Below, piece after piece: positions 1 through 64,000 of a stretch of 64,000 bases of DNA. The notes below the pieces were generated by a model. The model worked only from the letters and a program-made list of their open reading frames with translations. It did no database searches and had not been told where the DNA came from. Source of the stretch: Patescibacteria group bacterium (GTDB lineage Bacteria; Patescibacteriota; Patescibacteriia; Patescibacteriales; GWC2-42-12); NCBI GenBank assembly GCA_041662965.1, contig JBAZRI010000001.1, forward strand, positions 163,680 to 227,679. Reading direction: 5' to 3'. How positions within the stretch are numbered: position 1 is the stretch's first letter; the number at the start of each line of letters is the position of its first letter. The translations under genes were made by a program, and so were the position numbers.

Positions 1-2895
1 ACTCCGGAAAATATCCCTAATTCAGGGGGCTCTTCTAACTCCCTCCTTGATATTCTTGAAGATCAGAACAATCAAATAGATAAAACGGGCGTACCCGAGG
101 CATATCAATTAAAAGTAGATAATAAAAGCGATATTCTGGAAAGCAGAGAAGAAGATTGGATTGAAATTAAAGAAGACGGCTCCATTGAGAATAAAGGTCG
201 GATTATGAGCTACGATTATATTTCTGACAAAAAACTTGAAGGCAATTTTTTATTTAATGGCCGCCAATATACGAACGCGAAGATTGTAGAAGAAAAAGAA
301 AATACTAAAACTATAGTTTTTTATTCGGGGGATCATTTTTATCAAGGCGAAGATGGAATTTATGAAATTGTCCATGGGGCGACTACTACAATTGAAGCCT
401 TTTTAGGCCAAACTAAAGTCAGCTGGTTAGGAAAGATTTTTGGCCAGGAAGCTTTCGCGACTGATTATTATACTTCTTCTGATAAGTCAATTTATACTCA
501 AAGTTCTAATTTTTCTACGGCTCACGACGCCACTTCAGGAACTGTTTATAACCAATATGTTACTTGCCATTGGTCCAGCGACGGAAATTATCAGGTGCAG
601 AGATATTTTGCCAATATAGATACTTCCGCGATTGGTCCCGGCTATGCCGTAACCGCTGCTTCATTTACGGCTTATACCGGTAAACGAAGGAATGATAACG
701 CTGGCAACATGGCATATAATATATATAATTCTAGCCATACGGACCCCGCTGATCCTGATTCATTCAATGACGCCGGAACTACTGCGTGGTCAACGGATAA
801 ATCTTGGGGTTCGTTAACACCCGATGGATTTTTTACTTGGGATTTCAATACTGCCGGAAAGGCCGGAATTAATATGAGGGGAACTACTTTTCTATCCGCC
901 AGAGAATCATATTATGACGTTGGAGATGTGGCTCCAGTTGCTAATAATACTGAAGATGGTTATTCCTTATTTTTAACCAGTAACGCAGGTTCCAATGATC
1001 CTTATTTATCAGTAACTGTTACGGCATCCGGTAATCCGCCGCTATCGCCTACGGATCTTTTAGCAGAGGGCCAATCTAATCCGACAGGTGTAACAGATTT
1101 AACTCCTGAATTTTCAGCCATCTATACCGATTCTGATTCCGGTGATAGCGCGGTAAGCTACCAGCTTCAGGTTTCGGCTTCAAGCACTGACTGGACCAGT
1201 TTAATGTGGGACAGCGATAAATCTCCTCTGGCGACTACCACCGAAGGCAGCAGGTCTCCGGATATATCTTATAATAGCATCACCCCTTTAGAAATGGGCG
1301 GCCCTGCTTATTATTGGCGCATCAAATTTTGGGACGACGAAGATACCGAGGGCGCTTGGAGCACGAGCACGGCTTCGTTTATTATGGCCGGCTCAAACAA
1401 CATCCAAAATTTTAATTATACTTATGACGATATAGGCAATATTGCCAAAATTGAAGACTACTCCAATAATAACGGGGCTAAAATTATTGAATTTAATTAT
1501 GATGATTTATACAGATTAACTAGAGCTTCCAGTACCATGGCCTCTTCCACCAATTTTCTGGAAACCTACTCATATAACGCCATCGGTAATATTACAAATA
1601 AATTAGATGTGGGGAATTACCTCTATCAAGGCAATTCCGGCACCAGCCAAGCCAATCCTCATGCCGCCACCTCGATTGACGGCGCGACAAACGCCTATGA
1701 CCATAATGGCAATTTAACCAGCGACGGAATCTGGGATTATACCTGGGATTACCGCAATAGGCTCATAGAGGCTACTAACGGCACTTCTACCCTGCGATAT
1801 GGTTATGACCACGAGGATAATCGAATTTGGGCCTTTGACGGGGTGGCGACGACTACTTATATAAATAAGTATTATAATATTTCAAGCACGGGGACTAGTA
1901 CTATAAATATCTTCGCTAATAATCAATTAGTCGCTACCATAGAGGGTAATGGAATTGCGACCAGCACATATTATATCCATACCGATCACCTTGGCGGGTC
2001 AAATGTAATTACTGATGAAAACGGCGACGTTGTACAGCTATTGGATTATTATCCGTTTGGGGGAATACGCCTTAATGAAAAAGAAAGTGATTTTGATGAA
2101 GCACGTAAATTCACGGGGCATGAATATGACGCAGAAACTGGACTCAATTATATGATTGCCCGTTATCAAAATCCTGCTATAGGAAGGTTTGTTTCTCAAG
2201 ACAAATTAGTTAATGATATCGGGATAGATACAAGGCAGTTTAAACAGAAATATGGGAAAGAATTTAAAGAAGTGTTAAGCAATCCTCAAGAATTAAATAG
2301 TTATAGCTACGTTACGAATAACCCATTAAAATACAGAGATCCTAATGGAGACTCTGGTTTTAGTGTTGTTTTTGAAGCTCTCGGAAAAGGATTATCAAGA
2401 ATAGCAGGTCCATTTGCCGTTGCAAGTTATGCATATGATTTATTTAAACCAAGTCCTGCCGGTGGAGATCTCGACAAAGGCCAGAGTTATACAAACGGAA
2501 CAATTGCTCCAGACAAACAAAATAACAATTTTGGCACTGGTGCTGTAGTTGCAGGAACTGTTAAACAAAGCGGTATGCAAATAGGTTCTAAAGTGGAAGG
2601 GTTTGGAGAAGTCATTGGAAATACCCCCGGCAAAATTACTGGTTTTTTCAGAGAAGGCGCACCAAATCCTTATCATGGCCTGGATCAGGCGATTACAAGA
2701 GGGGTAAGCCCAAGCGAAATTATAGATACTGTAAAAAATCCGTTAATTACCTTTAGACAAGGGAATGGTAATATATATAGGTTGACAGAGAAAGCAGCTG
2801 TAGTCTTAAATCAAGCAGGTAAGGTTGTTACTATATATGGAAAATCTGATTTCTATCCTAAGGTAGTTCAACTATTAACAAAAATTATTAAATAA
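1..2895 (+). CDS. RHS repeat-associated core protein with variable C-terminal toxin tip (5' end runs off the window)
   Basis: Frame 1 is open from nt 1, with no stop before the first ATG at 205, so the 896-aa track ORF is partial. YD/RHS-core signatures are present (YTYDDIGNI, YDHNGNL, WDYRNRL, YYIHTDHLGGSNV, FTGHEYDAETGLNYMIARYQNPAIGRF). The core-end motif NNPLKYRDPNGD lies at about 2320-2352 and is followed by an unrelated ~180-aa tail. Confidence 0.85.
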   Translation, partial: TPENIPNSGGSSNSLLDILEDQNNQIDKTGVPEAYQLKVDNKSDILESREEDWIEIKEDGSIENKGRIMSYDYISDKKLEGNFLFNGRQYTNAKIVEEKENTKTIVFYSGDHFYQGEDGIYEIVHGATTTIEAFLGQTKVSWLGKIFGQEAFATDYYTSSDKSIYTQSSNFSTAHDATSGTVYNQYVTCHWSSDGNYQVQRYFANIDTSAIGPGYAVTAASFTAYTGKRRNDNAGNMAYNIYNSSHTDPADPDSFNDAGTTAWSTDKSWGSLTPDGFFTWDFNTAGKAGINMRGTTFLSARESYYDVGDVAPVANNTEDGYSLFLTSNAGSNDPYLSVTVTASGNPPLSPTDLLAEGQSNPTGVTDLTPEFSAIYTDSDSGDSAVSYQLQVSASSTDWTSLMWDSDKSPLATTTEGSRSPDISYNSITPLEMGGPAYYWRIKFWDDEDTEGAWSTSTASFIMAGSNNIQNFNYTYDDIGNIAKIEDYSNNNGAKIIEFNYDDLYRLTRASSTMASSTNFLETYSYNAIGNITNKLDVGNYLYQGNSGTSQANPHAATSIDGATNAYDHNGNLTSDGIWDYTWDYRNRLIEATNGTSTLRYGYDHEDNRIWAFDGVATTTYINKYYNISSTGTSTINIFANNQLVATIEGNGIATSTYYIHTDHLGGSNVITDENGDVVQLLDYYPFGGIRLNEKESDFDEARKFTGHEYDAETGLNYMIARYQNPAIGRFVSQDKLVNDIGIDTRQFKQKYGKEFKEVLSNPQELNSYSYVTNNPLKYRDPNGDSGFSVVFEALGKGLSRIAGPFAVASYAYDLFKPSPAGGDLDKGQSYTNGTIAPDKQNNNFGTGAVVAGTVKQSGMQIGSKVEGFGEVIGNTPGKITGFFREGAPNPYHGLDQAITRGVSPSEIIDTVKNPLITFRQGNGNIYRLTEKAAVVLNQAGKVVTIYGKSDFYPKVVQLLTKIIK
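1066..2056. repeat. Copy A of the ~1 kb duplicated RHS block (FN3-like domain plus RHS core)
   Basis: Aligns to 3363-4353 at a constant offset of 2297 nt. The stretch 1339-2056 appears base-identical to 3636-4353. Confidence 0.9.
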
Positions 2896-2900
2896 ATTAT

Positions 2901-3185
2901 ATGAAGAACTTAAGTACTTTAGAACAATATAATAAACTTTATACGGAAGTTGTCAAAATTGTTAATAAAATTGATCCGTGCTTTTATAGCGGTCCAGAAG
3001 ATGAATATGATTATAATGTTAATCAATTATTGAGTTTTATCAGAGATCATCAAATTAATCTGGAAAATTTTGATCCGAAGTTGAAAATAATATTTTTTGG
3101 TCAAAACGCGATTGAAAAAGAAGAATCAGAAAGATTGTTGCATCTGAGTCAGTTGTTAAAAAGCTTACTCAGCGATTGGTTATAA
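2901..3185 (+). CDS. Putative immunity protein for the RHS-1 C-terminal toxin
   Basis: A 94-aa acidic ORF starts 5 nt after the toxin stop on the same strand, in the usual toxin/immunity position. No recognisable domain. Confidence 0.5.
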   Translation: MKNLSTLEQYNKLYTEVVKIVNKIDPCFYSGPEDEYDYNVNQLLSFIRDHQINLENFDPKLKIIFFGQNAIEKEESERLLHLSQLLKSLLSDWL

Positions 3186-3272
3186 TAATGATTTCCCTTC
3201 CCTATATTGTATAGGCTGGGTAATATATAGATATATTATTTTTTCCTCTCTCATATATAATTAGCTCCTCAA
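3186..3272. repeat. Inter-cassette spacer, copy 1
   Basis: The sequences aatgatttcccttccctatattgtatagg and atattattttttcctctctcatatataattagctcctcaaATG recur at 5540-5631. Confidence 0.8.
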
Positions 3273-5228
3273 ATGAATAGACGATTTTCTTTGCAAATAT
3301 ATATTTTTTTATTTATTTTTTCTTGGCCATTATTGTCGTCGGCCGCTACTAATCTTCTAACAGAGGGCCAATCTAATCCGACGGATGTAACAGACTTAAC
3401 TCCTGAATTTTCAGCAATCTACAATGATTCTGATTCCGGTGATGACGCAGTAAGCTACCAGCTTCAGGTTTCGGCTTCAAGCACTGACTGGACCAGTTTA
3501 ATGTGGGACAGCGATAAATCTCCTCTGGCGACTACCACCGAAGGCAGCAGGTCTCCGGATATATCTTATGCCGGCGACTCTCTCTCGGAAATGGGCGGTT
3601 ATGCTTGTTATTGGCGCGTTAAATTTTGGGATGAAGAAGATACCGAGGGCGCTTGGAGCACGAGCACGGCTTCGTTTATTATGGCCGGCTCAAACAACAT
3701 CCAAAATTTTAATTATACTTATGACGATATAGGCAATATTGCCAAAATTGAAGACTACTCCAATAATAACGGGGCTAAAATTATTGAATTTAATTATGAT
3801 GATTTATACAGATTAACTAGAGCTTCCAGTACCATGGCCTCTTCCACCAATTTTCTGGAAACCTACTCATATAACGCCATCGGTAATATTACAAATAAAT
3901 TAGATGTGGGGAATTACCTCTATCAAGGCAATTCCGGCACCAGCCAAGCCAATCCTCATGCCGCCACCTCGATTGACGGCGCGACAAACGCCTATGACCA
4001 TAATGGCAATTTAACCAGCGACGGAATCTGGGATTATACCTGGGATTACCGCAATAGGCTCATAGAGGCTACTAACGGCACTTCTACCCTGCGATATGGT
4101 TATGACCACGAGGATAATCGAATTTGGGCCTTTGACGGGGTGGCGACGACTACTTATATAAATAAGTATTATAATATTTCAAGCACGGGGACTAGTACTA
4201 TAAATATCTTCGCTAATAATCAATTAGTCGCTACCATAGAGGGTAATGGAATTGCGACCAGCACATATTATATCCATACCGATCACCTTGGCGGGTCAAA
4301 TGTAATTACTGATGAAAACGGCGACGTTGTACAGCTATTGGATTATTATCCGTATGGCGGAATACGGCTCGATGAAAAGAACGGTTTATTTGATGAAAAG
4401 AAAAAGTTTACCGGTCATGAATATGACGCAGAAACTGGACTCAATTATATGAATGCGAGATATCAAGATGGAAACATCGGACAATTTTTATCTATTGATC
4501 CGATGTTTTTTGATGTTGGAAAAGATAAAGCGATATTTAAACAGCAATATGATAAAGATATGGCCGCATTATTATCTAATCCGCAAGAATTAAATAGTTA
4601 TAGTTATGTAGTAAATAATCCGATAAACAAAAAAGACTTAACAGGAAAAGCTTTTGTCGTAGATGATGCTATCGGTTTTTTGGGAGGAGGATTAGTTGGG
4701 GCAGTTGTTCAGGGTGTTAGCTCTATTATAAATGGGCAGACTCCCCAATTAGCTGAACTTTCAGGTTCGTTTGTAACTGGAGGAATTATAGGATGGGGAG
4801 CTATTAATTCTCCTGAAACACTTGGCGCATCAAATGCAATTTCTGCCGCTATTATAACAGGGCTTTTGGGAGGATTTTATGGAGATTTAACAAAACAAGG
4901 AATTAATATAGCAACAGGAAAACAGGAAGGTGGTATTAATAGTAACGAGCTTAGCTCCAATACTCTTATTACTGCGGGTGCAGGTGGTTTAACGCAAGGT
5001 GTATTACCGAATGCAAAAGTTCCAGGGCTATCTTCTGGCCGCGGAAATATGAACGCAATAGGTGAATCAATGAGAACAAAGACAGTAAATGGTACAATAA
5101 AAAGTATGTCAATAAATTCTGCTACAAAATCCGCTGTAGGATCTCAAGCAGCCAATCTCTATCGTACAATCGTAAATGGGGCCGTAGATATAGCTCGTTC
5201 AATTTATAATAAAATTAAAGAAAAATAA
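3273..5228 (+). CDS. Sec-signal RHS-core protein with glycine-zipper-rich C-terminal tip
   Basis: N-terminal signal peptide MNRRFSLQIYIFLFIFSWPLLSSAA. It has the same FN3-like domain and RHS core as the upstream gene. The core-end motif NNPINKKDLTGK ends near 4649, followed by a Gly/Ala/Ile-rich tail (GFLGGGLVGAVVQG, TGGIIGWGA, TGLLGGFYG). Confidence 0.85.
   Translation: MNRRFSLQIYIFLFIFSWPLLSSAATNLLTEGQSNPTDVTDLTPEFSAIYNDSDSGDDAVSYQLQVSASSTDWTSLMWDSDKSPLATTTEGSRSPDISYAGDSLSEMGGYACYWRVKFWDEEDTEGAWSTSTASFIMAGSNNIQNFNYTYDDIGNIAKIEDYSNNNGAKIIEFNYDDLYRLTRASSTMASSTNFLETYSYNAIGNITNKLDVGNYLYQGNSGTSQANPHAATSIDGATNAYDHNGNLTSDGIWDYTWDYRNRLIEATNGTSTLRYGYDHEDNRIWAFDGVATTTYINKYYNISSTGTSTINIFANNQLVATIEGNGIATSTYYIHTDHLGGSNVITDENGDVVQLLDYYPYGGIRLDEKNGLFDEKKKFTGHEYDAETGLNYMNARYQDGNIGQFLSIDPMFFDVGKDKAIFKQQYDKDMAALLSNPQELNSYSYVVNNPINKKDLTGKAFVVDDAIGFLGGGLVGAVVQGVSSIINGQTPQLAELSGSFVTGGIIGWGAINSPETLGASNAISAAIITGLLGGFYGDLTKQGINIATGKQEGGINSNELSSNTLITAGAGGLTQGVLPNAKVPGLSSGRGNMNAIGESMRTKTVNGTIKSMSINSATKSAVGSQAANLYRTIVNGAVDIARSIYNKIKEK
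3363..4353. repeat. Copy B of the ~1 kb duplicated RHS block
   Basis: See 1066-2056. The encoded protein is identical from TEGAWSTSTASF through LLDYYP. Confidence 0.9.
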
Positions 5229-5229
5229 T

Positions 5230-5517
5230 ATGAATGATTTAACAAAAAATAAAAGAATAGGATTGATAATTTTATGTTTTACGGTAATTGTTTTTTTTCT
5301 CTCAATTTTATTTTTTAATCAATCTGGTACATATATACAGTATAAAAACTTAAATTATATGGTTAAAATGCTAATACCGTATGGATTAGCGATTTTAGGT
5401 TTATATTTTGGTTTGTTTTTTGCTAGTGGTAAAAAAGTAGCTAATCAAGTTGGGATAGGGTTATTAACATTATTGATTATTGCATACATTTTAGGAATTT
5501 TAATTCATAAGAATTAA
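5230..5517 (+). CDS. Putative membrane immunity protein (3 TM) for the RHS-2 tip
   Basis: A 95-aa ORF starts 1 nt after the toxin stop. It has three hydrophobic segments (IGLIILCFTVIVFFLSILFF, LIPYGLAILGLYFGLFFA, IGLLTLLIIAYILGILI). Confidence 0.55.
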   Translation: MNDLTKNKRIGLIILCFTVIVFFLSILFFNQSGTYIQYKNLNYMVKMLIPYGLAILGLYFGLFFASGKKVANQVGIGLLTLLIIAYILGILIHKN

Positions 5518-5628
5518 AAATATAAAATAAATCATTAAGCAAATGATTTCCCTTTCCTATTGTATAGAATAAGACTAATAAAATGTTTATATTATTTTTT
5601 CCTCTCTCATATACAATTAGTTCCTCTA
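5518..5628. repeat. Inter-cassette spacer, copy 2
   Basis: Homologous to 3186-3272, sharing the tttccctttcctattgtatag motif and the ttttttcctctctcatatacaattag block. Confidence 0.8.
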
Positions 5629-5652
5629 ATGAATAGACGATTTTCTCTGTAA
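5629..5652 (+). pseudogene. Truncated start of a third RHS cassette (MNRRFSL-stop)
   Basis: atgaatagacgattttctctgtaa matches the first 7 codons of the gene at 3273. Codon 8 is TAA where that gene has CAA, and similarity ends afterwards. Confidence 0.7.
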
Positions 5653-5654
5653 AA

Positions 5655-5790
5655 ATATACGCAGAGTGGTCACGTCGGTGGAGTTTAGCCTCGGGCGGGC
5701 ATACTCGCTTTGTTTCTCACATTGAGGCAGAACCGCCGGGAATCGCACTCCGATATTTCGCGGCACGGGTTCCTTTCCCTCTAGTATAGG
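5655..5790. other. GC-rich non-coding island of unknown nature (possible structured RNA or cassette remnant)
   Basis: About 135 nt that is clearly more GC-rich than the flanking AT-rich spacers, with no ORF of 60 aa or more. It ends in gttcctttccctctagtatagg, a third copy of the cassette-end motif. Confidence 0.25.
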
Positions 5791-5844
5791 AGAGATGATA
5801 AAAATTTGTAATATTTTATACTAGCAGAAAAAGTAAATATTACA

Positions 5845-5876
5845 TAAAAAAAGACAGCGTTTCCGCTGTCTTTTTT
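5845..5876. terminator. Bidirectional intrinsic terminator downstream of rpmA
   Basis: Stem gacagcg / cgctgtc with loop tttc, flanked by an A-run and a T-run. Confidence 0.8.
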
Positions 5877-5888
5877 ATAACTTTAAGA

Positions 5889-6170
5889 TTATTTTTGCGC
5901 TACTACGTTGACGGTTTTCGCCATTACCAGGCGATTATCGTATCTCTTGATTTTTTTGGTGGAAAATTTTACCAAACCGGCGATGCCGGCGAATAAAGTA
6001 TCATCTTTGCCGATTCGGACGTTTTTGCCCGGCCGATATTTTGTCCCGCGCTGGCGGATAATAATTGATCCGGCTTTGGCGTATTCTCCGTCCTGAAGTT
6101 TTACGCCTAAGCGCTGACTTTGCGAATCGCGGCCTAAGGTTGTAGAACCGCCGGCTTTTTTATGTGCCAT
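5889..6170 (-). CDS. rpmA: 50S ribosomal protein L27
   Basis: Classic L27 sequence: [24 protein letters not shown]...[16 protein letters not shown]. Confidence 0.97.
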
Positions 6171-6224
6171 ATTATAAAAAATTAAAAATAAAATATCAAA
6201 AATAAAAATATTTTTGACTATTTA

Positions 6225-6253
6225 AATATAACAAAAGTTCATTTTAATGTCAA
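6225..6253 (-). promoter_or_regulatory. Sigma70-type promoter for rpmA
   Basis: On the minus strand, TTGACA-17 nt-TATATT. Confidence 0.6.
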
Positions 6254-6276
6254 GTTTGCAGGCCGGCCGGCAGGGC

Positions 6277-6304
6277 TTGACAGCTAATTATAGTATGTTA
6301 GTAT
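6277..6304 (+). promoter_or_regulatory. Sigma70-type promoter for the Rrf2 operon
   Basis: TTGACA (6277-6282), 16 nt spacer, TAGTAT (6299-6304). Confidence 0.55.
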
Positions 6305-6311
6305 ATTAATA

Positions 6312-6328
6312 CCAACTAATTTAGTAGG
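6312..6328. promoter_or_regulatory. 17-bp near-palindrome, candidate Rrf2/IscR-type operator
   Basis: CCAACTAATTTAGTAGG is palindromic apart from one symmetric mismatch pair. It lies immediately downstream of the -10 element. Confidence 0.35.
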
Positions 6329-6332
6329 AATT

Positions 6333-6392
6333 CACCCCGTTAAATAATTTTGTCTTCGGCAAAATTAGCGCGGGGCGCTATTTAACGGGGTA
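6333..6392. repeat. Nested palindromic element (CCCCGTTAAATA ... TATTTAACGGGG family)
   Basis: Outer 12-bp arms enclose two inner hairpins (aattttg/caaaatt and agcgc/gcgct). Related copies lie at 29517-29553, 40808-40831 and 49318-49372. Confidence 0.7.
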
Positions 6393-6395
6393 ATT

Positions 6396-6797
6396 ATGAT
6401 TTTTTCCACTCGTTCAACTTACGGCCTAAGGGCGATGATAAATTTAGCCAAGCGCCAAAAGCTGGGCAGCGTTTCTTTGGCCATAATCGCCGAAGAGGAG
6501 GATATTTCTTTAAAATATCTGGAAAGATTATTCGCCAGACTGAAAAAGGCCGGTTTGGTGAAATCTGAAATCGGAGCCGGCGGCGGCTATAAATTGGCCA
6601 GACCGGTTAAGCAAATTAATATTTATGATATAATTATAGCCTTAGAGGGTAAATTAAGCGCCTTCCATTGCACCGGCAACAAAGAAAAAATTTTTTGCAG
6701 TAATCAATGCAAATGCGAGGTAACTTTGGTTTTAACCAAAGTCGAGCAGGCGATTAACTCAACCCTGAAAGATATTAAGCTCGGACAATTATTATGA
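6396..6797 (+). CDS. Rrf2-family transcriptional regulator (IscR-like)
   Basis: N-terminal Rrf2 wHTH (STRSTYGLRAMINLAK...ISLKYLERLFARLKKAGLV) and a C-terminal Cys cluster (FHC..FCSNQCKC). Confidence 0.85.
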   Translation: MIFSTRSTYGLRAMINLAKRQKLGSVSLAIIAEEEDISLKYLERLFARLKKAGLVKSEIGAGGGYKLARPVKQINIYDIIIALEGKLSAFHCTGNKEKIFCSNQCKCEVTLVLTKVEQAINSTLKDIKLGQLL

Positions 6798-7534
6798 GGA
6801 TAATATTTATAATTTCAGTTTTATTTTTATTGGCGTTGCCGGCCTCGGCTCTGGCCGGCCCGGACAGCGATAAAGACGGCGTTCCAGACGAGGATGAAAT
6901 TAAAATATATCATACTGATCCGTTTAGGGCTGATACCGACGGCGACGGCCGTAGCGATTGGATAGAATTAAATAATGGTTATTCTCCGCATAATCCAGAA
7001 AAAGTAAAATTAGAAAATAATGATGCTGACGGCGATGGGTTATCGGATAAAATGGAGTTAAATTTTCATGCTGATTTAAGTAATCCCGATACTGACGGCG
7101 ATGGGTTTAAGGATGGTGAAGAGGTTAATGCTGAATACGATCCGACAAAGCCAGGGGAAGTAAAATTAACTAAAAAAATAGAAATAAACACGGGCCAAGA
7201 GCAAAAATTGTATTATTTTTTAAATGACGTCAGAATGGGAGAGTTTAAAATTTCTTCAGGCAGATCAAGTATGCGCACTCCTCTGGGAAATTTTAAAATA
7301 GACGGCAAAGCGCCGCGCGCCTGGTCAAAATACGGCCTGTGGATGCCTTACTGGATGAGCTTAAAAAACGGTTATTTCGGAATTCATGAATTGCCCGAGT
7401 GGCCGAACGGGGTTAAAGAAGGGGAAAATCATTTAGGCGCGCCGGTTTCGCATGGCTGCGTCAGGCTAGGAGTAGGGCCGGCGGAATTTTTATATAATTG
7501 GGCGCCGATCGGCACGCCAGTAAAGATATATTAA
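6794..7534 (+). CDS. Secreted L,D-transpeptidase (YkuD domain) with calcium-binding Asp-rich repeats
   Basis: Signal peptide, then four DxDxDG-type repeats (DSDKDGVPD, DTDGDGRSD, DADGDGLSD, DTDGDGFKD), then a C-terminal YkuD domain with HGCVRL. The start overlaps the Rrf2 stop (ATGA). Confidence 0.85.
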   Translation: MRIIFIISVLFLLALPASALAGPDSDKDGVPDEDEIKIYHTDPFRADTDGDGRSDWIELNNGYSPHNPEKVKLENNDADGDGLSDKMELNFHADLSNPDTDGDGFKDGEEVNAEYDPTKPGEVKLTKKIEINTGQEQKLYYFLNDVRMGEFKISSGRSSMRTPLGNFKIDGKAPRAWSKYGLWMPYWMSLKNGYFGIHELPEWPNGVKEGENHLGAPVSHGCVRLGVGPAEFLYNWAPIGTPVKIY

Positions 7535-7558
7535 AATTTAAATTTTTAACTAATTTTT

Positions 7559-7978
7559 ATGCAATATTCTAAAAAAGTCATTGAGCATTTTAAAAATCCC
7601 CATAACCAGGGCAGGATTAGCGGCGCCGACGCTATCGGCCAGGTAGGCAATCCGTCTTGCGGCGATGTCATGAAAATTTATTTGAAAATCGGAAAACCCG
7701 CCTCCGCTAAAGCTACGGCGAGGCAAGTAAAAAAAGGCGAAAAAATAATCAAAGACATTAAATTTGAGACCCTGGGCTGCGCGGCCGCGATTTCGGTTTC
7801 TTCGGCCTTAACCGATATGGTTAAAGGCAAAACGCTTAAAAAGGCTTTAGAGATAACCAAAGATCAGATAGTTAAGAATCTTGGCGGTTTGCCGCCGGTT
7901 AAAGTGCATTGCTCAATGCTCGGCGTTGAGGCGTTGCACCAGGCAATAGAGAAATATAACAAATCGCATAACTCATAA
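7559..7978 (+). CDS. nifU: IscU/NifU-type Fe-S cluster scaffold
   Basis: Three conserved Cys contexts are present: NPSCGD, ETLGCAAA and VHCSMLG. Confidence 0.9.
   Translation: MQYSKKVIEHFKNPHNQGRISGADAIGQVGNPSCGDVMKIYLKIGKPASAKATARQVKKGEKIIKDIKFETLGCAAAISVSSALTDMVKGKTLKKALEITKDQIVKNLGGLPPVKVHCSMLGVEALHQAIEKYNKSHNS
7697..7724. repeat. GC-rich palindromic element inserted in frame in nifU
   Basis: cccgcctccgctaaagctacggcgaggc encodes PASAKATARQ, which has no counterpart in canonical IscU. Same family as 25287-25315 and 51054-51077. Confidence 0.65.
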
Positions 7979-7987
7979 CGTAAAAAT

Positions 7988-8257
7988 ATGTCTAAAAAAA
8001 TAATCAAGAAAATTAAAGAAAGTAGCACGGAAGATGAAATTAAAAAAGTTTTAGAAACAATCCGGCCGTCTTTGCAGATGGACGGCGGCGATGTGCATTT
8101 CGTTGATTTTGACGTTAAATCAGGCGTTTTAAAAGTGGAATTAATGGGCCATTGCGCTCATTGTCCCATGTCCTCCATAACCTTAAAGCAGGGGATTGAG
8201 GCGGAAATCACGAAGGCGGTGAAAGAGGTAAAAGAGGTTAAAGCCGTTCAAATGTAA
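7988..8257 (+). CDS. NifU C-terminal (Nfu-like) domain protein
   Basis: LQMDGGDV..., GHCAHCPMS (CxxC) and TLKQGIE are typical of the Nfu/NifU C-terminal domain. Confidence 0.8.
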   Translation: MSKKIIKKIKESSTEDEIKKVLETIRPSLQMDGGDVHFVDFDVKSGVLKVELMGHCAHCPMSSITLKQGIEAEITKAVKEVKEVKAVQM

Positions 8258-8286
8258 AATTAAATTTAATTAATTTTTATGATTTT

Positions 8287-9498
8287 ATGAATAAAAGAGC
8301 AAAACCGATCTATCTCGATCATAGCGCCACAACGCCGGTGGATAAAGCGGTCTTAAAAGCCATGCTGCCGTATTTCAGCCAAACTTACGGCAACCCTTCT
8401 TCGCTCCATAGCTTCGGCCAGGCGGCTTTAGCCGCGGTTGATAAGGCCAGGGAACAAACGGCCGAAGTTTTAAATTGCGCGCCGAGAGAAATAATTTTCA
8501 CTTCCGGCGCGACCGAGGCGGACAATCTGGCTATTTTCGGCGTGGTCGGCGCTTTAAGCCGAAATAATCAAGGCAAAAAATTGCATGTTATCACCTCGGC
8601 CATAGAGCACCCGGCGGTTTTAGAGCCTTTCCATCAGCTTGAAGCCAAGGGCATTGAAGTTACTTATCTGCCGGTCGGGAAAAACGGCGTAATAAATTTG
8701 GAAATTTTTAAAAAAGCGGTGAAAGACAATACGGTTTTTGTTTCCATAATGTACGTTAATTCCGAAGTCGGCGCTATCCAGCCGATTAGGCAAATAGGAG
8801 AGATTATTAAAAAAATAAATAGCGCCAGAATAAAAGATAATAATAAGAATAAAATATATTTTCACACCGACGCGGTGCAGGCCTTAAATTTTTTAAATTG
8901 CGGTTTGAAATATTTGCGCGTTGATTTATTATCCCTGTCCGGCCATAAAATTTACGGCCCTAAAGGCATAGGCGCGCTTTTAGTTAAAGCCGGAACGCCG
9001 ATTAACGGCCGGCAACTGGGCGGGCACCATGAAAAAAATCTAAGAAGCGGCACGCTTAACGTGCCCGGCATAGTCGGCCTGGGCGAAGCGGTTAAAATCT
9101 GCGCCGAAAACCGCGAGAAAAATAACAAGAAAATTCTGAAATTAAGAAATAAATTTATCGCCGGAGTTAAGCGCCTGATCCCCGGAGTCATTATTAATAC
9201 TGATATAAAAAATTCTACTCCGTCCCACGCCAATATTTCATTTGCCCAAGCCGAGGGCGAAGCGATTTTAATCGCTTTGGATTTAGAAGGCTTGGCCGTT
9301 TCTACCGGCTCGGCCTGCGCTTCGGCCAGCCTAAAAGCTTCGCCCGTGCTTAAAGCCATGGGCGTAAAAGATGAAATCGCCCATAGCACTATTAGATTTA
9401 CTTTTGGGAAAAATAATACCGAGGCGGAAATAGCGGCGGCTTTGAAAATTCTGCCCCCGCTCATCGAGAAATTAAGGCGCATGGCGCCGGAATTATAA
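8287..9498 (+). CDS. nifS: Cysteine desulfurase (NifS/IscS, class V aminotransferase)
   Basis: Contains SGHKIYGPKGIGAL (PLP lysine), the active-site loop STGSACAS, and the NifS-like start YLDHSATTP. Confidence 0.92.
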   Translation: MNKRAKPIYLDHSATTPVDKAVLKAMLPYFSQTYGNPSSLHSFGQAALAAVDKAREQTAEVLNCAPREIIFTSGATEADNLAIFGVVGALSRNNQGKKLHVITSAIEHPAVLEPFHQLEAKGIEVTYLPVGKNGVINLEIFKKAVKDNTVFVSIMYVNSEVGAIQPIRQIGEIIKKINSARIKDNNKNKIYFHTDAVQALNFLNCGLKYLRVDLLSLSGHKIYGPKGIGALLVKAGTPINGRQLGGHHEKNLRSGTLNVPGIVGLGEAVKICAENREKNNKKILKLRNKFIAGVKRLIPGVIINTDIKNSTPSHANISFAQAEGEAILIALDLEGLAVSTGSACASASLKASPVLKAMGVKDEIAHSTIRFTFGKNNTEAEIAAALKILPPLIEKLRRMAPEL

Positions 9499-9506
9499 TA
9501 AAAAAT

Positions 9507-9541
9507 AGGCGCCGCGGATTGCCGAAGCGCCTGTTTTTTTA
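9507..9541. terminator. Intrinsic terminator between convergent nifS and the pilus operon
   Basis: Stem aggcgc ... gcgcct followed by TTTTTTT. Confidence 0.55.
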
Positions 9542-9552
9542 TAGGAAGTTAT

Positions 9553-9831
9553 CTAGCGGAAAGGGCTGACAATATTTTTTAATTCTTTGGGCGCGGTTTT
9601 TTCCGCTAATTTATTTATTATAATATTAAATTTGTCTATATTAACCGTATCTATGGCCACTTTCTCTTTAAGGATTAAAATTTCTTTAGTTTGCGTTATG
9701 GTTTGATAAAAATTTTTATATAAAAATAATGATATAAAAGTTAAAATTATTAAAGTTATAATGATAACCGCCGTTGCCGTTAGGCTGGATAATTTTTTAG
9801 GAGTTAATTTAATCGGTTTTATTATTATCAT
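9553..9831 (-). CDS. Small single-TM protein, last gene of the pilus cluster
   Basis: The likely start is the ATG at 9831 (MIIIKPIKL...), 1 nt after the pilO stop. The track ORF start at 9885 overlaps pilO. One TM segment (ATAVIIITLIILTFISLFLY). Confidence 0.5.
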   Translation of the reverse strand: MIIIKPIKLTPKKLSSLTATAVIIITLIILTFISLFLYKNFYQTITQTKEILILKEKVAIDTVNIDKFNIIINKLAEKTAPKELKNIVSPFR

Positions 9832-9832
9832 A

Positions 9833-10441
9833 TTATTTCCAGTAAGTGTCAGCGATGACGAATAGATTAATGTTATTGGGTTCATTCTCGGGAGCTGGAG
9901 TTTCTTGGCCGTTATTTTTAATATTTGGCGCTGTTTGTCTGCCGCCCGAAGATGACAACTCCAACGTTTTCATATTTATATAATAATTTAAAGATTCCAA
10001 ATCTATTAAATATTTTAGTTGTTTGGTGAATTTGCCTGTTGTGGAAAGCTGGAGGTCAATTTTTTGGAAATCTTGGCTTTTCGTTGCTTGAGGCGGGCTT
10101 AAATTTATTTTCTGGCTTATTTGGTTATTCTCGGCTTTATCCTCTAGGCTGGTAATAAATTCCAGCTCGCGATTTTTATTGATAAAAATTTGATCTAATA
10201 ATTCAAGCTTAGGCTCAATTTCATTTAAGTTTTTAGTTAATTGCTTTAAGCTTTGGCCTTTAATATATTTTTTTTCCAAATCTTCTCTTTGCGCTTCTAT
10301 CGACTGGCCCATGGCTTTAATTTCTCTGACGGTAGGGATGACAATAAAATAAATCAAAGATAAAATTACTATTAGAAAGCCGGCCAGGCTGGCGGTGATT
10401 TTATTTTTTAGATTAAATTTTAAATATTTACTGCTGTCCAT
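9833..10441 (-). CDS. pilO: PilO-like pilus assembly protein
   Basis: N-terminal TM followed by a coiled coil, positioned after pilM-pilN. About 200 aa. Confidence 0.6.
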   Translation of the reverse strand: MDSSKYLKFNLKNKITASLAGFLIVILSLIYFIVIPTVREIKAMGQSIEAQREDLEKKYIKGQSLKQLTKNLNEIEPKLELLDQIFINKNRELEFITSLEDKAENNQISQKINLSPPQATKSQDFQKIDLQLSTTGKFTKQLKYLIDLESLNYYINMKTLELSSSGGRQTAPNIKNNGQETPAPENEPNNINLFVIADTYWK

Positions 10442-10982
10442 ATGCGCTTAGTAAGTTTGCTAAATTTATTTTGGCGTTAATTTCAAAATTAATATTTTCT
10501 TTTTCTAAGATATTTTTGACGGGTAGGTCAATATTTTCAAAAATAGTTGTAGTTTCCATTTTTTGCTTAAAATTAAGCAAACTGTCGCGCAGGTCGGCTC
10601 GGCCGTTAATTTTTATTGTTTTTTCTTCAGAATTAATTTTAAGATAATATAAACTAACGTCTTCAGGCGTTATGTCGGCCACGGTTTTCAATAGATTTGA
10701 CCAGGGGATAAAGCCGTTTTGTATGGTTGCCACAAAATCTATTTTGCTGTTTATGCCTTTTATTTTATCATTATAGCCCTGGTTGTTTCGGGTCACTAAA
10801 GTTGTTTGGTCAACAACGTCATTGAATTTCAACTGGAGTATGGTTTTAGCGGCTAAAAGGATAATGGCAATAACAATGGTAATAATAATCAAAGTCAGAT
10901 TGATTTTTTTTATAAATAAGTAAAGATGCCGCAGCTTGATTTCTTTTTTTAATTCCTCTGAAATAAGGTTTAGAGTAAGCAT
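10428..10982 (-). CDS. pilN: PilN-like pilus assembly protein
   Basis: Short cytoplasmic N-terminus (MLTLNLISEE..), a single TM, and a position directly after pilM. Confidence 0.65.
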   Translation of the reverse strand: MLTLNLISEELKKEIKLRHLYLFIKKINLTLIIITIVIAIILLAAKTILQLKFNDVVDQTTLVTRNNQGYNDKIKGINSKIDFVATIQNGFIPWSNLLKTVADITPEDVSLYYLKINSEEKTIKINGRADLRDSLLNFKQKMETTTIFENIDLPVKNILEKENINFEINAKINLANLLSAYGQQ

Positions 10983-11003
10983 AGTAATTTTGTAATTGCC
11001 TGG

Positions 11004-12185
11004 CTATAATTCATCTATGAAAATTCCTCTTAGAGCCAGCCCGAAGGCGGTAGTAAAAGTAGAGCTGGAGTTTTGTTTGGCCGATAAACTTTTTTGTTTA
11101 TCGCCAGTATCAAATTTGGCCGACTTAAGGTCAAGGGTATGTTTTTCCGTAAAGATTTCATCTAATTTATTTTTTGCCTCGGATAAATTAATTAAGGCGT
11201 CGGCCAGCCTGACTTCAACGGGAAGCTCTTTACCGATAATTTTTTCCAGATTAGGTATATTGGCTCCGCCGCCGCACAGTAAGATTTTATTTAATGGCCC
11301 GCGCTGATGAAAATAATTTTCATAAAAGGAAATTGCTTCTTTTATTTTTTCAACTAAATTTTTTAAATTATCCGCTAGTATGTCTTTAATTACCCCGTTA
11401 GCTTTATTTTCGTCCAGGCCGCAAATAATTTTTGCTTTATCCGCTTGTTCCTTGGTTAGATTTAGAGAACGCGAAATTTTAGAAGTGATTTCTTCTCCGG
11501 TAATAGGCATGCTGACGGTAAAAAGTATGGCGTTGCCGGAATAAAAAATCATGCAGGTGTGATTGGCGCCGATATCAATCAGGCCATAATTCAGGCTAGC
11601 GTCTGTTTTAGCATTATTTCCAAAGGTTGTTATTTTTAAATTTGACGTTTCTTCTTTTAAAAGGCAGCGGCAGATGGCTAGGGGCTCGATTTCCAGCGCG
11701 ATGGGCGATAGTTTAGCTTCATCAAGCAAGTCAGTATATTGGTTGACTATGTTTTTAGGCGCGGCGCCGATTAGCACAAAATATTTATCGGCCAGTTCCT
11801 CAATAATCTGCCAGTCAAAGTAGATTTCGTTAAGCGCCAGAGGAACATGTTTTTCAATTTCCGAGCCGATAATATCAGCCAGGGGATTAGGCGATTTTTC
11901 CACCTCAATTAATTTAATAAAAGTTTTTGATTCAGGCAGGCAGGCGACAACTTCTTCGGAGATAGTTTTACCGTAGAGCGGATCGGATATTATTTTTTTA
12001 ATTGCTTTAATAAGCTCAAGCTTGTTTTTTATTTCGCCATTGACAATAATGCCTTGAGCCAGGTTTAATTTGCTTAAGGCTTGAATTTTTATTTTGCCCC
12101 GGCGGTTATTAAGCTGGACTAATTTTAATGATAAATCGGAAATATCTAAACCGATTGGGCGGGTTGAGTTGCTAGTCAATAGCAT
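11004..12185 (-). CDS. pilM: PilM, actin-like type IV pilus assembly ATPase
   Basis: PIGLDISDLSLKLVQL, GLIDIGANHT and LLCGGGANIPNL are actin-fold motifs. The track start at 12230 is a TTG, and ATG 12185 (MLLTSN) is more likely. Confidence 0.85.
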   Translation of the reverse strand: MLLTSNSTRPIGLDISDLSLKLVQLNNRRGKIKIQALSKLNLAQGIIVNGEIKNKLELIKAIKKIISDPLYGKTISEEVVACLPESKTFIKLIEVEKSPNPLADIIGSEIEKHVPLALNEIYFDWQIIEELADKYFVLIGAAPKNIVNQYTDLLDEAKLSPIALEIEPLAICRCLLKEETSNLKITTFGNNAKTDASLNYGLIDIGANHTCMIFYSGNAILFTVSMPITGEEITSKISRSLNLTKEQADKAKIICGLDENKANGVIKDILADNLKNLVEKIKEAISFYENYFHQRGPLNKILLCGGGANIPNLEKIIGKELPVEVRLADALINLSEAKNKLDEIFTEKHTLDLKSAKFDTGDKQKSLSAKQNSSSTFTTAFGLALRGIFIDEL

Positions 12186-12233
12186 AATCAATTGTTTAAT
12201 TCTAATATAAATTATAGCATAAATCAGCAAATT

Positions 12234-13490
12234 CTAATATTCTTCTTCCCAGTGCTCAACAGTAATAATCGGAGAAAATTCAGTTACGCCTAAAACTTCG
12301 CTTAAATATTGGTTATTAATGGTTATATTTATCGGCTGCCAGATGCTGGTCATGGTTAATTTGCGGCCGATTAAGCCGCCAATAATATTGAATTCCTGCG
12401 GCAGGCTTAAAGTTTTAAATTCGTCGCTGGCATAAACTACTCCGTTGACGTTTACTTCGCCCGTGCAAGGGTCAAAATTTATTTTTCTTTTAGCCAGCAA
12501 GCCGGAAGCTACTCCTGACGCATGGTTGACCGTAATGTCGCTTTGGCCGCACTGGAATAGGCAGCCCCATGAGAATTTGCCAATATTTATATCTCGGCTT
12601 GATACTAAGAGGCCATTGACCGTTATTTCGCGATCACATTTTAATTCAATGTCTCCGTCCACATAGGTGATCGGTCCGTTTAAGATTAAATTTGGGTTAG
12701 CCGCGATTAAATTATCAAATTGCGCTTTAGTGTAAACTACTGTAGCCCTGTTTTTTAGCGAATTCGGGCTGGTTGAATCAAAATCAACCGCCGGCATGGC
12801 GATGGACGCCGCTTCCGGAGGATATTCCTTGGAATGTATGGTTCCGCCGACGTTAACGGTTGAAAAATCGCTTTTATTATAATTATTCACGACATCCAAG
12901 TTATCATCTATATTTACCGTGCTGATTAATTTAACCAGCACATTTATATTTGAATGCAAGCCGCCTTCTAGAATATTTATTTGGCTGGCCGTAATATCGG
13001 TGTTGCCATCGGCGTAGCCGGCATTATTTTGCACGCCGGTCTGCCCCATGGCTCGGTAAACATAAGTTTTCACTATGCGCTGGCTGGTTTTGCCGCTGCC
13101 GATATTTATCGTTCCGGTAGAAGTAATTACGCCATGCGCCAAGCCGCTGTTGGCTATGCTTACAGTGTAAGAACCGTTATCGGAGCCAAAAGGGTTGGTT
13201 CGGGTAAAGCTGGCTGTCCAGCTGGGGTTGGTTTCAAAATTTTGCTTATAGGCGGAATTATTTTTTAATTGCCAGACCATTTCTTGAATGCCGGCTTCGG
13301 CCAAATAATAGGTTTTAGCCCCCCACGACTGGCTTTTGGCAATGCGGTTTTCAGTTAAGGTGAAGCTTAGAAGATATAAAGATAAAAATAAAATCAAAGA
13401 CATTAAAAGAATGGTTAAAATAAGAGCCATGCCTCGGCTTTGTTTTACGGTAAAATATTTATTTATATTATTGGATATTCTGGCCCTCAT
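12234..13490 (-). CDS. PilX-N-like large minor pilin / pilus tip protein
   Basis: The N-terminus QSRGMALILTILLMSLILFLSLYLL resembles the PilX N-terminal domain, followed by a ~380-aa extracellular region. Confidence 0.55.
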   Translation of the reverse strand: MRARISNNINKYFTVKQSRGMALILTILLMSLILFLSLYLLSFTLTENRIAKSQSWGAKTYYLAEAGIQEMVWQLKNNSAYKQNFETNPSWTASFTRTNPFGSDNGSYTVSIANSGLAHGVITSTGTINIGSGKTSQRIVKTYVYRAMGQTGVQNNAGYADGNTDITASQINILEGGLHSNINVLVKLISTVNIDDNLDVVNNYNKSDFSTVNVGGTIHSKEYPPEAASIAMPAVDFDSTSPNSLKNRATVVYTKAQFDNLIAANPNLILNGPITYVDGDIELKCDREITVNGLLVSSRDINIGKFSWGCLFQCGQSDITVNHASGVASGLLAKRKINFDPCTGEVNVNGVVYASDEFKTLSLPQEFNIIGGLIGRKLTMTSIWQPINITINNQYLSEVLGVTEFSPIITVEHWEEEY

Positions 13491-13493
13491 ATT

Positions 13494-14078
13494 TTATTGG
13501 TTTCTTGAAAAAATTGAAGTTTCTATGGTAAATATATTTTGATTTTTTGCCAAATTTAAAGAAATGTTAATTAAGCCGTTAGCCCCCCAAAATTCTAGCT
13601 CGGTAAAATATTCTCCAACCACCCGATCATCAATTATGGTTTCCAAAGGCGCCGCGCCGCCTTGGTCGACGCTGTTATAAGCAACGTAGACCGATGGTTC
13701 TTGAATAAAATAATAAGCCTTATTTTCACGCATTAAATCAGCGCCGCTAAGATAATATCTAAGGTAGGTTATTTGGTTTATATTATGGCCGTCTTGGAAG
13801 AAAATTTGATTAACCGGCGGATTGCCAGGATCGTCGTCGGTTGCCGGCAGAGCGGTAATAATATTAGCTGATTGCCTTAATTCGCGGGAGATTCTGTCAA
13901 AAGAAACTCGGGCGTTTTGCGTTAATTCGGCGATGTCGGAATTTTTATTGTAGGCGCGCTGAGTTACTAAAAAAATATCGCTTACCAGAATAATAATAAT
14001 AGTAAACAAAGAAATGCTGACAATAATTTCCAAAAGAGTAAAGCCGGCGGTCGAGATTTTTTTTATTGGCTTATGCAT
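13494..14078 (-). CDS. Prepilin-type pseudopilin (PilW-like)
   Basis: Class III signal: STAG/FTLLEIIVSISLF, with Glu at +5. Confidence 0.8.
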   Translation of the reverse strand: MHKPIKKISTAGFTLLEIIVSISLFTIIIILVSDIFLVTQRAYNKNSDIAELTQNARVSFDRISRELRQSANIITALPATDDDPGNPPVNQIFFQDGHNINQITYLRYYLSGADLMRENKAYYFIQEPSVYVAYNSVDQGGAAPLETIIDDRVVGEYFTELEFWGANGLINISLNLAKNQNIFTIETSIFSRNQ

Positions 14079-14758
14079 TATTTAGTGAACTTAAATGTTG
14101 TTAAAGCTTTATTAACTTGAGCGGTAAATTCCGACGACTCCTCGCTGTATTGGATAATATAATTTAAATTTGATTTTTTTAATAAAATATTAATACTTTT
14201 GGTTTTAGCCATAAGGTTATTTAAGATGATTTTTTCACCATTGATTCCGGCCAAAGTAATCGGTTCCTCGGTTATTGATATTATTCCCGGATACTTTTTA
14301 GCTTCTGCTTTAGCTTGTTCAAGCTCATTGCTTCCGCCTTGCGACACTTCAATGGTTATGGCGCCCTGGCCGTTTTTCGGCGGCACTGTGCCGAGAGAAA
14401 CGTTATTTTCCGCCCGGACTCTTATGGGCCAGTTTTCGGGAAAACTGATTTGATAAAAATAAGTATTATTTTCATAATAGCCTTTTTTCGCCGCCGGCGC
14501 GGTTTCTCCCGCTTCGGGAGTTTGAATTTTCGGCGGCGCGGTTTTCGCGGGAATCGCTGGAGTTTTAATGGGCGAACCGGTTGATGTCGCTGATTCCGCA
14601 TCCGTTAAAGCTACATGTTTGGGCGGGTAATCAGGATTATTTAAAATTTGTTTAATTTTATTATCCAAATATCGCGTGTAGCTTAAATAGGCCAGAGATA
14701 TCAAGCCGATGATGATTATTATATTTATAACCGATAAGCCCCGTTTCATATTATACAT
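14078..14758 (-). CDS. Membrane-anchored protein with Pro/Ala-rich linker (pilus cluster)
   Basis: N-terminal anchor KRGLSVINIIIIIGLISLAYL with no Glu at +5, then a PAIPAKTAPPKIQTPEAGETAPAA linker and a globular domain. Confidence 0.5.
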   Translation of the reverse strand: MYNMKRGLSVINIIIIIGLISLAYLSYTRYLDNKIKQILNNPDYPPKHVALTDAESATSTGSPIKTPAIPAKTAPPKIQTPEAGETAPAAKKGYYENNTYFYQISFPENWPIRVRAENNVSLGTVPPKNGQGAITIEVSQGGSNELEQAKAEAKKYPGIISITEEPITLAGINGEKIILNNLMAKTKSINILLKKSNLNYIIQYSEESSEFTAQVNKALTTFKFTK

Positions 14759-14768
14759 AATTTTATTT

Positions 14769-15245
14769 TTACCACTGGCTTATTAAGGTGACCGTTGAAT
14801 AACTTTTTTCAGTTTTTGATAAGGCGTTGGTATAATAAATTGTTACGGAAATTCTTTTCAAGCCGGCGTCCGAAAGGCTTTTTTGCAAATTGCTGTCAAC
14901 ATAATCAACTATAGTTTGTCTTTGGAAATAGTATAAATAATCAGTTTGGCTATCGGAGAGGCGATGTTTGGCTTCAATCGTGCCGACGGCGATGCCGCTA
15001 TAGCCTAGCGAATTCAGCTCCTCAAGTTTTTCTTGAGCTAAATATGAGGCTTTTGTGGAATTTTCCGAGGTTTTATTAATAGTTAGAGCCATGGGAAATG
15101 ATTGCATTAGAGCAATAAAGGTGACGACTAAAATAGATAATGACACCATTATTTCTAAAAGGCTCATGCCGGCTTGGTTAATGAATATTTTTTTCAGTTT
15201 AAAATTTTTCCGGCTGGATATTTTAATAAAATTAAAGTTTTCCAT
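14769..15245 (-). CDS. Prepilin-type pseudopilin (PilV-like)
   Basis: Class III signal: NQAG/MSLLEIMVSLSILVV. Confidence 0.75.
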   Translation of the reverse strand: MENFNFIKISSRKNFKLKKIFINQAGMSLLEIMVSLSILVVTFIALMQSFPMALTINKTSENSTKASYLAQEKLEELNSLGYSGIAVGTIEAKHRLSDSQTDYLYYFQRQTIVDYVDSNLQKSLSDAGLKRISVTIYYTNALSKTEKSYSTVTLISQW

Positions 15246-15316
15246 GTGTATTTTTTATTATTATATTTATATCCGGGCAGAAAAAATAAGCGGAAAATTT
15301 ACCAGGGTGAATATCT

Positions 15317-15790
15317 TTATTGCCCAAGCTGGATATAGCCTGACGGTTTTATATTAATGGTGGCATCGACGCCATTGGTATTGGTTAAGACTATCTGCCC
15401 GGACTGGCTGACGCCGCCGTAAAAATTAAAAACAACTTGGTTGTTGGTTAAATCAGTGATTTGTTTAAAACTCACTTCAGGATCAAGAATGACGGTTTTA
15501 ACCGTGGTGGTAGCAGAGTCTATTTTTAATATTTCATACTTATCATTCATTATATTAAAAGCCACAAGGTGGATTTTTTGCTCGGTTACGGTTAACTGCT
15601 GGGCGTATCTTAAGTCTGTGGTTAAATCGCGGGCGGTGGCGCTAAGTTTTAAATTAGGCTGGTATTTCCTTAAATAAGGCATGGCTATGGTTGATAGCAG
15701 GGCGATAATGCCAATAACAACCAATAAATCCATGAGCATCGTGCCTTTATTGTCTCGGCGTAGTTGCATAATATATTTTGGCTTAGCCAT
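15317..15790 (-). CDS. FimT/GspH-like pseudopilin with atypical prepilin motif
   Basis: NKG/TMLMDLLVVIGIIALLSTIAMP has Thr at +1 and Asp at +5. LTTDLRYAQQLTVTEQ resembles the GspH/FimT family. Confidence 0.6.
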   Translation of the reverse strand: MAKPKYIMQLRRDNKGTMLMDLLVVIGIIALLSTIAMPYLRKYQPNLKLSATARDLTTDLRYAQQLTVTEQKIHLVAFNIMNDKYEILKIDSATTTVKTVILDPEVSFKQITDLTNNQVVFNFYGGVSQSGQIVLTNTNGVDATINIKPSGYIQLGQ

Positions 15791-16975
15791 TTAGATGGCT
15801 GACGTTAAAGAGTACATGGGCATAATTACGGCTATGGCCATGCCGCCGACGACGATGCCGAGGGTTAATATTAAAATCGGCTCAATTATCGCCGGCAGAT
15901 TGTCCATGGTTTGGTCGATTTCGCCTTCGTAGAATTCGGCCAATTCTTCAAGAATATAATCAAGCTCGCCGGTTTCTTCGCCCACGGCGATCATTTGCAC
16001 GACTACGGGCGGAAATAATTTTTGATAATTGCCGATAACTTCATTGATGGTGCCGCCTTTTTTGATTTTGTCGCTCATATCATTTAAGGCGTCGCGGTAA
16101 TAGACATTGCCTAAAACATTGGCCGTAATCTGGAAGCTTTTAATGATCATAATGTCGGTTCTTAAAAGCGAGCTGATAGTCCGGGCGAAACGGGCCAGGT
16201 TTACCTTTTTAATGATCGGAGAGATAATCGGCAATTTTAAAAGTAGGCCGTGGAAAAAATATTTGCCTTTTTTTGTTTTTATCGACTGGACTAAAATTAA
16301 TATGAAAACAACCAGGCCGATAAAGTAAAGCGGGCCGTTGGCGACTAAGCTGTCGGATAATTTAATCAATAATTTCGTGGCTAACGGCAGTTCGGCGTTA
16401 AAATCTTTAAACATGGCGGTGATTTTGGGGATTACGAAAATCATCATAAAAACGCCGATGCCGCACATGGCGAATAAAATCACCGCCGGATAAGTAAGCG
16501 CTCCTTTAACCTTGGAAACCAGCTCGTGATTTTTTTTAAATTGGATATATAATCTTTTTAAAACCTCTTCCAGCTTTCCGGAAATTTCTCCGGATTCAAT
16601 CATGCTGATGAACAGCTGGCCGAAGACTTTTTCGTGCGGCCTTAAGCTCTCGGTAAAGCTTACGCCCTTTTCCACGTTTTTTGAAACGTCGCTTATTATT
16701 CTGGCGAATCTTTTATTGCTGGTTTGCTTGGTTAAAGTTTTTAGCGCCACCGACAAAGAAATTCCGGCTTTAAGCATTATGCCTAAGTGCTGGACAAAAA
16801 ATAATTTTTCAGAGATTGGTATGGAAGAAAATTTTTCTAAAAAATGATTAATTGCTCCCATGATATTTTTTTTCTGGCCGATCGGCTTTTCCTCCCGGCT
16901 GGTCGGCGGCGCGGTTTCGGCGGTTTTTTCCGGCTGATCGGCCGGTTCGTTTTGCTCGGGTAAAATTACGGTCAT
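15791..16975 (-). CDS. pilC: PilC / GspF-family pilus platform protein
   Basis: Two T2SSF repeats and three TM regions, ending in GEETGELD...PILILTLGIVVG. Confidence 0.9.
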   Translation of the reverse strand: MTVILPEQNEPADQPEKTAETAPPTSREEKPIGQKKNIMGAINHFLEKFSSIPISEKLFFVQHLGIMLKAGISLSVALKTLTKQTSNKRFARIISDVSKNVEKGVSFTESLRPHEKVFGQLFISMIESGEISGKLEEVLKRLYIQFKKNHELVSKVKGALTYPAVILFAMCGIGVFMMIFVIPKITAMFKDFNAELPLATKLLIKLSDSLVANGPLYFIGLVVFILILVQSIKTKKGKYFFHGLLLKLPIISPIIKKVNLARFARTISSLLRTDIMIIKSFQITANVLGNVYYRDALNDMSDKIKKGGTINEVIGNYQKLFPPVVVQMIAVGEETGELDYILEELAEFYEGEIDQTMDNLPAIIEPILILTLGIVVGGMAIAVIMPMYSLTSAI

Positions 16976-16983
16976 AAATTATA

Positions 16984-17059
16984 ATCGAATAAAAATTTTA
17001 TGGCCGTAGAGCCCTGCCTACCGGCAGGCAGGTTTGCTCGCTATAAAATTTTATTCGAT
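16984..17059. repeat. Palindromic intergenic element between pilB and pilC
   Basis: Arms atcgaataaaaattttat / ataaaattttattcgat enclose a GC core, cctgcctaccggcaggcagg, which is shared with 23651-23672. Confidence 0.75.
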
Positions 17060-17132
17060 ACATTATATTTTTTGAAAATATTATTTATCCCCGGAGGGGG
17101 AAAACCTTTTTCTAAAAAAGGTTTTAAAGTCT

Positions 17133-18854
17133 TTATTCTTTAGTTACTCTCATAATTTCTTCAATCGTGGTAATGCCGTTTTTGGCTTTAATAAATCCGT
17201 CCTCAATGATAGTAAGCATATTTTGCTTTTCCGCTTGTTTTTTAAGCTCGGACGGCGAAGCTTTTCTTAAAATCAATTCCGACATTTCCTTGGTGACTTC
17301 TAAAACTTCGTAGATGCCAAGCCGGCCCTTATAGCCGGAGTTGGAGCATTGTTTGCAGCCTTTGCCCCGATAAAACAGCAAAGCTTCTATGCCTTGCTTG
17401 GCGTTAACAATAATTTTCTTTTCTTCAAGCGTCCGCATGATATTTTCCAGATCAAGCTGCTGCTTTAATTCAATTACGGTTTGCTTATCTAATTTAAAGC
17501 TTTGGATGCAATTGGGACAGATTTTTCTGACTAATCTTTGGGCGATTATGATGTTAGTGGTTGAAGCCACTAAAAAGGCCGGTATGCCCATGTCGGAGAG
17601 GCGGGGCAGGGTGGTTACGGCGTCGTTAGTATGCAAAGTTGACAGCACTAAATGGCCGGTCATGGCGGCATGGATGGCGATTTCGGCGGTTTCCTGGTCG
17701 CGGATTTCTCCGACCATAATAATATTCGGGTCTTGCCTTAAAAAAGCTCTTAAACCGGCGGCGAAAGTATAGCCGATTTTCGGGTTGACTTGGGATTGGT
17801 TGACGCGCGGCATGCGGTATTCAATCGGATCTTCAATAGTCATAATATTGACTTCCGGCGTGTTTAAAATATTCATGACCGTGTAAAGCGTTGTGGTTTT
17901 TCCCGAACCGGTAGGCCCGGTTACTAAAATCATGCCATGCGGCTTGGCAATATTCCTTTTGACAGATTCTAAAGCTGAAGGCTGAAGCCCTAATTGCTCT
18001 AAAGTTAAAACTTGGGCTTTTTCGCTTAAGAGGCGCATGACGATTTTTTCTCCGTCAAAAGTCGGAATAATAGAAACTCTGAAAGAAACTTTATATTCTT
18101 TGGCGCTTATTTTAAAGCGACCGTCTTGCGGCAAGCGATGTTCGTCAACTTTTAAGTTAGCCAATATTTTTATGCGGGCGATAATTCCCGGCTGGACGTT
18201 TTTCGGCAAGGTCATGACCGTTCTTAAAATGCCATCAACGCGGTAGCGCGCTATGATATCTTTTTCTTCCGGCTCAATATGAATATCCGACGCGCCTTCG
18301 AAAATCGCGTATTCCAAGAGCGTATCAACGATTCTGACAATCGGCAGATTTTCCGCTAATTTTTTAAGATTTTCATCGCTGTCGTTTATTTTGGTATCGG
18401 CCAATTCTTTGAATTCGGCCTTTAAGCTTTTATGGTATTGCTTTACGGTTTCCTTAAGGCTTTCCGGGGTGGTTAAATAAATAACCGGCTTTAAATTGGT
18501 TTTTTTTCTGATAAATTCAAAAATTTCAATATTTTCCGGGTCTAAAGTGGCAATTTTTATTTCTTTATCATCAGAGGCGAAAGCGATTATTTGATGAGTC
18601 GCAGCGATAGGCTCCGGGATGCTGAATAAAACATCTTTTCTGATAATCTGGTCTTTTAAATTGATAAAAGGCACTTTAAAGTAGTTGGCCGCGTCTTCAT
18701 ATAAAGAGCTGGCGGTTGTTATCTTTTTTTCAATTAAATAATTTTCCAGAGTTTTGCCGTATTTTTCCGCTTCCGCGGAAAATTTTTCAAATTCTTCCGG
18801 CGGCATGATATCGGATTTTTCCAGTATTTTTTTTAGTTGTTGGTTTGACAGCAT
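17133..18854 (-). CDS. pilB: PilB / GspE-family pilus extension ATPase
   Basis: Walker A GPTGSGKTT, Asp box, Walker B IIMVGEIRD, His box, and a tetracysteine CPNC...CKQC. The track start at 18884 is a TTG, and ATG 18854 (MLSNQQ) is more likely. Confidence 0.93.
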   Translation of the reverse strand: MLSNQQLKKILEKSDIMPPEEFEKFSAEAEKYGKTLENYLIEKKITTASSLYEDAANYFKVPFINLKDQIIRKDVLFSIPEPIAATHQIIAFASDDKEIKIATLDPENIEIFEFIRKKTNLKPVIYLTTPESLKETVKQYHKSLKAEFKELADTKINDSDENLKKLAENLPIVRIVDTLLEYAIFEGASDIHIEPEEKDIIARYRVDGILRTVMTLPKNVQPGIIARIKILANLKVDEHRLPQDGRFKISAKEYKVSFRVSIIPTFDGEKIVMRLLSEKAQVLTLEQLGLQPSALESVKRNIAKPHGMILVTGPTGSGKTTTLYTVMNILNTPEVNIMTIEDPIEYRMPRVNQSQVNPKIGYTFAAGLRAFLRQDPNIIMVGEIRDQETAEIAIHAAMTGHLVLSTLHTNDAVTTLPRLSDMGIPAFLVASTTNIIIAQRLVRKICPNCIQSFKLDKQTVIELKQQLDLENIMRTLEEKKIIVNAKQGIEALLFYRGKGCKQCSNSGYKGRLGIYEVLEVTKEMSELILRKASPSELKKQAEKQNMLTIIEDGFIKAKNGITTIEEIMRVTKE

Positions 18855-18993
18855 GTAATTATTTAAAAAGGTTAAGTAGCGCAATCAAAGAAGATTTAGT
18901 CTAATCATATTATAACATAAAATTATAAATTAAGTAAACAATAGTCCGGGATAAGGGATTTATTTTTAAGCAAAAGTATGTTAAGTTAAATAT

Positions 18994-19407
18994 ATGGCGA
19001 TTGACGGCCAGAAAATACTGAATTATATATATTTTAGCCGCGAAAAATTGGCCCAAGCAGTTTTTGGCCTGGTTAGTTTTATGTTTGTCAAAATATATCT
19101 GCTGTTTCTGCTGGCTTTAAATATTATTAACTGGCTGCTGGCTTTTTATGTTAATAATAATGTAAGCCAAAATTTAGTGGTTTTACATTATAATGTGAAT
19201 TTGGGCGTAAATTTAATCGGCGACGCTAAAGATATTTATATTATTCCGACTTTAGGGCTGGCTTTTATCATTATTAATTTTATATTGCTTTTAAATATTT
19301 TTAGAAAAAATAATTTTTTAATTCATTTATTGCTGGGGTTTTCTCTGCTGATTAACTTATTTTTAATCGCCGGCACTTTGGCTATTTATTCAGTTAATTT
19401 CAGATAA
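18994..19407 (+). CDS. Hypothetical polytopic membrane protein
   Basis: 137 aa with 3-4 hydrophobic helices, located upstream of mraY. Confidence 0.5.
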   Translation: MAIDGQKILNYIYFSREKLAQAVFGLVSFMFVKIYLLFLLALNIINWLLAFYVNNNVSQNLVVLHYNVNLGVNLIGDAKDIYIIPTLGLAFIIINFILLLNIFRKNNFLIHLLLGFSLLINLFLIAGTLAIYSVNFR

Positions 19408-19420
19408 AACAATAAAAATT

Positions 19421-20470
19421 ATGTTTGACTTTTATATTATCAAAGTTTTGCTTTTAACCGCCTTGGCTTTTGTGGTTGCTATTTTTTGGACGCCTTTACT
19501 GACTCATTATTTGTATAAATATAATCTGGGCAAGAAAATTAGAGCCAACGGCTCGACGCCGATTTATTCTAAAATGCATGCCCATAAAGACGGCACGCCG
19601 ACCATGGGCGGCATTTTAATTTGGCTGACGGTTTTAATTCTGGCGCTGATGTTTTATTATCTGCCGAAAATTTTTTCCGCGGATATTTTCAGCTATCTTA
19701 ATTTTCTGTCCCGCAAGGAGACGCTCTTGCCTTTAGGCGCTTTGGTAGCGACGGCCTTAATCGGCTTGGTTGATGATTGGCTGGACGTTAGGGGTAAAGG
19801 CATTCTGGGCGGCGGCGGTTTGAAAGTAAGGCATCGCTTATTGATTTACACCATTATCGCTTGCTTTGGCGCTTTATGGTTTTATTTTAAATTGGGCTGG
19901 GACGTTTTTCATGTGCCGTTTCTCGGCGATTATCAAATGGGCTGGCCGTATATGCTGATTTTTATTTTTGTTTTAGTGGCTACGGCTTTTTCGGTTAATG
20001 AAACCGACGGCCTTGATGGTTTGGCCGGCGGCGTTTTGCTTTTTTGTTTCGCCGCTTTCGGCGTGATTGCTTTTTCTACCGGTAAATATGATTTAGCCGC
20101 TTTTTGCGGCGTGATCGTCGGCGCTTTATTGGCTTTTTTATGGTTTAACATCAACCCGGCCAGATTTTATATGGGCGATACCGGCGCCATGAGTTTAGGC
20201 ATTACTTTAGGCGTCATCGCCATGCTGACTAATTCGGCCTTGATTTTGCCGGTTATCGGCTTGGTTTTCGTTATAGAATCTTTTTCCGTCATCATCCAGC
20301 AATTATCCAAGAAAATCAGAGGAAAAAAAATCTTTATTTCTTCGCCGATTCATCATCATCTGGAAGCCATCGGCTGGAGCGAGCCTAAAATCGTTATGCG
20401 CTTCTGGGTGATCGCCGGCGTCAGCGCGGCCATGGGGCTGGTGGTATTTTTATTGGACAAGACAATGTAA
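19421..20470 (+). CDS. mraY: Phospho-N-acetylmuramoyl-pentapeptide transferase
   Basis: MraY motifs: GLVDDWLDV, NETDGLDGLA, GDTGAMSLG, PIHHHLE. Confidence 0.95.
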   Translation: MFDFYIIKVLLLTALAFVVAIFWTPLLTHYLYKYNLGKKIRANGSTPIYSKMHAHKDGTPTMGGILIWLTVLILALMFYYLPKIFSADIFSYLNFLSRKETLLPLGALVATALIGLVDDWLDVRGKGILGGGGLKVRHRLLIYTIIACFGALWFYFKLGWDVFHVPFLGDYQMGWPYMLIFIFVLVATAFSVNETDGLDGLAGGVLLFCFAAFGVIAFSTGKYDLAAFCGVIVGALLAFLWFNINPARFYMGDTGAMSLGITLGVIAMLTNSALILPVIGLVFVIESFSVIIQQLSKKIRGKKIFISSPIHHHLEAIGWSEPKIVMRFWVIAGVSAAMGLVVFLLDKTM

Positions 20471-20526
20471 AAATATACAACATGATGGTTGAGCTAAATT
20501 TATAAAATTTAGCTCAACCAATTATT

Positions 20527-21660
20527 ATGAATTCATTAATAAGCCTATTAAATAAATTAATTAATTACAAAGGCGAGCATGAATCAGACAGGCCGCTTGT
20601 TTTTATAGTCGGCGCCATAGTTATTTTCGGCCTGATTATGCTTTCCAGCGCTTCATCGGTTATGGCTTACAGCGCCCATCAGGACAGCTATTATTTTTTT
20701 AAGCATCAGCTCTTCGGCCTGGTTTTGGGCTTGGCGGCCGCTTGGTTTTTTTCGCGCGTTGATTATCAGCTTTGGCGCAAATACGCTTTATGGATGTTAA
20801 TCGCTTCTATCGGCCTTTTGCTTTTGGTTTTTATTCCCGGCCTGGCCGGCACCTGGGGTACGTCTCGGAGCTGGATTAATGTTTTCGGTTTTTCCTTGCA
20901 GCCCGCTGAATTCGTTAAAATAACTTTTCTTTTATATTTGGCGGCCTGGCTGGAGGGCCGGAAAAAACAGTTGGCCGAGGTGTCGCGCGGCATCGGGCCG
21001 TTTGTGGTTATTTTGGGGGTTATCGCAATGCTCATGATATTACAGCCGGATATGGGCACTTTAACTATTATCGCTTTAGCCTCGCTGGCGGTTTATTTTA
21101 TCGGCGGCGGCAGTATCAAACATTTGATAGTTTTAATTTTGCTGGGGCTCTTAGCTTTAATTATCATGGTAAACGTTTATCCTTATCAGGCCAATCGGTT
21201 TAAGTGCCTTTTAGATCCGTCTTTTTCCAAAGAGGAAATTTGTTATCAGGTCAATCAATCTTTAATCGCCGTTGGTTCCGGTGGTTTTTGGGGGCGGGGA
21301 TTAGGCGCTTCCAGACAGAAATTTTTTTATTTGCCGCAGGCGCAAAACGACGCTATTTTTCCGATTATCAGCGAAGAAATCGGTTTTGTTTTTTCCGTAG
21401 GCTTGATTTTATTATATTTGGCTTTATTTTTTAGGGGTGTGGTTATCGCTAAAAAAGCGCCGGATGATTTCGGTAAGATTTTAGCCATCGGCATAGTCAG
21501 CTGGATTGTTATGCAGGCCTTGATAAATATTGGCGGCATGGTTAATATTATGCCCATGACCGGTGTGCCTTTGCCTATGGTAAGCTACGGCGGTTCGGCC
21601 ATGCTTGTGGCCCTGGCTTCGGTCGGCATATTGATTAATATCAGCAAGCAGACGAGGTAG
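20527..21660 (+). CDS. ftsW: SEDS-family peptidoglycan polymerase (FtsW/RodA)
   Basis: Multi-TM protein with QPAEFVKI, LQPDMGT, FYLPQAQNDAIF and SYGGSAML. Confidence 0.9.
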   Translation: MNSLISLLNKLINYKGEHESDRPLVFIVGAIVIFGLIMLSSASSVMAYSAHQDSYYFFKHQLFGLVLGLAAAWFFSRVDYQLWRKYALWMLIASIGLLLLVFIPGLAGTWGTSRSWINVFGFSLQPAEFVKITFLLYLAAWLEGRKKQLAEVSRGIGPFVVILGVIAMLMILQPDMGTLTIIALASLAVYFIGGGSIKHLIVLILLGLLALIIMVNVYPYQANRFKCLLDPSFSKEEICYQVNQSLIAVGSGGFWGRGLGASRQKFFYLPQAQNDAIFPIISEEIGFVFSVGLILLYLALFFRGVVIAKKAPDDFGKILAIGIVSWIVMQALINIGGMVNIMPMTGVPLPMVSYGGSAMLVALASVGILINISKQTR

Positions 21661-21681
21661 GTGTTTGTCAAAGGGTTGATG

Positions 21682-21784
21682 CTCAGTTTGAGAAAAATTA
21701 TTTTTTCAGCTTAGACGAAATTTGGGCTTCCTGCGGTCGCTACAATTTCGTATGCGCGATAAAAATAATTTTTCTCAAACTGAG
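21682..21784. repeat. MITE-like palindromic element, family with 31520-31618
   Basis: Terminal inverted repeats ctcagtttgagaaaaattatttt / aaaataatttttctcaaactgag. The core ttagacgaaattt...ggtcgctacaatttcgtatgcgcgataaaaataattttt is about 90% identical to the second copy. Confidence 0.8.
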
Positions 21785-21803
21785 CGAGGCAATCTCGTTA
21801 TTT

Positions 21804-21828
21804 GTCATTCCCGCGTAGGCGGGAATCC
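21804..21828. repeat. Short GC palindrome (gtcattcccgcgtaggcgggaatcc)
   Basis: Hairpin attcccgc/gcgggaat. An analogous unit lies at 31630-31655. Confidence 0.7.
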
Positions 21829-21866
21829 AGGGGTTAGACGCAATAATGCTGATTTATTAATTTTAT

Positions 21867-22433
21867 ATGACAAAATATATTTTGCATGGCGGGGCCGCTA
21901 AGAAAGATACCATAGCTAATAAAAATTTTTTCTTTGAAATAGCTAATAATTTGCCGGATTCTAATAATATTCTTATCGTTTGTTATGCCAAAGAAAAAGA
22001 CAGTTGGCAGGAAGAGTTAGGAAAAGACAGACATAGGTTTTTCTCCGCCGCGCCGCAAAAGGCTTTTGATTTAATTTTAGCCGATGAAAATGCGAGCGTT
22101 TTTATTGAACAAATAAAACAGGCTGACGCAATTTATATGTGCGGCGGTAACACAAGTATTTTAAAAAAATATTTAGAGAAAATATCAAATTTAGAAAATT
22201 TATGGAAAGATAAAATTGTAGCCGGTTCATCGGCCGGCGCGTTGGTTTTGGCAAAATATTATTATGAAAACGACGATGACGCTTATGATAAAGGTCTAGG
22301 CATTCTGCCGCTAAAAATTATTTGCCATTACACGGAAGAACTAGCGGATAAACTTGAGCGATTAAAAAGGTATGGCGGAAAATTTGAAGTGCGGGTTATT
22401 CCCGAAGAAAAGTTTTTGATTATTGAGAGATAA
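21867..22433 (+). CDS. Peptidase S51 (dipeptidase E-like) family protein
   Basis: IYMCGGNT and the nucleophile elbow VAGSSAGALV are typical of S51 / class I amidotransferase-like folds. Confidence 0.65.
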   Translation: MTKYILHGGAAKKDTIANKNFFFEIANNLPDSNNILIVCYAKEKDSWQEELGKDRHRFFSAAPQKAFDLILADENASVFIEQIKQADAIYMCGGNTSILKKYLEKISNLENLWKDKIVAGSSAGALVLAKYYYENDDDAYDKGLGILPLKIICHYTEELADKLERLKRYGGKFEVRVIPEEKFLIIER

Positions 22434-22451
22434 ATACTCGGTTTATATTTT

Positions 22452-23573
22452 ATGAATAATATAAATAAAAAAATTTATAAAATTTTATTAACCGGCGGTG
22501 GGACCGGCGGGTCGGTGGCGCCGCTTTTGGCCGTGGTGGAGGAGTTGAAAAATCAAGACGTCGGACGTCTTGAAAGACGTCCGACGTCTGGGGATTTTGA
22601 ATTTTTCTGGCTGGGTACGAAATTCGGTCCGGAACGTGAGATGGTGGAAAAGGCTGGTATTAAGTTTAAGGCGATAAGCGGCGGAAAATGGCGCAGATAT
22701 TTTTCTTTGAAAAATTTAGTTGATATTATTAAAATTAAACTGGGTTTTTTTCAGGCGTTATTCATCATGCTGAAATCACGGCCGGATTTGGTAATGAGCG
22801 CCGGCAGTTTTATTAGTGTGCCCGTGATCTGGGCGGCTTGGCTCCTCGGCGTGCCGGTTTTAATCCATCAGCAAGACATAATTCCCGGCTTGGCCAATAA
22901 GCTGATGGCGCCGTTTGCTAAAGCTATAACCGTAACTTTTGAAAAATCTTTAGCCGATTACGGGAAAAAAGCGGTGTGGATCGGCAATCCGACTAGAAAA
23001 AATTTTCAATTTTCCCTGCACAAGGCAGGACAAGCAATTTTCAATTTTCAATTAAATGCTAATTTGCCTGTTGTATTAATTGTGGGTGGCGGAACTGGAG
23101 CGGAAGCAATTAATAATCTAGCGTTCGAAAGCCTAGATGAATTTACGAAGTTTTGCCAGATTATTCACATAACAGGCAAAGACAAGGGGGTATTGAATGA
23201 TAATATTGCGAATTACAAAAAATACGAATTTCTTGACGCCGAAAAAATGGCGGGCGTACTGAATGCGGCGGATTTGGTGGTGACGCGCGCCGGGCTGGGG
23301 TTTTTATCCGAGTTGTCTTATTTAGGCAAGCCGTCTATAATTATTCCCATGCCGGATTCGCATCAGGAAGCCAACGCCGAGTTTTTTAAAAGTAAAAAAG
23401 CCGCGATTGTGGTTGATCAGAAATATTTAACCGCCGAAAGCTTTACCCACATGATAAAAGATCTGCTGTCTGATGAAAAATTGCGCGGCCGGCTGGCGGT
23501 AAACATGAAAAACGCCATGAAACAAGGGGCGAGCGAGGAAATGGTAAAAATTATTAAAAGTTTGTTTAAATAA
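22452..23573 (+). CDS. murG: UDP-GlcNAc:lipid I GlcNAc transferase
   Basis: LTGGGTGGSVAPLLAV, IGNPTR, VGGGTGA and VVTRAGLGFLSEL. Confidence 0.92.
   Translation: MNNINKKIYKILLTGGGTGGSVAPLLAVVEELKNQDVGRLERRPTSGDFEFFWLGTKFGPEREMVEKAGIKFKAISGGKWRRYFSLKNLVDIIKIKLGFFQALFIMLKSRPDLVMSAGSFISVPVIWAAWLLGVPVLIHQQDIIPGLANKLMAPFAKAITVTFEKSLADYGKKAVWIGNPTRKNFQFSLHKAGQAIFNFQLNANLPVVLIVGGGTGAEAINNLAFESLDEFTKFCQIIHITGKDKGVLNDNIANYKKYEFLDAEKMAGVLNAADLVVTRAGLGFLSELSYLGKPSIIIPMPDSHQEANAEFFKSKKAAIVVDQKYLTAESFTHMIKDLLSDEKLRGRLAVNMKNAMKQGASEEMVKIIKSLFK
22556..22589. repeat. Perfect 15-bp-arm hairpin inside the murG coding sequence
   Basis: agacgtcggacgtct-tgaa-agacgtccgacgtct. The same arms recur in an intergenic position at 31691-31723. 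Confidence 0.9.
23001..23053. repeat. aattttc-repeat / GC-hairpin element inside murG
   Basis: aattttcaattttc + cctgcacaaggcagg + aattttcaattttcaatt. The same heptamer repeats occur at 59913-59950. Confidence 0.6.
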
Positions 23574-23580
23574 AAATTAA

Positions 23581-23703
23581 TTGTCATTGCGAGGAGTCTC
23601 GTACTCGAGACGACGCGGCAATCTTTGGTTAAGTTCCGAGTACGTGAGATTGCCTGCCTACCGGTAGGCAGGCTTCGCTCCCTCCGGTCGCTCGCAATGA
23701 CAA
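23581..23703. repeat. MITE-like element with gtcattgcgag / ctcgcaatgac termini
   Basis: 13-bp terminal inverted repeats, an inner ggcaatct/agattgcc pair, and a perfect 22-bp palindrome gcctgcctaccggtaggcaggc. Same family as 33891-33995. Confidence 0.85.
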
Positions 23704-23716
23704 ACTGTAGTAGTTT

Positions 23717-25000
23717 ATGAAAAATTGCGATTTAATTATCAAAGGAAAATATATTCTGCCCATGGATGATAAATTATCCGTCATAAAAGACGGTTTTGTT
23801 GCCGTGTCAAAAAATAAAATATCGGCCGTGGGCGCGGTTGCGGAAATGAAAGATTTTAAGACCAAAGAAATAATTGACGCCGGCAATTCCATTATCATGC
23901 CCGGCTTGATAAATACCCATACGCACGCGGCCATGACTTATTTTCGCGGGCTGGCCGACGATTTGCCTTTGGATATTTGGTTGAATAAGCATATTTGGCC
24001 GGCCGAGGCTAAATATGTTAACGCTGAATTCGTCAAACAGGCCGGCGAGCTGGCTTGCTTGGAAATGCTGAAAGCCGGCGTGACAAGCTATAATGATATG
24101 TATTTTTTCGGCCAAGCCATGGCCGAGCCGGCCGAGAAGTCTAACCTAAGAGCTTTAATCGGTATTACAGGAATAGATTTTAAAGATCCTGATAGCGCCC
24201 TGGAAGAAGCGGTCAAGCTATCAAAGCAATATAAAAATAACGAATTTATAAAAATTGTTTTGGCGCCGCACGCCATTTATACTTGCTCAAAAGATAATTT
24301 ATTAAAAATTAAAGCCGCGGCCGAAGCGGAAAATCTGCGCGTTCATATTCATGTCAGCGAAACTAAAAAAGAAGTTGACGATTGCCTGAAAAATAACGGT
24401 AAATCGCCGGTTGAATATTTAGACGAGCTGGGCCTGCTGTCGGAAAAATTAATCGCCGCGCACAGCGTTTGGCTTTCGGGCAGTGATTTGGAAATTTATA
24501 AAAACCGGGGAGTAAAAGTCGCGCATTGCCCGATCAGCAATATGAAATTAGCCTCGGGCGCGGCTCCGCTTAAGCGGATGCTGGAAATGGGAATAACCGT
24601 CGGTCTGGGCACGGACGGCGCGGCCAGCAACAACACTTTAGATTTATTTTCCGATATGCGCGCTTGCGCCTTACTGCATAAAGTAAATAATTACGACCCG
24701 ACGGCGGTCAGCGCTAAAGAAGTGATTAAAATGGCGACTATTGATGGAGCTAAAGTATTAGGCAGGGAAAAAGAAATCGGTTCGCTGGAAATCGGAAAAA
24801 AAGCCGATATAATCACGATAAATTTAAATAAGCCGCATCTAACGCCGATTTATGATCCATATTCGCATTTGGTTTATTGCGTTAATGGCGAGGATGTGGA
24901 GAATGTGGTTGTAAATGGAAAAGTTATTATGGAAAATAGGGAAGTTAAGACGTTGGATGAAGAAAAAATATTAAAGCAGGCGGGGGAGTTTAAAATATAA
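23717..25000 (+). CDS. mtaD: Amidohydrolase, MTA/SAH deaminase-like
   Basis: PGLINTHTHAAMTYFRGLADDLPL, HVSET and GTDGAASNN are typical of the MtaD / cytosine-guanine deaminase-like subgroup. Confidence 0.8.
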   Translation: MKNCDLIIKGKYILPMDDKLSVIKDGFVAVSKNKISAVGAVAEMKDFKTKEIIDAGNSIIMPGLINTHTHAAMTYFRGLADDLPLDIWLNKHIWPAEAKYVNAEFVKQAGELACLEMLKAGVTSYNDMYFFGQAMAEPAEKSNLRALIGITGIDFKDPDSALEEAVKLSKQYKNNEFIKIVLAPHAIYTCSKDNLLKIKAAAEAENLRVHIHVSETKKEVDDCLKNNGKSPVEYLDELGLLSEKLIAAHSVWLSGSDLEIYKNRGVKVAHCPISNMKLASGAAPLKRMLEMGITVGLGTDGAASNNTLDLFSDMRACALLHKVNNYDPTAVSAKEVIKMATIDGAKVLGREKEIGSLEIGKKADIITINLNKPHLTPIYDPYSHLVYCVNGEDVENVVVNGKVIMENREVKTLDEEKILKQAGEFKI

Positions 25001-25004
25001 GAGT

Positions 25005-26480
25005 ATGGATTTTTCTAAAATCAAAAAAATTTATATGATCGGGGTTAAGGGCGTGGGCATGACTATGCTCGGGCAGTTTTTGGCCGCTTCGGCGCGCCAT
25101 AGCCTTGGCGAAGGCGGTCGCATAAAAATCAGCGGTTCGGACGGGCCGGAAAAATATATGACTGACGCGGTTTTAGCCAAAGCCGGCATAAAAGTCATTG
25201 AGCATTTTGACGCCTTGAATATTCCTCGCGCTGCCGACCTGATAATTTATTCAACCGCCTATAACGCGGAAACCAACGTTGAGGTGGCCGCCGCCTTCGC
25301 TAAAGCTTCGGCGGCCAAGGCGGCAGTGAAGGTGTTAACTTATGCTCAAGCCTTGGGTGAAATATTCAACCAGAAATACGGCATCGCCGTGGTGGGTTCG
25401 CACGGTAAAACCACGACCACGGCCTGGCTGGGCTATGTTATGAAAATGGCCGAGCTTCTACCAAACGTCATGGTGGGCGCGCGAGTGCCGCAGTTTGACG
25501 GCTGTTCTTTAATCGGCGGCTCTGATTATTTGGTTATAGAAGCCGATGAATATCAAAACAAGCTGGCCAATTATCAGCCTAAAGCCGTAATTTTAAATAA
25601 TATTGACTACGATCATCCGGATTTTTTTCCCACGCCCGAAGATTATGAAAACGTTTTCATTGAATTCATAAAAAAAATTCCGGGCAAAGGATTTTTAGTG
25701 GCGAATTTTGACGACCCGATAATCAGAAAAACCGCTCAAGTGAATTGCAAAGGCAAGGTTATAACCTACGCGATCAACGAAGCGGCCGATTACGTGGCCT
25801 ATGACATTAAAAATAACAACGGCCAACAGTATTTTAAAGTAAAATTGGGTGTTGAAGCTATTGATGACGACGGCGATGAAATAAGCGCCGAGGAGCTAGG
25901 CGATTTTTCTATCCAGCTCGCCGGCCGGCATAATATTTTAAACGCTTTGGCCGTAATCGCTACCTGCGTGGAATTAAATGTGGAGCTATTCAAAATCAGA
26001 AAATATCTGGAAGAATTTACCGGCACGGCCAGGCGAATGCAGGTCTTAGGCGAATTTAAGGGCGCAGTCGTAGTGGACGACTACGCTCATCATCCGACGG
26101 AAATAAAAGCCACCGTAGAGGCGGTGCGGCAGAAATACGGCGATAGAAATTTAATCGTGGTTTTTCACCCGCATACTTTTAGCCGCACCAAGGCTCTATT
26201 CAATGATTTTGCTGAAAGTTTCAGCGGCGTTGATGAATTGATTATTATAGATATCTATGGTTCGGCGCGCGAGCGGCAAGGCGGGGCGCACAGCCGGGAT
26301 TTAGTGGAAAAAATAAAAAGCAATAATCAGCTAGCCGGCGTTAAGCAGGCGGTAAAATATATTTCAACATTGGCGGAATGCGAAAAATATTTGCGCGGCC
26401 GGATTGAGAGAGGTGATGTCGTAGCGCTAATGGGCGCCGGCGATATATTCAGGATAGGGGAAAATTTAGTGAAAGAATAA
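25005..26480 (+). CDS. murC: UDP-N-acetylmuramate--L-alanine ligase
   Basis: IGVKGVGM, GSHGKTTTT, EADEYQ and DDYAHHPTE. Confidence 0.92.
   Translation: MDFSKIKKIYMIGVKGVGMTMLGQFLAASARHSLGEGGRIKISGSDGPEKYMTDAVLAKAGIKVIEHFDALNIPRAADLIIYSTAYNAETNVEVAAAFAKASAAKAAVKVLTYAQALGEIFNQKYGIAVVGSHGKTTTTAWLGYVMKMAELLPNVMVGARVPQFDGCSLIGGSDYLVIEADEYQNKLANYQPKAVILNNIDYDHPDFFPTPEDYENVFIEFIKKIPGKGFLVANFDDPIIRKTAQVNCKGKVITYAINEAADYVAYDIKNNNGQQYFKVKLGVEAIDDDGDEISAEELGDFSIQLAGRHNILNALAVIATCVELNVELFKIRKYLEEFTGTARRMQVLGEFKGAVVVDDYAHHPTEIKATVEAVRQKYGDRNLIVVFHPHTFSRTKALFNDFAESFSGVDELIIIDIYGSARERQGGAHSRDLVEKIKSNNQLAGVKQAVKYISTLAECEKYLRGRIERGDVVALMGAGDIFRIGENLVKE
25084..25117. repeat. GC-rich palindromic element in frame in murC (site 1)
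   Basis: ccgcttcggcgcgccatagccttggcgaaggcgg encodes the extra SARHSLGEGG between the Rossmann loop and the conserved ISGSD. Confidence 0.65.
25287..25315. repeat. GC-rich palindromic element in frame in murC (site 2)
   Basis: gccgccgccttcgctaaagcttcggcggc (stem gccgcc/ggcggc) encodes AAAFAKASAA. Confidence 0.65.
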
Positions 26481-26562
26481 AACTCAATCTGTCTGTAATA
26501 TTTTTTCTAATTTTACGTATTATTTATAAAGAGGTATATTATATTCCTGTTTTTTTATATTT

Positions 26563-28356
26563 ATGACCGATGCGGAATTAAAGCTAAAATTAAATAAAAA
26601 GTCGATTAATATGCGCCAATTCTGGTTAAGATTATGGCAATTAATCGCGGCTTCGCATAAGCAAATTATTAATTTGTTTGTTTTGATAATATTTTTTGAG
26701 CTGTCAAAATTCATCGGGCCGTATTTCTTAAAGCGGATTATAGATCTAATTACCGATTTTAAGCCCGAGCATATAAAAGATATTCTGATTTTTATCGGCT
26801 TGATTTTAGTTTCCGATTTTGTCGTTTATACGATTGATTATTTCGCCGACAAAAAAATATTCAGAATTATCGTTGATGTGGAAAAATATTTATCGGTTAA
26901 CGCCCAGAAAAAAATGGTGGCTTTGGGCTTAAGCTACCATGAAAAAGAGAATACCGGCAATAAAATTTTTAAAATCCAAAGAGGCATAGATAAAATAACC
27001 GATCTTTTAGGCAACTTTTTTTGGGACGTCGGGCCGACGATAATCCAGACCATATTCACGGCCGCGATATTATTTATTATGGATTGGCGCTTCGGCTTGG
27101 TGTTTATTTTTTTTACCCCGATTTTTATCTTGCTGACTTCCAGCCTGAACAAAAAAATATCTCCTTGGCGCCGCTTGCGCCATGACATGTATGAAGACGC
27201 CGCCGGGAAAATGGCTCAGACGATCATTAATATCAATACGGTAAAATCTTTCGTCCAGGAAAACCGCGAGGTCAGGGAATTCAAGGAAATAAAAGAAGAA
27301 ACCAAGAAAGTCGCTTTATTGGAATTTTTTAAATTGTTGAAATATAATTATTTCAGAAGCTCGGTTATAACCGGCGGCCGGATTTTTATTCTGCTCCTGG
27401 GCGTTTATTTGGTTTGGACCGGCGGCCTTACTATCGGCAGCCTGGTTTTTATAATTACGATTTCGGAAAAAGCTTTGATTTCTTTGTTCAGAATCTCCCG
27501 GCTGTATGACCGGATTATGGATTCAAGCGAAGCTATTAATCGCCTGTATAAACTGGAAAATCAGGGCCTGGATATTATTAATCCGGCTGCGGGCTTAAAA
27601 GTGAAAAGCTTAAGCGGCCAGATTGAGTTTAAAAATGTGAGGTTTGTTTATAAAGATAGCAGCGTTAAGGCGCTTAATAAAGTGAATTTTCAGATAAATT
27701 CCGGCTGCACTACGGCTTTAGTCGGCCCGTCCGGCGGCGGGAAAACCACGGTGGCGCGCCTGATTTACCGCCATTATGATCCGACGGAAGGAAAAATTTT
27801 GCTTGATGGCAAGGATTTGAAAGATTATGATTTGTATAGTTTTAGGAGATTCCTAGCCATCGTGCCCCAGGAAGTGGAAATTTTCAATACCAGCATTAAA
27901 GATAATATTTCTTACGCTAATAAGGGCGTAAGCTTCGCGGAAATTAAAGCGGCGGCTAAAATCGCCAACGCCGAGGAATATATCAATAAATTAAAGCAAG
28001 GCTATGATACTATAGTCGGCGAGCGCGGCGTTAAGCTTTCCGGCGGGCAAAGGCAGAGGCTCGGCATCGCCCGGGCGATTTTAGCCAATCCGAAAATTTT
28101 GATTTTTGATGAAGCCACTTCTAATCTTGATTCATCAAGCGAAAAATTAATTCAAGAAGCCTTGGGAAAAATCAGTAAAGACCGGACGGTGGTTATAATC
28201 GCCCATCGCCTAAGCACGATTAAGCGGGCTGACAAAATTATTGTCCTGGAAGACGGAAAAGTGGCCGAGCAGGGCAGCCATTATGAATTATCTAAAATGC
28301 AAAGCGGCTTATATAATAAATTATTAAATCTTCAGCGCGTCGGCGATATAAAATAG
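26563..28356 (+). CDS. ABC exporter, fused permease/ATPase (MsbA-like type)
   Basis: Six-TM domain, Walker A GPSGGGKTT, signature LSGGQRQR, Walker B ILIFDEATS. Confidence 0.9.
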   Translation: MTDAELKLKLNKKSINMRQFWLRLWQLIAASHKQIINLFVLIIFFELSKFIGPYFLKRIIDLITDFKPEHIKDILIFIGLILVSDFVVYTIDYFADKKIFRIIVDVEKYLSVNAQKKMVALGLSYHEKENTGNKIFKIQRGIDKITDLLGNFFWDVGPTIIQTIFTAAILFIMDWRFGLVFIFFTPIFILLTSSLNKKISPWRRLRHDMYEDAAGKMAQTIININTVKSFVQENREVREFKEIKEETKKVALLEFFKLLKYNYFRSSVITGGRIFILLLGVYLVWTGGLTIGSLVFIITISEKALISLFRISRLYDRIMDSSEAINRLYKLENQGLDIINPAAGLKVKSLSGQIEFKNVRFVYKDSSVKALNKVNFQINSGCTTALVGPSGGGKTTVARLIYRHYDPTEGKILLDGKDLKDYDLYSFRRFLAIVPQEVEIFNTSIKDNISYANKGVSFAEIKAAAKIANAEEYINKLKQGYDTIVGERGVKLSGGQRQRLGIARAILANPKILIFDEATSNLDSSSEKLIQEALGKISKDRTVVIIAHRLSTIKRADKIIVLEDGKVAEQGSHYELSKMQSGLYNKLLNLQRVGDIK

Positions 28357-28362
28357 CGGCGC

Positions 28363-28391
28363 TTGACAAATTTAATAAATTAAGGTATATT
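28363..28391 (+). promoter_or_regulatory. Consensus-like sigma70 promoter for the 87-aa orphan gene
   Basis: TTGACA-17 nt-TATATT. Confidence 0.65.
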
Positions 28392-28508
28392 AGAATGTTT
28401 TAAGTAGAGAGTGTTTTTTCAATCTTTGAAAGGGGGTGGTCTTTAAAAATAGATGTGTGGTGATAGCAGAATTAAACAAAACAATTAAAAAACAAAAAGG
28501 GGTGAAAA

Positions 28509-28772
28509 ATGAACGAAAGCGAAGTCGATGTAAGATTCGGGAGAAGTCCCGACGGTAGAGGCGTAGTTATATTTTTAGACGAAAAAACTCCGCCTGAAAA
28601 AATGAAAGAATTTATTAAAACCTGTGAAGGGATAATTAATGTCGAAACAGTTAATACTCCTCTCGGGATAGGAGTCGCAGGGAAAAATCCACAGATATTA
28701 TATTATGAAATCGGCGAGTTTATGGCCGATGGTTGCGTTGAAAGAATCAGCAAGCCTGTGGAAATTCTCTAG
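28509..28772 (+). CDS. Hypothetical 87-aa protein
   Basis: ATG preceded by aaaaggggtga. It has its own promoter and terminator and no recognisable domain. Confidence 0.55.
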   Translation: MNESEVDVRFGRSPDGRGVVIFLDEKTPPEKMKEFIKTCEGIINVETVNTPLGIGVAGKNPQILYYEIGEFMADGCVERISKPVEIL

Positions 28773-28778
28773 TACGCA

Positions 28779-28843
28779 CTATGGCAATTAGATAAAAGCG
28801 CCTTAAAAAATAGGCCAGTAAAAATTTTATCTAAATGCCATAG
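28779..28843. repeat. Long 3'-UTR hairpin (19-bp arms)
   Basis: ctatggcaattagataaaa ... ttttatctaaatgccatag, with one mismatch and a 27-nt loop. Confidence 0.8.
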
Positions 28844-28884
28844 AACAACGGCCAAACTTTTTTCGGAGTTTTACCCGCTAAGGG

Positions 28885-28917
28885 TGAGGCCAAGAGGACA
28901 AGCAAACATCGCTTGTC
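28885..28917 (+). terminator. Intrinsic terminator
   Basis: Stem ggacaagc / gcttgtcc followed by a T-run. Confidence 0.75.
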
Positions 28918-28985
28918 CTTCTTTTTTTACGCGCATGGCTTTTTTATGGTTTTTTTGTTAAGATATATTAAAATATCTTATCAAT

Positions 28986-29516
28986 ATGGCGATAAAAATA
29001 ATTACCAATATTATATTAATAATCAGCCTGGGAATCGTGCAGATTTCTTTGATTAGCGGTTTGCCCGGCCTGGCCGGCAGTTTAAATCTGGCCCTGGTGG
29101 TTTTAATTTTCATTTTAGGTTTTTCCGGTTTTAATTTTACTGCCTGGTGGGCGGTCGGCCTGGGATTTTTATTTGAAGTTTTTTCCTTCTTGCCCTTTGG
29201 CGCTTATCTTATTAGCTTAAGCCTGACGGTCGTTATTGCCAATTGGCTGTTAAATTATTCTCTGACTAACCGTTCGCTCTATTCATTTTTGGCTCTAGCC
29301 GCTTTGGCAACCGTTATCTATGAATTGGCAATTAATTCTTTCGTTTTAATTTTCGCGGAGGCAAGCTCGTCCGCTTTGGTGACGCAAAGCAATTTTTGGC
29401 TTTCGCTCCTGGAAAAAATCGGCCTGAATCTTTTATTCACTTTTATTATTTATTATATAATTTATTTTTTAGGCAGAAGTTTAAGCCCGGTGTTTTTAGT
29501 TCGTCCTGTTAAATAG
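28986..29516 (+). CDS. mreD: Polytopic membrane protein, MreD-like by size and position
   Basis: 176 aa with about 5 TM helices, immediately upstream of PBP2. No diagnostic motif, so the call is positional. Confidence 0.35.
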   Translation: MAIKIITNIILIISLGIVQISLISGLPGLAGSLNLALVVLIFILGFSGFNFTAWWAVGLGFLFEVFSFLPFGAYLISLSLTVVIANWLLNYSLTNRSLYSFLALAALATVIYELAINSFVLIFAEASSSALVTQSNFWLSLLEKIGLNLLFTFIIYYIIYFLGRSLSPVFLVRPVK

Positions 29517-29562
29517 CTTCGCTCCGGCAAGGCCGGATTTAACGGGGTAAAAAAATATTAAC

Positions 29563-31512
29563 ATGGCTTCCATATTTAGAAGACAATATAAAAAAAGCCA
29601 CCCTTTTACCATAAAAGAAGGAGATGTTAAGCTTGGTAAATTAAACAGAGGTTCGGCCGAGGACTGGCTGGAGCAGACTTCAAGCACCGAAGAAACTATC
29701 GGCAAAAATTTTAACATCAATAAAATTTTTAAAATAAATTTGGCTTTGCTTTTTTTCATCGGCGTTATTTTAAGCCGCGCCGCCTGGCTGCAGGTAGTTA
29801 AGGGAAGCTACTATTATGAATTGGCCGAAGGCAACCGCATCAGGGTTGAAAGGCTGGAAGCTAAAAGGGGCGTGATTTATGACCGCGCTTATCGGCCGCT
29901 GGTTAGGAATTCGGCTAATTTTTTATTGTATTTCGTGCCGGCTGATTTGCCTAAAGACGGTTTGGCGCGCCAAGCCATTATTCAAAGAGTCAGCGAAAAT
30001 TTAGCCGATTTACAGCCCGAGGATATTTTAAATTTGCTGTCCGGAATTAAACCGGGTTCGCTTGAATCATATCAGCCGCTGTTTATCGCCGATAACATTG
30101 ATTATGATAAAGCCATGGCGCTTTATCTGGAGTCCGATAAGATGCCCGGAGTGGTTATAACCAATAAAACCAGGCGGGAATATAATTTATACAGCTTGTC
30201 GCTATCCCATATTTTAGGCTATACGGGGAAAATTAATGATAAAGAGTTGGCAAAATTCGGCTCGGAATATCTGCCGATTGATTATATCGGAAAATCAGGC
30301 ATAGAAAATTTTTGGGAAAATGAAATGAAAGGCGCTAACGGCAAAAAACAAATTGAAGTTGACGCCTTAGGCAAAGAAAAAAAGATTATTAATCAGGAAG
30401 CCGGAGAAGACGGGCATAATTTGGTTTTATCGATTGATATAACTTTGCAGAAAAAATTAGAAGAAGCGGTTATAGCCGCTCTGCAAAAAGTTCATCTTAA
30501 TAAGGCTTGCGCCATCGCTTTGGATCCGAATAACGGCGAAATTTTAGCCATGGTGAGCTTTCCTTCATACAATAATAATGACTTTGCCCGCGGCCTGACA
30601 CAGGCGGAATATGACAAAATCGCCAATCATCCGGACAAGCCTTTTATTAATCGCTGTATTTCCGGAGAATATCCGTCCGGCTCGGTTATTAAGCCGGTCA
30701 TCGCGGCCGCGGCGCTTGAAGAAAATATTATCAATGAAAATACCAGCTTTTTAAGTACGGGCGGCATAAGAATCGGCCAGTGGTTTTTTCCTGACTGGAA
30801 AGCCGGCGGGCACGGCACCACCAATGTTAAACGGGCGTTAGCCGAATCAATTAATACTTTTTTTTATTATATCGGCGGCGGTTATCAGGATTTTAAAGGC
30901 CTTGGCTTAGAACGCATGGTAAAATACGAAAAATTATTCGGGCTGGACGCGCAAACCGGAGTTGATCTGCCGGGTGAAGCCGGCGGATTTTTACCGACCG
31001 CGGAATGGAAAAAAGAAACCAAAGGCGAAGTTTGGTATATCGGCGATACTTATCATCTCTCAATCGGCCAGGGAGATACTTTAGTCACGCCCTTGCAGGT
31101 CGCGGATTATACGGCCGTGTTCGCCAACGGCGGCTCTTTGTATCGGCCGCATTTAATCAAGCAGGTATTAAACAGCCAAGATCAATTAATCGGTGAAGTT
31201 GATAATAAGCCGATTAAAGCCAATATTGTAAGCTCTAAAAATATAAATATTATTAGGGAAGGCATGAGGCAGACGGTTACGGCCGGCAGCGCGCGCAGTT
31301 TGCAATCAGTGCCGGTAGCCGTAGCCGGAAAAACCGGCACGGCGCAGTGGTCAAGCACCAAGCCGACCCATGCCTGGTTTACCGGCTTCGCGCCTTACGA
31401 TAAGCCGGAAATAGTCATAACTATTTTAATTGAGCAGGGGGGCGAAGGTTCAAGCGTAGCCGTGCCCATCGCTAATGAAGTTTTAACTTGGTATTTTAAT
31501 CAAAAGAAATAG
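29563..31512 (+). CDS. mrdA: Penicillin-binding protein 2 (class B transpeptidase)
   Basis: N-terminal TM and a pedestal domain, with SGSVIKP (SxxK), ESIN (SxN) and GKTGTAQ (KTG). Confidence 0.9.
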   Translation: MASIFRRQYKKSHPFTIKEGDVKLGKLNRGSAEDWLEQTSSTEETIGKNFNINKIFKINLALLFFIGVILSRAAWLQVVKGSYYYELAEGNRIRVERLEAKRGVIYDRAYRPLVRNSANFLLYFVPADLPKDGLARQAIIQRVSENLADLQPEDILNLLSGIKPGSLESYQPLFIADNIDYDKAMALYLESDKMPGVVITNKTRREYNLYSLSLSHILGYTGKINDKELAKFGSEYLPIDYIGKSGIENFWENEMKGANGKKQIEVDALGKEKKIINQEAGEDGHNLVLSIDITLQKKLEEAVIAALQKVHLNKACAIALDPNNGEILAMVSFPSYNNNDFARGLTQAEYDKIANHPDKPFINRCISGEYPSGSVIKPVIAAAALEENIINENTSFLSTGGIRIGQWFFPDWKAGGHGTTNVKRALAESINTFFYYIGGGYQDFKGLGLERMVKYEKLFGLDAQTGVDLPGEAGGFLPTAEWKKETKGEVWYIGDTYHLSIGQGDTLVTPLQVADYTAVFANGGSLYRPHLIKQVLNSQDQLIGEVDNKPIKANIVSSKNINIIREGMRQTVTAGSARSLQSVPVAVAGKTGTAQWSSTKPTHAWFTGFAPYDKPEIVITILIEQGGEGSSVAVPIANEVLTWYFNQKK

Positions 31513-31519
31513 CTACGTT

Positions 31520-31618
31520 AAGGCTGGAAAAAATTATTTTTTCTGCTTAGACGAAATTTGTGCTCCCTACGGTCGCTACAATTTCGTATGCGCGATAAAA
31601 ATAATTTTTTCCAGCCTT
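31520..31618. repeat. MITE-like palindromic element, second copy of the 21682-21784 family
   Basis: Terminal inverted repeats aaggctggaaaaaattatttt / aaaataattttttccagcctt around the shared core. Confidence 0.8.
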
Positions 31619-31629
31619 GTTAAATTTTC

Positions 31630-31655
31630 GTCATCCCGGGCTTGACCCGGGATCC
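31630..31655. repeat. Short GC palindrome (gtcatcccgggcttgacccgggatcc)
   Basis: Hairpin atcccggg/cccgggat. Confidence 0.7.
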
Positions 31656-31690
31656 AGAAGTAAGCGGCAGGAGCATGAAAAATAACCCTA

Positions 31691-31723
31691 AGACGTCCGA
31701 CGTCTCCGAGACGTCGGACGTCT
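31691..31723. repeat. 15-bp-arm hairpin, intergenic copy of the murG element
   Basis: agacgtccgacgtct-ccg-agacgtcggacgtct, flanked by gcggcag/ctgccgc. Confidence 0.9.
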
Positions 31724-31810
31724 GCCGCTCATATTTTAGCACTCTCTCTTGACCCCGTACGCTCGCCAGGCTCGCTACGGGGCAGGCACGAGTGTTTTTT
31801 GATATCAAAA

Positions 31811-31837
31811 TTAGCACTCTTGACATAGGAGTGCTAA
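31811..31837. promoter_or_regulatory. CIRCE operator (HrcA binding site)
   Basis: A perfect TTAGCACTC-N9-GAGTGCTAA. Confidence 0.95.
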
Positions 31838-31849
31838 GTGGTGTAAAAT
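31820..31849 (+). promoter_or_regulatory. Promoter overlapping CIRCE
   Basis: TTGACA (31820-31825) sits inside the CIRCE spacer, followed by 18 nt and TAAAAT (31844-31849). Confidence 0.6.
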
Positions 31850-31880
31850 GTAAAATATAGTGAAATTTTGTGTAAAAAAT

Positions 31881-32567
31881 ATGGACGAAAGAAAGGCTTT
31901 AATTTTAAAGACCATCGTTATAGAGCATATAAAAACCGGCGCTCCCGTAGGGTCGGAAGTTTTGGTTGATAAATATAAATTGGATATTTCTTCGGCCACG
32001 GTCAGAAACGAAATGGCTGAATTGGAACAGTCCGGCTTTATCGCCCAGCCGCATACTTCGGCCGGCCGCATCCCGACCGAAAAGGCTTATAATTTATATA
32101 TTGAAAATTTGGCTGAAAAAAAATTAGGCGCCGCGGAAATTAAAAGTTTTTCCAGGCTGTTAAAAGATAAAGACGAAATAAGTTTTAAACAGGCGGCCAA
32201 AGAGCTGGCTAAGGTTTCCGGCAACGCGGTTTTCTGGGCTTTCCACCGGAATAATTTATATTATACCGGCATTTCTAATTTATTGTCCCAGCCGGAGTTT
32301 AATGAGACTAAATTAATTTATGACATTTCGCAAATTATTGATCGGGTGGATGAAATAATAGATAATATTTACAATAAGCTGGAAGCCGGCCCGCAGATAT
32401 TTTTAGGCGCCGATAATCCTTTCGGAGATTTTTGCGGCACGATTTTGTCTAAGTATAAATTTAAGGACGATATCGGCTTGTTTGGAATTTTAGGGCCCAT
32501 GCGGATGGATTATGAAAAAAATCTGGCTTTGATAAAGTTTCTAAATAATATATTAATGGAGAAGTAA
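31881..32567 (+). CDS. hrcA: Heat-inducible transcription repressor HrcA (short form)
   Basis: MDERKALILKTIVIEHIKTGAPVGSEVL...SSATVRNEMAELEQSGFIAQPHTSAGRIPT and a C-terminal GILGPMRMDY. The likely start is ATG 31881, since the track start at 31860 adds 7 aa. Confidence 0.9.
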   Translation: MDERKALILKTIVIEHIKTGAPVGSEVLVDKYKLDISSATVRNEMAELEQSGFIAQPHTSAGRIPTEKAYNLYIENLAEKKLGAAEIKSFSRLLKDKDEISFKQAAKELAKVSGNAVFWAFHRNNLYYTGISNLLSQPEFNETKLIYDISQIIDRVDEIIDNIYNKLEAGPQIFLGADNPFGDFCGTILSKYKFKDDIGLFGILGPMRMDYEKNLALIKFLNNILMEK

Positions 32568-32571
32568 TATT

Positions 32572-33012
32572 ATGAGTGAAGAGAAAAAATATCCTAAAGT
32601 AGTCGTTGGCGTGTTTATTTTTAATGATAAGTCGGAACTTTTTTTAATGGCTCATAGGTATTGGCAGAATAAATTTACCATACCGGGCGGTCATGTTGAA
32701 ATCGGAGAAAAATTTGAAGAAACGGTTAAGCGGGAAGTTAAAGAAGAAACTAACTTAGACATAAAAGACATAGAATTTTTGGATTTTGAAAATATGAATA
32801 ATTTAAAGACTAAATTTACCGGTCCGGTAAATCATTTAGTATCTTTCCTCTATAAGGTAAGAGCCAAAGGAGACCAAAAAGTTATATTAAATAAAGAAGG
32901 TAGTAGTTTCAAGTGGCAGACTGTCGAAGAATGGCTAAAGCAAAAAGAAGAAGTTACCGATTCGTCCGTTGAGCCGATGATTAAGTATTTTATAAATAAT
33001 AATCAGATATAA
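32572..33012 (+). CDS. Nudix hydrolase
   Basis: Nudix box GGHVEIGEKFEETVKREVKEETNL. Confidence 0.85.
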   Translation: MSEEKKYPKVVVGVFIFNDKSELFLMAHRYWQNKFTIPGGHVEIGEKFEETVKREVKEETNLDIKDIEFLDFENMNNLKTKFTGPVNHLVSFLYKVRAKGDQKVILNKEGSSFKWQTVEEWLKQKEEVTDSSVEPMIKYFINNNQI

Positions 33013-33016
33013 TGTT

Positions 33017-33880
33017 ATGAGTGAAGAAAAAGAGATTGATAATTTCGGATGTAAATATGCTATTACCGGAGTCAGCGCGTTTATTTTTAATAAAGATGGC
33101 AAATTACTTTTAACTAGGTCGCCGAAATGGGGTAATTTATGGGTAGTACCGGGAGGTAAAGTAGATTTCGGTGAAAGTATGGAACAAACTCTTAAACGTG
33201 AAATGAAGGAGGAATTAAATTTAGATATAAGCAATATAGAATATTTAACAACCATAGAACTTAATAGAACTGAAGAAAGGCCTAATTTACATATGGTGGT
33301 TAATGAATTTATTGCAACGGCCGACGACGATGACGTTAAATTGAATGATGAACATAGCGAATTTGACTGGCGCAAGCCCGAAGAATGGTTTAAAGAAAAA
33401 GATGTCTATCCAGCAACAAGAGAAATAATCGGATATTATTTAAATGAATTTTTGCCAAAGAAGGATTGTGAAAATCTTTATAAGCGCGCTCTAGCCGATT
33501 ACCAGAATTTGCTTAAGCAGACGGCCAAAGAAAAAATGGAATTCGCGGTTTATGCCAACGAGCAGATGCTAAGAGAAATTTTACCGGTGTATGATCATTT
33601 AAAAATGGCCATTGAGCATCACAGTGAAGAGTCAAAAGATGAATGGCTGACCGGAGTGAAGTTCGTCGTCAAGCAGTTTAAAGATGTTTTAGAAAAAATC
33701 GGTGTGGAAGAAATTACGGCTGAAAAAAAGTTTGACCATAATTTAATGGAAGCCTTAAGCAACGAAGAGACTGAAGATGAAAGCTTGGACGGGAAAGTGG
33801 CCAAGCAGGTAAAAGCCGGCTACAAGCTGAACGGGAAAGTGATTGAGCCGGCAAAAGTAATAGTTTATAAATTAAAATAA
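33017..33880 (+). CDS. grpE: Nudix-GrpE fusion protein (nucleotide exchange factor with N-terminal Nudix domain)
   Basis: The N-terminal ~140 aa carry the Nudix box GGKVDFGESMEQTLKREMKEELNL. The C-terminal half is GrpE (YKRALADYQNLLKQTAKE, LPVYDHLKMAIEH, FDHNLMEAL, GYKLNGKVIEPAKVIV). Confidence 0.85.
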   Translation: MSEEKEIDNFGCKYAITGVSAFIFNKDGKLLLTRSPKWGNLWVVPGGKVDFGESMEQTLKREMKEELNLDISNIEYLTTIELNRTEERPNLHMVVNEFIATADDDDVKLNDEHSEFDWRKPEEWFKEKDVYPATREIIGYYLNEFLPKKDCENLYKRALADYQNLLKQTAKEKMEFAVYANEQMLREILPVYDHLKMAIEHHSEESKDEWLTGVKFVVKQFKDVLEKIGVEEITAEKKFDHNLMEALSNEETEDESLDGKVAKQVKAGYKLNGKVIEPAKVIVYKLK

Positions 33881-33890
33881 TTTTTAATTT

Positions 33891-33995
33891 GTCATTGCGA
33901 GGAGCATCAGCGACGAAGCAATCTCCGGTTAAACGGCACGTACGTGGATTTTTACCAGAGATTGCTTCGCCCCCAAACGCTGGGCTCGCAATGAC
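33891..33995. repeat. MITE-like element with gtcattgcgag / ctcgcaatgac termini (copy 2)
   Basis: Same termini and inner gaagcaatct/agattgcttc inverted repeat as the 23581-23703 family. Confidence 0.85.
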
Positions 33996-34015
33996 AGAAA
34001 AAGGAGAATAAATAT

Positions 34016-34447
34016 ATGTCACCAATCATAAAATGGATGCCATCCCTTGAATCTTTCGAGGATATGGATAAAATGTTTGAAGATTACATGCCGACTCGCG
34101 CCGGTTTCGCCGGCTATGTTCCGGCCATAGACGTTTATCAGGATAAGGATAAAGTCTATATTGAAACGCAATTGGCAGGGATTGATCCGGAAAAAGTTGA
34201 TATTTCCATCAATAATAATGTTTTAACCATTAAGGGCGAAAGCGAAAAGAAAAGTGAAGTTGAAGACAAAAATTATTACCGGAAGGAAATCAGGCGCGGC
34301 AGTTTCTATAGGAGCGTGCCTTTACCGTCGCAGGTTTTAGGCGAAAAGGCCTCGGCCGAAGCGATTAACGGAATTTTAAAAATTGTCGTTCCGAAAGCGC
34401 TGGGCACCAAGCCGAAAACGATTAAGATAAAAACTAGCAAAAAATAA
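34016..34447 (+). CDS. Hsp20 / alpha-crystallin small heat-shock protein
   Basis: Alpha-crystallin domain: PAIDVYQDKDKVYIETQLAGIDPEKVDISINNNVLTIKGE...GSFYRSVPLP...GILKIVVPK. Confidence 0.9.
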   Translation: MSPIIKWMPSLESFEDMDKMFEDYMPTRAGFAGYVPAIDVYQDKDKVYIETQLAGIDPEKVDISINNNVLTIKGESEKKSEVEDKNYYRKEIRRGSFYRSVPLPSQVLGEKASAEAINGILKIVVPKALGTKPKTIKIKTSKK

Positions 34448-34480
34448 ATTAATAAATAATTTAAATTAATATAAAATATT

Positions 34481-36409
34481 ATGTCAAAAATACTAGGTAT
34501 TGATTTGGGAACTACTAATTCGGCTATGGCCATTATTGAAGGCGGGCAGCCGAAAATTTTAGAAAATGCCGAAGGCAACCGGACTACGCCTTCTATCGTG
34601 GCGATTTCTAAAAACGGCGAAAGATTAGTCGGCTTAACCGCTAAACGGCAGGCCGTGACCAATCCGGAAAATACGGTCTACGCGGTCAAGCGCTTAATCG
34701 GACGCAGTTTTGAGTCGGACGAAGTTCAGCGCGACATTAAAATTTCGCCTTATAAAATAGTTAAGGCTAACGGCGGCGTTAAAATAAAAATGGGAGATAA
34801 AGAATTTACGCCCCAAGAAGTTTCGGCTATGATTTTAGCTAAACTTAAAGCCGATGCCGAAGCTAAGTTGGGCGAAAAAATTACTGAAGCCATTATTACC
34901 GTGCCGGCTTATTTTGACGATTCGCAAAGGCAGGCGACTAAAGACGCTGGGCGTATCGCTGGCTTAGATGTAAAAAGAATAATCAACGAACCAACGGCCG
35001 CGGCACTCGCCTACGGCTTTGAAAAAAAGAAAGGCGAGCAGATCGCGGTCTACGATTTAGGCGGCGGTACTTTTGATATTTCCATCTTAGACGTATCGGC
35101 CGATACGGTTGAAGTAAAATCAACCAACGGCGATACTCATCTGGGCGGCGAAGATTTTGACCAAAGAATTATTAATTGGATCATTGAAGAATTCAGAAAA
35201 GACCAAGGCATTGATTTATCTAAAGACACTTTGTCTCTGCAAAGGATAAAAGAAGCCGCGGAAAAGGCTAAAATTGAGCTTTCCACTACCATGGAAACGG
35301 AAATCAATCAGCCGTTTATCACGACCGACGCTAACGGGCCGAAACATTTAGTCATGAAAATGACGCGCGCCAAACTTGAGGAACTGGTCGGGGATTTGGT
35401 TGAAAAAACCATCGCGCCCTGCCAGTCGGCTCTAAAAGACGCGGGCTTTACCATTAAAGATATTCAGGAAATAATTTTAGTCGGCGGCATGACGCGCATG
35501 CCCTTAGTCCAGAAAAAAGTTAAAGAGTTTTTCGGCGGCAAAGAGCCGAATTTAACCGTTAACCCGGATGAAGTCGTGGCTCTAGGCGCGGCCGTGCAAG
35601 CCGGAGTTTTGCAAGGCGACGTTAAAGATGTTTTGCTTTTAGACGTTACGCCTTTGACTTTAGGCATAGAAACTCTGGGCGGTGTGGCTACGGCTTTAAT
35701 TGAACGCAATACCACTATCCCGACCTCAAAGTCGCAGATTTTTTCCACCGCGGCCGAAGGCCAAACCAGCGTGGAAATTCATGTTCTGCAAGGCGAGCGC
35801 CCGATGGCGGCCGACAATAAAACTTTGGGCCGCTTCATCTTAGACGGCATTCCGCCGGCGCCGCGCGGCGTGCCGCAGGTTGAAGTAAGCTTTGACATAG
35901 ACGCCAACGGCATTCTTAATGTTAAGGCCAAAGACAAAGCGACGAGTAAAGAGCAAAAAATCACCATAACGGCCTCTTCCGGCTTATCTAAAGAAGAAGT
36001 GGAAAAAATGAAAAAAGAAGCCGAACTCCACGCCGAGGAAGATAAAAAGAAAAAAGAGCAGGTGGAAACTAAAAATCAGGCCGAGGCGGTAATTTTTCAG
36101 ACCGAAAAATTAATTAAAGACGCGGGCGATAAAATTAAACCCGAAGAATTAAAAGAGTTGCAGAATAAAATTGAAGATTTGAAGAAAATAAAAGATACTG
36201 ACAATCTTGACGGCATTAAGAAAAAGCTTGAAGAAGTTAACGCCATAGCGCAAAAGATCGGCGCGGCTATGTATCAGGCCGCCTCCGCTGAAGCTTCGGC
36301 GAGCCAAGCAAATCAAGCTGGCGCACAGTCTGGCGCCGAACAACCTGGAGCCGGCGAGCCGAAAAAAGAAGAACCGCCGATTGAAGGCGAATTTACGGAA
36401 AAGAAATAA
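34481..36409 (+). CDS. dnaK: Chaperone DnaK (Hsp70)
   Basis: [17 protein letters not shown] and VGGMTRMP, at full length. Confidence 0.98.
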
Positions 36410-36424
36410 AGTAAATGACATTTT

Positions 36425-36445
36425 CCCCTCCTTGCTAAGGAGGGG
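36425..36445. repeat. Hairpin cccctcc-ttgctaa-ggagggg flanking the DUF559 gene
   Basis: 7-bp GC stem. Its partner hairpin lies at 36864-36886. Confidence 0.75.
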
Positions 36446-36459
36446 CTAGGGGAGGTGGC

Positions 36460-36891
36460 ATGGAAAAGGCAAAAAACAATTTAGTTTATAATCAGCCTTG
36501 TCTAAAAAGCATAAGAAAAAAATTAAGGCAGCAAGATATTCCCGCTGAAAAAGTGTTGTGGAATAAAATTAGAAATAAACAACTAAAATATAAATTTAGA
36601 AGACAATACAGCGTCGGCAGATATGTGCTTGATTTCTATTGTCCGAAAGTTAAATTAGGCATTGAAGTTGATGGAGCAACTCATGGCAATAAAATTGAAA
36701 TAAAAAAAGATATTGGAAAAGAAAATTTTATTAATCGGTTTGGCGTTAAAATAATTAGGTTTATCAATTTTGACATTTATTATGAGATTGATGGTGTTTT
36801 AACTGAAATAAATAGTCAATGTGAAAAAAGAGAAAGTGAATTAAAAACCAGACCTCACCCCAACCCTCTCCTTATCAAGGAGAGGGAGTAA
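36460..36891 (+). CDS. DUF559 (Vsr-like endonuclease fold) domain protein
   Basis: [43 protein letters not shown]......D..FGVKIIRF matches the DUF559 pattern. The C-terminal tail [13 protein letters not shown] is encoded by the palindromic repeat. Confidence 0.75.
36864..36886. repeat. Hairpin ccctctcc-ttatcaa-ggagaggg at the 3' end of the DUF559 gene
   Basis: 8-bp stem located inside the last codons of the ORF. Confidence 0.75.
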
Positions 36892-36895
36892 TATT

Positions 36896-37978
36896 ATGAA
36901 TAAGGATTATTATAAAGTTTTAGGCGTGGATAAGAATGCTTCGGCCGAGGAAATCAAAAAGTCTTTTCGGCAAAAGGCGCATCAATGCCATCCGGATAAG
37001 CAGGGCGGAGACGAAAGAAAATTCAAGGAGCTTAACGAAGCTTATCAGGTTTTAAGCGACTCTAAAAAACGATCCCAATACGATCAATTCGGTTCGGCTT
37101 TTGAGCATGGCCAGGCCGGCGGCGCGCAAGGCTTTGGCGGCTTCGGTGATTTTTCCGGCGGGTTTAACGTCAATATGGATGATTTGGGCGATATTTTTAG
37201 CGGGCTGGGCGATGTTTTCGGCTTCGGCGGAGGCCAGGGTCAGCGGTCGCGAAGCGCCAGGCGGGGCAGTGATATCCAGGTGCTTTTAGCCATTAATTTT
37301 AACGAAGCGGTTTTTGGCGTGGAAAAAGAAATCAGCCTGAAAAAAACCGTTAAATGCTCTAAATGCCAGGGCGAGGGCCGGGAGCCGGGCTCGGAAGTTA
37401 TAACGTGCAAAACTTGCGGCGGCAAAGGGCGCGTTATTAGGGTTCAGCGGACGATTCTCGGCAATATGCAGGTGCAGATGGCTTGCGAGGATTGCGGCGG
37501 CGAAGGCAAAAGCTTTAAAGAAAAATGCTCGGCCTGCCGCGGCGCCGGCTTAGTCCAGGAAATAGTCAATTTAAAAGTTAAAATTCCGGCCGGCATTGAT
37601 AATAATGAAACCATAAGATTATCCGGCCAGGGCGAAGCCGCGGCCAAAGGCGGCCAGGCCGGCGATCTGTATTTAAAAATAAGGGTTAACCCGGACAGGC
37701 GCTTCCAGCGCGACGGCGCTAATATAAAATCCCGCGCGGAAATCGGCTTTTCCCAGGCCGCTCTAGGCGATAAAATTGAAATCGTTACGGTTGACGGGCC
37801 GGTTGATTTAAAAATTCCCGAGGGCACGCAGTCAGGCAAAATTTTTATCTTGCGCGATAAAGGCGTGCCTTATTTAAACGGCCGCGGCCGCGGCAATCAT
37901 TTAGTTGAGGTGATTGTTAAAACTCCGGCCGGGTTAAGCCGCAAGCAGAAAGAATTATTAAAAGAATTGGGGGCTTAA
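36896..37978 (+). CDS. dnaJ: Co-chaperone DnaJ (type I)
   Basis: J domain with HPD, a G/F-rich region, and four CxxCxGxG zinc-finger repeats. Confidence 0.97.
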
Positions 37979-37986
37979 AATTTATC

Positions 37987-39237
37987 ATGAAAACTTACCA
38001 TATTATCACCATCGGCTGCCAAATGAACAAGTCTGACAGTGAACGGTTAGCCGGTGTGCTGGAAAAACAAGGCTATAAAAAAACCGATAATAAATATCGG
38101 GCCGACTTAGCGGTGGTTAACACTTGCGGCGTCAGGCAAATGGCCGAGGATAGGATTTACGGCTTGATCCCGGATATAAAAAAAGCCAATAAAAAAGTAA
38201 AAATAATTTTAACCGGCTGTCTGGCAAACAGAAAAGACGTAAGAAATAGATTAAAAAATTACGTGGATGTCTGGCTGCCGATTAGTGAAATTACGAATTT
38301 TCAAACAAAGGCGAAACGCGGAAATGACTATTTAAAAATAAAGCCGAAATACGAGTCTAAATTTTCCGCTTATGTGCCGATTGGCAACGGCTGCGATAAT
38401 TTCTGCTCTTATTGCGTCGTGCCGTATGCCAGGGGGCGGGAAGTTTATCGGCCGGTTAAAGACATTTTAGGCGAAGTTAAAAGTCTGGCTGAAAAAAATT
38501 ATAAAGAGATTGTTCTAATCGCGCAAAACGTTAACAGCTATAAATCAGGCAAAACTGATTTCGCCGGCTTGCTTAAGCTAGTAAATAATATCAAGGGAGA
38601 TTTTTGGCTTAGGTTTATAACCAGCCATCCTAAAGATATGTCGGATAAATTGATAAAAGCCATAGCCGGCTCTAAAAAAGTCTGCCGCCATATCCATCTG
38701 CCGGCCCAGGTCGGCGACGATAAAATTTTAAAAATGATGAATCGGAAATATTCAATCAAGCATTACGCGAATTTAATAAAAAAAATCAGGCGCGCCATGC
38801 CTGACGTCAGCATAACTACGGATATTATCGTCGGCTTTCCCGGGGAAACCGAGAAACAATTTAAAAATTCGGCCGAATTAATGAAAAAAATTAAATTTGA
38901 TTTAGCTTATATCGTTCGCTACAGCCCGCGTCCGGGCACGGCGGCGTTTAAATTGGCCGATAATGTGCCGCAAGCGGAGAAAAAAAGGCGCGAAGAAAAG
39001 TTGACGAAGATACTGAAAAAGACGGCGTTTGATAATAATAAAAAATATATCGACAGGATTTTAAAAGTGTTGGTTGAAGGCGGGAATAAGGCGGGGGAGC
39101 TGTTCGGCAAGACGGCCACGGAAAAAAATGTTAAATTTTCTATGGCAAATAAAAAAGACGGGCTAATTGGAAAATTTGTAAATGTTAAAATTACTAAAGC
39201 GCGGGATTTCGGCTTAATTGGAGCCGCGGCTGAATAA
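37987..39237 (+). CDS. miaB: tRNA-i6A37 methylthiotransferase
   Basis: MTTase N-domain, the radical SAM motif CDNFCSYC, and a C-terminal TRAM domain. Confidence 0.9.
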   Translation: MKTYHIITIGCQMNKSDSERLAGVLEKQGYKKTDNKYRADLAVVNTCGVRQMAEDRIYGLIPDIKKANKKVKIILTGCLANRKDVRNRLKNYVDVWLPISEITNFQTKAKRGNDYLKIKPKYESKFSAYVPIGNGCDNFCSYCVVPYARGREVYRPVKDILGEVKSLAEKNYKEIVLIAQNVNSYKSGKTDFAGLLKLVNNIKGDFWLRFITSHPKDMSDKLIKAIAGSKKVCRHIHLPAQVGDDKILKMMNRKYSIKHYANLIKKIRRAMPDVSITTDIIVGFPGETEKQFKNSAELMKKIKFDLAYIVRYSPRPGTAAFKLADNVPQAEKKRREEKLTKILKKTAFDNNKKYIDRILKVLVEGGNKAGELFGKTATEKNVKFSMANKKDGLIGKFVNVKITKARDFGLIGAAAE

Positions 39238-39250
39238 TCAATAAGCAATT

Positions 39251-40174
39251 ATGCGCCAGGGCAATAAAAAAATCATCGTAATTCTCGGGCCGACCTCCAG
39301 CGGAAAAACCAAATTGGCGGTTGAGCTCGCGAATAAATTTAACGGCGAAATCATCAGCGCGGATTCAAGGCAGGTTTATCGCGGCATGGATATCGGCACA
39401 GGCAAAGATTTGGCCGAATATAAAGCCGGCAAAAAAATCATACCGTATCATTTGATAGACATAGCCAACCCTAAGGCTAGGTTTAATGTGGCTAAATATC
39501 AAAAATTAGCCTTTAAAGCCATTGACGGTATTTTACGGCGCGGCAAACTGCCGATTCTGGCCGGCGGCAGCGGTTTATACCTACAGGCCGTGGTTGATAA
39601 TTTTCAGCTGTCAAACAGTAAGCCGGATTTAGATTTAAGAAAAAAATTGGAAAAATTAGGCGTTAGCCGGCTTGGCGCTGAAATAAAAAAATTGTCGCCT
39701 AAAATGGCGGCGAAAATAAATGATAGCGACAGTAAAAACAAGCGCCGCTTAATCCGCTATCTGGAAATTTTATTATCGGATAAAAATTTTAAAAGCGGGA
39801 AAGCCGAAGAAAAATATGAATTTTTAATCATTGGTCCGGCCTGCTCCCGCGAGGCGCTGAAAAAGAGAATTTATAAGAGATTGATATATAGATTGGAAAA
39901 AGAAAAAATGGTGGACGAGGTTAAGCGCTTGCGCGGCCGGGGCTTAAGCTTTAAGAAGCTTGAAGCTTTCGGTTTAGAGTATAAATTCATCGCTTTGTAT
40001 TTGCAGGGCGAACTGCGATATGATGAGACGGCGGAAAAATTGAATATAGCCATTAATCAGTTCGCCGGCCGCCAGCTGTCCTGGTTTAGGCGCTGGCAAA
40101 GGCAGGGCAGGAAGATTAATTGGGTAAAAAATACAGGACAAGCAGTAAAAGTTGTTAGCGGATTTTTAGAATAA
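39251..40174 (+). CDS. miaA: tRNA dimethylallyltransferase
   Basis: P-loop GPTSSGKT, ISADSRQVYRGMDIGT and AGGSGLY. Confidence 0.93.
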   Translation: MRQGNKKIIVILGPTSSGKTKLAVELANKFNGEIISADSRQVYRGMDIGTGKDLAEYKAGKKIIPYHLIDIANPKARFNVAKYQKLAFKAIDGILRRGKLPILAGGSGLYLQAVVDNFQLSNSKPDLDLRKKLEKLGVSRLGAEIKKLSPKMAAKINDSDSKNKRRLIRYLEILLSDKNFKSGKAEEKYEFLIIGPACSREALKKRIYKRLIYRLEKEKMVDEVKRLRGRGLSFKKLEAFGLEYKFIALYLQGELRYDETAEKLNIAINQFAGRQLSWFRRWQRQGRKINWVKNTGQAVKVVSGFLE

Positions 40175-40212
40175 AAAAAGGCCGGATGTTAAATTCATCC
40201 GGCTTTGTTGTT
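40174..40212. terminator. Bidirectional intrinsic terminator (miaA / Cys-rich operon)
   Basis: Stem gccggatg / catccggc, flanked by an A-run and T-rich sequence. Confidence 0.8.
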
Positions 40213-40227
40213 AGCCACATATAAAGG

Positions 40228-40551
40228 TTATGCGCTAATTTGGGTTTTTTGTTGAATGACACAACACCTGCTTAGTTCTGGCATAGGACGATTCTGCAAT
40301 ATAAATTCGATAAAACATTTAATGCAGGCATCATATGATCCATTAACTGCATAAACTGGGGCAACTCCTACCGAGCATATTTTGCAAATTCCTATTTTGG
40401 GTATGGGTAGCAGTTCATTCAGTATATCAATTGCATGTGTTACTGGGATTCCTCTGATGGGGCCTCCGCAATCTACTAGCCTCCTTTCGTTGGTACACGA
40501 TAGGCCGAATAGTCCGCAACCAAGAGCTTGGTAACAAATAGAATTTTGCAT
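40228..40551 (-). CDS. Cys-rich 107-aa hypothetical protein (10 Cys; CxxC-17-CxxC)
   Basis: SD gaggagag lies upstream. The Cys pattern is C6, C12, C19, C28, CKIC, CIKC and CC. No recognisable family. Confidence 0.55.
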   Translation of the reverse strand: MQNSICYQALGCGLFGLSCTNERRLVDCGGPIRGIPVTHAIDILNELLPIPKIGICKICSVGVAPVYAVNGSYDACIKCFIEFILQNRPMPELSRCCVIQQKTQISA

Positions 40552-40578
40552 ATTTTTTCTCTCCTCAAAAGAACATCG

Positions 40579-40740
40579 TTATTTGTTTTTATTATTATTT
40601 TTTGAATACTCCATTGATTCTTGTTCTCTGGTTTGGCCCTCTTGATTTCTCCATCTATTGCAAAATCTGCCTGCCGATGGCGCATCCTTAAAGAGTTCTT
40701 TACAGTTTTTTTTAACTGAACAGTTATCGCATCCGTTCAT
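40579..40740 (-). CDS. Cys-rich 53-aa hypothetical protein (below the ORF-track cutoff)
   Basis: My own translation of the minus strand is MNGCDNCSVKKNCKELFKDAPSAGRFCNRWRNQEGQTREQESMEYSKNNNKNK. AGGAGG (40745-40750) lies 4 nt before the ATG, and the ORF ends 27 nt upstream of the 107-aa gene. Confidence 0.5.
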   Translation of the reverse strand: MNGCDNCSVKKNCKELFKDAPSAGRFCNRWRNQEGQTREQESMEYSKNNNKNK

Positions 40741-40800
40741 ATTTCCTCCTTTTTTAAAAGATCAGTTAATAAATATGTATTTTGTTTTATTTTACCTCCT

Positions 40801-40838
40801 AAAAAAATTCCCCGTTATTTGGAACGGGGAATTTTTTT
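40801..40838. terminator. Terminator-like hairpin in the leader of the Cys-rich operon
   Basis: 9-bp stem ttccccgtt / aacggggaa flanked by A7 and T7. It lies between the predicted promoter (40925-40952) and the first SD. Confidence 0.6.
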
Positions 40839-40924
40839 AGAAAATAATTTTCTGCCTCGGGCATGAGCCCAAGTTCATATATGAAAATTCTTTTTTCAGG
40901 CGATTATTTTTTTGCATTGTCATT

Positions 40925-40952
40925 ATTCTAGCATATTATAAATATTTGTCAA
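40925..40952 (-). promoter_or_regulatory. Promoter for the Cys-rich operon
   Basis: On the minus strand, TTGACA-16 nt-TAGAAT with an upstream TG (extended -10). Confidence 0.55.
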
Positions 40953-41089
40953 ATAAGCTAATATTAGTGATAAATTGATAATATAAAAATATTTTGTATT
41001 TTTTTTCTTGACAAATTATAATAAAGAAGTTAAGGTTTATAGTTGATTGATTTAATAATTTAAATACGGGTGGGTGGGAGGGAAAAGCG

Positions 41090-41425
41090 ATGGAAAATAT
41101 TAATAGAATGTTGACTGCGATGGTCAGAGAAGGTTTAATCAGTCACGAAGTACAATTGTTCTTACAAAAATTTTTTATGTCGCGCATGTGCTTAAAAAGT
41201 GATATAAAAGAACAAGATGTCGCACACATTATTAAGGAAATGGCGATCACCAAATTTGGTTCAGAGCTTAGTTTAAACGCCGATTTTCTTACCGGCGATT
41301 TTAAGAAAATGTACCCAAAGTTAATCGCCGAAGCAGCTTTGGGCGAAAGTATTTCATCATTAGATTTGGAAAAGATATTTTTTGTCTTTTGCCAAGTCCA
41401 CGATGACACGACAGCCAAAAATTAA
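41090..41425 (+). CDS. Hypothetical 111-aa protein
   Basis: A G-rich SD (gggtgggaggg) lies upstream, with its own terminator. No recognisable domain. Confidence 0.5.
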   Translation: MENINRMLTAMVREGLISHEVQLFLQKFFMSRMCLKSDIKEQDVAHIIKEMAITKFGSELSLNADFLTGDFKKMYPKLIAEAALGESISSLDLEKIFFVFCQVHDDTTAKN

Positions 41426-41464
41426 AAGGGAGCCATTTATAAAGGGCTCCCATTTTTTATTTTT
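41424..41464. terminator. Bidirectional intrinsic terminator
   Basis: Stem gggagcc / ggctccc followed by a T-run. Confidence 0.75.
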
Positions 41465-41474
41465 AAAATATATA

Positions 41475-41789
41475 TTAAATAATCAGGCTAATGCCGCGTT
41501 TTTTTAGTTCATCTTTGACCCCCATGAGGGCGAATTGTTCTGCCATTTCTTTTTCCGTATCATCCACCTTTTCTGGTTCGATTTTAGCTAAAATTTTTCC
41601 CCATTCGTTGATTTGTTTTGCGTCAGGAAAACTTTGATCGTTAAAAATTTCTTCAACTGTTTTTAATGCTTCTTCTTTAACTTTTTCATTTATTCCGGCT
41701 GATTTAATTTTTTCTATAACTTTTTCTTTGGCCATATTTGGTATTCTTTTGTCCCAGGGAAGCATCTCTGTAATTTTTTCTTGTTGCAT
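41475..41789 (-). CDS. Hypothetical 104-aa acidic protein downstream of gatB
   Basis: On the same strand as gatB with a 42-nt gap. Predicted helical and Lys/Glu-rich, with no recognisable domain. Confidence 0.5.
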   Translation of the reverse strand: MQQEKITEMLPWDKRIPNMAKEKVIEKIKSAGINEKVKEEALKTVEEIFNDQSFPDAKQINEWGKILAKIEPEKVDDTEKEMAEQFALMGVKDELKKRGISLII

Positions 41790-41831
41790 ATTTTTTTATT
41801 AATTTATTAAAGCAAAATTATATGAATTTAT

Positions 41832-43340
41832 TTATTTTTTTAATATCTCCTTCAATATCTCAATTAATAGTTTGGGGTTGGCTTTACCGCGCGTGGCGGC
41901 CATAACCTGGCCGACCAGAAACTGTAAGACATTGGTTTTTCCGGCCTTGTACTCGCCGGCTTGCTTCTGGTTTTTAAATAACACTTCGGCGATGATTTTT
42001 TCCAAAGCTTCCCGGTCGTCAAGTTGCTCCAGGCCTAAATCCGCCATTATCTCTGACGGGTCGCCGCCGTTTTTATACATTTTAGCTAAAATGGTTTGGG
42101 CGGCCGAAGAATTGATTTTATCCTGATAGACCAGGCAAATGAATTCGGCGAAATTTTCCGGCGTGATTTTATTGTCTTTAATGCTTAGATTATCATTTTT
42201 TAAATGTTTAAACAGCTCGTTAATCAGCCAGTTGGCCGCGGCTTTGGCTAATTTATGCTTTTGCCTTTCCCAGTCATCGCCCGAAGATTTAATCCAGGCG
42301 CGCAGTTCGGAAATTACTTTTTCGGCGTAGCCGGCCAAAGCTTTGTCCGAAGCCAGGATTTCCGCTTCATAATCGGAAAAACAATATTCCTCTTTAAACC
42401 TTTTTATTTTTTGCGCCGGCAATTCGGCCATCTCGGCTTTTATTTTATCAATCCATTTTTGGCTGATTTTTAAAGGCGGAATATCCGGCTCGGGAAAATA
42501 GCGGTAATCAGCCGAGGTTTCTTTTATCCGCTGGCTGAAAGTTATGCCTTTGTCATTATTCCAGCCGCGCGTTTCCTGAATCAGCTTGCCGCCGTCCGTT
42601 AAAGCTTTAATTTGCCGCTTGATTTCGTAATCAACGGCTTTTTCCATGTACTTAAAAGAATTTATATTTTTCAGCTCAACCTTGGGATTTAATTTATAAT
42701 CGCCGATGGGCATGATTTGCCCGTTGGTATATTTCCATTTGCCTTTTGCCTGCAGGCTGATATTGGCCTCGCATCTCATCTCGCCTTTTTCCATATCGGC
42801 GTTAGAGATATTCAGGAATCTTAAAATTTGCTGATAGCTTTGGGCGAATTTTTTAGCCGTGGCCGCGTCTTTTATAACCGGCTCGGTAACTAATTCAATC
42901 AAAGGCGTGCCGGCGCGGTTGTAATCCACTAAAGAATATTTTTTTCCGGCCGGATGGATTAATTTGCCCGTGTCTTCTTCAAGATGGATTCTGGTCACTA
43001 AAACCGGCTTATCGTCAACTTCCAAAAAGCCGTCGTAAGCGATCGGCAAATCATATTGGGAGATTTGGTAGCCTTTGGGCAGGTCGGGATAAAAATAGTT
43101 TTTGCGGTCAAACTTGGAAAGTTTATTGATTTTGCAATTTAAAGCCAGGCCGATTAAAATAGTCCATTCAATGGCTTGCTTATTAGGCAGAGGCAGAGTG
43201 CCGGGATGCGCTAGGCAGATCGGGCAGACGGTCGTATTGGGCTTTTTGTTCTGCGCGTCGTTATCGCACGAGCAGAACATTTTTGATTTGGTTTTTAGCT
43301 CGGCGTGTATTTCCAGGCCGATAATGACGTCGTATTCCAT
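41832..43340 (-). CDS. gatB: Asp/Glu-tRNA amidotransferase subunit B
   Basis: IGLEIHAEL, the zinc site CPICLAHPGTLP, and a C-terminal YqeY-like tail. Confidence 0.95.
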   Translation of the reverse strand: MEYDVIIGLEIHAELKTKSKMFCSCDNDAQNKKPNTTVCPICLAHPGTLPLPNKQAIEWTILIGLALNCKINKLSKFDRKNYFYPDLPKGYQISQYDLPIAYDGFLEVDDKPVLVTRIHLEEDTGKLIHPAGKKYSLVDYNRAGTPLIELVTEPVIKDAATAKKFAQSYQQILRFLNISNADMEKGEMRCEANISLQAKGKWKYTNGQIMPIGDYKLNPKVELKNINSFKYMEKAVDYEIKRQIKALTDGGKLIQETRGWNNDKGITFSQRIKETSADYRYFPEPDIPPLKISQKWIDKIKAEMAELPAQKIKRFKEEYCFSDYEAEILASDKALAGYAEKVISELRAWIKSSGDDWERQKHKLAKAAANWLINELFKHLKNDNLSIKDNKITPENFAEFICLVYQDKINSSAAQTILAKMYKNGGDPSEIMADLGLEQLDDREALEKIIAEVLFKNQKQAGEYKAGKTNVLQFLVGQVMAATRGKANPKLLIEILKEILKK

Positions 43341-43346
43341 ATTTAA

Positions 43347-43982
43347 TTATTTCCATTCTTTAATAAATTGTTTGATAAATAATTTAGTAAATAAATATTT
43401 ATCTTTAGCAATTTTTTTGGCGACTTTAGTGTTTAAATGTTTATAAGCCGACAATTCAAAATTTAAAGTATGTAAAACGCTGAAATTTCCCCCGAAAATA
43501 ATATGGGGGCTGAATTTAATATTTTTATTCCACATCGTTTTGTTATATTTTCCAGCCCAGATAAAATTTCTGCCAACGCCGATTGCTCCAAGAGATTCTA
43601 TCCTATCGGCATCTTGGAAAATTTTTATTTCTAATTCTTTTGGCTTATGTTTACAATGATTCTTAACCCAGCAGTAATTATCATGTTCTTTAATAATTTT
43701 TAAAACTATAGGTATATTATTTTTCGGAAATTTTATTTTAGTTAAAATTTTAAAGGCTAATTTAACCGATTCATGGCTGTGCTCATTATGAGTTTTATTT
43801 ATATAGCCGATATCATGGAGCAGGGCAGCGGCATATAAAATATCAAGATTAGCCTTTTTATAACTTTTAGAGATTATTTTGCAGATTTCATAAATCCTTA
43901 AGCCATGGTCTGCTCGATGAGCTACGTCCAAGTTATCTAATTCAGTTTTTGCTATAGTTAATAATTTTTTTCTCCAATCCAT
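43347..43982 (-). CDS. HD-domain phosphohydrolase
   Basis: H...HD pattern (AHRADHGLRI ... AALLHDIGY ... DADRIESLG). Confidence 0.75.
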   Translation of the reverse strand: MDWRKKLLTIAKTELDNLDVAHRADHGLRIYEICKIISKSYKKANLDILYAAALLHDIGYINKTHNEHSHESVKLAFKILTKIKFPKNNIPIVLKIIKEHDNYCWVKNHCKHKPKELEIKIFQDADRIESLGAIGVGRNFIWAGKYNKTMWNKNIKFSPHIIFGGNFSVLHTLNFELSAYKHLNTKVAKKIAKDKYLFTKLFIKQFIKEWK

Positions 43983-44043
43983 ACATATTGAATTTATATA
44001 GTAATTTTACCTAAATTATTAACAAAAGTAAAATGAAGAAAAA

Positions 44044-45219
44044 TTAAAACAGCCCCGAACTGCCAAAGCAGCCGTCTTTTCTGTCGGTTTCATCCGCGAC
44101 GCGCCCTTCAACTATTTCCGGCAATTCAATCTTTTGAATTAATAATTGGGCGATTTTCTGTCCGGGCGCGATGTGGAAAATATCTTGGCCTAAATTTATG
44201 AGCTCTACGGTAACTTCGCCTCTGAAGCCGGCGTCAATCACTCCGGCTAAAGAGTGGATGCCGTTTTTCGCCAATCCGCCTTTATCCCAGACTAAACCAA
44301 CAAACCCTTTAGGCAGGGCGATTTTTATTCCGGTTTTTATTATGGCGTATTTTCCCGGAGTTAAAGAATGATAGTCGGCCGAATATAAATCCAGCCCGGC
44401 GTCGTATTCGTAAGCGCGGGTCGGCAATTTAGCCCAGGAAGATATTTTTTCAACTTTAAGTTTTAAAATGTTTTCTTCGGCGCCGGTCGGCGATATGCTA
44501 TTGTGTAATTCTTTAAAGTTGGCCGAATAGGGCGCGGGTTTAAAAAGCCTGATAATTTTTTCCCAGATTAAATTGCTGATATCTTCGCGGCTTAGCATTC
44601 GCCCGTCGGCAACGCATTCAATCAAGGTAAAATTCGGGAAATTTTGCGCTATTTGCGAATAAGTTTGTTCGGCTTTTTTCAAGTGGTTAAGGTCGTTTTG
44701 GTGGATGTCGTTGGTTTTGCCGTTCCAGTCTTGCTTTAGCCTGCTTTGGGCCAGTTGCTGGGAAATCTCCGCGTCCACATGGAGGATGATATTTAAATCC
44801 GGCTTAGGGATATCAAAAATTTCATATTCAAGCTGATAGAGCCAATCAAAATAATGTTTTCTTTCCAGATCGTTAGAAATTTTACCCCCTTGGTGCCCCA
44901 TATTGGCCGTAACGTAGCGGTTGGAAATGACTATTTTGCCTTCGGCCAACCAGGTTTTTATTTTAAAGCTGGCGTCATAGCGGTCGCAAGCGTAAAAAAT
45001 AGAAGCCCGGTACGGCCCGACTTCTTCCGGACTGCCGTATTTTCCGGAAAGATATTCCTCAACCATGCCGGCAGATTTAGTGTTATATTGGGGAAAATCG
45101 GCGATAGCCACGTTAAAACCGGCCCGCCAGAGTTTTTCAGCTAAAAGCTGGGTTTGCGTGGCTTTGCCCGAGCCGTCGGTGCCGTCTATAACGATAAATT
45201 TTCCGCGTTGTTTTTCCAT
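44044..45219 (-). CDS. tmk: Thymidylate kinase - dUTPase fusion protein
   Basis: The N-terminal half has the Tmk P-loop IDGTDGSGKAT and the DRY motif (ACDRYD). The C-terminal ~140 aa is a trimeric dUTPase (YDAGLDLY, GVIDAGFRGEV, DGCFGSSG). Confidence 0.85.
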   Translation of the reverse strand: MEKQRGKFIVIDGTDGSGKATQTQLLAEKLWRAGFNVAIADFPQYNTKSAGMVEEYLSGKYGSPEEVGPYRASIFYACDRYDASFKIKTWLAEGKIVISNRYVTANMGHQGGKISNDLERKHYFDWLYQLEYEIFDIPKPDLNIILHVDAEISQQLAQSRLKQDWNGKTNDIHQNDLNHLKKAEQTYSQIAQNFPNFTLIECVADGRMLSREDISNLIWEKIIRLFKPAPYSANFKELHNSISPTGAEENILKLKVEKISSWAKLPTRAYEYDAGLDLYSADYHSLTPGKYAIIKTGIKIALPKGFVGLVWDKGGLAKNGIHSLAGVIDAGFRGEVTVELINLGQDIFHIAPGQKIAQLLIQKIELPEIVEGRVADETDRKDGCFGSSGLF

Positions 45220-45283
45220 GTTTTTAGATAAGAAAAGAGCGCTTTTTAAGCACTCCTCCTTTATTAAATATCCTGATTATAAT

Positions 45284-45838
45284 CTAGCTGTTTAAAATGA
45301 TTTGGTCAATCTGCTTGTATAAATCCTCCAGGCTGCCATTATTATTTATTTCCAGGTCGGCCTTAGCCATTACCATCGGAATTTCGGCGTCGGCTTCTTT
45401 ATTATGGTCTTCTAAAAATTGTTCAAAAGTTTTATCAGCGTCGTCGGGATTTTCTTTGCGTAAAACAATTCTTTGATATCTTATTTTCGGATCGGCCGCG
45501 ATGCGGACTAATTTAAAATTTCCCATTTCAGCTAAATATTTTATGTCCACCAGCCTTCTTACTCCGTCAACCGCGACAATTTTATTTTTATCATTGGCTA
45601 CGTCGCTGGCCATAACTTTAGCGATAATATCTTCGCCGAAATATTGCCTTAGAGCCGTAGAAATAAATTGCATATTTTCCCTGGCGTCCGGGATATAAAG
45701 CCGTTTCAGCACGTCTCTGAGCATGGTAGAAAACCGGTAGGGGCTGGCGCCATGTTTTTCTTTTAAATATTTAACTGTTGTTCCTTTGCCCGCGGCCAAT
45801 AGCCCGACGAAGCCGAGAATAATTTTTTTATTTTCCAT
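45284..45838 (-). CDS. P-loop nucleoside/deoxynucleoside monophosphate kinase-like protein
   Basis: Walker A GLLAAGKGT in a ~180-aa small-kinase architecture. Substrate unknown. Confidence 0.5.
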   Translation of the reverse strand: MENKKIILGFVGLLAAGKGTTVKYLKEKHGASPYRFSTMLRDVLKRLYIPDARENMQFISTALRQYFGEDIIAKVMASDVANDKNKIVAVDGVRRLVDIKYLAEMGNFKLVRIAADPKIRYQRIVLRKENPDDADKTFEQFLEDHNKEADAEIPMVMAKADLEINNNGSLEDLYKQIDQIILNS

Positions 45839-45840
45839 AA

Positions 45841-46350
45841 TTATTTATTTTTTAAAGCGTTTTTTATTAATTTGCCGCTGCCGCGGTTGCCTAGGAGATT
45901 ATAAAATTTTATCCGGTTAAGCTTTTTTATATCAATCCATTCGGCCATATCGGTATATTTTTTTTCATATTCATCAAAATTATCTTTTGATAATTTGCCG
46001 CCGGTTTTTTTAACTAAAAAATAAAATAATTGGCAATTCCAATATTTTTTTCTCATGGTTGAATGAAAAAGAGAGCTGCCGACGTAGATAATTTTACCCC
46101 GTTTAACTTTAAATCCGGTTTCTTCCCAAAATTCTCTTTTTAAAGTATCTTCAATGGTTTCATGAAGTTCGGCGCCACCACCGGGAAAGTCATAGCCGTC
46201 CCATTGTTTTGAAAGCAATATTTTATTTTTTTCTATTAAAATTCCGTAAATTGATGGGCGAAAAGTTAATTTTTTAGCATCTACTTTATATAGCTTGCCG
46301 TTTATGTCGCGGCAGACAACTATTTTTGTTTTATTTTTTGATTTTTTCAT
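45841..46350 (-). CDS. Nudix hydrolase
   Basis: Nudix box GGGAELHETIEDTLKREFWEETGF. Confidence 0.85.
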   Translation of the reverse strand: MKKSKNKTKIVVCRDINGKLYKVDAKKLTFRPSIYGILIEKNKILLSKQWDGYDFPGGGAELHETIEDTLKREFWEETGFKVKRGKIIYVGSSLFHSTMRKKYWNCQLFYFLVKKTGGKLSKDNFDEYEKKYTDMAEWIDIKKLNRIKFYNLLGNRGSGKLIKNALKNK

Positions 46351-46854
46351 TTAATATAATATTTTGTATTTTAGCATTATAGCGTTATCGTTTATTTTTT
46401 TTATTTCTTTTAGCTCTAAATTAATATTAAAATCTCCATTGAATAATCCCAGGCCGGCGCCGAAGATTTTCGGCTCAACCGTTAAAATTATTTCGCTGAT
46501 TAATTTTTTTTCTAGAAACAGGGTATTTAAAAAAGCGCCGCCGCCGAGCAAGGCCGAAGCATAGCCCATTTTTTCCAGTTCAGCTAAAACCGGCTCAATC
46601 TCGCCCGACACCCATTTTACTCCGGCCCGTTCCGGCGGATTTTTTTCTAAAGTAAAAACAACATTCAGCCGATCTTTAAGAGGCGAGGGGAAAGTGGCGA
46701 AGGTTTTTTCGCCCATCATAACCGCGCCGTGCTGTTTAGAAATTTCGGCGAACAGTTTTTTGTCTTCTTTGGACGTCCAATCGGGGAAGTGGCCGCTGGT
46801 TTTGGCGATTTTACCGTCGGCCGTTATGGCCATCATTAAGGTTACGGAAATCAT
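46351..46854 (-). CDS. Dihydrofolate reductase-family protein (RibD C-terminal-like)
   Basis: MAITADGKIA..., GEKTF and LLGGGAFLN are typical of the RibD_C/DHFR-like reductase fold. Confidence 0.6.
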   Translation of the reverse strand: MISVTLMMAITADGKIAKTSGHFPDWTSKEDKKLFAEISKQHGAVMMGEKTFATFPSPLKDRLNVVFTLEKNPPERAGVKWVSGEIEPVLAELEKMGYASALLGGGAFLNTLFLEKKLISEIILTVEPKIFGAGLGLFNGDFNINLELKEIKKINDNAIMLKYKILY

Positions 46855-47736
46855 TTATTTATTATAATTTTTTAAGAATAAATCCAATTGTTTAAGCAGG
46901 TCGTTTTCATCTTTGGCCTCGATTTGTTTTACGGCAGCCGGGTTACCACGCGCCATACGGCTGACTTTTTCTCCCTGATACCACCATAAGATAATATCAG
47001 AAGCTGTAATTCTGGCGATTTCTAATTCAGCGCCAACACCCAGGCTGGGTAAGCCGACATAAGCGATTATTAAATCCGCGCTGGCGACTTCATGATGATC
47101 TTTTTTCCAGACCGCCAGAGGCGAGACCCGGGGGTTTTTTATCGGATCAGTTCCACCAAGATGAGGCACATAAACATTAGAGCAAATTTTAGAGCAAATT
47201 GCGGCGATTTTTTGGTAAGTTTCCCTATGGGCCGAATTTGTTTCGTTGGTGAGCGCGCCGCTAATGTATATTTTTCCCACGGATGAGGAAAAATTAAATT
47301 TATTATAAGAATTTTTAACCAAATAAACATTTTTTATACGCGCTTTAATTATCGTGTCCCAGCAATTTTTACAGCACCACCAGTGACCGTATAAATATAA
47401 ATCTGCATCTTTACTATCTTGTCCGTTAGCTTTAGCGTTATTGGTTGAAGTTACTTCGCTGTGTCCAGTTTGTAAGCATACCTCTTTGCAATAATGATAG
47501 TCCTCTCCGGTTTTACTGCCATTTAAAACTCGCGGGCAAACTTCTATTTTTTTACCGGCATTACAGCCACGGCCGATAATTATTCCATTTTTTACTATAA
47601 CAGCGCCGGTAGGCTGTTTAGAACAGCCGGTAGTCTCGGCCATTTTTTTCGCTTCAATCATAAACTGATTATCTTCGGCGACGAATTGGATGACTTTACC
47701 TTCGGGGAGATAAGGATATTTTATTGGTTCGGTCAT
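46855..47736 (-). CDS. dCMP deaminase fused to a DNPH1/Rcl-like nucleoside 2-deoxyribosyltransferase-family domain
   Basis: The N-terminal half has the deaminase zinc motifs GHSE and WWCCKNC. The C-terminal half has IYISGAL and ADLIIAYVGLPSLGVGAELEIA, compared with human DNPH1 YFCGSI and ADVVVAEVTQPSLGVGYELGRA. Confidence 0.75.
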   Translation of the reverse strand: MTEPIKYPYLPEGKVIQFVAEDNQFMIEAKKMAETTGCSKQPTGAVIVKNGIIIGRGCNAGKKIEVCPRVLNGSKTGEDYHYCKEVCLQTGHSEVTSTNNAKANGQDSKDADLYLYGHWWCCKNCWDTIIKARIKNVYLVKNSYNKFNFSSSVGKIYISGALTNETNSAHRETYQKIAAICSKICSNVYVPHLGGTDPIKNPRVSPLAVWKKDHHEVASADLIIAYVGLPSLGVGAELEIARITASDIILWWYQGEKVSRMARGNPAAVKQIEAKDENDLLKQLDLFLKNYNK

Positions 47737-47740
47737 ATTT

Positions 47741-48403
47741 TTAAATTTTATATTTTTCTTTAAGCTGGTCTAACTGGCCTTGTTTGATTAAATCCATTTC
47801 TTCTTCGCTGTCGGAGCGGCTTTCTAAGCCGTAAGGTGTAGATTCAAAATATTTAGCGTCTTTTAAGCCGTGTTTTTTGGCGTCTTCATCGGAAATCGGA
47901 GATGATAGAGTCTGGAAAGTCAGATGAGAAATTCTTTCGCCCGGATATAATTTAATAATTTGCGTATCGGTATTGTTGACGATAGGGAAGGTAAGCGTGC
48001 CCTGGTATTTTACGTCAATCGTGCCATTAGCGATAAACAGGCCTCTCCTTAAAAGAGAGCTGCGGGCATTAAGCTGGGCCATGATTTGATCGTCTTTCAA
48101 AGTTATTTTTTCCAATGATGAAGCAATTATAAATTCTTTAGGCAACAGTTCAAAATATTGCCCGGGTTTTAATTTAACCAAGTCAAAATTATCTTGGGCC
48201 GATTCTTTAGCGTTAAAATAATCAAAGTTAATGGCAATCCGGCCGTTTTCGGAAAGTTTCCATTTTTTTGGTATATAAAAACTGTAGCCTAGGCGCAAGT
48301 CAACGGCATGAGGCTGGATTTGGTATTGGTCAAGCCGGGGGTCAAAAATGATTTTATTATTTTTTAAATAATCCAAAATTTCCTGTTTGCTAAGTAGCGA
48401 CAT
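47741..48403 (-). CDS. dcd: dCTP deaminase/dUTPase-superfamily protein lacking the deaminase Glu
   Basis: AVDLRLG, ARSSLLRRG and GTIDVKYQG follow the Dcd-family layout. The strand equivalent to E. coli IVLEF reads LTFPI. Confidence 0.75.
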   Translation of the reverse strand: MSLLSKQEILDYLKNNKIIFDPRLDQYQIQPHAVDLRLGYSFYIPKKWKLSENGRIAINFDYFNAKESAQDNFDLVKLKPGQYFELLPKEFIIASSLEKITLKDDQIMAQLNARSSLLRRGLFIANGTIDVKYQGTLTFPIVNNTDTQIIKLYPGERISHLTFQTLSSPISDEDAKKHGLKDAKYFESTPYGLESRSDSEEEMDLIKQGQLDQLKEKYKI

Positions 48404-48419
48404 ATTTTTAAATTAAGAT

Positions 48420-49250
48420 TTAAAGCACGATTTTTAAACCCTGAATCGGCGGCAACGGTTGGTATTGAGCGGTTAATTTACCGACAATTTCTTCAACTAA
48501 AGAATCATCGGCTTTTTCCGCCCGCTCAAACCAATTTTCTTGAGGCTCAAGCGAAATTTTCGGATGCTGGTTATCCCGTTCCAATATTTCCCAGGCGGCT
48601 TTATAATGAATATCATATATGTGGGCGTTGCTGATGGAGTGGGTTAGCCGGCCCGGCTTAACGCCAAGTTTAGCCGCCAGAATGTATTGCAGTAAAGCAA
48701 AACCGGCTACGTCATGCGGACAACCTAATATCATGTCGTTGGAGCGGACGATGGAATGAATATGCAATCGGTTGCCTATAATATTGACGGTAAACGTGTA
48801 AGGACAGGGGACATTTTTCTTTTTGTTGCCCGAGCCTAGGCCGTCGTCGGACGGATCCCAAGTGATAATTACGGCATGGCGGGAACCAGGCTGCTCTTGC
48901 AAATGCTTAATTAAGGAATCAATTTGGTCGCGGCCGAAATGTTTACGCCATCTATAGCCGTAAGCCGCGGCCACCGTGCCGTCTTCTTCGGTAAAATCAT
49001 CCCAAATTTTAGTATATTTTTTTAAAAATTCATCCGGACGATTGGAACCTGTTAAAAACCAAATTTGTTCGGCTACAAAAATTTTTATGGGTATTTTTCT
49101 TAAGGTTAAGAGGGGAAAACCATCATCTAAATGCAAAGTAATGCCCGGGACGATTTTTGTTTTATGGCCGGTTCTTTCGTTATATTCTTCATAGCCGTTA
49201 TTCATTATTTCCCAAATAGCTTCCTTATATTTTTGGTCAAATTGAGTCAT
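48420..49250 (-). CDS. thyA: Thymidylate synthase (ThyA) family enzyme with Asp at the Asn177-equivalent position
   Basis: NERTGHKT, DGFPLLTLRK, EQIWFL, YGYRWR, catalytic Cys in VPCPY, VRSNDMILGCPHDVAGFALL, and SNAHIY. Confidence 0.8.
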   Translation of the reverse strand: MTQFDQKYKEAIWEIMNNGYEEYNERTGHKTKIVPGITLHLDDGFPLLTLRKIPIKIFVAEQIWFLTGSNRPDEFLKKYTKIWDDFTEEDGTVAAAYGYRWRKHFGRDQIDSLIKHLQEQPGSRHAVIITWDPSDDGLGSGNKKKNVPCPYTFTVNIIGNRLHIHSIVRSNDMILGCPHDVAGFALLQYILAAKLGVKPGRLTHSISNAHIYDIHYKAAWEILERDNQHPKISLEPQENWFERAEKADDSLVEEIVGKLTAQYQPLPPIQGLKIVL

Positions 49251-49373
49251 GGTTTTGTCTGTGAATAAGTATTAAGCGTTATTACATTTTACCAAATCAT
49301 TCAGAATAGGGCAAATTCACCCAGTTAAATAATTTTTTTAAGAAAATCAGCGCAAAGCGTTATTTAATGTAGT

Positions 49374-49405
49374 AAAAAAATACCCACCGTTTTTTGGTGG
49401 GTTTT
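49374..49405 (-). terminator. Intrinsic terminator of the 223-aa gene
   Basis: Stem cccacc / ggtggg, with a T-run on the minus strand. Confidence 0.75.
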
Positions 49406-49431
49406 GAAATTTAATAGTTTTTTAGAAAGGG

Positions 49432-50103
49432 CTAGCGGACAGCCGCGAGCCAAACTGCGCTGCCACCTTTATATTCGGGATCTGCTGGGCGGTAAGCTTT
49501 AATTTTTTTACCATCATGATATTCCCCGAACGAAATAAAACACAAACGACCATTGGCATCTTTCCAGAGAACATCAATGATGCGCGCTTTCTGAAAAATA
49601 GAAGGATTTTTTTTAAGTATGTCGACCACTTCGTAAGGATTGGCCCACCGTTTATAGCCACGGCTTTTAAGCTCAACTTCAGCTACGTTATAACGCAGGC
49701 TGACACCCTTATGGAAAAATTCAACAGGAATCTTGATTTTTTTATTTTTCGGCATAGTCGAAATCACATCATCATCGAATTCAATCTCCCAACCATTTTT
49801 CCTGAAAAAAGAGAACATTTTCTGCGCCGTTTGATTATAATTTGGTTTAGATAACCTTCTAAATACATTTTTAGCATCTTCTCGTAAGTCTTCAGCAACA
49901 TCTCTTAGCGGGAAATAAAGTAAGCTGTTTAGTAAGTACTTAGCACGCACCTCGTTATTGAGAATTAGCCGCGCGTCTTTATTGCTTAATCCTAAACATT
50001 TAGGGTTATTACGCAAAATACCGAAAATCATGTTTATTAATTTTGAAACTAGAGCCTGCTTGTCTGAAATTTTTAAATTTTTTCTTGCTCTTACTTCTGT
50101 CAT
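49432..50103 (-). CDS. Hypothetical 223-aa protein (standalone transcription unit)
   Basis: SD caggagga lies upstream, with its own promoter and terminator. No recognisable domain. Confidence 0.55.
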   Translation of the reverse strand: MTEVRARKNLKISDKQALVSKLINMIFGILRNNPKCLGLSNKDARLILNNEVRAKYLLNSLLYFPLRDVAEDLREDAKNVFRRLSKPNYNQTAQKMFSFFRKNGWEIEFDDDVISTMPKNKKIKIPVEFFHKGVSLRYNVAEVELKSRGYKRWANPYEVVDILKKNPSIFQKARIIDVLWKDANGRLCFISFGEYHDGKKIKAYRPADPEYKGGSAVWLAAVR

Positions 50104-50189
50104 GATATCCTCCTGTTAGTCAAATTTTTTTATAAAGAACAATTTTTCTGCGAAATGCAGATTAAGGTAATATTTACCAATAACATATT

Positions 50190-50218
50190 AGATTATCACG
50201 CGAAAGACCGCTTGTCAA
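50190..50218 (-). promoter_or_regulatory. Promoter of the 223-aa gene
   Basis: On the minus strand, TTGACA-17 nt-TAATCT with an upstream TG. Confidence 0.55.
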
Positions 50219-50222
50219 ACAT

Positions 50223-50254
50223 TAAAAAACACCCTGCAAAGGCAGGGTGTTTTT
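50223..50254 (-). terminator. Intrinsic terminator of the SPFH gene
   Basis: Stem caccctgc / gcagggtg, with a T-run on the minus strand. Confidence 0.75.
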
Positions 50255-50266
50255 GCTATGTAAGTG

Positions 50267-51037
50267 TTAATTTTTCGTCGCTTGCTCTTTGACGATGAAT
50301 TTTTTTATGTCTTCAACCGTGTTCATTAGCTGCGCCGGGAAAATGATGGTGGAATTTTTTTCAATGCTGATTTCGGCCAGAGTCTGTAAGTTCCTTAATT
50401 GCAGGGCGATCGGGTGCTCGGCCATAATGTCGGCGGCTTGGCCTAATTTTTCCGAGGCTAAGAGTTCGCCTTCGGCCGCGATGATTTTAGAGCGCTTTTC
50501 TCTTTCGGCTTCGGCCTGTTTAGCCATGGCGCGCTGCATGTTTTCCGGCAGTTCAATATCTTTTATTTCTACGAGTTCTACGACTACGCCCCAAGGTTCG
50601 GTATGGGCGTCTAAAACTATGCGGATTTCTTTATTGATGGCGTCTCGCTCGGATAAAACTTCGTCCAATTGAAAGCGTCCGACAATATTTCTGACCGTGG
50701 TTTGCGCGATTTGGTCAATGGCCTGGCGCACGTTTTCTATGGCCACGATGCTTTTTATGGCGTCAATAACTTTAAAATAAGCCACAGCCGAGATATCCAC
50801 CGAGACGTTGTCTTTAGTAATGATTTTTTGCGGCGGGATCGGCATGGTCATGGTCCTGAAATCAACTTTGCGCATCCATTGAAAATACGGGATGATCCAG
50901 TTTAAGCCCGGCTCTCTGACCGAGATAATTTTTCCCAGGAAAAATACCACGCCTTTTTCATACTGCTGGACCACTTTAAAACCTGGCAAAACAATGAAGA
51001 CGATGATAAAAAACAGGACATACAATAATGATGGCAT
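50267..51037 (-). CDS. SPFH/band 7 (stomatin-prohibitin-like) membrane protein
   Basis: N-terminal TM, an SPFH core ([21 protein letters not shown]...[18 protein letters not shown]), and an Ala/Glu-rich coiled coil ([13 protein letters not shown]). Confidence 0.9.
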
Positions 51038-51053
51038 AAATTTTAAATTTAAT

Positions 51054-51077
51054 CCTCCTTCGCTAGAACTTCGGAGG
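51054..51077. repeat. Intergenic copy of the ccNcc-ttcgcta(a/g)a(g/a)cttcgg-gg palindromic family
   Basis: cctccttcgctagaacttcggagg. Compare 7697-7724 and 25287-25315. Confidence 0.6.
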
Positions 51078-51223
51078 ACAAGTAAATTAATAATAGCTTA
51101 ATATTAGCAGAAGATAATTAAAAAAGCAATTCTTGCGATATGGCGGATAGCCGCCTTGTTTAAAGATTAAGCCGCTTGCCAATAAGCGGTTAATTGGTTA
51201 AAATAAAGGCTCTTAAGCGGCCG

Positions 51224-51249
51224 TGAAGAAAGTTTGTTTTTCTGCGTAT
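51224..51249 (+). promoter_or_regulatory. ECF-type promoter motif upstream of the sigma gene
   Basis: TGAAGAAA-N12-GCGTAT. The same motif with the same spacing occurs at 52705-52730. Confidence 0.55.
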
Positions 51250-51279
51250 TACTAAGTAAGAGCTTAGACGAGACAGCTT

Positions 51280-51864
51280 ATGATTAATAATGAGCAAGCG
51301 CAAAAATTAAGCGACGAAGAAATCGCGCGGTTAAGCCTGGAAAATCGGGATTATTTTTTATTGATTATCAACCGCTATAAAGAAAAATTGTTAAGATATG
51401 TCCGGCGGCTGTCTAATATAAGTTCTGAAGACGCGGACGATTTATTGCAGGAAATTTTTTTGAAAGTTTATTTGAATCTTAATGATTTTGACGAAGATTT
51501 AAAATTTTCCTCCTGGATTTACGCGATCGCCCGCAACCAAACGATCAGCCATTATCGCAAGCTTAAAGTCAGGGCCGAGGGGCACGCGGTGGCGATTGAT
51601 GATAAAAATTTTAAAGAAATCATGTCTGATTTTGACATTAAAAAAGACATGGACACGGGCTATTTAAGAGAGAATATTTTAAAGATTTTAGATAAGCTGG
51701 ACGGAAAATACCGCGAAATCTTAATATTGAAATTTTTTGAAGAAAAAGATTATCGGGAAATTTCCGATATTATCAAGCGGCCGGTCGGCACGGTCGGCTC
51801 GCTGATGAATAGAGCTAAAGCGGAGTTTAGGAAAAAATTAATCGGGCAGAATATTAAATTATAA
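51280..51864 (+). CDS. ECF-type sigma-70 family RNA polymerase sigma factor
   Basis: Region 2 (DLLQEIFLKVYLNL..FSSWIYAIARNQTISHYRK) and region 4 (REILILKFFEEKDYREISDII..PVGTVGSLMNRAK). Confidence 0.88.
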   Translation: MINNEQAQKLSDEEIARLSLENRDYFLLIINRYKEKLLRYVRRLSNISSEDADDLLQEIFLKVYLNLNDFDEDLKFSSWIYAIARNQTISHYRKLKVRAEGHAVAIDDKNFKEIMSDFDIKKDMDTGYLRENILKILDKLDGKYREILILKFFEEKDYREISDIIKRPVGTVGSLMNRAKAEFRKKLIGQNIKL

Positions 51865-51868
51865 ATAT

Positions 51869-52696
51869 ATGGCCTTGGACAAAAATTTTGAGGAAGAATT
51901 CCTCCATAAAATTGAAGCTGAAAAAATTCAGCCTAAGCCGAGATGGCGGTTTTTATTAAAAAATTATGCTGTCTGGGGCGCGGGTATTTTAGCGCTTTTC
52001 TTCGGGGCGATTTCCGTGTCGCTGATATTTTATATGAGCCGCTATAATGATTTGGAAGTTTACGGCCGGTCCGGCGGCCGGCTTTGGGAGAAATTATTAT
52101 TGTTAATCCCGATTTTTTGGCTTGCCTGTCTGGCTATTTTCGCGCTGGCGGTTATTTATAATGTTAAACATACTAAAAAAGGCTATCGCTATCCGCTGTT
52201 TTTAATTATTTTGGGAATAATAGCGGCCAGCGTAATTTTCGGAGGAATTTTTTACGCCGTTGGTTTTGGCGAAAAAATAGACGATAGTTTTAGCCGGCAC
52301 GCGCCATTTTACGACCGCCTGATTAATCCGCGGATTGATTTCTGGTCGCAGCCGGAAGAGGGCAGGCTGATGGGCATGATAATTTCGCGAGTTGATGATG
52401 ACATTTATATTTTAGCCAATAGGGAAAGGCAGGAATGGAAAGTGCTGACTAAGGGCGCGAAGCCGGTGCCGGGCGCCGAGGCGGTTGAATTAAAAGTCGG
52501 CCGGCCGGCGCGCTTTATCGGCAAGATTCAGGCCGAACGCGAATTTAGCGCTACTGAAATTTTACCCATGATGCCGGGCAAGGGCTTTTTTGAAAAAGCC
52601 GGATTGATGAAGCGGAGATTTCCCTGCCCGGCGGCTGAAAACGCCGACCGTTTTGGCGATTGCCAAAAATACAATGGAATGCCGGAGAAATTTTAA
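51869..52696 (+). CDS. Polytopic membrane protein, candidate anti-sigma factor
   Basis: Starts 4 nt after the sigma gene stop and has three TM helices. No zinc-finger anti-sigma motif is visible, so the call is positional. Confidence 0.4.
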   Translation: MALDKNFEEEFLHKIEAEKIQPKPRWRFLLKNYAVWGAGILALFFGAISVSLIFYMSRYNDLEVYGRSGGRLWEKLLLLIPIFWLACLAIFALAVIYNVKHTKKGYRYPLFLIILGIIAASVIFGGIFYAVGFGEKIDDSFSRHAPFYDRLINPRIDFWSQPEEGRLMGMIISRVDDDIYILANRERQEWKVLTKGAKPVPGAEAVELKVGRPARFIGKIQAEREFSATEILPMMPGKGFFEKAGLMKRRFPCPAAENADRFGDCQKYNGMPEKF

Positions 52697-52704
52697 TGAT
52701 TTTT

Positions 52705-52730
52705 TGAAGAAATTTTTTTCTCTTGCGTAA
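52705..52730 (+). promoter_or_regulatory. Second copy of the ECF-type promoter motif
   Basis: TGAAGAAA-N12-GCGTAA, located upstream of the secreted-protein gene. Confidence 0.55.
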
Positions 52731-52848
52731 TAGTCAATAGGGGATGGCCAAGCCCGGAGATTTCTAATAAATCAATAATTTCTATCCGCTATATGCCGCC
52801 TTGGGTAATGGGGAAGCCAAACGGCTTATAGCTTTAGACAATAAAATC

Positions 52849-53277
52849 ATGAAAAAATCTTATATTATTTCCGGAGTAGCCGCTTTAATCATCTTCGCCG
52901 CGGCCGCCAGCGCGGTTTCAATCGCTTCGGCGGCCGGCAACGCTAATGGGAATTTCGGCGGATTTTGGAAAAACAGGGGGCAAAACGCCAATTTAACCGC
53001 TGAACAGAAAACGGCTAAGCAAGCCGAGGCTCAAACTAAAGTTGACGCGGTCAGAGCGGCTTTAAACGCCGGCGACTATAATGCCTGGGTTAAGGCGGTA
53101 GGCGAAAACGCGCCGATCTTAAAACAGATTAACGTCGCTAATTTCAATCGTTTCGTAGAAGCTTATAAGCTGGAGCAGCAAGCGGATGCCATCAGGCAAG
53201 AATTAGGCGTTAACAGAGGCGCCGGCTGTTTAGGCGGAGGCGGGGGAATGTCCGGCTTCGGGCGATTACGGCAATAA
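52849..53277 (+). CDS. Small secreted protein, helical with a Gly-rich tail
   Basis: The likely start is the ATG at 52849 (MKKSYIISGVAALIIFAAAASA signal peptide). The track ORF begins upstream at a non-ATG codon. Confidence 0.55.
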   Translation: MKKSYIISGVAALIIFAAAASAVSIASAAGNANGNFGGFWKNRGQNANLTAEQKTAKQAEAQTKVDAVRAALNAGDYNAWVKAVGENAPILKQINVANFNRFVEAYKLEQQADAIRQELGVNRGAGCLGGGGGMSGFGRLRQ

Positions 53278-53372
53278 ATTAAAATAATGGGCATATATCA
53301 TAAAAATATATATGGCATGATAAAGGATGGCTCAATTTAATATTGGCCATTCTTTATTATATAAATAAAAAT

Positions 53373-55244
53373 ATGACACAAAGAATTTTTAGCGCTATTA
53401 AGAATCATAAAATAATCGCTTTTTTTATGATTTTAATAATTAGCGGCGGCGGTTATTACGGCTATAATAAATATAAGGCTGGCAATATCCAGCCAAGCTA
53501 TATTACTTCAGCCGTTGAGCAAGGCACTTTAATCACCTCGGTTTCTTCCAGCGGCCAGATTTCCGCTTCCAACCAAGTTGATGTTAAAGCCAAAGTTTCC
53601 GGCGATATTGCTAAAATTGCCGTCGTCAGCGGACAGGAAGTTAAGAGCGGAGGGCTAATCGCGCAGATTGACGCTAGAGACGCTTATAAAACGGTTAGAG
53701 ACGCTCAATCCAGTTTGCAAAGCGCTCAATTGGCCATGGATAAATTAAAGCAGGCGGCTAGCGCTAATTCCCTTTCGCAAGCCGAGAATTCGGTTGCCAG
53801 CGCCCAAACCAGCTTGGATAAACTTAAATTGTCCCAGCCGATTGATTATCAAAACGGCAAAGATTCTTTGCAAAATGCCCAAACTAATTTAGGTAAAGCC
53901 TATAGCGACGCTTTTAATGATATTTCTAATACTTTTTTAAGTTTGCCCGACATGGTTGTTTCGCTGGATGATATTCTTCATAGCGAGGAAATAAGCGCCA
54001 GCGAGGCTTCTTTAGACATCGGGCAAATAAATACCGCCGTGCTTTTAAATTCAACTTTTGAATATGGAATCGATCGGTCAAAAATTATATCATATCAGGC
54101 AGGCGCGGAAAATGATTACGCGGCGGCTCTTAAGGTTTACGATCTGGCTTATCAAGATTTTAAAAATGCCAGTATTTATTCAGCGCCTCAAGCCGTGGAA
54201 AATCTGCTGGATAAAACATTCACGGCCGCTAAAGCGATTGCCCAAGCGGTCAAGAGCGAAAACAATTATTTAACCACTTGGTCCGACTTTCGCGTTCTAA
54301 GGGACCAGTCTGTTTTTACTCAAGTTACTGCCTATAAAACTGATTTGGCGGCCTACGCCGGCCAGACTAATACATTTTTATCAAATTTGTTGTCGGCGCA
54401 GGCGGCTATTAAAACTTATAAAGACGCCATCGCCGCGGCTAACAATAATTTAAAAACATTAACCCAAAATCAGCCTTTGGATTTAGCCGCCTCTGAAAAT
54501 AGCTTAAGAGAAAAACAAGCCGCGCTGGCTGAATTGAAAGGCGGCGCCGATCCGTTGGATATCAAATCGCAGGAATTGTCGCTCCAGCAAAAACGCAACG
54601 CGCTTTATGACGCGCAAATTGCTTTAGCCGATTATGCCGTTAAAGCTCCGTTTGACGGCATAATCGCCGCGGTTAATTTAAAAGCGGGCGATTCGGCGTC
54701 AGGCGCCATCGCTACGATTATGACTAAGCAGCGCATCGCGGAAATTTCTTTAAATGAAGTTGACGCGGCTAAGATAAAAATAGGCGATAAGGCGACGCTT
54801 ACTTTTGACGCGCTTGACGGACTTAGCATCAGCGGCCAAGCCGCGGAAATTGATTCGCTGGGCACGGTAACCCAGGGCGTGGTTACCTATAATGTAAAAA
54901 TTGTTTTTGACACGCAAGACGACCGCGTTAAGTCAGGCATGAGCGTTAACGCGACTATTATTACAGGCGTTAAAACCGACGTTTTGATGGCGCCTAACTC
55001 GGCGGTTAAAACCGATGCTAACGGTGGCAGTTATGTTCAGACGCTTGATTCAGCCGGCCAGCCGCAGAACATTACGGTTCAGATCGGCCTGGCCAATGAT
55101 GCTAATACGGAAATAATCAGCGGCTTGAATGAAGGCGATAAAGTTATCACCCAGACAATAACTTCCGGCGCGGCTAAAACCACGACAGCACAAACCGGCA
55201 ATGGCGGAGGCATAAGAATACCGGGCATCGGCGGCGGCCGTTAA
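53373..55244 (+). CDS. Efflux periplasmic adaptor (HlyD/MacA family) with long coiled-coil hairpin
   Basis: N-terminal TM, a biotinyl-lipoyl-like half (VSGDIAKIAVVSGQEVKSGGLIAQID ... APFDGIIAAVNLKAGD), and a long Ala/Gln-rich coiled coil. ATG 53373 is preferred over TTG 53343. Confidence 0.8.
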   Translation: MTQRIFSAIKNHKIIAFFMILIISGGGYYGYNKYKAGNIQPSYITSAVEQGTLITSVSSSGQISASNQVDVKAKVSGDIAKIAVVSGQEVKSGGLIAQIDARDAYKTVRDAQSSLQSAQLAMDKLKQAASANSLSQAENSVASAQTSLDKLKLSQPIDYQNGKDSLQNAQTNLGKAYSDAFNDISNTFLSLPDMVVSLDDILHSEEISASEASLDIGQINTAVLLNSTFEYGIDRSKIISYQAGAENDYAAALKVYDLAYQDFKNASIYSAPQAVENLLDKTFTAAKAIAQAVKSENNYLTTWSDFRVLRDQSVFTQVTAYKTDLAAYAGQTNTFLSNLLSAQAAIKTYKDAIAAANNNLKTLTQNQPLDLAASENSLREKQAALAELKGGADPLDIKSQELSLQQKRNALYDAQIALADYAVKAPFDGIIAAVNLKAGDSASGAIATIMTKQRIAEISLNEVDAAKIKIGDKATLTFDALDGLSISGQAAEIDSLGTVTQGVVTYNVKIVFDTQDDRVKSGMSVNATIITGVKTDVLMAPNSAVKTDANGGSYVQTLDSAGQPQNITVQIGLANDANTEIISGLNEGDKVITQTITSGAAKTTTAQTGNGGGIRIPGIGGGR

Positions 55245-55291
55245 GGCAAAGCGGCTTTAGGTTCGCGATTAATTTATTCAAATTAAAGCCA

Positions 55292-55996
55292 ATGATTAAA
55301 TGTGAAAATATATACAAATCATATAGCACCGGCGGCGTTGAAACCGAAGTTCTTAAAGATGTTTCTTTTTCTATTAATGACGGCGAATTTATCGCCATTA
55401 TCGGTCCGTCCGGTTCAGGCAAGTCAACTTTAATGCATATTCTAGGCGCGCTGGATATTCCGACCAGCGGCAAATATTATTTAGGCGGCAAAGACGTTTC
55501 GGCTTTATCCGAAGATGAGTTGGCGCGGATAAGAAAAGAAAAAATCGGCTTTGTTTTTCAAGCCTTTAATTTATTATCCCGCGCGACGGTGTTGCGCAAT
55601 GTCATGCTGCCTTTGGTTTACGCCGAGATACCGGCCGAACAGCGCGAAAAAAAGGCTAGAGAAGCTTTAACGCAAGCCGGTTTGGCTGAATCGCATTTCA
55701 GCCATCTTTCCAACCAGCTGTCCGGCGGGCAAATGCAAAGAGTGGCTATTGCCCGGGCTTTAGTCAATAATCCGGCTATAATTTTAGCCGACGAGCCGAC
55801 CGGCAATTTGGATTCAAAAACCGGCGATGTGGTTTTGGAAACTTTTCGCAGTTTAAACGCGCAAGGCCGGACGATTATATTAATTACCCATGAACAATAC
55901 GTGGCCGAGCACGCGGATAGGATAATTATGATTAAGGACGGGATGATTGTGAGCGACAGAAAGAATGATCACAGGAGAATAAATGGCATAAAATAA
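55292..55996 (+). CDS. ABC transporter ATP-binding protein (MacB/LolD type)
   Basis: Walker [10 protein letters not shown], signature LSGGQMQR, Walker [12 protein letters not shown]. Confidence 0.93.
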
Positions 55997-56003
55997 AAAA
56001 TAT

Positions 56004-57230
56004 ATGTTGATTTACGATTTATTCCAAGAAAGTTTTCTGGCTTTATCAAGCAATAAAATTAGGTCAAGCCTGACTATTTTAGGCATAGTTATCGGCGTGG
56101 CTTCGGTTATCGCCATGGTTTCCATCGGCCAGGGTTCTCAAGCCTCAATTGAGTCCAGCATCCAATCCATCGGTTCAAATTTGATTATGGTTATGCCGGG
56201 CGCCCAGCGCGGTTTCGGCGGCGGCGCCAGCTCGGCTCGAGGCAGCGCCCAATCTTTAAAGCAGGCTGACGCTGACGCTATTAAAAAAGAAGTTGTTTCA
56301 GTTAAAGCGGTTGCTCCGGATTTATCCCAAAGATATCAGATCACGGCTAAAGGCACTAATAGCAATACTTCGGTTGACGGCGTGACTGCCGCTTACGCGG
56401 AAGTCAGAAGCGTAAAGATAGAGCAAGGCTCATTTATAACCGATCAAAATAATTCCGGTTTATCTAAGGTCGCGGTTTTAGGCCCGACTACGCGCGATGA
56501 TCTGTTCGGCGCCAATGCCGCCAATGTAATCGGTCAGGCGATTAAAATTAATAAAATTGAATTTAAGGTTATCGGCATTACGCAAGCTAAGGGCGGCAGC
56601 GGTTTCTCCAACCAAGATGATATAATTTATATACCTTTATCCACTATGCAGAGATATTTAGCCGGCGCCGATTATGTTTCCACTATCAGCATTGAGGCTG
56701 AAAATTCCGATGACATGGCTACGGTTCAAGAGCAGGTTAACAGTTTGCTTATGGCCAGGCATAAAATTTCCGATGCGTCGTCGGTTGATTTTAATATTTT
56801 AAACCAATCGGATATCGTGGCCACGGCTTCAAGCGTTACCGGCACTCTTACTATGCTGCTCGCCGCTATCGCCGGGATTTCTTTGATCGTCGGCGGTATC
56901 GGCATTATGAATATGATGCTGACGACCGTTACCGAGCGGACCAAAGAAATCGGCTTGCGCAAAGCCATCGGCGCGTCCAGGCAGGATATTAGCAGCCAAT
57001 TTTTAGTTGAAGCCATTATGCTGACGTTATTGGGCGGCATTATTGGCATTTCTCTGGGTTGGCTGATTTCTTTGGCCGTATCCAGTTTTGCCGGTTTAGC
57101 TACTGTGGTTTCGACGATGTCGATTATTTTAGCTTTTGGCGTGTCGGCGGCTATCGGTTTGATTTTCGGCTATTATCCGGCCCGCCGGGCGTCAAAATTA
57201 AATCCGATTGAAGCTTTAAGGTTTGAATAA
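56004..57230 (+). CDS. ABC transporter permease (MacB periplasmic core + FtsX domain)
   Basis: TM1, a ~230-aa extracytoplasmic domain, and a C-terminal FtsX 3-TM bundle with TERTKEIGLRKAIGA. Confidence 0.9.
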   Translation: MLIYDLFQESFLALSSNKIRSSLTILGIVIGVASVIAMVSIGQGSQASIESSIQSIGSNLIMVMPGAQRGFGGGASSARGSAQSLKQADADAIKKEVVSVKAVAPDLSQRYQITAKGTNSNTSVDGVTAAYAEVRSVKIEQGSFITDQNNSGLSKVAVLGPTTRDDLFGANAANVIGQAIKINKIEFKVIGITQAKGGSGFSNQDDIIYIPLSTMQRYLAGADYVSTISIEAENSDDMATVQEQVNSLLMARHKISDASSVDFNILNQSDIVATASSVTGTLTMLLAAIAGISLIVGGIGIMNMMLTTVTERTKEIGLRKAIGASRQDISSQFLVEAIMLTLLGGIIGISLGWLISLAVSSFAGLATVVSTMSIILAFGVSAAIGLIFGYYPARRASKLNPIEALRFE

Positions 57231-57247
57231 TAATTTACAATATTTTT

Positions 57248-57697
57248 ATGCAGAATAAAATGTTAATTGGTTTTATCATCGCAGTAGTCGTAGTTGGAGC
57301 CGGCTCTTTTTATGGCGGCATGCAGTATGGCAAAAATCAAACTAGCGCCCAGAATAATGCTGCGCGCCAACAAAGATTTGGGCAAGGCGCCGGGCCGGCT
57401 CAAGGCGGGCAATTTAATCGTCAAGGCAGAGTAGCCGGCGGCGGGTTTGTTAATGGCGATATTATCGCCAAAGATGATAAAAGCGTAACGGTTAAATCGG
57501 CTGATGGCGGATCAAAAATAGTTTTTTTATCAGGCGCGACGCAAATAATGAAATCGGTTGATGGTTCTTTGGTTGACTTGGAGATGGGGGAAAATGTTAT
57601 GATAACCGGCAGCGCTAATTCGGACGGCAGTCTAACCGCGCAGTCCATTCAATTGCGTCCGGCCGCGCCCTTAACCGCGACTTCAACGCCAAAATAA
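57248..57697 (+). CDS. Membrane-anchored Gly/Gln-rich small protein
   Basis: N-terminal TM, a low-complexity QGAGPAQGGQFNRQG region, and a beta-rich C-terminal domain. Confidence 0.55.
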   Translation: MQNKMLIGFIIAVVVVGAGSFYGGMQYGKNQTSAQNNAARQQRFGQGAGPAQGGQFNRQGRVAGGGFVNGDIIAKDDKSVTVKSADGGSKIVFLSGATQIMKSVDGSLVDLEMGENVMITGSANSDGSLTAQSIQLRPAAPLTATSTPK

Positions 57698-57714
57698 TAA
57701 TTAGCAGATTATTA

Positions 57715-57752
57715 AAATAAAAAACGCTCCGCGAATCGCGGAGCGTTTTTTT
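57715..57752. terminator. Bidirectional intrinsic terminator
   Basis: Stem cgctccgcg / cgcggagcg flanked by A- and T-runs, between convergent genes. Confidence 0.85.
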
Positions 57753-57763
57753 ATGTGAGATTT

Positions 57764-58435
57764 TTATAAAGCGATTTTTATCCCCGGACCCATAGTTGAG
57801 CTGATGTAAGCTTTTTTGATATAGATGCCCTTGGAAGTCGCCGGTTTGGCTTTTCTGATCGCTTCTAAAAGCGTTTCAAAATTTTGCGTTAATTTGCCGG
57901 TCTCAAAAGAAATTTTGCCGATAGCCACGTGCACATTGCCGGTATCGTCATTTTTTAAGCTTATTTTGCCTTTTTTCAGTTCCAGAACGGCTTTAGCCGG
58001 GTTAGGCGTAACAGTTTCGTTTTTAGGCGAAGGCATCAGGCCGCGGGTGCCTAAAATTTTAGCGATTGATGATAAATTTTTCATCATGGCCGGTTCAGCT
58101 ACGGCTACCTGGAAATCGGTTTTCTCGGTTTTTTTAATTTCGTTAATCAATTCTTCGCCGCCGACATAATCAGCGCCGGCCTTACGGGTTTCTTCTTCTT
58201 TGGCCGGGGTGACAAAAGCCGCCACTTTAATGGTTTTGCCCGTGCCGTTAGGCAGGGAAACGGCCAGTCTGACTTGCTGTTCGCCTTTTTTAGTGTCAAT
58301 GCCCAAGCGGAAATGGATTTCCAGCGAAGCGTCAAATTTTGTTTTAGATAATTTTTTGGTCAATTCAACGGCTTCCGCGATCGGATAAGCTTTATTGACG
58401 TCATATTCAACCGTGGCTTTAGTTTTTTTTGTCAT
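57764..58435 (-). CDS. rplA: 50S ribosomal protein L1
   Basis: YPIAEAVELTKK..FDASLEIHFRLGIDTKKGEQQVR..LPNGTGK is L1. ATG 58435 (MTKKTKA) is preferred over the GTG at 58480. Confidence 0.95.
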   Translation of the reverse strand: MTKKTKATVEYDVNKAYPIAEAVELTKKLSKTKFDASLEIHFRLGIDTKKGEQQVRLAVSLPNGTGKTIKVAAFVTPAKEEETRKAGADYVGGEELINEIKKTEKTDFQVAVAEPAMMKNLSSIAKILGTRGLMPSPKNETVTPNPAKAVLELKKGKISLKNDDTGNVHVAIGKISFETGKLTQNFETLLEAIRKAKPATSKGIYIKKAYISSTMGPGIKIAL

Positions 58436-58456
58436 AATTTTTTTCGTGGTATTAGC

Positions 58457-58474
58457 GCCCCGCGTTTGCGGGGC
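58457..58474 (-). promoter_or_regulatory. GC hairpin in the rplK-rplA spacer
   Basis: On the mRNA strand, GCCCCGC-AAAC-GCGGGGC preceded by GGGA. Possibly a translational-control site, but its function is unknown. Confidence 0.25.
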
Positions 58475-58502
58475 TCCCACAAATTAGTGATTAAATTTTC
58501 AA

Positions 58503-58925
58503 TTATTTTATTTCTACGCCCATCTGCCTGGCCGTGCCGGCGATAATTTTCATGGCCGCTTCAATATCATTGGCGTTAAGGTCGGGCATTTTAATCTCGG
58601 CGATTTCTTTAAGCTGGGCCTTGGTGATTGAACCGACTTTTTCCGTTAAAGGCTTGCCCGAGCCTTTGGGGATTTTTGCCAATTTTTTGATTAATTCCGA
58701 AGCTGGAGGAGTTTTTAGGATAAAAGTATAAGTTCTATCTTCAAAAACAGTAATTTCCACCGGCGTGATATCGCCCATTTTATCTTTGGTTTTTTCGTTG
58801 AAAGCTTGGCAGAATTGCGCGATATTTAAGCCGTGCTGGCCTAAAGCCGGACCTACCGGAGGCGCGGGATTAGCCTGGCCGGCCGGAATTTGCAATTTTA
58901 TTTTGGTTAATATTTTCTTGGCCAT
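58503..58925 (-). CDS. rplK: 50S ribosomal protein L11
   Basis: [31 protein letters not shown] is the classic L11 N-terminus. Confidence 0.97.
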
Positions 58926-58959
58926 ACTGGTTAGTTTTTATTATTTAATAATCTTCCAA

Positions 58960-59048
58960 CCCCGACGAATCTACAAATTAACTACAAATACTACAAATAT
59001 TAAGAAGCTTGATTTGTAGATTCGTAGCAGATTCGTTGATTTGTGGGA
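58960..59048. repeat. ctacaaat repeat / 13-bp-arm palindrome in the nusG-rplK spacer
   Basis: cgaatctacaaat ... atttgtagattcg, with three direct ctacaaat units and a trailing attcgttgatttgt. Confidence 0.75.
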
Positions 59049-59049
59049 T

Positions 59050-59595
59050 TTATATTTTCTTAATTTGTAAGAAATCAAGCTCCACCGGAGTTTCTCGGCC
59101 GAACATGGAAACCACGACTTTGATTTTGCCTTTAGCCTCGTCAATGTCGGCCACTTTGCCTTCTAAATTTTTAAACGGCCCGTCAATGATCCGCACCGGC
59201 GAATTGATTGAAACGTCAATTTTAAATTTAGGCTCTTCAACGCCCATGCGTTTTTGCAGATCTTTTATTTCATGTTCCGAGATCGGGGTCGGAATAGTGC
59301 CGGTGCCGATAAAGCCGGTGACGTTAGGCGTATTCCTGACTACGTACCAGGAATCGTCGTTAACGATCATTTCCACTAAAACGTAGCCGGGAAAGATTTT
59401 TTCTTCAATGATTTTCCGTTTGCCGTTTTTAATTTTAATCTTTTTTTCCGTAGGGATTAAAATATTATAAATCTTATTTTCCATGTCCATGGATTCGATT
59501 CTTTGTTTTAAATTCTGCGAGACGTTTTCTTCATAACCGGAATAAGTGTGTAAAACGTACCAGCGCCGGCCTTGATTTAATGTTTGTTTAGCCAT
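59050..59595 (-). CDS. nusG: Transcription termination/antitermination factor NusG
   Basis: WYVLHTYSGYEN, FPGYVLVEM and a C-terminal KOW domain (GPFKNLEGKV). Confidence 0.95.
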   Translation of the reverse strand: MAKQTLNQGRRWYVLHTYSGYEENVSQNLKQRIESMDMENKIYNILIPTEKKIKIKNGKRKIIEEKIFPGYVLVEMIVNDDSWYVVRNTPNVTGFIGTGTIPTPISEHEIKDLQKRMGVEEPKFKIDVSINSPVRIIDGPFKNLEGKVADIDEAKGKIKVVVSMFGRETPVELDFLQIKKI

Positions 59596-59605
59596 ATGGA
59601 GACGA

Positions 59606-59794
59606 TTATTTATTGATAATTAAATATTCCAGGCCTTTGGTAAAAATGAGGTCTAGAAGGCCCAAAAACAAAGCCACTCCCACGCTGATAAAAATCACCA
59701 GCAAAGTATAATTATAGGTTTCTTTTTTAGTCGGCCAAGCGACTTTTTTCATTTCTTCAATTGAGGCTTTGATGTAATTGATTATTTTATCCAT
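59606..59794 (-). CDS. secE: Preprotein translocase subunit SecE
   Basis: 62 aa with EEMKKVAWPTKKET and a single TM, positioned upstream of nusG. Confidence 0.9.
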   Translation of the reverse strand: MDKIINYIKASIEEMKKVAWPTKKETYNYTLLVIFISVGVALFLGLLDLIFTKGLEYLIINK

Positions 59795-59912
59795 ATTGTT
59801 CTATTAAAAAACAGCCCTGGCGGGCGGCGTTTATTTATGTTTATATCTTACACAATACTTAAAAGGCTGTCAAGCGCTTGGTTTAATTGGCTGAAATATG
59901 GTATAATATTAT

Positions 59913-60040
59913 TAAGAAATTTTCAATTTTCAATTTTCAATTTTCAAACAATTTTCAAAGCTATAATTATTAATGAATTAATTTAATTAGAAATTAAAAC
60001 ATTAATTCATTGTTTAGAAATTAGAAATTAGAAATTGAAA
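59913..60040. repeat. Heptamer tandem repeats forming a ~125-bp imperfect palindrome
   Basis: (aattttc)x4 on the left and (gaaatta/gaaattg)x4 on the right, around the central inverted repeat aatgaattaat/attaattcatt. Confidence 0.8.
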
Positions 60041-60044
60041 ATTT

Positions 60045-60407
60045 ATGTCAAATAGCTTTATCTTTTACGGCCTGCAGATATTAATTGAATTGATTCAGGA
60101 TATTTTATATTTTCCCGCCTGGTGGTATTCGCGCGGGCTGTTAAATATAATCATGGGCGTGATGAATTTTTTAATAAACAAGCAAAAATCTTTGGCGCTT
60201 TTCGTCTGGGTAAAAAATATTTTCCGCCCGATGTACGCTCAATATGATTGGCAGGGTATGCTGATCAGTTTTTTTATGCGCCTGGTGCAGATTATTTTCA
60301 GAAGCATTGTTATGCTGTTATGGCTTATTTTTTCTCTGGCCGTTATTATTTTTTGGATTTTATTTCCGGTTTTTGTTATTTATGAAATTATTTTTCAGTT
60401 TTTATAA
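60045..60407 (+). CDS. Hypothetical membrane protein
   Basis: 120 aa with 3 TM helices, upstream of the Clp-type ATPase. Confidence 0.5.
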   Translation: MSNSFIFYGLQILIELIQDILYFPAWWYSRGLLNIIMGVMNFLINKQKSLALFVWVKNIFRPMYAQYDWQGMLISFFMRLVQIIFRSIVMLLWLIFSLAVIIFWILFPVFVIYEIIFQFL

Positions 60408-60436
60408 ATTGTATTTGCGCATTAAGCTAAATTTTC

Positions 60437-63190
60437 ATGCCCGAAGAAAATAAAAAATCAAAAATTCAATTTATAGTTTGCGACTTCTGCGCCGGCGCCG
60501 GCAAGTCGGGCTCCGGTTCGGCTTGCAAAAATTGCTCCGGCGCGGGCGTGATAGCTTTTTACGCCGGCAGATTTTTTTATTGGAATCTGCTTATAAGCGT
60601 CCCGGCCATAAAATTGCGGCATTTAAAAAATGGCTTAAATTTAGTTGTGAATTCATTGGCCTATATTTTAGGCTTAGCCGGCTTAATGGCTTTAGCTTAT
60701 TGGGTTTGGCGAGCGAGCGAACATACGCAGACCCTGGAAGCTTTTTCTTTTTGGCGCGTGAAAAGCCCGCTGATTTTAACTTTTTGGATCAGCTTATTGG
60801 CTGATATGTTTGTAATTTACCGCTTAAGCCAAGCGGAAGCGGCGCGGCGGAAGATAACCAAGCCTAAGTATGATCAAACGGCAAAATATAATTCTCCGAA
60901 TAATTGGTCTGAATTTAATAAAGTAAAGGGCAAATATAAAGTTGAAGTTTCCAGCGGTTTCAGCCTGTCCGCGCTTAAGGCGATTGAGCAAGCTTTTAAT
61001 TTGGCCGATTACGCTAAGCATGGCCGGGTCAGGCCGATCCATTTATTTTTTAGTTTACTTAAAGACAGGGGGGTGGCGGCGATTTTTTCCCGACTGAATA
61101 TTGATTCGGCTAAGCTAATCGCTAAATTAAAAAACCAATTATTGGCTTTAGAGGCGGGAAACGAACAAACCGTGATAGCGGCGGAAGTTAAAGAGATTTT
61201 TTTTGAAAGCTATATCAGCGCTTTGAATTCCGGGCAAAAAAGGGTAGAGCCGGCTCATTTTATTTTGCCGATTTTAGCCCGGGATAAAAATTTAAGCGAG
61301 TTGCTTTACGATCTGGATATTGACCATGATAAAATAAATAATGTTATCCAATGGTTTATTATCGGCGAGCGTTTGATGGATAATTACCGCCTGTACCGCA
61401 AAGCTTCGCGTTTTAAGCCGGCGACTTCTATGGACCGCGCTTATACGGCCGTGGCCACGCCGATCTTAAACCATTTCGCTTATGATTTGACTTTGGCCGC
61501 TAAATGGGGCCGGCTGGAATTATGCGTTGGCAGGGAAGATGAAGTTAAAGAAATTTTTCAAATTTTAGAAAGCGGTAAAAATGGAGTTTTGCTTTCCGGC
61601 CCGGCGGGCGTTGGTAAAAAAATGATTATCGGGCAAATCGCCAAAGCCATGGTGGAGGAAGACGTGCCGAAAATGCTAAGAGACAAACGGCTTTTGGAAT
61701 TAGACATAACGCGCCTCTTAAGCGGAGCCTCGGCGGCCAAAGCCGAAGAAAGGCTTTTGGTAATAATTGATGAAGTGGCCCGCGCCGGCAATATTATTTT
61801 ATATATTAATGATATTGAAAATTTAATGGGCATTACGGCCGGCGGCGAAGAGAGTTTTGAGCTGTCGGAAGTTTTAGTTAGCGCCGTTGGCCGGCATAAT
61901 CTTATTTGTCTGGCTAGCGCCAGCCAGGATAATTATGCCAAATATATTGAGAATAAACCCTTAGGCAATATCATGGCTAAAGTGGAAGTCGAAGAACCGG
62001 ATAATAATTTAGCCATTCAGATGCTGGAAAGCAAGATCGGATTTTACGAAGCCAAATATAAAGTTTATTTTACCTATTCAAGCATCGCTAAGGCCGTGGA
62101 ATTATCGGCTAAATATATTTATGATAAATATTTGCCGGCTAAAGCGGTTGATATTTTAGAAGCCATCGCGGTTAAAGTTTCTAAAACCAAAGGCCTAAAC
62201 AGCCTGGTTGATGTTGAAGACGTGGCGGAAATTATCAGCCAAAAAACGAAAATCCCTTTGACGAAAATTACCGAGAAAGAAAGCGAAGTTCTGCTTAATT
62301 TGGAAGAAAAAATACATAACCGCATGATTGGGCAGGCCGAAGCCGTTAATATGGTGGCGGCGAGTTTAAGGCGGGCGCGCACCGAGTTAAGAGAGCAAAA
62401 GCGGCCGATCGCCAATTTTCTATTTTTAGGACCGACCGGAGTCGGTAAAACCGAATTGGCTAAAACCGTGGCCGAAGTTTATTTCGGCGACGAGGATTAT
62501 ATGGTTAGGCTGGACATGAGCGAATACCAGCGGCCGGAGTCAATAGAAAAAATGATCGGTTCGCCGGACGGAATTTTAGGCTATTTAACCGAGGCCGTGC
62601 GTAAAGCGCCGTTTTCTTTGATATTGTTGGATGAGCTGGAAAAAGCGCATCCGGAAATTTTAAATTTATTTTTGCAAGTTATGGACGACGGCCGCTTAAC
62701 CGACGGATCGGGCCGGACGATTGATTTTACTAATAGCATTATTATCGCCACTTCCAATATCGGCGCGGTTTATATCCAGGACCAAATTAAGGCCGGCGCC
62801 GCTTTAGAGCAAATAAAGCAATCGCTCATAAACGATCAGCTTAACAAATATTTAAAGCCGGAATTAATAAATCGTTTTGACGGCGTAATCGTCTTTAAGC
62901 CGCTGGAGATTTTGGAAGTTGAAAGCATTGCTAAACTGATGCTAAATAAAGTTAGAAAAATGCTGGAAGCCAAAGGCATCGGCTTGGAGTGCGATGAAGC
63001 CGGTATAAAAAAAATCGCCGCTTTAGGCTTTGACCCTAAATTCGGCGCTCGGCCTTTAAGGCGTTTGATTCAGGAAAAAATTGAAAACGAAATCGCCAAT
63101 AAAGTTTTGGCCGACGGGCTTAAAAGAAGGGATACGGTAGTGATTGACGGCGAAGTTAAAATCAGCGTGAAAAAGGGGAGAGAGTTATAA
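60437..63190 (+). CDS. Membrane-anchored Clp/Hsp100-family AAA+ ATPase with N-terminal CxxCxGxG zinc finger and degenerate first AAA module
   Basis: CDFCAGAG and CKNCSGAG, then two TM helices and two Clp_N-like repeats. D1 carries GPAGVGKKM and ILYINDIEN. D2 carries the canonical GPTGVGKTE and LILLDELEKA, the sensor-2 region GARPLRR, and no M-domain. Confidence 0.85.
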   Translation: MPEENKKSKIQFIVCDFCAGAGKSGSGSACKNCSGAGVIAFYAGRFFYWNLLISVPAIKLRHLKNGLNLVVNSLAYILGLAGLMALAYWVWRASEHTQTLEAFSFWRVKSPLILTFWISLLADMFVIYRLSQAEAARRKITKPKYDQTAKYNSPNNWSEFNKVKGKYKVEVSSGFSLSALKAIEQAFNLADYAKHGRVRPIHLFFSLLKDRGVAAIFSRLNIDSAKLIAKLKNQLLALEAGNEQTVIAAEVKEIFFESYISALNSGQKRVEPAHFILPILARDKNLSELLYDLDIDHDKINNVIQWFIIGERLMDNYRLYRKASRFKPATSMDRAYTAVATPILNHFAYDLTLAAKWGRLELCVGREDEVKEIFQILESGKNGVLLSGPAGVGKKMIIGQIAKAMVEEDVPKMLRDKRLLELDITRLLSGASAAKAEERLLVIIDEVARAGNIILYINDIENLMGITAGGEESFELSEVLVSAVGRHNLICLASASQDNYAKYIENKPLGNIMAKVEVEEPDNNLAIQMLESKIGFYEAKYKVYFTYSSIAKAVELSAKYIYDKYLPAKAVDILEAIAVKVSKTKGLNSLVDVEDVAEIISQKTKIPLTKITEKESEVLLNLEEKIHNRMIGQAEAVNMVAASLRRARTELREQKRPIANFLFLGPTGVGKTELAKTVAEVYFGDEDYMVRLDMSEYQRPESIEKMIGSPDGILGYLTEAVRKAPFSLILLDELEKAHPEILNLFLQVMDDGRLTDGSGRTIDFTNSIIIATSNIGAVYIQDQIKAGAALEQIKQSLINDQLNKYLKPELINRFDGVIVFKPLEILEVESIAKLMLNKVRKMLEAKGIGLECDEAGIKKIAALGFDPKFGARPLRRLIQEKIENEIANKVLADGLKRRDTVVIDGEVKISVKKGREL

Positions 63191-63236
63191 ATAATTTTAC
63201 CAACTGCATAATAGAAAAAACAAGGGAAAAAGAAAA

Positions 63237-63289
63237 GGACGACTTGGCATAAATTTTCCACGTAAGAAAATTTATATGCCATGTCGTCC
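63237..63289. terminator. Long imperfect hairpin between convergent genes
   Basis: ggacgac-ttggcataaattttc ... gaaaatttatatgccat-gtcgtcc, with T-rich sequence on the minus-strand side. Confidence 0.55.
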
Positions 63290-63309
63290 CGGAAATTTTG
63301 GAAGAAATA

Positions 63310-63576
63310 TTAACTGATGGATATTTCGTTAATATTTCCTCCATCTGTTACTTCGAGGAATTTCTGACCGGTCGGGGGGGTGCCATTAAGCTTTCTTAAT
63401 TTACATAAGGCCTTGTCTGGGTCTATCATTACAGCTTTTGTGCCTTTGTTTTCTCTTGCGATTTTTCCCATCGCTTCCATAACCAAACCAAAATTGCCGC
63501 CAACTTTGCTACCTGTAGCAGCTGCTACAAATGCCACTTTTGCTCCGCCCAGGTCAGTATTAGCCGAGATCCTCAT
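63310..63576 (-). CDS. Hypothetical 88-aa protein
   Basis: SD caggagggg lies upstream, with its own promoter and hairpin terminator. No confident family assignment. Confidence 0.55.
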   Translation of the reverse strand: MRISANTDLGGAKVAFVAAATGSKVGGNFGLVMEAMGKIARENKGTKAVMIDPDKALCKLRKLNGTPPTGQKFLEVTDGGNINEISIS

Positions 63577-63708
63577 TATTACCCCTCCTGTTTTGCAATA
63601 AAAGTAAGTGTTTTCAAGTTTTCAACAACGTTTTTCTTAATTAATCTAATTTTCACCTCCTTTTTTATGTGCGATTAGGATAATTAATTAAATTATCCAT
63701 AAAAATAT

Positions 63709-63737
63709 ATTATAGCTTAATTTCAGAAAAAAAGCAA
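63709..63737 (-). promoter_or_regulatory. Promoter of the 88-aa gene
   Basis: On the minus strand, TTGCTT-17 nt-TATAAT. Confidence 0.55.
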
Positions 63738-63762
63738 ATTTATATTGTGGAAAACTAAATAT

Positions 63763-64000
63763 ATGCTGTTTTATCTTCAAATTTTCATAACAACTTTGCT
63801 TCTAACCGTTGGGCTGACTTTTTTAGTTATGAAACTGGCAAAGAAACTGAAAATCGTTGACAAGCCTGATCGGGAGAGAAAAATTCATGATCGGGCAACG
63901 CCGCTACTCGGCGGCTTGGCTATCTTCGCGGCTTTTTTTATTATTTTATATTTTACCCATGACAAGCTTCTGACCGGCGATCTTCTGCCGCGGCACTGGC
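63763..64000 (+). CDS. Glycosyltransferase family 4 (WecA/MraY-like polyprenyl-phosphate sugar-1-P transferase), 3' end runs off the window
   Basis: ATG at 63763. MLFYLQIFITTLLLTVGLTFLVMKLAKKLKIVDKPDRERKIHDRATPLLGGLAIF is the typical WecA/TagO-like N-terminus. Confidence 0.75.
   Translation, partial: MLFYLQIFITTLLLTVGLTFLVMKLAKKLKIVDKPDRERKIHDRATPLLGGLAIFAAFFIILYFTHDKLLTGDLLPRHW

What the first reader, a model, noticed from the sequence alone, without database searches (positions are those of the whole stretch)
22556..22589. Perfect 15-bp-arm hairpin inserted in frame inside murG
agacgtcggacgtct-tgaa-agacgtccgacgtct encodes part of QDVGRLERRPTSGD. This sits between the conserved N-terminal G-loop helix and the FxWLGT strand, where E. 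coli MurG has only a few residues. The identical arms occur intergenically at 31691-31723 in the opposite order. A mobile palindromic unit has therefore landed in an essential gene without breaking the frame.
Basis: partly seen in the sequence, partly recalled or inferred. Interest (0 to 1): 0.6.

Follow-up and report, generated by a model that had tools for sequence, protein, structure and literature searches.

The report
REP palindrome pair inside murG
A 34-base perfect hairpin inside the essential cell-wall gene murG of an uncultured Patescibacteria bacterium is a pair of short "REP" repeats, a family that flanks RAYT transposase genes in other genomes, and it adds ten disordered residues to a surface loop without breaking the frame.

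Summary
Window 22556-22589 is AGACGTCGGACGTCT-TGAA-AGACGTCCGACGTCT, a perfect hairpin with 16-nt arms, in frame in murG. The same two 15-mers lie between the PBP2 and hrcA genes at 31691-31723 in swapped order.

It is a real insertion. The three closest syntenic relatives lack exactly 30 nt (22560-22589). Two solved MurG structures need a 12-residue gap there. The AlphaFold model is disordered only at residues 38-46.

The 15-mer is a REP (repetitive extragenic palindrome). In a Moranbacteria-like MAG, in three metagenome contigs and in the isolate Neolewinella litorea, the same core flanks both ends of a RAYT (Y1/IS200-like) transposase gene. Other Patescibacteria RAYTs are flanked by co-varying 7-1-7 variants and also carry a copy in frame inside the gene.

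The murG element is therefore a REP dimer. This MurG loop is a recurrent acceptor: 75 of 118 close homologues are expanded, with other palindromes or heptamer repeats.

No RAYT gene was found in the 73 kb examined, so mobilisation in this genome is inferred. Intragenic REP dimers and Rickettsia RPEs are already described (PMC3733652). This is a new member of a known kind, of moderate interest.

The parts
22452..23573 (+). murG ORF (373 aa), the host gene
   Evidence: PF03033 and PF04101. The model matches P. aeruginosa MurG 3s2u with TM 0.78/0.87.
22556..22570 (.). REP unit 1, AGACGTC-G-GACGTCT. With its flanks TCA/TGA (22553-22573) it forms a 21-nt perfect palindrome.
   Evidence: The core is identical to the REPs that flank RAYT genes in L067, L236-238 and L101.
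22571..22574 (.). Spacer TGAA, the hairpin loop
22575..22589 (.). REP unit 2, AGACGTC-C-GACGTCT, the reverse complement of unit 1
22560..22589 (+). Net 30-nt (10-codon) insertion relative to the nearest relatives, encoding V37-S46 (VGRLERRPTS). The boundary can slide by a few bases because GAC precedes it.
   Evidence: DNA alignment A2; PDB alignments; pLDDT below 50 at residues 38-46.
31691..31705 (.). Intergenic REP unit, AGACGTC-C-GACGTCT
31706..31708 (.). Spacer CCG
31709..31723 (.). Intergenic REP unit, AGACGTC-G-GACGTCT. It completes the second dimer, of the opposite type, between PBP2 and hrcA. The dimer is absent from the same spacer in L205, L206 and L207.

Best explanation
The hairpin is a dimer of two 15-nt REP sequences (7-1-7 palindromes, AGACGTC-S-GACGTCT) in inverted orientation, resembling a very short REPIN or BIME. 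REPs of exactly this sequence are the cognate repeats of a clade of RAYT (REP-associated tyrosine, Y1/HUH, IS200-like) transposases that is common in Patescibacteria. The most likely history has three steps. A RAYT acting in trans on single-stranded DNA placed a REP, or a REP pair, into the murG coding strand. Alternatively one unit was doubled by fold-back copying. Because murG is needed for peptidoglycan synthesis, only an insert that was a multiple of three and free of stop codons, in a tolerant surface loop, could persist. The 15-mer has no stop codon in any of its six frames, and the insert adds ten hydrophilic, disordered residues between helix alpha-1 and strand beta-2 of the N-domain. 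The insert is best read as a tolerated passenger rather than an adaptation. Shown here: the insertion itself, its loop position, its membership of the repeat family, and the REP-RAYT linkage in other genomes. Inferred: that a RAYT did the mobilising in this genome, and that the insert has no function.
For: The insertion is absent from the three closest syntenic relatives, as a clean 30-nt gap. P. aeruginosa and A. baumannii MurG need a 12-residue gap at the same place. In the AlphaFold2 model (mean pLDDT 87.7) the only internal segment below 50 is residues 38-46, between H19-34 and E49-55, and the fold matches MurG 3s2u, 7d1i and 1f0k. In L067 a Y1_Tnp gene (PF01797, E = 1e-8) has ttgtAGACGTCSGACGTCTacaa 25 nt past one end and 15-28 nt past the other, plus one copy inside the gene. 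JGI names its homologues 'REP element-mobilizing transposase RayT', and they come mostly from Moranbacteria, Parcubacteria and Patescibacteria. L236, L237 and L238 come from three samples and show the same core on both flanks and inside the gene, with 6-7 copies in 6.6 kb. In Neolewinella litorea (L101) the RAYT gene 477-1073 is flanked by ggcAGACGTCSGACGTCTgcc at 430 and 1111. Other RAYT lineages carry co-varying REPs in the same three positions: GTAGGTGTCSGACACCTAC in L234 and TTGGACATCSGATGTCCAA in L239. In a genome scan cut off at 120 loci, 30 loci carry Patescibacteria-type names. In low-GC loci 31 of 46 cores have at least 3 further complementary flanking bases, against 6 of 82 in high-GC loci. 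The same core lies inside Pfam-confirmed housekeeping genes elsewhere: YchF, Dus, a Mur ligase, ArgRS, GAPDH, RNase J, glycosyltransferases and an AP endonuclease 2 family (xylose isomerase-like TIM barrel) protein. Dimers like this one occur in L108, L104, L043 and L237. The MurG loop holds other perfect palindromes in L125, L127, L165 and L130, and heptamer repeats in L202-204 and L164. It is expanded in 75 of 118 close homologues, and these expansions are scattered across a neighbour-joining tree. Intragenic REPs, more than half of them dimers, and head-to-head or tail-to-tail dimers with 1-2 bp spacers are documented in PMC3733652.
Against: No RAYT gene was found in the window by tblastn or by an HMM built from 120 homologues, nor in the 9 kb beyond its right end. 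Only two REP loci occur in 73 kb, a low copy number for a REP family. The four units here lack the GTAG tag (they read CAAG, AAAG, TAAG and CGAG). The two dimers are of opposite types and so are not copies of one element. There is no target-site duplication or other transposition footprint. In GAPDH (L059) and YchF (L012) the same core sits in the protein with no length change relative to solved homologues. Simple insertion does not explain those cases.
Confidence: 0.72

Rival explanations
1. The palindrome arose locally, without a transposase. A short seed at the site was turned into a perfect inverted repeat by fold-back or template-switch synthesis during replication or repair.
For: The element is a perfect palindrome. 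The two window dimers are G..C and C..G, which is what inverted duplication of a single unit in either orientation would give. There is no target-site duplication. Elsewhere the cores carry locus-specific palindromic flanks of 3-14 nt, which looks like outward palindrome extension. GAPDH and YchF carry the core with no length change.
Against: The relatives' empty sites offer only GAC|GG as a seed. The 15-nt core is identical to REPs that flank RAYT genes in unrelated genomes, and local copying cannot produce that identity. This process could explain the doubling of one unit, but not where the unit came from.
Confidence: 0.12
2. The motif is kept by selection or by biased uptake at the DNA level. 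It could be a DNA-uptake-sequence-like signal or a protein-binding site that spreads by recombination rather than transposition.
For: Saccharibacteria are naturally competent (PMC10633639). Uptake sequences in Neisseria and Pasteurellaceae occur inside genes (PMC2346458 and PMC2397512 listed; that they do so without length change and as inverted pairs is my own knowledge). The core replaces native codons without length change in GAPDH and YchF. The core is shared across distant Patescibacteria lineages.
Against: Density here is about one locus per 36 kb, far below the roughly one per kb of known uptake sequences. The motif co-varies with, and flanks, a transposase gene. Variant cores differ between genomes, and more than one family can occur in one assembly (L006 and L239).
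Confidence: 0.06
3. The insert is an adaptive change to MurG or to its mRNA. The extra basic loop could alter membrane or partner contacts, or the strong RNA hairpin could regulate murG expression.
For: The loop is expanded in most close homologues. The insert adds three arginines. The RNA hairpin is very stable, at -38.9 kcal/mol.
Against: Inserts at this site are unrelated at the protein level and are explained by DNA repeats. The segment is predicted to be disordered. On the sense strand the stem is not followed by the T-rich tail the scan requires, and a terminator-like call appears only on the antisense strand. The closest relatives do without the insert.
Confidence: 0.06
4. The insert is an assembly or library artefact.
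For: Perfect palindromes can be produced by chimeric reads. Reads were not available.
Against: Two assemblies of different lengths (294 kb and 131 kb) agree base for base. The insert is in frame. The same core occurs in many independent MAG projects and in an isolate genome.
Confidence: 0.03

Closest known systems
REP / REPIN / BIME elements with RAYT (TnpA-REP, Y1 HUH) transposases, together called 'REPtrons'
   Same: It is a short palindromic repeat dispersed in the genome. The units pair in inverted orientation to form a larger hairpin. The identical core flanks both ends of single-copy, syntenic RAYT genes in other genomes, and the repeat sequence co-varies with the RAYT lineage (PMC3733652, PMC3116915).
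   Different: The core is only 15 nt and the dimer only 33-34 nt, whereas PMC3733652 gives 20-40 bp per REP. The units in this window have no GTAG tag. Copy number is low. One of the two loci is inside a coding gene. Patescibacteria RAYT genes carry their own REP in frame. No RAYT was seen in the part of this genome that could be read.
Intragenic REPs (Di Nocera, De Gregorio and Rocco 2013, PMC3733652), for example in Opitutus terrae, Thauera and Rickettsia conorii RPE-4/RPE-6
   Same: REP units are inserted in frame in genes of known function. More than half are dimers. Head-to-head and tail-to-tail dimers with 1-2 bp spacers are reported. The authors argue that the inserts are tolerated rather than functional.
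   Different: Those dimers encode 20-30 residues, whereas this one encodes 10. They were reported mostly in replication and repair genes of Proteobacteria and Verrucomicrobia. Patescibacteria and murG were not among them.
Rickettsia palindromic elements (RPE)
   Same: They are palindromic repeats that invade both coding and non-coding DNA, are inserted in frame, and are compatible with protein folds. R. felis has 728 RPEs, 85 of them within ORFs (PMC1166351; PMC10969869).
   Different: The RPE elements first reported, described in PMC10969869, are about 150 bp and encode a conserved peptide. No dedicated transposase is known for them. They occur in a different phylum.
DNA uptake sequences (Neisseria DUS, Pasteurellaceae USS)
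   Same: They are short motifs found in genes and between genes. From my own knowledge, they often occur as inverted pairs and sit in coding DNA without length change, as the core does in GAPDH and YchF elsewhere.
   Different: They have roughly 30-fold higher density, no link to a transposase, and a fixed sequence per lineage. Uptake bias was not tested here.
Mitochondrial GC-cluster or 'byp' elements and phage T4 gene 60 bypassing (from my own knowledge)
   Same: They are small GC-rich hairpin inserts inside coding sequence.
   Different: Those interrupt the frame and are skipped by the ribosome. This insert is in frame and free of stop codons, so ordinary translation suffices.

Membership tests
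REP/REPIN-RAYT system | A short palindromic unit repeated at dispersed sites in a genome | tested here: met
   There are four identical 15-mers at two loci in the window. Other Patescibacteria genomes hold multiple loci, for example 5 in 4.9 kb in L067 and 6-7 in 6.6 kb in L236/237. Copy number in this genome is low: 2 loci in 73 kb.
REP/REPIN-RAYT system | A RAYT (Y1_Tnp) gene flanked by the same repeat on both sides | tested here: met
   This is met in other genomes with the identical core: L067, L236-238 and L101. Co-varying variants occur in L234/235 and L239/240.
REP/REPIN-RAYT system | A cognate RAYT gene present in the same genome | tested here: inconclusive
   tblastn and an HMM of 120 homologues found none in the 64-kb window, and none was called in the 9 kb beyond it. 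The rest of the genome, with a contig of 294 kb, could not be read.
REP/REPIN-RAYT system | A conserved GTAG tetranucleotide at one end of the unit | tested here: not met
   The window units are preceded by CAAG, AAAG, TAAG and CGAG. GTAG is present in the L067 and L234 REPs, while L236 has TTAG. So the tag varies within this family.
REP/REPIN-RAYT system | Two units in inverted orientation that fold as one hairpin (the REPIN or dimer form) | tested here: met
   Both window loci fold as perfect hairpins with arms of 15-16 nt.
REP/REPIN-RAYT system | Extragenic location | tested here: not met
   The murG copy is intragenic. Intragenic REPs are a documented minority (PMC3733652).
REP/REPIN-RAYT system | Cleavage and joining of the unit by RAYT on single-stranded DNA | not testable with these tools
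   This needs biochemistry.
Rickettsia palindromic elements | A palindromic element of about 150 bp that encodes a conserved peptide, found in Rickettsia (as described in PMC10969869) | tested here: not met
   The element is 34 nt. It has a different sequence and comes from a different phylum. The resemblance is in behaviour only.
MITE | Terminal inverted repeats of a parent IS element plus target-site duplications | tested here: not met
   There is no duplication at either junction, and the whole element is the palindrome.
DNA uptake sequence | Very high genomic density (about one per kb) and an uptake bias | tested here: not met
   Density is 2 loci in 73 kb. Uptake bias cannot be tested here.

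The most novel reading that the evidence does not exclude
In Patescibacteria, REP-type palindromes and heptamer tandem repeats may routinely colonise surface loops of core proteins, including the RAYT transposase's own gene and MurG. They sometimes overwrite native codons with no length change (GAPDH, YchF). That would imply a conversion-like or recombination-driven spread in addition to insertion, and would make these repeats a general driver of loop evolution in very small genomes with little intergenic space.
Probability: 0.2. Interest if true: 0.65.

Novelty: new member of a known kind. Interest (0 to 1): 0.4.

Why it matters
The result ties a compact 15-nt palindrome family in Patescibacteria to RAYT transposases. 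It shows that even an essential, conserved enzyme such as MurG accepts these repeats at a specific disordered loop. Three practical points follow. Such inserts should not be mistaken for assembly errors or for functional protein motifs. The MurG alpha-1/beta-2 loop is a natural permissive site. Peptides such as DVGRL, RRPTS and TSDV in candidate-phyla proteins are signatures of DNA repeats. The REP copy inside the RAYT gene, and the GAPDH and YchF cases with no length change, are leads for how REPs spread.

Tried and rejected
- Rfam at gathering thresholds and a tRNA scan of the window found nothing.
- A scan of viral contigs for the 15-mer gave 26 single hits. I judge this no more than chance, though that was not computed, so I did not pursue a phage origin.
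- Sense-strand terminator or attenuator: the scan calls a terminator-like site only on the antisense strand, where no gene reads in.
- Translational bypassing: not needed, because the insert is in frame and has no stop codon.
- Shared ancestry with L122/P0015. That relative has QDVVRPASSQ at the same site, and its DNA caagatgttgtacgtc matches unit 1 at 13 of 16 bases. It may be a decayed copy, but it is not sister to this MurG in the tree, so the point is left open.
- No exact copy of the core was found in about 420 kb of relatives' murG neighbourhoods.
- Searches for a RAYT gene in the window and just beyond it were negative.
- The look-up meant to extend the left end of the window found no record.
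- The genome-wide census was cut off at 120 loci, so the counts are a sample and not totals.
- Literature searches for palindromes in candidate-phyla genomes returned nothing specific.

Full report
**1. The observation**

Window 22556-22589 reads AGACGTCGGACGTCT-TGAA-AGACGTCCGACGTCT. The repeat finder gives perfect 16-nt arms with 2 nt between them. The element lies in ORF 22452..23573 (+), 373 aa, which is MurG (PF03033 and PF04101). Translation across it is K33-N-Q-D-V-G-R-L-E-R-R-P-T-S-G-D48.

The second copy, AGACGTCCGACGTCT-CCG-AGACGTCGGACGTCT, lies at 31691-31723 between the PBP2 and hrcA genes. GACGTCSGACGTC with up to two mismatches occurs only at these four places in 64 kb. Shuffles give a mean of 0.25, and one of 100 shuffles reaches four.

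The hairpin is very stable. As DNA it folds at -18.4 kcal/mol. In an 80-nt RNA context it folds at -38.9 kcal/mol. Both have z scores near -6.6.

Each 15-mer is itself a 7-1-7 palindrome. The two arms therefore differ only in the central base. The murG copy reads G..C and the intergenic copy reads C..G on either strand. So the two loci are different dimer types and cannot be copies of one 34-nt element.

An ENA assembly of different length is identical to the window over 21,122 bp, including the insert, and over a further 13,564 bp. Reads could not be examined.

**2. It is an insertion into a tolerant loop**

The organism is an uncultured Patescibacteria (CPR) bacterium, according to the names given by the source databases. 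The three closest MurG relatives are 74-76% identical and share the gene order mraY-ftsW-murG-...-PBP2-hrcA. They lack exactly 30 nt, 22560-22589, which is codons 37-46. P. aeruginosa (3s2u) and A. baumannii (7d1i) MurG need a 12-residue gap opposite DVGRLERRPTSG.

An AlphaFold2 model built from 47 homologues has mean pLDDT 87.7. Apart from the N-terminus, the only segment below 50 is residues 38-46, between helix 19-34 and strand 49-55. The model superposes on solved MurG structures, with TM 0.78/0.87 to 3s2u.

The same three relatives also lack the intergenic copy in their PBP2-hrcA spacers. Both copies are therefore specific to this lineage.

**3. The loop is a recurrent acceptor**

Among the 118 closest homologues that could be scored, 40 have the basal loop of 18 or fewer residues (mostly 16-18), counted from A27 to W53, and 75 have 20-53 residues. 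At the DNA level the extra segments in fetched relatives are other repeats:
- Perfect palindromes: CCCTCTCCTTG.g.CAAGGAGAGGG in L125, and the same arms in L127 and L165.
- A GTCATTGCGAG...CTCGCAATGAC composite element in L130.
- Heptamer tandem repeats: (TCGGAYK)n in L202-204 and (GTTACGA)n in L164.

On a rough neighbour-joining tree the expansions are scattered among unexpanded sequences, and the nearest neighbour, P0013, carries an unrelated insert. Several unrelated repeat families use the same loop. The simplest reading is therefore that selection filters for a permissive site, not that one element targets it.

**4. What the 15-mer is**

A scan of one genome per species for AGACGTCGGACGTCT stopped at 120 loci. 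Of these, 30 carry Patescibacteria-type names, including Saccharibacteria, Giovannonibacteria, Yonathbacteria, Nealsonbacteria, Staskawiczbacteria, Nomurabacteria, Paceibacterota and Minisyncoccia. Several genomes contribute more than one locus.

In low-GC loci the core usually sits inside a longer perfect palindrome with locus-specific outer arms. At least 3 extra complementary bases occur in 31 of 46 cases, against 6 of 82 in high-GC loci. Among those six are loci from Neolewinella and a Yonathbacteria MAG, where the core sits in extended palindromes.

The decisive lead was L067. An ORF at 393-1037 is an IS200-like Y1 transposase (PF01797, E = 1e-8). It has ttgtAGACGTCSGACGTCTacaa just beyond each end and once inside the gene. 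Its homologues number 6,681 at E <= 0.001. JGI names them 'REP element-mobilizing transposase RayT', and they come mostly from Moranbacteria, Parcubacteria and Patescibacteria.

Fetching three of these homologues showed the same arrangement each time:
- P0121, from three samples: ttttAGACGTCGGACGTCTaaaa 29 nt upstream, 23 nt downstream and inside the gene.
- P0140: the variant GTAGGTGTCSGACACCTAC upstream, inside and downstream.
- P0170: the variant TTGGACATCSGATGTCCAA upstream, inside and downstream.

In the cultured Bacteroidota isolate Neolewinella litorea, a RAYT gene (L101 477-1073) is flanked by ggcAGACGTCSGACGTCTgcc at 430 and 1111. The RAYT gene sits in a conserved neighbourhood, immediately upstream of a cation ATPase gene in all fetched loci and downstream of htrA and adk in several, as expected for single-copy, vertically inherited RAYTs.

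The core is thus a REP in the strict sense, the cognate repeat of a RAYT clade, and the murG element is a REP dimer.

**5. Comparison with what is known**

Di Nocera et al. 2013 (PMC3733652) catalogued GTAG- and CGTC-tagged REPs. They reported REPs inside genes in several species, more than half of them as dimers encoding 20-30 residues. They also reported head-to-head and tail-to-tail dimers with spacers as short as 1-2 bp.

Rickettsia RPEs are the classic in-frame case. R. felis has 728 RPEs, 85 of them in ORFs (PMC1166351; see also PMC10969869).

The present case fits that kind. It differs in four ways:
- Size: a 15-nt core and a 10-residue insert.
- The absence of a GTAG tag on the four units here.
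- The host phylum.
- The target, murG.

I found no paper describing REPs in Patescibacteria. The library searched is incomplete, so this is not proof that none exists.

**6. Mechanism, and what remains inferred**

Shown here:
- The insertion and its position in the loop.
- Identity of the core with RAYT-flanking REPs.
- Co-variation of the REP sequence with the RAYT lineage.
- Frequent intragenic placement of the core in Pfam-confirmed housekeeping genes elsewhere: YchF, Dus, a Mur ligase, ArgRS, GAPDH, RNase J, glycosyltransferases and an AP endonuclease 2 family (xylose isomerase-like TIM barrel) protein.

Inferred:
- That a RAYT moved the unit in this genome. None is present in the 73 kb that could be read.
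- That the dimer arose either by two insertions or by fold-back doubling of one unit.
- That the insert is a neutral passenger.

The 15-mer has no stop codon in any of its six frames. It reads RRRTS, DVGR or TSDV on one strand and RRPTS, DVRR or TSDV on the other. This helps to explain why it survives in coding DNA. The spacer TGAA creates a stop in one of the three sense frames, which is not the frame murG uses.

**7. What does not fit**

In GAPDH (L059) and YchF (L012) the core, with its palindromic flanks, occupies the protein with no length change relative to solved homologues. Plain insertion does not explain this. Either a deletion compensated for the insertion or the sequence was converted in place.

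The relative L122 has QDVVRPASSQ at the murG site, with DNA that resembles a decayed unit. It is not sister to this sequence.

These points keep open a smaller role for template-switch or recombination processes. They are the basis of the more novel reading given separately.

**8. Verdict**

The element is a REP dimer of a RAYT-associated family, inserted in frame into a disordered and repeatedly used MurG loop. It is a new member of a known kind and of moderate interest.

Noticed in passing
L067:393-1037; L236:3001-3642; L234:3001-3648; L239:240-875: Patescibacteria RAYT genes carry their own cognate REP in frame inside the coding sequence. It lies in an insertion of about 22 residues before the HUH motif that the Neolewinella RAYT lacks. 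The internal copy co-varies with the two flanking REPs (GACGTC, GGTGTC or GACATC types).
   Followed up: partly
L059:3076-3090 (GAPDH); L012:2882-2896 (YchF): The same REP core, with palindromic flanks, sits in conserved enzymes with no length change relative to solved homologues. Native codons were replaced rather than added to, which simple insertion does not explain.
   Followed up: partly
window 23035-23053: A heptamer tandem repeat, (CAATTTT) x 2.7, lies inside murG at a second variable site after GNPxR and encodes FQFS. Homologues carry other heptamer-derived peptides there (ATRNSQL, NYELRI, PNPKSQ, SDVGFRM), and the site length ranges from 17 to 51 residues.
   Followed up: partly
window 23583-23701: A composite GC-rich palindromic element begins a few bases after the murG stop codon. 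Its ends are GTCATTGCGAG...CTCGCAATGAC, with an inner perfect palindrome GCCTGCCTACC/GGTAGGCAGGC at 23652-23673. The same family is inserted in frame in the MurG loop of relative L130.
   Followed up: partly
window 36425-36445, 36460-36891, 36864-36886: A DUF559 endonuclease-like gene (Pfam E = 2e-27) sits between dnaK and dnaJ. It is bracketed by palindromes that resemble Shine-Dalgarno and anti-Shine-Dalgarno sequences: CCCCTCCTT.gct.AAGGAGGGG and CCCTCTCCTT.atc.AAGGAGAGGG. The second palindrome is the one found in frame in the MurG loop of L125, L127 and L165.
   Followed up: partly
window 31736-31795 and 31811-31837: An intact CIRCE operator (TTAGCACTC-N9-GAGTGCTAA) lies upstream of hrcA at 31811-31837. 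A second CIRCE-like left half at 31736 is followed by a GC-rich segment (ccccgtacgctcgccaggctcgctacgggg) and a degenerate right half, as if a duplicated operator had been interrupted.
   Followed up: partly
window 31520-31618 and 31630-31655: A long hairpin of about 100 nt follows PBP2 (AAGGCTGGAAAAAATTATTTTT...AAAAATAATTTTTTCCAGCCTT), and there is also a hairpin GTCATCCCGGGCTTGACCCGGGATC. Both have counterparts in relative L207, in a different order.
   Followed up: no
window 20486-20520: A perfect AT-rich palindrome with 16-nt arms (TGGTTGAGCTAAATTT.ata.AAATTTAGCTCAACCA) ends 7 nt before the ftsW start codon. It looks like an operator.
   Followed up: no
window 59918-59947 and 60014-60040: Intergenic heptamer tandem repeats, (AATTTTC) x 4.3 and (TTAGAAA) x 4. 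The first unit is the same as the heptamer inside murG site 2.
   Followed up: no
window 22589-22556 (minus strand): On the antisense strand the hairpin is followed by TGATTTTTCA and is scored as terminator-like. No gene reads into it from that side.
   Followed up: no
window 21867-22433; L205:6708-8286: The ftsW-murG gap varies between relatives. It holds a Peptidase_S51 gene here, an OTCase gene plus a HigB/HTH pair in L205, and nothing in L206.
   Followed up: no
L067, L104, L115: MAGs labelled 'uncultured Bdellovibrionales' have 39% GC. The closest named homologues of the L067 RAYT gene are from Moranbacteria and Patescibacteria, so the taxonomic label may be wrong.
   Followed up: no

Follow-up and report, generated by a model that had tools for sequence, protein, structure and literature searches.

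The operon and its chromosomal setting

The locus raises the question whether a compact set of pyrimidine nucleotide genes makes dTTP in the ordinary way or serves the synthesis of a modified cytosine nucleotide. The window, i.e., the whole stretch of 64,000 nt that was analyzed, contains eight co-directional genes on the minus strand at 43347-49250. ORF coordinates, strand, and intergenic gaps (16, 4, 0, 0, 2, 64, and 61 nt, and 6 nt between the last gene and gatB) exactly matched those of the first-pass annotation, which had also been right about the CPR origin. Domain searches agreed with its gene identities and its two fusions, the Rcl-like part being recognized by profile and fold. The domain order is Thymidylat_synt, DCD, dCMP_cyt_deam_1 with an Rcl/DNPH1-like C-terminal domain, RibD_C/DHFR_1, NUDIX, P-loop kinase, Thymidylate_kin with dUTPase, and HD, followed by GatB.

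The upstream boundary is marked by a terminator-like hairpin (49382..49402, minus strand; 7-bp stem with 5 GC pairs, then a T-run) that closes the upstream gene at 49432-50103. It is followed by a promoter-like site with an extended -10 (TTGCCC-17-TG-TAAAAT; 49286..49314, minus strand) that lies some 35 nt before the start codon of TS. The site is a consensus match only, and promoter-like sites were not clearly enriched in the region (33 observed versus 25.0 +/- 5.0 in shuffles). The succession of hairpin and promoter-like site points to an operon with its own start. Downstream lies gatB (41832..43340, minus strand), a conserved syntenic neighbor that is functionally outside the pathway. GatB followed the cluster in 33 of 86 TS-anchored loci, and the gatB-miaA-miaB synteny was found again in locus L154. 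The operon has a chromosomal housekeeping context. No other TS, ThyX, or Dcd was found within the 64 kb window.

The TS homologue belongs to a clade of dCMP methylases

The TS homologue (48420..49250, minus strand; PF00303, 184.5 bits) carries Pro147 and Asp177 in E. coli numbering. Comparison with three solved TS structures bore out the predicted exchange of Asn177 for Asp (RSNDMILGCPHDVAGF versus RSADIFLGVPFNIASY). Cys146, Glu58, Tyr94, Arg166, Ser167, and Asp169 are retained, as is the C-terminal tail of the TS type. Of 120 close homologues, 119 have Asp177 and one yielded no match to the motif; among the 150 best representatives, Asp177 co-varied with a non-His residue at position 147. Judged from these alignments, the Asp is a family trait.

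The homologue is more similar to the enzymes of the phages Xp12 (157 bits, 37% identity) and PaMx74 (161 bits, 35%) than to E. coli ThyA (108 bits, 27%) or T4 gp42 (47 bits, 22%). In a neighbor-joining tree, the smallest clade joining it to Xp12 comprised 106 sequences, all with Asp177, and was placed apart from all Asn177 enzymes. Its best phage matches all came from the 75-record Xp12/PaMx74 clade. The protein therefore falls within the Pro147/Asp177 clade, whose members from Xp12 and PaMx74 have been validated biochemically as dCMP methylases.

According to the cited literature, exchanging Asn for Asp gives TS the activity of a dCMP methylase, and enzymes that naturally carry Asp use cytosine nucleotides. 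In the MetaGPA study (PMC8670742), 147 and 177 were the positions that best told modified contigs from unmodified ones. In vivo, 5mdC was formed by the Xp12 enzyme and by five of seven metagenomic Asp177 enzymes, whereas two of the seven tested Asp177 phage enzymes yielded none (bioRxiv 10.1101/2024.12.05.627091). The operon protein is thus predicted to be a dCMP C5-methylase (5-methyl-dCMP synthase) of the Xp12/PaMx74 type.

That it would be a normal dUMP methylase despite Asp177 and Pro147, as in an ordinary dTTP operon, seems unlikely. Public annotation and the CPR literature label it thyA, and it passed the TIGR03284 equivalog cut-off of one NCBIfam model (122.6 versus 108.35). However, it fell far short of five other ThyA equivalog cut-offs, Asp177 with a non-His residue at 147 is an established signature of cytosine specificity, and the protein groups with validated dCMP methylases, away from the Asn177 enzymes.

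The Dcd-fold protein lacks the deaminase glutamate

The neighboring Dcd-fold protein (47741..48403, minus strand; PF22769, 94.7 bits; TIGR02274, 103.5 bits) has Pro in place of Glu138 of the E. coli enzyme ("LTFPIVN" versus "ITLELSN"), as the comparison with the M. tuberculosis and E. coli Dcd confirmed. Three independent samples of homologues contained Pro 76, Ser 3, and gapped 2 (n=81), Pro 115 and Ser 5 (n=120), and Pro 82/82, and no Glu was found at the deaminase site in any of them. The nucleotide-binding R-S-S..R residues and the motif-III Asp are conserved in the family, and the gene adjoins TS in 80 of 86 loci. The alignments thus characterize the replacement as a family trait and indicate that the protein cannot be a deaminase.

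We infer that it is a dCTP pyrophosphatase supplying dCMP. It could instead be a dUTPase, because Dcd-fold dUTPases exist (SIRV is an example) and because in Dojkabacteria the same operon frame pairs a Dcd-like protein with a canonical TS. Both observations also favor an ordinary dTTP operon, in which the Dcd-like protein would be either a dCTPase or a Dcd-fold dUTPase, the deaminase would convert dCMP to dUMP, and everything else would follow the Gram-positive pattern; this classical scheme from dCTP to dTTP accommodates every gene. A second dUTPase would, however, be redundant in the 25 of 86 loci that encode Dut, this window included. The first-pass annotation had offered modified-cytosine nucleotide synthesis as the alternative to this conservative reading, and the alternative is now the better supported of the two because the TS homologue lies in a characterized dCMP-methylase clade and its Dcd partner systematically lacks the Glu.

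The deaminase-Rcl fusion and the DHFR-like reductase

The deaminase domain (residues ~1-150; 47287..47736, minus strand; PF00383, 49.9 bits) has intact HSE and CxxC motifs and matched the S. mutans dCMP deaminase with a profile E value of 1.3e-12. Its zinc motif is remodeled ("GHWWCCKNCW"), and H[WYF]WxCxxC was found in 64 of 64 intact deaminases linked to TS-Asp. The domain is predicted to convert 5-methyl-dCMP to dTMP. DCTD-type deaminases accept 5-methyl-dCMP (PMC12088426). The phage enzyme mSCD-B5, the one deaminase from a module of this kind to have been characterized, uses 5mdCTP and not 5mdCMP (bioRxiv 10.1101/2024.12.05.627091), but the CPR deaminases are not mSCD-B5 orthologues, and the operon deaminase resembles canonical dCMP deaminases more closely than it does the 5mdCTP deaminases of phages.

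The C-terminal part (residues ~151-293; 46855..47286, minus strand) is, by profile and fold, an Rcl/DNPH1-like 2'-deoxynucleoside 5'-phosphate N-hydrolase domain. It was weakly visible in single-sequence searches (E~0.2), whereas profiles detected rat Rcl (E=1e-8) and human DNPH1 (~2e-8). The AF2 model (pLDDT 91.8) had its best Foldseek matches to DNPH1 (target TM 0.77-0.82 for human DNPH1), and the triad Y157/D213/E237 and the phosphate-binding Ser231 match Y24/D80/E104 and S98 of DNPH1. The domain occurred in only 14 of 86 loci; in L003 it is a separate gene.

The next gene encodes a DHFR-like reductase (46351..46854, minus strand) that scored above the cut-offs of PF01872 (70.7 bits) and PF00186 (38.5 bits). 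A DHFR gene is a neighbor in 62 of 86 loci and is also adjacent in the Xp12 and PaMx74 modules. The reductase is predicted to recycle the dihydrofolate from reductive methylation. Its presence next to a TS homologue that has kept the TS-type tail argues for a methylase and not a hydroxymethylase; as hydroxymethylation releases THF, a tightly linked DHFR would be unnecessary for the latter.

A dCMP hydroxymethylase would make 5-hydroxymethyl-dCMP for T4-like hmC DNA, or would take part in the production or disposal of hydroxymethyl pyrimidines together with the deaminase and a DNPH1/MilB-like N-hydrolase. Asp177 is shared with T4 gp42, MilA, and BcmA, and the fused domain is similar to the hmdUMP hydrolase DNPH1 and to the hmCMP/CMP glycosidases MilB and BcmB. 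In humans, hmdCMP is known to be disposed of by DCTD and then DNPH1, and the two Asp177 enzymes without 5mdC would also fit. Yet the Rcl-like domain is rare, position 147 is Pro as in the 5mC phages and not Thr as in gp42, Ser167/Arg126 form a deoxy-specific pattern unlike that for the CMP substrate of MilA, and the window contains no glucosyltransferase or other hmC-modifying transferase. A hydroxymethylase is thus very improbable.

Kinases and hydrolases of the operon

The small P-loop kinase (45284..45838, minus strand) matched phrog_139 over its full length (E=9e-25, 88.8 bits), as does T4 gp1 (222.6 bits). The pairwise score against gp1 was only 25 bits, Pfam DNMK scored 21.7 bits (below the cut-off of 27.1), and the archaeal AdkA-like protein 3lw7 was matched with E=2e-14. 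These matches suggest distant membership in the family of phage dNMP kinases to which T4 gp1 belongs; such a kinase is a neighbor in 26 of 86 loci. The Tmk-dUTPase fusion (44044..45219, minus strand) consists of a dTMP kinase (residues ~1-225; 44545-45219; PF02223, 77.9 bits) and a trimeric dUTPase (residues ~246-391; 44044-44484; PF00692, 100.1 bits; E=1.8e-31 to solved dUTPases). Tmk is a neighbor in 43 and Dut in 25 of the 86 loci, and the fusion recurs in L007, L009, and L022. The Nudix hydrolase (45841..46350, minus strand; PF00293, 52.8 bits) and the YedJ/PRK10119-like HD-domain phosphohydrolase (43347..43982, minus strand; PF01966, 49.3 bits; NF007515, 67.6 bits, below cut-off) have only uncharacterized proteins as PDB relatives, the latter HD hydrolases. 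With 3/86 and 2/86 loci, respectively, they are lineage-specific additions.

The P-loop region of the kinase also matched the PADLOC anti-phage "dCTPase" model, a dCTP deaminase (E=1.4e-8), and NF041025 (E=0.0018), and Nudix, HD, dUTPase, and Rcl-like proteins are all nucleotide hydrolases, as would be expected for a non-biosynthetic island for anti-phage nucleotide depletion or pure pool sanitizing. PADLOC gave no other match and no system-level match, however; Tmk, DHFR, and the TS-family enzyme are anabolic, the hydrolases are the least conserved parts, and the cluster keeps one chromosomal position beside gatB in different lineages. This explanation is the least probable of all.

Conservation of the gene arrangement

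Neighbors were counted in 86 TS-anchored loci, a few of them redundant; a second set of loci had the Dcd-like gene as its anchor. The arrangement recurs in both sets, far beyond chance. The eight-gene unit annotated at first holds at this locus, but elsewhere the conserved core has five to seven genes: TS-Asp, Dcd-like, dCMP deaminase, DHFR-like, and Tmk, with or without the gp1-like kinase and the dUTPase. This core occurs across Patescibacteria and in some Chloroflexi; in some Chloroflexi loci TS-Asp and the Dcd-like gene are present and no deaminase was detectable nearby. Fusions link core parts, namely Dcd-like with deaminase (P0341) and deaminase with TS-Asp (P0141).

TS-Asp was accompanied by an "HxWxCxxC" deaminase in 30 of 30 cases and canonical Asn177 TS by a "PCxxC" deaminase in 2 of 2, without mixed cases (table 30/0/0/2, Fisher p=0.002, with just two Asn-type loci and kinship ignored). 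The unchanged substrates of an ordinary dTTP operon leave this co-variation unexplained.

A proposed cytosine-first route to thymidylate

Taken together, residues, clade membership, and gene context suggest, with a probability of roughly 0.55, a route from dCTP via dCMP, 5-methyl-dCMP, and dTMP to dTDP with folate recycling by DHFR. As part of the chromosomal housekeeping genes, the operon would produce thymidylate by methylating the cytosine nucleotide before deaminating it, the reverse of the usual order. The Dcd-like protein would cleave dCTP to dCMP and PPi; it would correspond to a bifunctional Dcd-Dut that has lost its deaminase half and kept the pyrophosphatase half. The TS homologue would convert dCMP and methylene-THF to 5-methyl-dCMP and dihydrofolate, the DHFR-like reductase would regenerate THF, the remodeled deaminase would form dTMP, and Tmk would yield dTDP. 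In an accessory role, the dUTPase fused to Tmk and, in loci that encode them, the N-hydrolase, Nudix, and HD proteins would keep the nucleotide pools clean by clearing dUTP and dead-end dUMP, which an Asp177 enzyme is expected to use poorly, and perhaps 5-methyl-dCTP as well. Where a lineage has the gp1-like kinase, some of the flux may go through triphosphates, from 5mdCTP to dTTP, as in Xp12.

The first-pass annotation had considered, as its alternative, the synthesis or policing of a modified cytosine nucleotide, possibly for modified DNA. Synthesis of a C5-modified nucleotide is the better supported reading, but modified DNA is not needed, as thymidylate via 5-methyl-dCMP is the most economical purpose. 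Genomic 5mC would require that, in the manner of phage Xp12, the gp1-like kinase phosphorylates 5-methyl-dCMP and incorporation then turns much or all of the cell's C into 5mC, while dCTP would be kept low by the Dcd-like dCTPase and some of the pool diverted to T by the deaminase. Full replacement of a canonical base is not known from any cellular organism. The operon does combine the functional ingredients of the Xp12/PaMx74 module with a kinase of the T4 gp1 PHROG, 5mC would be invisible to Illumina-based metagenomics, and no Dcm-type methyltransferase signature was found in 2.06 Mb of operon-type contigs, which is weak evidence. 5mdCMP entered E. coli DNA when gp1 was co-expressed (bioRxiv 10.1101/2024.12.05.627091). 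Against this, the kinase is only remotely gp1-like and less frequent than Tmk, which the monophosphate-level route needs, the deaminase is nearer to the canonical dCMP type, and deaminase-TS fusions suggest direct channeling of 5mdCMP to dTMP; no report of 5mC-rich CPR DNA turned up in the literature searches, which is absence of evidence. We regard genomic 5mC as rather improbable.

If this reading is true, the cytosine-first route had so far been known only from a few phages, and hundreds of genomes routinely carry its genes under the wrong labels, those of an ordinary thymidylate synthase and dCTP deaminase. No paper describing it in cells, CPR included, was found in the literature, in agreement with the earlier remark that no such pathway is described for CPR bacteria.

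Comparison with phage nucleotide modification systems

The operon had at first been likened to the T-even phage toolkit, an analogy that has to be given up. Among the relatives tested, T4 gp42 is the most distant, and it lacks the TS C-terminal tail that the operon protein keeps; T4 gp56 shares no homology with the Dcd-like protein, and the operon contains no second TS equivalent to T4 td. The closest precedent is not the T4 hydroxymethyl-dC toolkit but the 5-methyl-dC module of Xp12 and PaMx74, which consists of an NTP pyrophosphatase, TS-Asp, a deaminase, and DHFR.

Layout and chromosomal setting of the operon

Eight open reading frames were found on the minus strand between 43347 and 49250, as the first-pass annotation had described them, with gaps of 16, 4, 0, 0, 2, 64, and 61 nt and with gatB following 6 nt further on. 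Its domain calls were also borne out by Pfam and NCBIfam: Thymidylat_synt, DCD, dCMP_cyt_deam_1, RibD_C/DHFR_1, NUDIX, a small AAA_17/18 kinase, Thymidylate_kin and dUTPase in a single protein, and HD. A terminator-like hairpin (49402-49382, minus strand) closes the upstream gene, and an extended -10 promoter-like site (49314-49286, minus strand) lies upstream of the TS start codon, and therefore, the operon appears to have its own start. The directly upstream gene (49432-50103), which has its own terminator, encodes a 223-aa protein without a match in Pfam, NCBIfam, PHROGs, or PADLOC.

Outside the operon, the window consists of ordinary Patescibacteria chromosome, with type IV pilus genes, mraY/ftsW/murG/PBP, hrcA-grpE-dnaK-dnaJ, miaA/miaB, L11/L1/NusG, and clpB. 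Within the 64 kb, no prophage features, no additional TS, ThyX, or Dcd gene, and no riboswitch, leader RNA, or tRNA near the operon were detected. Several other genes of the window are unusual. Between hrcA and hsp20/dnaK, the GrpE protein (287 aa, 33017-33880) carries an N-terminally fused NUDIX domain, and a stand-alone NUDIX gene (about 32572-33012) directly precedes it. A DUF559 ORF (Vsr-like nuclease fold, 36460-36891) lies between dnaK and dnaJ and has a weak, sub-threshold likeness to PvuRts1I-type enzymes in their N-terminal nuclease domain. Two large tandem proteins (205-2895 and 3273-5228; 896 and 651 aa) have an Ig_Rha78A_N domain as their sole recognisable feature, apart from a sub-threshold RHS match in the former, and they may be surface proteins.

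The TS homologue groups with dCMP methylases

The TS homologue (48420-49250) scored 184.5 bits against PF00303. Its alignment with E. coli ThyA and the enzymes of Xp12, PaMx74, and T4 (gp42) revealed that the nucleophile Cys146 as well as Glu58, Tyr94, Arg166, and Asp169 are retained (E. coli numbering). The earlier claim that Asp replaces the dUMP-specifying Asn177 held in an alignment to three solved thymidylate synthases, and the Cys was likewise kept there. In canonical ThyA, Asn177 and His147 contact O4 and N3 of dUMP; both contacts are absent from the TS homologue, which has Asp and Pro instead. Many Patescibacteria lineages contributed to a set of 120 close homologues (65-95% identical); 119 of these have Asp177, and in the remaining one the motif was not found. 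The two positions co-vary: the best 150 cluster representatives (50% identity) included 98 with Pro and Asp, 24 with another non-His residue and Asp, and 16 with His and Asn. In the MetaGPA study, positions 147 and 177 ranked as the most discriminating between modified- and unmodified-cytosine phage contigs (PMC8670742).

The similarity to characterised enzymes was graded. The TS homologue is 37% identical to the Xp12 enzyme (157 bits) and 35% identical to that of PaMx74 (161 bits), both of which come from 5mC phages and have, like itself, Pro147/Asp177. The values were 27% and 108 bits for E. coli ThyA (His147/Asn177), and 22% and 47 bits for T4 gp42 (Thr147/Asp177). In a neighbour-joining distance tree without bootstrap, the smallest clade uniting the TS homologue with Xp12 contained 106 sequences, all with Asp177, and the Asn177 sequences formed a separate clade. 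A TS homologue of some kind was present in 4,411 phage records, and the best relatives all came from the 75 records of the clade around Xanthomonas phage Xp12 and Pseudomonas phage PaMx74. One equivalog model, TIGR03284, was exceeded (122.6 versus a cut-off of 108.35), whereas the score stayed below the cut-offs of the ThyA equivalogs NF002497 (149.9 versus 327), NF002495, NF002496, NF002499, and TIGR03283. The bit scores and the tree place the TS homologue with the characterised dCMP methylases, not with ThyA or gp42.

Xp12 DNA contains 5mC in place of all C, and the same is reported for PaMx74. The Xp12 enzyme and five of seven metagenomic Asp177 enzymes yielded 5mdC in E. coli when T4 gp1 was present (bioRxiv 10.1101/2024.12.05.627091). 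Classical Asn-to-Asp mutants of TS are described as turning into dCMP methylases. The TS homologue has Arg126/Ser167, the pattern for 2'-deoxy substrates, whereas the CMP-specific enzymes MilA and BcmA have Lys/Ala (rule from PMC5175136). It is predicted to convert dCMP and methylene-THF to 5-methyl-dCMP and dihydrofolate.

An Asp177 enzyme could also be a hydroxymethylase like gp42, and the two NEB papers contain no published sequence rule that would separate methylases from hydroxymethylases among Asp177 enzymes. Nevertheless, this alternative is disfavoured. Besides the distance from gp42, the C-terminus is TS-like ('YQPLPPIQGLKIVL'), and gp42 does not have such a closing tail. In addition, the TS gene is linked to a DHFR-like gene in both 5mC phages as well as in 62 of 86 loci, and DHFR is needed only where dihydrofolate arises. 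Lastly, the TS homologue shares its Pro147 with the 5mC phage enzymes. All three features argue for reductive methylation.

A Dcd fold without the deaminase glutamate

The Dcd-like protein (47741-48403) scored 94.7 bits against PF22769 and 103.5 against TIGR02274 (cut-off 92.8). The nucleotide-binding residues Ser111 and Arg115 (R-S-S..R) and the motif-III Asp are conserved in the family. Alignment to the E. coli and M. tuberculosis Dcds upheld the reported exchange of the catalytic Glu (Glu138 and Glu129, respectively) for Pro. Three independent samples of homologues gave 76 Pro, three Ser, and two gaps (81 sequences), 115 Pro and five Ser (120 sequences), and 82 Pro (82 sequences), with Glu in none. 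On this evidence, the two altered residues, Asp177 of the TS homologue and Pro of the Dcd-like protein, are family traits.

The loss of Glu rules out deamination, but it does not tell the substrate. The absence of Glu is unusable as a criterion between dUTPase and dCTPase, as the SIRV dUTPase retains it. The dut models gave only 26-31 bits versus cut-offs of 102-130, and a Gly-rich motif V (RGxxGFGS-type) was not found at the C-terminus. Instead, the last approximately 40 residues (47741-47860) form a family-specific tail with an invariant E-x6-G-x5-K, a tail that neither Dcd nor dUTPases have. A dUTPase activity is nevertheless possible because Dcd-fold dUTPases without motif V exist.

T4 gp56 could not be aligned and was ruled out as a homologue. 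A phage-wide tblastn search with the Dcd-like protein retrieved only archaeal-virus Dcd/dUTPase relatives. A scan of viral contigs yielded no Pro-variant gene beside an Asp-type TS gene. All that it returned was a distant dUTPase-like family in which Val or Ala occupies the site and which has no neighbouring TS.

The deaminase and its fused Rcl-like domain

The deaminase domain has the zinc/catalytic H-x-E (HSE) and C-x-x-C (CCKNC) motifs and matched 2hvv in a profile comparison (E=1.3e-12). The canonical F-P-C-x-x-C context is, however, replaced by 'HWWCCKNCW', and 'GCNAG' stands where the allosteric G(Y/W)N(A/G) motif (PMC12088426) would be expected. Throughout the subfamily, H-[W/Y/F]-W-x-C-x-x-C-[W/L] is invariant (64/64), and the allosteric motif is not conserved. 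In pairwise comparisons the window deaminase scored 41.6 bits with the S. mutans dCMP deaminase, and the similarity to the Xp12 deaminase was not significant. The deaminase of these CPR operons is a distinct subfamily. Enzymes of the DCTD type accept 5-methyl-dCMP (PMC12088426).

For the Rcl-like domain, DNPH1 was the best fold match in Foldseek (target TM 0.77-0.82; model pLDDT 91.8), and the profile match had E=1e-8. Its similarity to DNPH1 exceeds that to MilB, and the Tyr/Asp/Glu triad (Y157, D213, E237) and the 5'-phosphate-binding S231 are conserved. Fold, triad, and Ser thus agree with a predicted 2'-deoxynucleoside 5'-phosphate N-hydrolase of the Rcl/DNPH1 type. The closest genome (L007, 10001-14825; TS 92% identical) shares the gene order, but its deaminase, of 182 aa, lacks the Rcl-like domain, and an HD gene is missing. 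Therefore, the Rcl fusion and the HD gene are recent and lineage-specific.

The remaining enzymes and a possible role in defence

The DHFR-like protein exceeded the cut-offs of PF00186 (38.5 versus 25) and PF01872 (70.7 versus 24.1) and is predicted to be a dihydrofolate reductase. The small kinase scored 88.8 bits against phrog_139, the PHROG of T4 gp1, which itself scored 222.6 bits; its score with Pfam DNMK (21.7) was below the cut-off of 27.1, and its pairwise score with gp1 was 25 bits.

The dUTPase domain fused to Tmk (44044-44484) has 'DKGG' instead of 'PRSG' in motif 2, of which the Lys-for-Arg change is a clade trait, and Phe instead of Tyr in motif 3. It also has a Glu at the Dcd catalytic position, and it was considered whether the domain might be a swapped deaminase. 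This was rejected: the Glu occurs in the window only and is not conserved in 13 operon-linked homologues, and the domain is a standard dUTPase. For the Nudix and HD proteins, searches for a specific function gave only uncharacterised structural-genomics relatives.

The operon could alternatively be an anti-phage defence island. PADLOC reported isolated weak domain matches for four proteins (Nudix, kinase, Tmk-dUTPase, and HD), and the small kinase is similar to the P-loop domain in the model of the anti-phage dCTP deaminase. The TS homologue, the Dcd-like protein, the deaminase, and the DHFR-like protein had no PADLOC matches, and the operon did not match any system-level component set. This result and the conserved housekeeping synteny disfavour a role in defence.

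Conservation, gene fusions, and an Asn-type counterpart

A scan of species-representative genomes identified 416 genomes with a relative. The carriers include Falkow-, Kuenen-, Uhr-, Magasanik-, Jackson-, Doudna-, Davies-, Woese-, Shapiro-, Taylor-, Colwell-, and Harrisonbacteria among the many Patescibacteria groups, and, outside the Patescibacteria, some Anaerolineae and Ktedonobacterales (about 61% identity). Neighbours within 8 kb of the TS gene were counted in 86 fetched loci, a few of which are redundant. The Dcd-like gene was present in 80, the dCMP deaminase in 66, the DHFR-like gene in 62, Tmk in 43, gatB in 33, the small kinase in 26, dUTPase in 25, the Rcl-like domain in 14, Nudix in three, and HD in two. 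The eight-gene unit that had been proposed is thus present in the window, but not everywhere: the counts indicate a conserved core of five to seven genes, to which Nudix and HD were added in this lineage.

The three core activities are tied together by gene fusions. One protein (P0341, 387 aa) joins the Dcd-like Pro variant to the dCMP deaminase, and another (P0141, 433 aa) joins the deaminase to a TS with Leu147/Asp177. In a third (P0330, 431 aa), the deaminase is joined to a weakly matching YfbR-like HD 5'-deoxynucleotidase domain (25.6 bits, just below the cut-off).

A second set of neighbourhoods was anchored on the Dcd-like gene and, therefore, had no bias toward a TS type. It contained two well-diverged Asn-type loci, one in a complete Dojkabacteria genome (L155, CP129475.1, 6069-10243) and another at 2662-7654 of L213. 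Both have the frame of DHFR-like gene and Dcd-like Pro variant, L155 also has Tmk, and in both a canonical His147/Asn177 TS accompanies a canonical PCxxC deaminase whose GY-type motif is intact. In the 32 Dcd-anchored loci with both genes resolved, an Asp-type TS occurred with the remodelled deaminase 30 times, an Asn-type TS with the canonical deaminase twice, and mixed pairs not at all (Fisher p=0.002, not phylogeny-corrected and with only two Asn-type loci). Such a concerted change in TS and deaminase would be expected if the order of the reactions were swapped. That the Dcd-like Pro variant is common to both operon types fits a dCTP to dCMP step feeding either. Less probably, the window operon serves the ordinary dUMP route, with an Asp that is tolerated in TS and a Dcd-like protein acting as dCTPase or dUTPase; this would leave the clade membership of the TS homologue and the co-varying deaminase unexplained.

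Two further loci deviate in other ways. In Chloroflexi bacterium WY2.bin104 (L085, 5790-12690), a class II RNR, an SDR, a second Dcd-family gene also without Glu, an Rcl-like gene, the Asp-type TS, a second divergent TS-like paralogue without the nucleophilic Cys, and the Dcd-like Pro variant lie in this order; no deaminase was detected near this locus. In another Patescibacteria genome (L001, 8812-9879), an antisense gene of the Beta-lactamase2 family lies between the Asp-type TS and DHFR genes.

A proposed route to dTMP via 5-methyl-dCMP

The gene and domain anatomy was observed directly, and from it we infer the following steps. The Dcd-like protein would cleave dCTP to dCMP and PPi, and the Asp-type TS would methylate dCMP with CH2-THF, giving 5-methyl-dCMP and DHF, which the DHFR-like reductase would convert back to THF. 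The deaminase would then turn 5-methyl-dCMP into dTMP, and Tmk would phosphorylate it to dTDP. We rate the window operon as a probable cellular, housekeeping form of the Xp12-type route in which the pyrophosphatase is Dcd-fold and the deaminase belongs to a distinct subfamily.

Because dUMP is expected to be a poor substrate for an Asp177 enzyme, any dUMP that the dUTPase releases or that off-target deamination produces would have no outlet. Speculatively, this would explain why the deaminase is fused to, or lies beside, enzymes that could destroy dNMPs. The candidates are the Rcl-like N-hydrolase in the window, the weakly matching YfbR-like HD domain in P0330, and a HAD hydrolase in a Doudnabacteria locus.

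Lineages with the small kinase might make 5-methyl-dCTP, which would then be deaminated, as in Xp12, or incorporated into DNA. This follows from the presence of the kinase in the gp1 PHROG and from the effect of gp1 co-expression, which allowed 5mdCMP to reach E. coli DNA (bioRxiv 10.1101/2024.12.05.627091). On the other side, the pairwise similarity of kinase and gp1 is marginal, and the Pfam DNMK score is below its cut-off. A crude motif scan for Dcm-type methyltransferases in 2.06 Mb gave 0 matches, which is little sequence and uninformative on a fully 5mC genome, and a literature search for 5mC or methylomes in Patescibacteria/CPR DNA found nothing relevant. The most far-reaching version would be that a dUMP-dependent TS is absent from many Patescibacteria and some Chloroflexi, which obtain all thymidine via 5-methyl-dC nucleotides, and that, where a gp1-like kinase and a Dcd-fold dCTPase are present, 5mC is incorporated at replication and replaces a large fraction or all of the genomic C. 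We regard this version as improbable.

Novelty and implications

The earlier statement that no such pathway is described for CPR bacteria agrees with the literature found, which treats the Patescibacteria gene as a plain thyA. The search retrieved neither a cellular dCMP methylase nor a cellular methylate-then-deaminate route, and the NEB papers consider phages only. If the proposed route is true, it would be a third cellular solution for thymidylate beside ThyA and ThyX, via 5-methyl-dCMP and not dUMP, and a cellular version of a route so far seen only in a few phages. The public names of the homologues, "thymidylate synthase" and "dCTP deaminase", would then probably be wrong in hundreds of Patescibacteria and Chloroflexi genomes, and metabolic reconstructions of such minimal organisms would need revision. 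The Asn- and Asp-type operons would constitute a natural experiment in the reordering of steps by concerted specificity changes in two enzymes.

Replication-incorporated 5mC in CPR DNA would also become a sharp question, with a bearing on mutation spectra, on restriction and defence biology, and on how screens for modified viral DNA are interpreted. These ultra-small bacteria pass 0.2 µm filters and have been sequenced almost exclusively by Illumina. If incorporation occurs, they would provide the first cellular example of pre-replicative base substitution. In addition, the operons would be a source of dCMP methylases, a Dcd-fold dCTPase, and possibly 5mC-selective deaminases, a class already in use for methylome sequencing.

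Comparison with known systems

The closest counterpart is the module of siphophages of the Xp12 and PaMx74 type, in which genes for a MazG-like nucleotide pyrophosphohydrolase, the dCMP methylase, a dCMP-deaminase-family protein, and DHFR lie side by side. Xp12 makes thymidine nucleotides by deaminating a 5-methyl-dC nucleotide, as described in 1982 and again by NEB in 2024 (bioRxiv 10.1101/2024.12.05.627091); mSCD-B5, the characterised deaminase of the phage modules, acts at the triphosphate level (same preprint). The window operon likewise clusters pyrophosphohydrolase, TS-type dCMP methylase, deaminase, and DHFR functions, its TS belongs to the same Pro147/Asp177 clade (35-37% identity), and DHFR adjoins. 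In contrast, it is cellular, chromosomal, and housekeeping rather than viral, and two of its parts are not orthologous to those of the phages: its predicted pyrophosphatase is Dcd-fold and not MazG-like, and its deaminase is of the 'HxWxCxxC' subfamily, without significant pairwise similarity to that of Xp12. Moreover, it has a built-in Tmk, a dUTPase, and a gp1-like kinase, and its purpose is likely dTMP, whereas that of the phage module is fully 5mC DNA.

The resemblance to the T-even hydroxymethyl-dC toolkit of gp56, gp42, cd, frd, gp1, and td noted at first pass holds function for function (dCTPase, Asp-type TS, dCMP deaminase, DHFR, and dNMP kinase), including the kinase in the gp1 PHROG. 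It does not extend to gp42, with its 22% identity, 47 bits, Thr147, and missing tail, nor to gp56, which is non-homologous to the Dcd-like protein. Furthermore, the window has neither a td-like second TS nor a glucosyltransferase, and its genes are clustered, whereas those of T4 are dispersed.

Canonical routes to dTMP use Dcd, Dut, and ThyA, a bifunctional Dcd-Dut and ThyA, or dCMP deaminase and ThyA. They share with the window operon the folds, the start (dCTP/dCMP), the end (dTMP to Tmk), and the recycling by DHFR, and an Asn-type version of its frame exists in Dojkabacteria. The differences are Asp177/Pro147 in TS, the Dcd fold without catalytic Glu, the altered zinc and allosteric motifs of the deaminase, and a predicted intermediate that is 5-methyl-dCMP instead of dUMP.

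In humans, DCTD and DNPH1 also place a dCMP deaminase and a DNPH1-fold N-hydrolase in series, which in the window form a single polypeptide with the triad and the phosphate-binding Ser conserved. However, the human pair sanitises salvaged hmdC outside dTMP synthesis, whereas dUMP clearance would be the role in the window, and the fusion is limited to a subset of lineages (Rcl-like in 14/86 loci). MilA/MilB and BcmA/BcmB, the CMP hydroxymethylases and hmCMP N-glycosidases of nucleoside-antibiotic synthesis, similarly pair an Asp-type TS homologue with an Rcl-fold glycosidase. MilA and BcmA have Lys/Ala for ribo substrates, in contrast to the deoxy pattern Arg126/Ser167 of the window TS; the window Rcl-like domain is nearer to DNPH1 than to MilB, and its setting is dNTP metabolism and not a biosynthetic gene cluster.

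Follow-up and report, generated by a model that had tools for sequence, protein, structure and literature searches.

A Glu-less Dcd-fold protein of Patescibacteria is a probable pyrophosphatase and a candidate source of dCMP for thymidylate synthesis

The locus raises the question of whether a protein recognised by sequence models as a dCTP deaminase is a deaminase at all and, if it is instead a pyrophosphatase, which nucleotide it would hydrolyse. The Dcd-like open reading frame, which we designated DcdP, lies within a 64,000-nucleotide stretch of the genome of a Patescibacteria group bacterium; this whole stretch is referred to as the window. DcdP is encoded on the minus strand, an addition to the original prediction, and the coordinates of the gene, its motifs and its neighbours are given in Table 1. 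The ORF matched the Pfam family DCD (PF22769, E 7.5e-27) and scored 103.5 bits with the TIGR02274 dCTP deaminase model, above the curated cutoff of 92.8, and homologs of DcdP already carry the name dCTP deaminase in the sources. In contrast, scores fell below the cutoffs for the archaeal dUTPase model NF002598 (29.3 bits, cutoff 130) and for the classical trimeric dUTPase model TIGR00576 (26 bits, cutoff 102.55). A prophage reading of the window was rejected because what it carries is ordinary housekeeping genes of bacteria (DnaK, DnaJ, GatB, MiaA, MiaB-like). Neither a second Dcd or ThyA paralog nor any tRNA or Rfam match was found within the 64-kb window.

Table 1 Features of the dcdP locus (positions within the window).
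Feature	Position	Strand	Description
Tmk-dUTPase	44044..45219	minus	dTMP kinase fused to classical trimeric dUTPase; Thymidylate_kin + dUTPase
P-loop nucleotide kinase	45284..45838	minus	AAA_17/18, PRK08356-like, weak DNMK match
Nudix hydrolase	45841..46350	minus	Domain matches
Dihydrofolate reductase-like protein	46351..46854	minus	RibD_C / DHFR_1
dCMP deaminase fusion	46855..47736	minus	dCMP deaminase domain (HSE...CCKNC) with weak DNPH1/nucleoside 2-deoxyribosyltransferase-like C-terminal domain (PSLGVGAELEIA)
DcdP	47741..48403	minus	Glu-less Dcd-fold enzyme, 220 aa; ORF call, Pfam/TIGR, PDB alignment, AF2 model
Clade-specific C-terminal extension	47744..47848	minus	About 35 aa; alignment and predicted structure
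HGLKDAKY	47849..47872	minus	Residues 178-185; counterpart of Dcd C-terminal lid (E. coli DAKY)
Motif IV, PGERISHL	47921..47944	minus	Residues 154-161; dUTPase-type; clade consensus PGERxCQ
Motif III hairpin, GTIDVKYQGTLTFPIVN	47975..48025	minus	Residues 127-143; Asp130, Tyr133, Pro140
Pro140 codon	47984..47986	minus	Position of catalytic Glu138 of E. coli Dcd; PDB and MAFFT alignments
Motif II, ARSSLLRRG	48041..48067	minus	Residues 113-121; triphosphate-binding Arg-Ser-Ser, Arg115 equivalent
ThyA homolog	48420..49250	minus	Asp180 at the E. coli Asn177 position (GCPHDVAG); predicted dCMP C5-methyltransferase

The relationship of DcdP to enzymes of known structure was assessed with an AlphaFold2 model, built from a 42-sequence alignment (pLDDT 91.5). 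The best Foldseek matches of the model were E. coli Dcd and bifunctional Dcd-Dut structures, with target-normalised TM scores of 0.77-0.89, and the archaeal Dcd-fold dUTPases ranked after them. When the DcdP family profile was compared with the PDB, the top match was the bifunctional Dcd-Dut of B. halodurans (4xjc, 1e-25), which suggests that DcdP descended from an enzyme that bound dCTP and was competent for hydrolysis.

Deamination by this family depends on a catalytic glutamate, namely Glu138 in E. coli Dcd, Glu129 in the M. tuberculosis enzyme and Glu145 in that of M. jannaschii. The original prediction held that the corresponding strand of DcdP, residues 129-143 (IDVKYQGTLTFPIVN), carries no Glu or Asp. 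A phmmer comparison with the PDB aligned both the E. coli segment IDPGWSGCIVLEFYN and the M. tuberculosis segment IDPGFSGHITLELSN to these residues without gaps. The spacing from the invariant Asp to the invariant Asn was also the same in DcdP (D130-x9-P140-x2-N143) and in E. coli Dcd (D128-x9-E138-x2-N141). The Glu138 column is therefore occupied by Pro140 in DcdP, and MAFFT alignments with reference proteins placed the same residue there. Asp130, which belongs to the motif itself, is the sole acidic residue of the motif-III strand. The prediction thus stands, and no catalytic Glu was found in DcdP when it was aligned with E. coli Dcd, M. jannaschii DCD-DUT and the Dcd-fold dUTPases.

The two motifs that had been reported as retained, ARSSLLRRG and G-x-I-D-x-x-Y-x-G, are both present. 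The first aligns to GRSSLARLG and keeps the equivalents of Ser111 and Arg115, and the second carries Tyr133, a dUTPase-like residue at a position where Dcd has Phe or Trp. Motif IV contains Arg157 and His160, the latter at a position held by Gln in most relatives. It resembles PGERIAQ of E. coli Dut, GERFVQ of the T. pacificus dUTPase and GERFLH of the SIRV virus dUTPase. A basic residue and Gln are also kept in motif IV of the bifunctional Dcd-Dut enzymes, whereas PGMLIGAL, with neither the Arg nor the Gln, stands here in the monofunctional, non-hydrolysing Dcd of E. coli. The HGLKDAKY segment is distinct from motif V of classical dUTPases, which is Gly-rich, and there is no RGxxGFGSTG at the C-terminus. 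Beyond this segment lies the C-terminal extension, for which two helices are predicted; across the clade alignment Glu202 is invariant, and Gly209 and Lys215 are nearly so. Because the Glu has been lost, the hydrolase signature has been kept and the solved Dcd-fold enzymes that also lack Glu (8y1w, 9ln0, 2zdc) are dUTPases, DcdP is, with good confidence, predicted to be a pyrophosphatase and not a deaminase, as had originally been proposed.

The substitution is a property of a clade. Among 81 loci, comprising 80 from different GTDB species and the window, the Glu138 column held Pro in 78, Ser in three, and Glu or Asp in none. Canonical relatives had Glu in this column in 98 of 131 proteins of one set and in all 112 scorable proteins of another. 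All 120 close homologs, as well as the 80 GTDB loci, were from Patescibacteria, and a relative of DcdP is encoded in at least 314 GTDB species-level genomes. An exhaustive search of 1.84 billion proteins was performed, and the family signature was read from 150 representatives. Within the top-scoring group the signature elements occurred jointly, after which scores fell sharply to canonical, Glu-bearing Dcd. Motif II reads PRSSxxRRG in the Pro clade and GRSSxGRLG in canonical Dcd, the clade's loop is two residues shorter and lacks H-x-TAG, motif III is (I/V)D-x-x-Y-x-G-x-L-x-(I/F)-P as opposed to IDPGFxGxITLE, and motif IV is PGERxCQ as opposed to PGxxIGQ. A literature search returned no description of a Glu-less Patescibacteria Dcd clade, although this is no more than absence of evidence.

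In a neighbour-joining tree, all proteins with the Pro state formed one clade (22 Pro and one Ser) that branched apart from the archaeal dUTPases. This separation, together with the score of 29 bits against the NF002598 cutoff of 130, indicates that the catalytic Glu was lost independently in the Pro clade and in the archaeal dUTPases, as judged from sequence relationships. A tblastn search of 50,697 phage records returned only matches below 35% identity, all from archaeal viruses. Apart from canonical Dcd, a scan of IMG/VR recovered a distinct viral family that lacks the Glu but no member of the Pro clade, and homolog searches likewise identified no eukaryotic or viral member. The eukaryotic Dcd2 of Dictyostelium has been reported to nest among CPR sequences and to complement an E. 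coli dcd mutant. Two further homolog searches returned only Glu-bearing canonical proteins, among them Chloroflexi relatives like those reported for Dcd2. Since these relatives carry Glu and no eukaryotic or viral Pro-clade member was found, Dcd2 probably lies outside the clade.

DcdP is part of a tight minus-strand operon in the order ThyA-like protein, DcdP, dCMP deaminase, DHFR-like protein, Nudix hydrolase, P-loop kinase and Tmk-dUTPase. The stop codon of the ThyA homolog is 16 nt upstream of the DcdP start, and the dCMP deaminase gene begins 4 nt past the DcdP stop codon. The genes of the module are all small, and their products appear soluble. A deaminase gene lay immediately downstream of DcdP in 41 of the 80 loci and a DHFR gene immediately upstream in 43; the full order ThyA-DHFR-DcdP-deaminase occurred in 33 and was kept in distant lineages too. 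The Tmk-dUTPase fusion noted in the original prediction scored 115 bits with TIGR00576, above the cutoff of 102.55, in agreement with the claim that this operon already encodes a classical dUTPase. Elsewhere, the cluster that holds DcdP also contained a canonical dUTPase (RSS...RGGFGSTG) at no fewer than 10 loci besides the window, and Tmk-linked variants were found in the cluster of further loci, the window included; in all, a canonical or fused classical dUTPase accompanies DcdP in the window and at no fewer than 14 loci besides. Because such an enzyme sits in the same cluster and the genomes are about 1 Mb, a second pure dUTPase would be redundant there, and this argument, made originally for the one operon, extends beyond the window. 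Within the 10-kb neighbourhood of DcdP, classical Dut was absent from about 67 of the 80 loci, so that DcdP could be the only dUTPase in many genomes. In mycobacteria, Dut has been reported to coexist with a Dcd-family enzyme that uses dCTP and has a distinct role.

The neighbouring ThyA homolog carries a further clue to the substrate. Replacement of Asn177 by Asp in ThyA is an established switch of specificity from dUMP to dCMP, and Asp was present at this position in 61 of 67 neighbouring ThyA proteins. Linked to it were the changes PCH to PCP, SRR to SRH/Q and GDTH to S(N/H)AH, which in the window read PCP, SRH and SNAH. Canonical Asn-type ThyA adjoined DcdP in six loci, mainly of Dojkabacteria and WS6, and the motifs of DcdP were unchanged between the two types of locus. 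Among virome ThyA homologs, Asp177 goes with modified cytosine; seven of the Asp177 enzymes were expressed and five of these made 5mdCMP, and the dCMP-family deaminases beside the viral Asp177 enzymes prefer 5-methyl-dC nucleotides, yielding thymidine nucleotides via 5mdC. According to the preprint that describes these virome enzymes, phage PaMx74 replaces C with 5mC. The window ThyA matched the PaMx74 thymidylate synthase with 161 bits (35% identity), compared with 108 bits for E. coli ThyA and 124 bits for a canonical Patescibacteria ThyA. Adjacent genes of PaMx74 encode a PRA-PH pyrophosphohydrolase, TS(Asp), dCMP deaminase and DHFR. The Patescibacteria cluster has these four functions too, with DcdP occupying the slot of PRA-PH. 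The Asp-type ThyA and the PaMx74 parallel, both matters of context, lend support to the earlier suggestion that DcdP converts dCTP to dCMP. No Asp-type ThyA module of cellular organisms was described in the literature searched; this is absence of evidence only.

Genomic context leaves the chances about even that dCTP is a physiological substrate of DcdP, with dUTP possibly a second one. In the proposed mechanism, cytosine deamination would have been lost through replacement of Glu by Pro140, while the machinery for cleavage of the alpha-beta phosphoanhydride would have been kept: the Arg-Ser-Ser of motif II, Asp130, Arg157 with His160 (Gln in most relatives), and the Dcd-type C-terminal lid. 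DcdP would then open a thymidylate module by converting dCTP and H2O to dCMP and PPi. The Asp-type ThyA would methylate dCMP with CH2-THF to give 5-methyl-dCMP and DHF, DHFR would recycle the dihydrofolate, the adjacent deaminase would convert 5-methyl-dCMP to dTMP, and Tmk would phosphorylate dTMP to dTDP. Reductive methylation is favoured over hydroxymethylation because DHFR is present. In the six loci with Asn-type ThyA, DcdP might instead feed the classical route from dCMP through dUMP to dTMP. This supply of dCMP for methylation and then deamination is the best explanation we can offer, and we regard it as evenly poised between right and wrong. We infer the chemistry, the substrate and the order of the pathway, and the activities of the ThyA homolog and the deaminase are predicted from their phage relatives only. 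Dcd enzymes are feedback-controlled by dTTP. A broader and tentative proposal, which we hold to be rather more doubtful than the dCTPase assignment, is that many Patescibacteria make thymidylate without dUMP by means of DcdP, an Asp177-type ThyA and the deaminase, with DcdP possibly under dTTP control. In its extreme version, part of the 5-methyl-dC pool would enter DNA, so that Patescibacteria genomes would contain 5-methylcytosine incorporated during replication.

The main alternative, somewhat unlikely in our view, is that DcdP is a plain Dcd-fold dUTPase that converts dUTP to dUMP and PPi. DcdP would then correspond, in bacteria, to the archaeal Dcd-like dUTPases; it would prevent uracil from entering DNA and provide dUMP wherever ThyA is canonical. 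A counterpoint to a dCTPase is that every characterised Glu-less Dcd-fold enzyme (8y1w, 9ln0, 2zdc) is a dUTPase, and Tyr133 and PGER also resemble dUTPases: DcdP has in common with such enzymes the motif-III Tyr (S. tokodaii, E. coli Dut), GERxxQ/H and PRSS. The scarcity of classical Dut within 10 kb at most loci and the adjoining of DcdP to canonical, Asn-type ThyA in Dojkabacteria point the same way. The operon's Nudix hydrolase could, moreover, be the source of dCTPase activity in place of DcdP, and dCMP could come from salvage in these scavenging bacteria. Against a plain dUTPase, canonical or fused dUTPases share the cluster of DcdP in the window and at no fewer than 14 loci besides, and its dUMP would not feed a pathway in which 61 of 67 neighbouring ThyA proteins are predicted to use dCMP. 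Nor does DcdP group with the archaeal dUTPases, either in the neighbour-joining tree or by its NF002598 score.

Two other readings are much less probable than a dUTPase. One is that DcdP deaminates by way of another acidic residue, Glu202 of the C-terminal tail or Glu156, or serves as a non-catalytic, nucleotide-binding regulatory subunit, which we consider improbable. The TIGR02274 score above cutoff, the retained equivalents of Ser111 and Arg115 and the complementation of an E. coli dcd mutant by the CPR-related Dcd2 are consistent with it, and the conserved 35-aa tail with its invariant Glu202 is otherwise unexplained. Yet no clade member has anything but Pro or Ser in the Glu column, Glu156 is also found in classical dUTPases, and Dcd2 offers little help when the Pro clade yielded no eukaryotic or viral member and the Chloroflexi relatives have Glu. 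That the catalytic Asp, Arg and Ser are strongly conserved further argues against a dead enzyme. The other reading, which we judge slightly less probable still, casts DcdP as a sanitiser of modified dCTP, a role like that of human DCTPP1 or E. coli NudG. It would convert, for example, 5-methyl-dCTP to 5-methyl-dCMP, thereby blocking entry into DNA and returning the nucleotide to the deaminase. A cell that makes 5mdCMP must keep 5mdCTP out of the replication pool, DcdP shows tight linkage with a predicted dCMP methylase and a deaminase, and related phage deaminases act on 5mdCTP. Against this, DcdP also adjoins Asn-type ThyA in six loci, where no 5mdCMP is expected, and its sequence bears no sign of recognition of a C5 substituent.

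The assignment matters for annotation as well as for metabolism. Because the model score passes the cutoff and homologs are already so named, automated pipelines would annotate DcdP as dCTP deaminase in at least 314 species-level genomes, and metabolic reconstructions of Patescibacteria would therefore hold a wrong step. If DcdP is a dCTP pyrophosphatase, it would be the first Dcd-fold dCTPase, as far as we could find, and would stand in for the all-alpha dCTPases of phages without being homologous to them. Its pairing with the Asp-type ThyA and the deaminase would then suggest that cellular organisms have a thymidylate pathway independent of dUMP; to our knowledge, such a route has so far been documented only for phages with modified cytosine.

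Comparison with known systems fits a Dcd-fold nucleotide pyrophosphatase. E. coli Dcd (EC 3.5.4.13) shares with it the fold, RSSxxR and the DAKY lid, but DcdP differs in having no equivalent of Glu138 and in having Arg157 and His160 in motif IV. The bifunctional Dcd-Dut enzymes (M. jannaschii, M. tuberculosis, B. halodurans 4xjc), its best matches in sequence and structure, have in common with DcdP the motif-III Asp and, for hydrolysis, the basic residue and the Gln position of motif IV (His160 in the window). They use dCTP, keep the Glu and produce dUMP, whereas DcdP, without the Glu, could not deaminate by their mechanism and would therefore release dCMP. The missing Glu thus sets DcdP apart from both dCTP deaminases and bifunctional Dcd-Dut enzymes. 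Alignment with 8y1w, 9ln0, 2zdc and the SIRV enzyme places it among Dcd-like folds that lack Glu and have a GERxxQ/H motif IV. Its NF002598 score and its descent separate it from the archaeal dUTPase family, and its score and the absence of motif V separate it from the classical trimeric dUTPases (PF00692, TIGR00576).

The archaeal Dcd-like dUTPases (P45 9ln0, T. pacificus 8y1w and S. tokodaii 2zdc) have the Dcd-type fold in common with DcdP and also lack the catalytic Glu, which is Met in 8y1w and 9ln0 and Ala in 2zdc; the strand reads GNLTLM in T. pacificus and P45 and GKVNVA in S. tokodaii. Also shared are RS(S/T)xxR, a short loop before motif III and the absence of a Gly-rich motif V. Motif IV of T. 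pacificus and P45, GERFVQ, resembles GERxxH of DcdP, while S. tokodaii has GMATHH there. DcdP differs from these enzymes in having Pro in place of a hydrophobic residue, an RR doublet and a 35-aa C-terminal extension, and in its bacterial hosts, its ThyA(Asp)-DHFR-deaminase cluster and its separate branch of the tree. The likeness to phage enzymes is one of analogy and not of homology: gp56 of T4 is an all-alpha dUTPase_2 protein and the PaMx74 protein is PRA-PH (both Pfam), neither has detectable similarity to DcdP, and homology between DcdP and gp56 was rejected (BLASTP E 4.6). It is nevertheless with the T4 gp56 dCTPase/dUTPase and the PRA-PH (MazG-type) enzymes of 5mC phages that DcdP would share its proposed job, the supply of dCMP from dCTP next to a ThyA homolog specific for cytosine, a dCMP deaminase and DHFR.

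The Asn177 position of E. coli ThyA, which acts as a dCMP-specificity switch, is occupied by Asp in the ThyA homolog encoded upstream of the Dcd-like gene. The PCP, SRH and SNAH changes were also present in this protein, and its similarity to the PaMx74 thymidylate synthase, from a 5mC phage, exceeded that to canonical ThyA. Among 67 Patescibacteria loci, an Asp-type ThyA adjoined the Dcd-like gene in 61, and this may be a larger finding than the Dcd-like gene itself. The 223-aa ORF preceding the ThyA homolog had no match in Pfam or NCBIfam.

Features of the operon and adjacent genes, in window coordinates
Feature	Position	Strand	Detail
HD-domain phosphohydrolase	43347-43982	-	PRK10119-like, 68 bits, under model cutoff
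Tmk-dUTPase fusion	44044-45219	-	dUTPase domain at ~residues 250-391
P-loop kinase (AAA_17/18)	45284-45838	-	PRK08356-like, 77 bits
dCMP deaminase + C-terminal domain	46855-47736	-	motif PSLGVGAELEIA at 47014-47049
Conserved C-terminal extension of Dcd-like clade, 35 aa	47744-47848	-	
ThyA homolog	48420-49250	-	Asp180 codon at 48711-48713
223-aa ORF	49432-50103	-	directly upstream of ThyA homolog

The extension carried by the Dcd-like clade is predicted to form two helices, with Glu202 invariant and Gly209 and Lys215 near-invariant; no characterised Dcd or dUTPase protein has it. It may serve as a lid, in oligomerisation or in binding a partner, among other possibilities. A separate Glu-less Dcd-like family, unrelated to the Patescibacteria clade with Pro in the Glu column, was frequent in IMG/VR viral contigs (loci L112-L167). 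Its signature is TRSSLNRNG ... YDSGYEGVMAGVLHV ... GTRVGQL, the Glu column being occupied by Val or Ala, and the family presumably consists of viral Dcd-fold dUTPases.

In the Tmk-fused dUTPase, motif II is unusual, with WDKGG in place of PRSG, a variant common to the window and four other loci (L006, L008, L009 and L029). Motif III of this dUTPase, IDAGFRGEVTVELIN, carries Phe rather than Tyr and has a Glu at the catalytic column of Dcd, a combination found in the window only. Because Tyr and Asn stand at these positions in L006, the closest relative, the Glu is probably incidental. Directly 3' of this gene, the HD-domain phosphohydrolase may be another nucleotide-metabolism member of the operon. 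The P-loop kinase weakly matched DNMK (E 1.7e-4), the family of T4-type deoxynucleotide monophosphate kinases. It was found again next to the deaminase in ~23 of 80 loci, and a modified dNMP could be its substrate. The typical Patescibacteria module also occurred in several GTDB records labelled 'uncultured Gammaproteobacteria bacterium' or 'Candidatus Saccharibacteria' (L007, L009, L021, L030, L036 and others); these are binchicken co-assemblies, and their titles are probably untrustworthy as taxonomic labels.

The dCMP deaminase bears a C-terminal domain of ~140 aa, present in ~15 of the 80 loci by tblastn. The sole matches to this domain, all weak (E 0.007-0.1), were nucleoside 2-deoxyribosyltransferase, DNPH1/Rcl and CMP N-glycosidase, and the DNPH1-like PSLGVGxEL motif aligned within it (PSLGVGAELEIA). 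In human cells, modified dCMP is cleared by a route that combines DCTD and DNPH1, and the fusion of a deaminase to a DNPH1-like domain in the window is reminiscent of this route.
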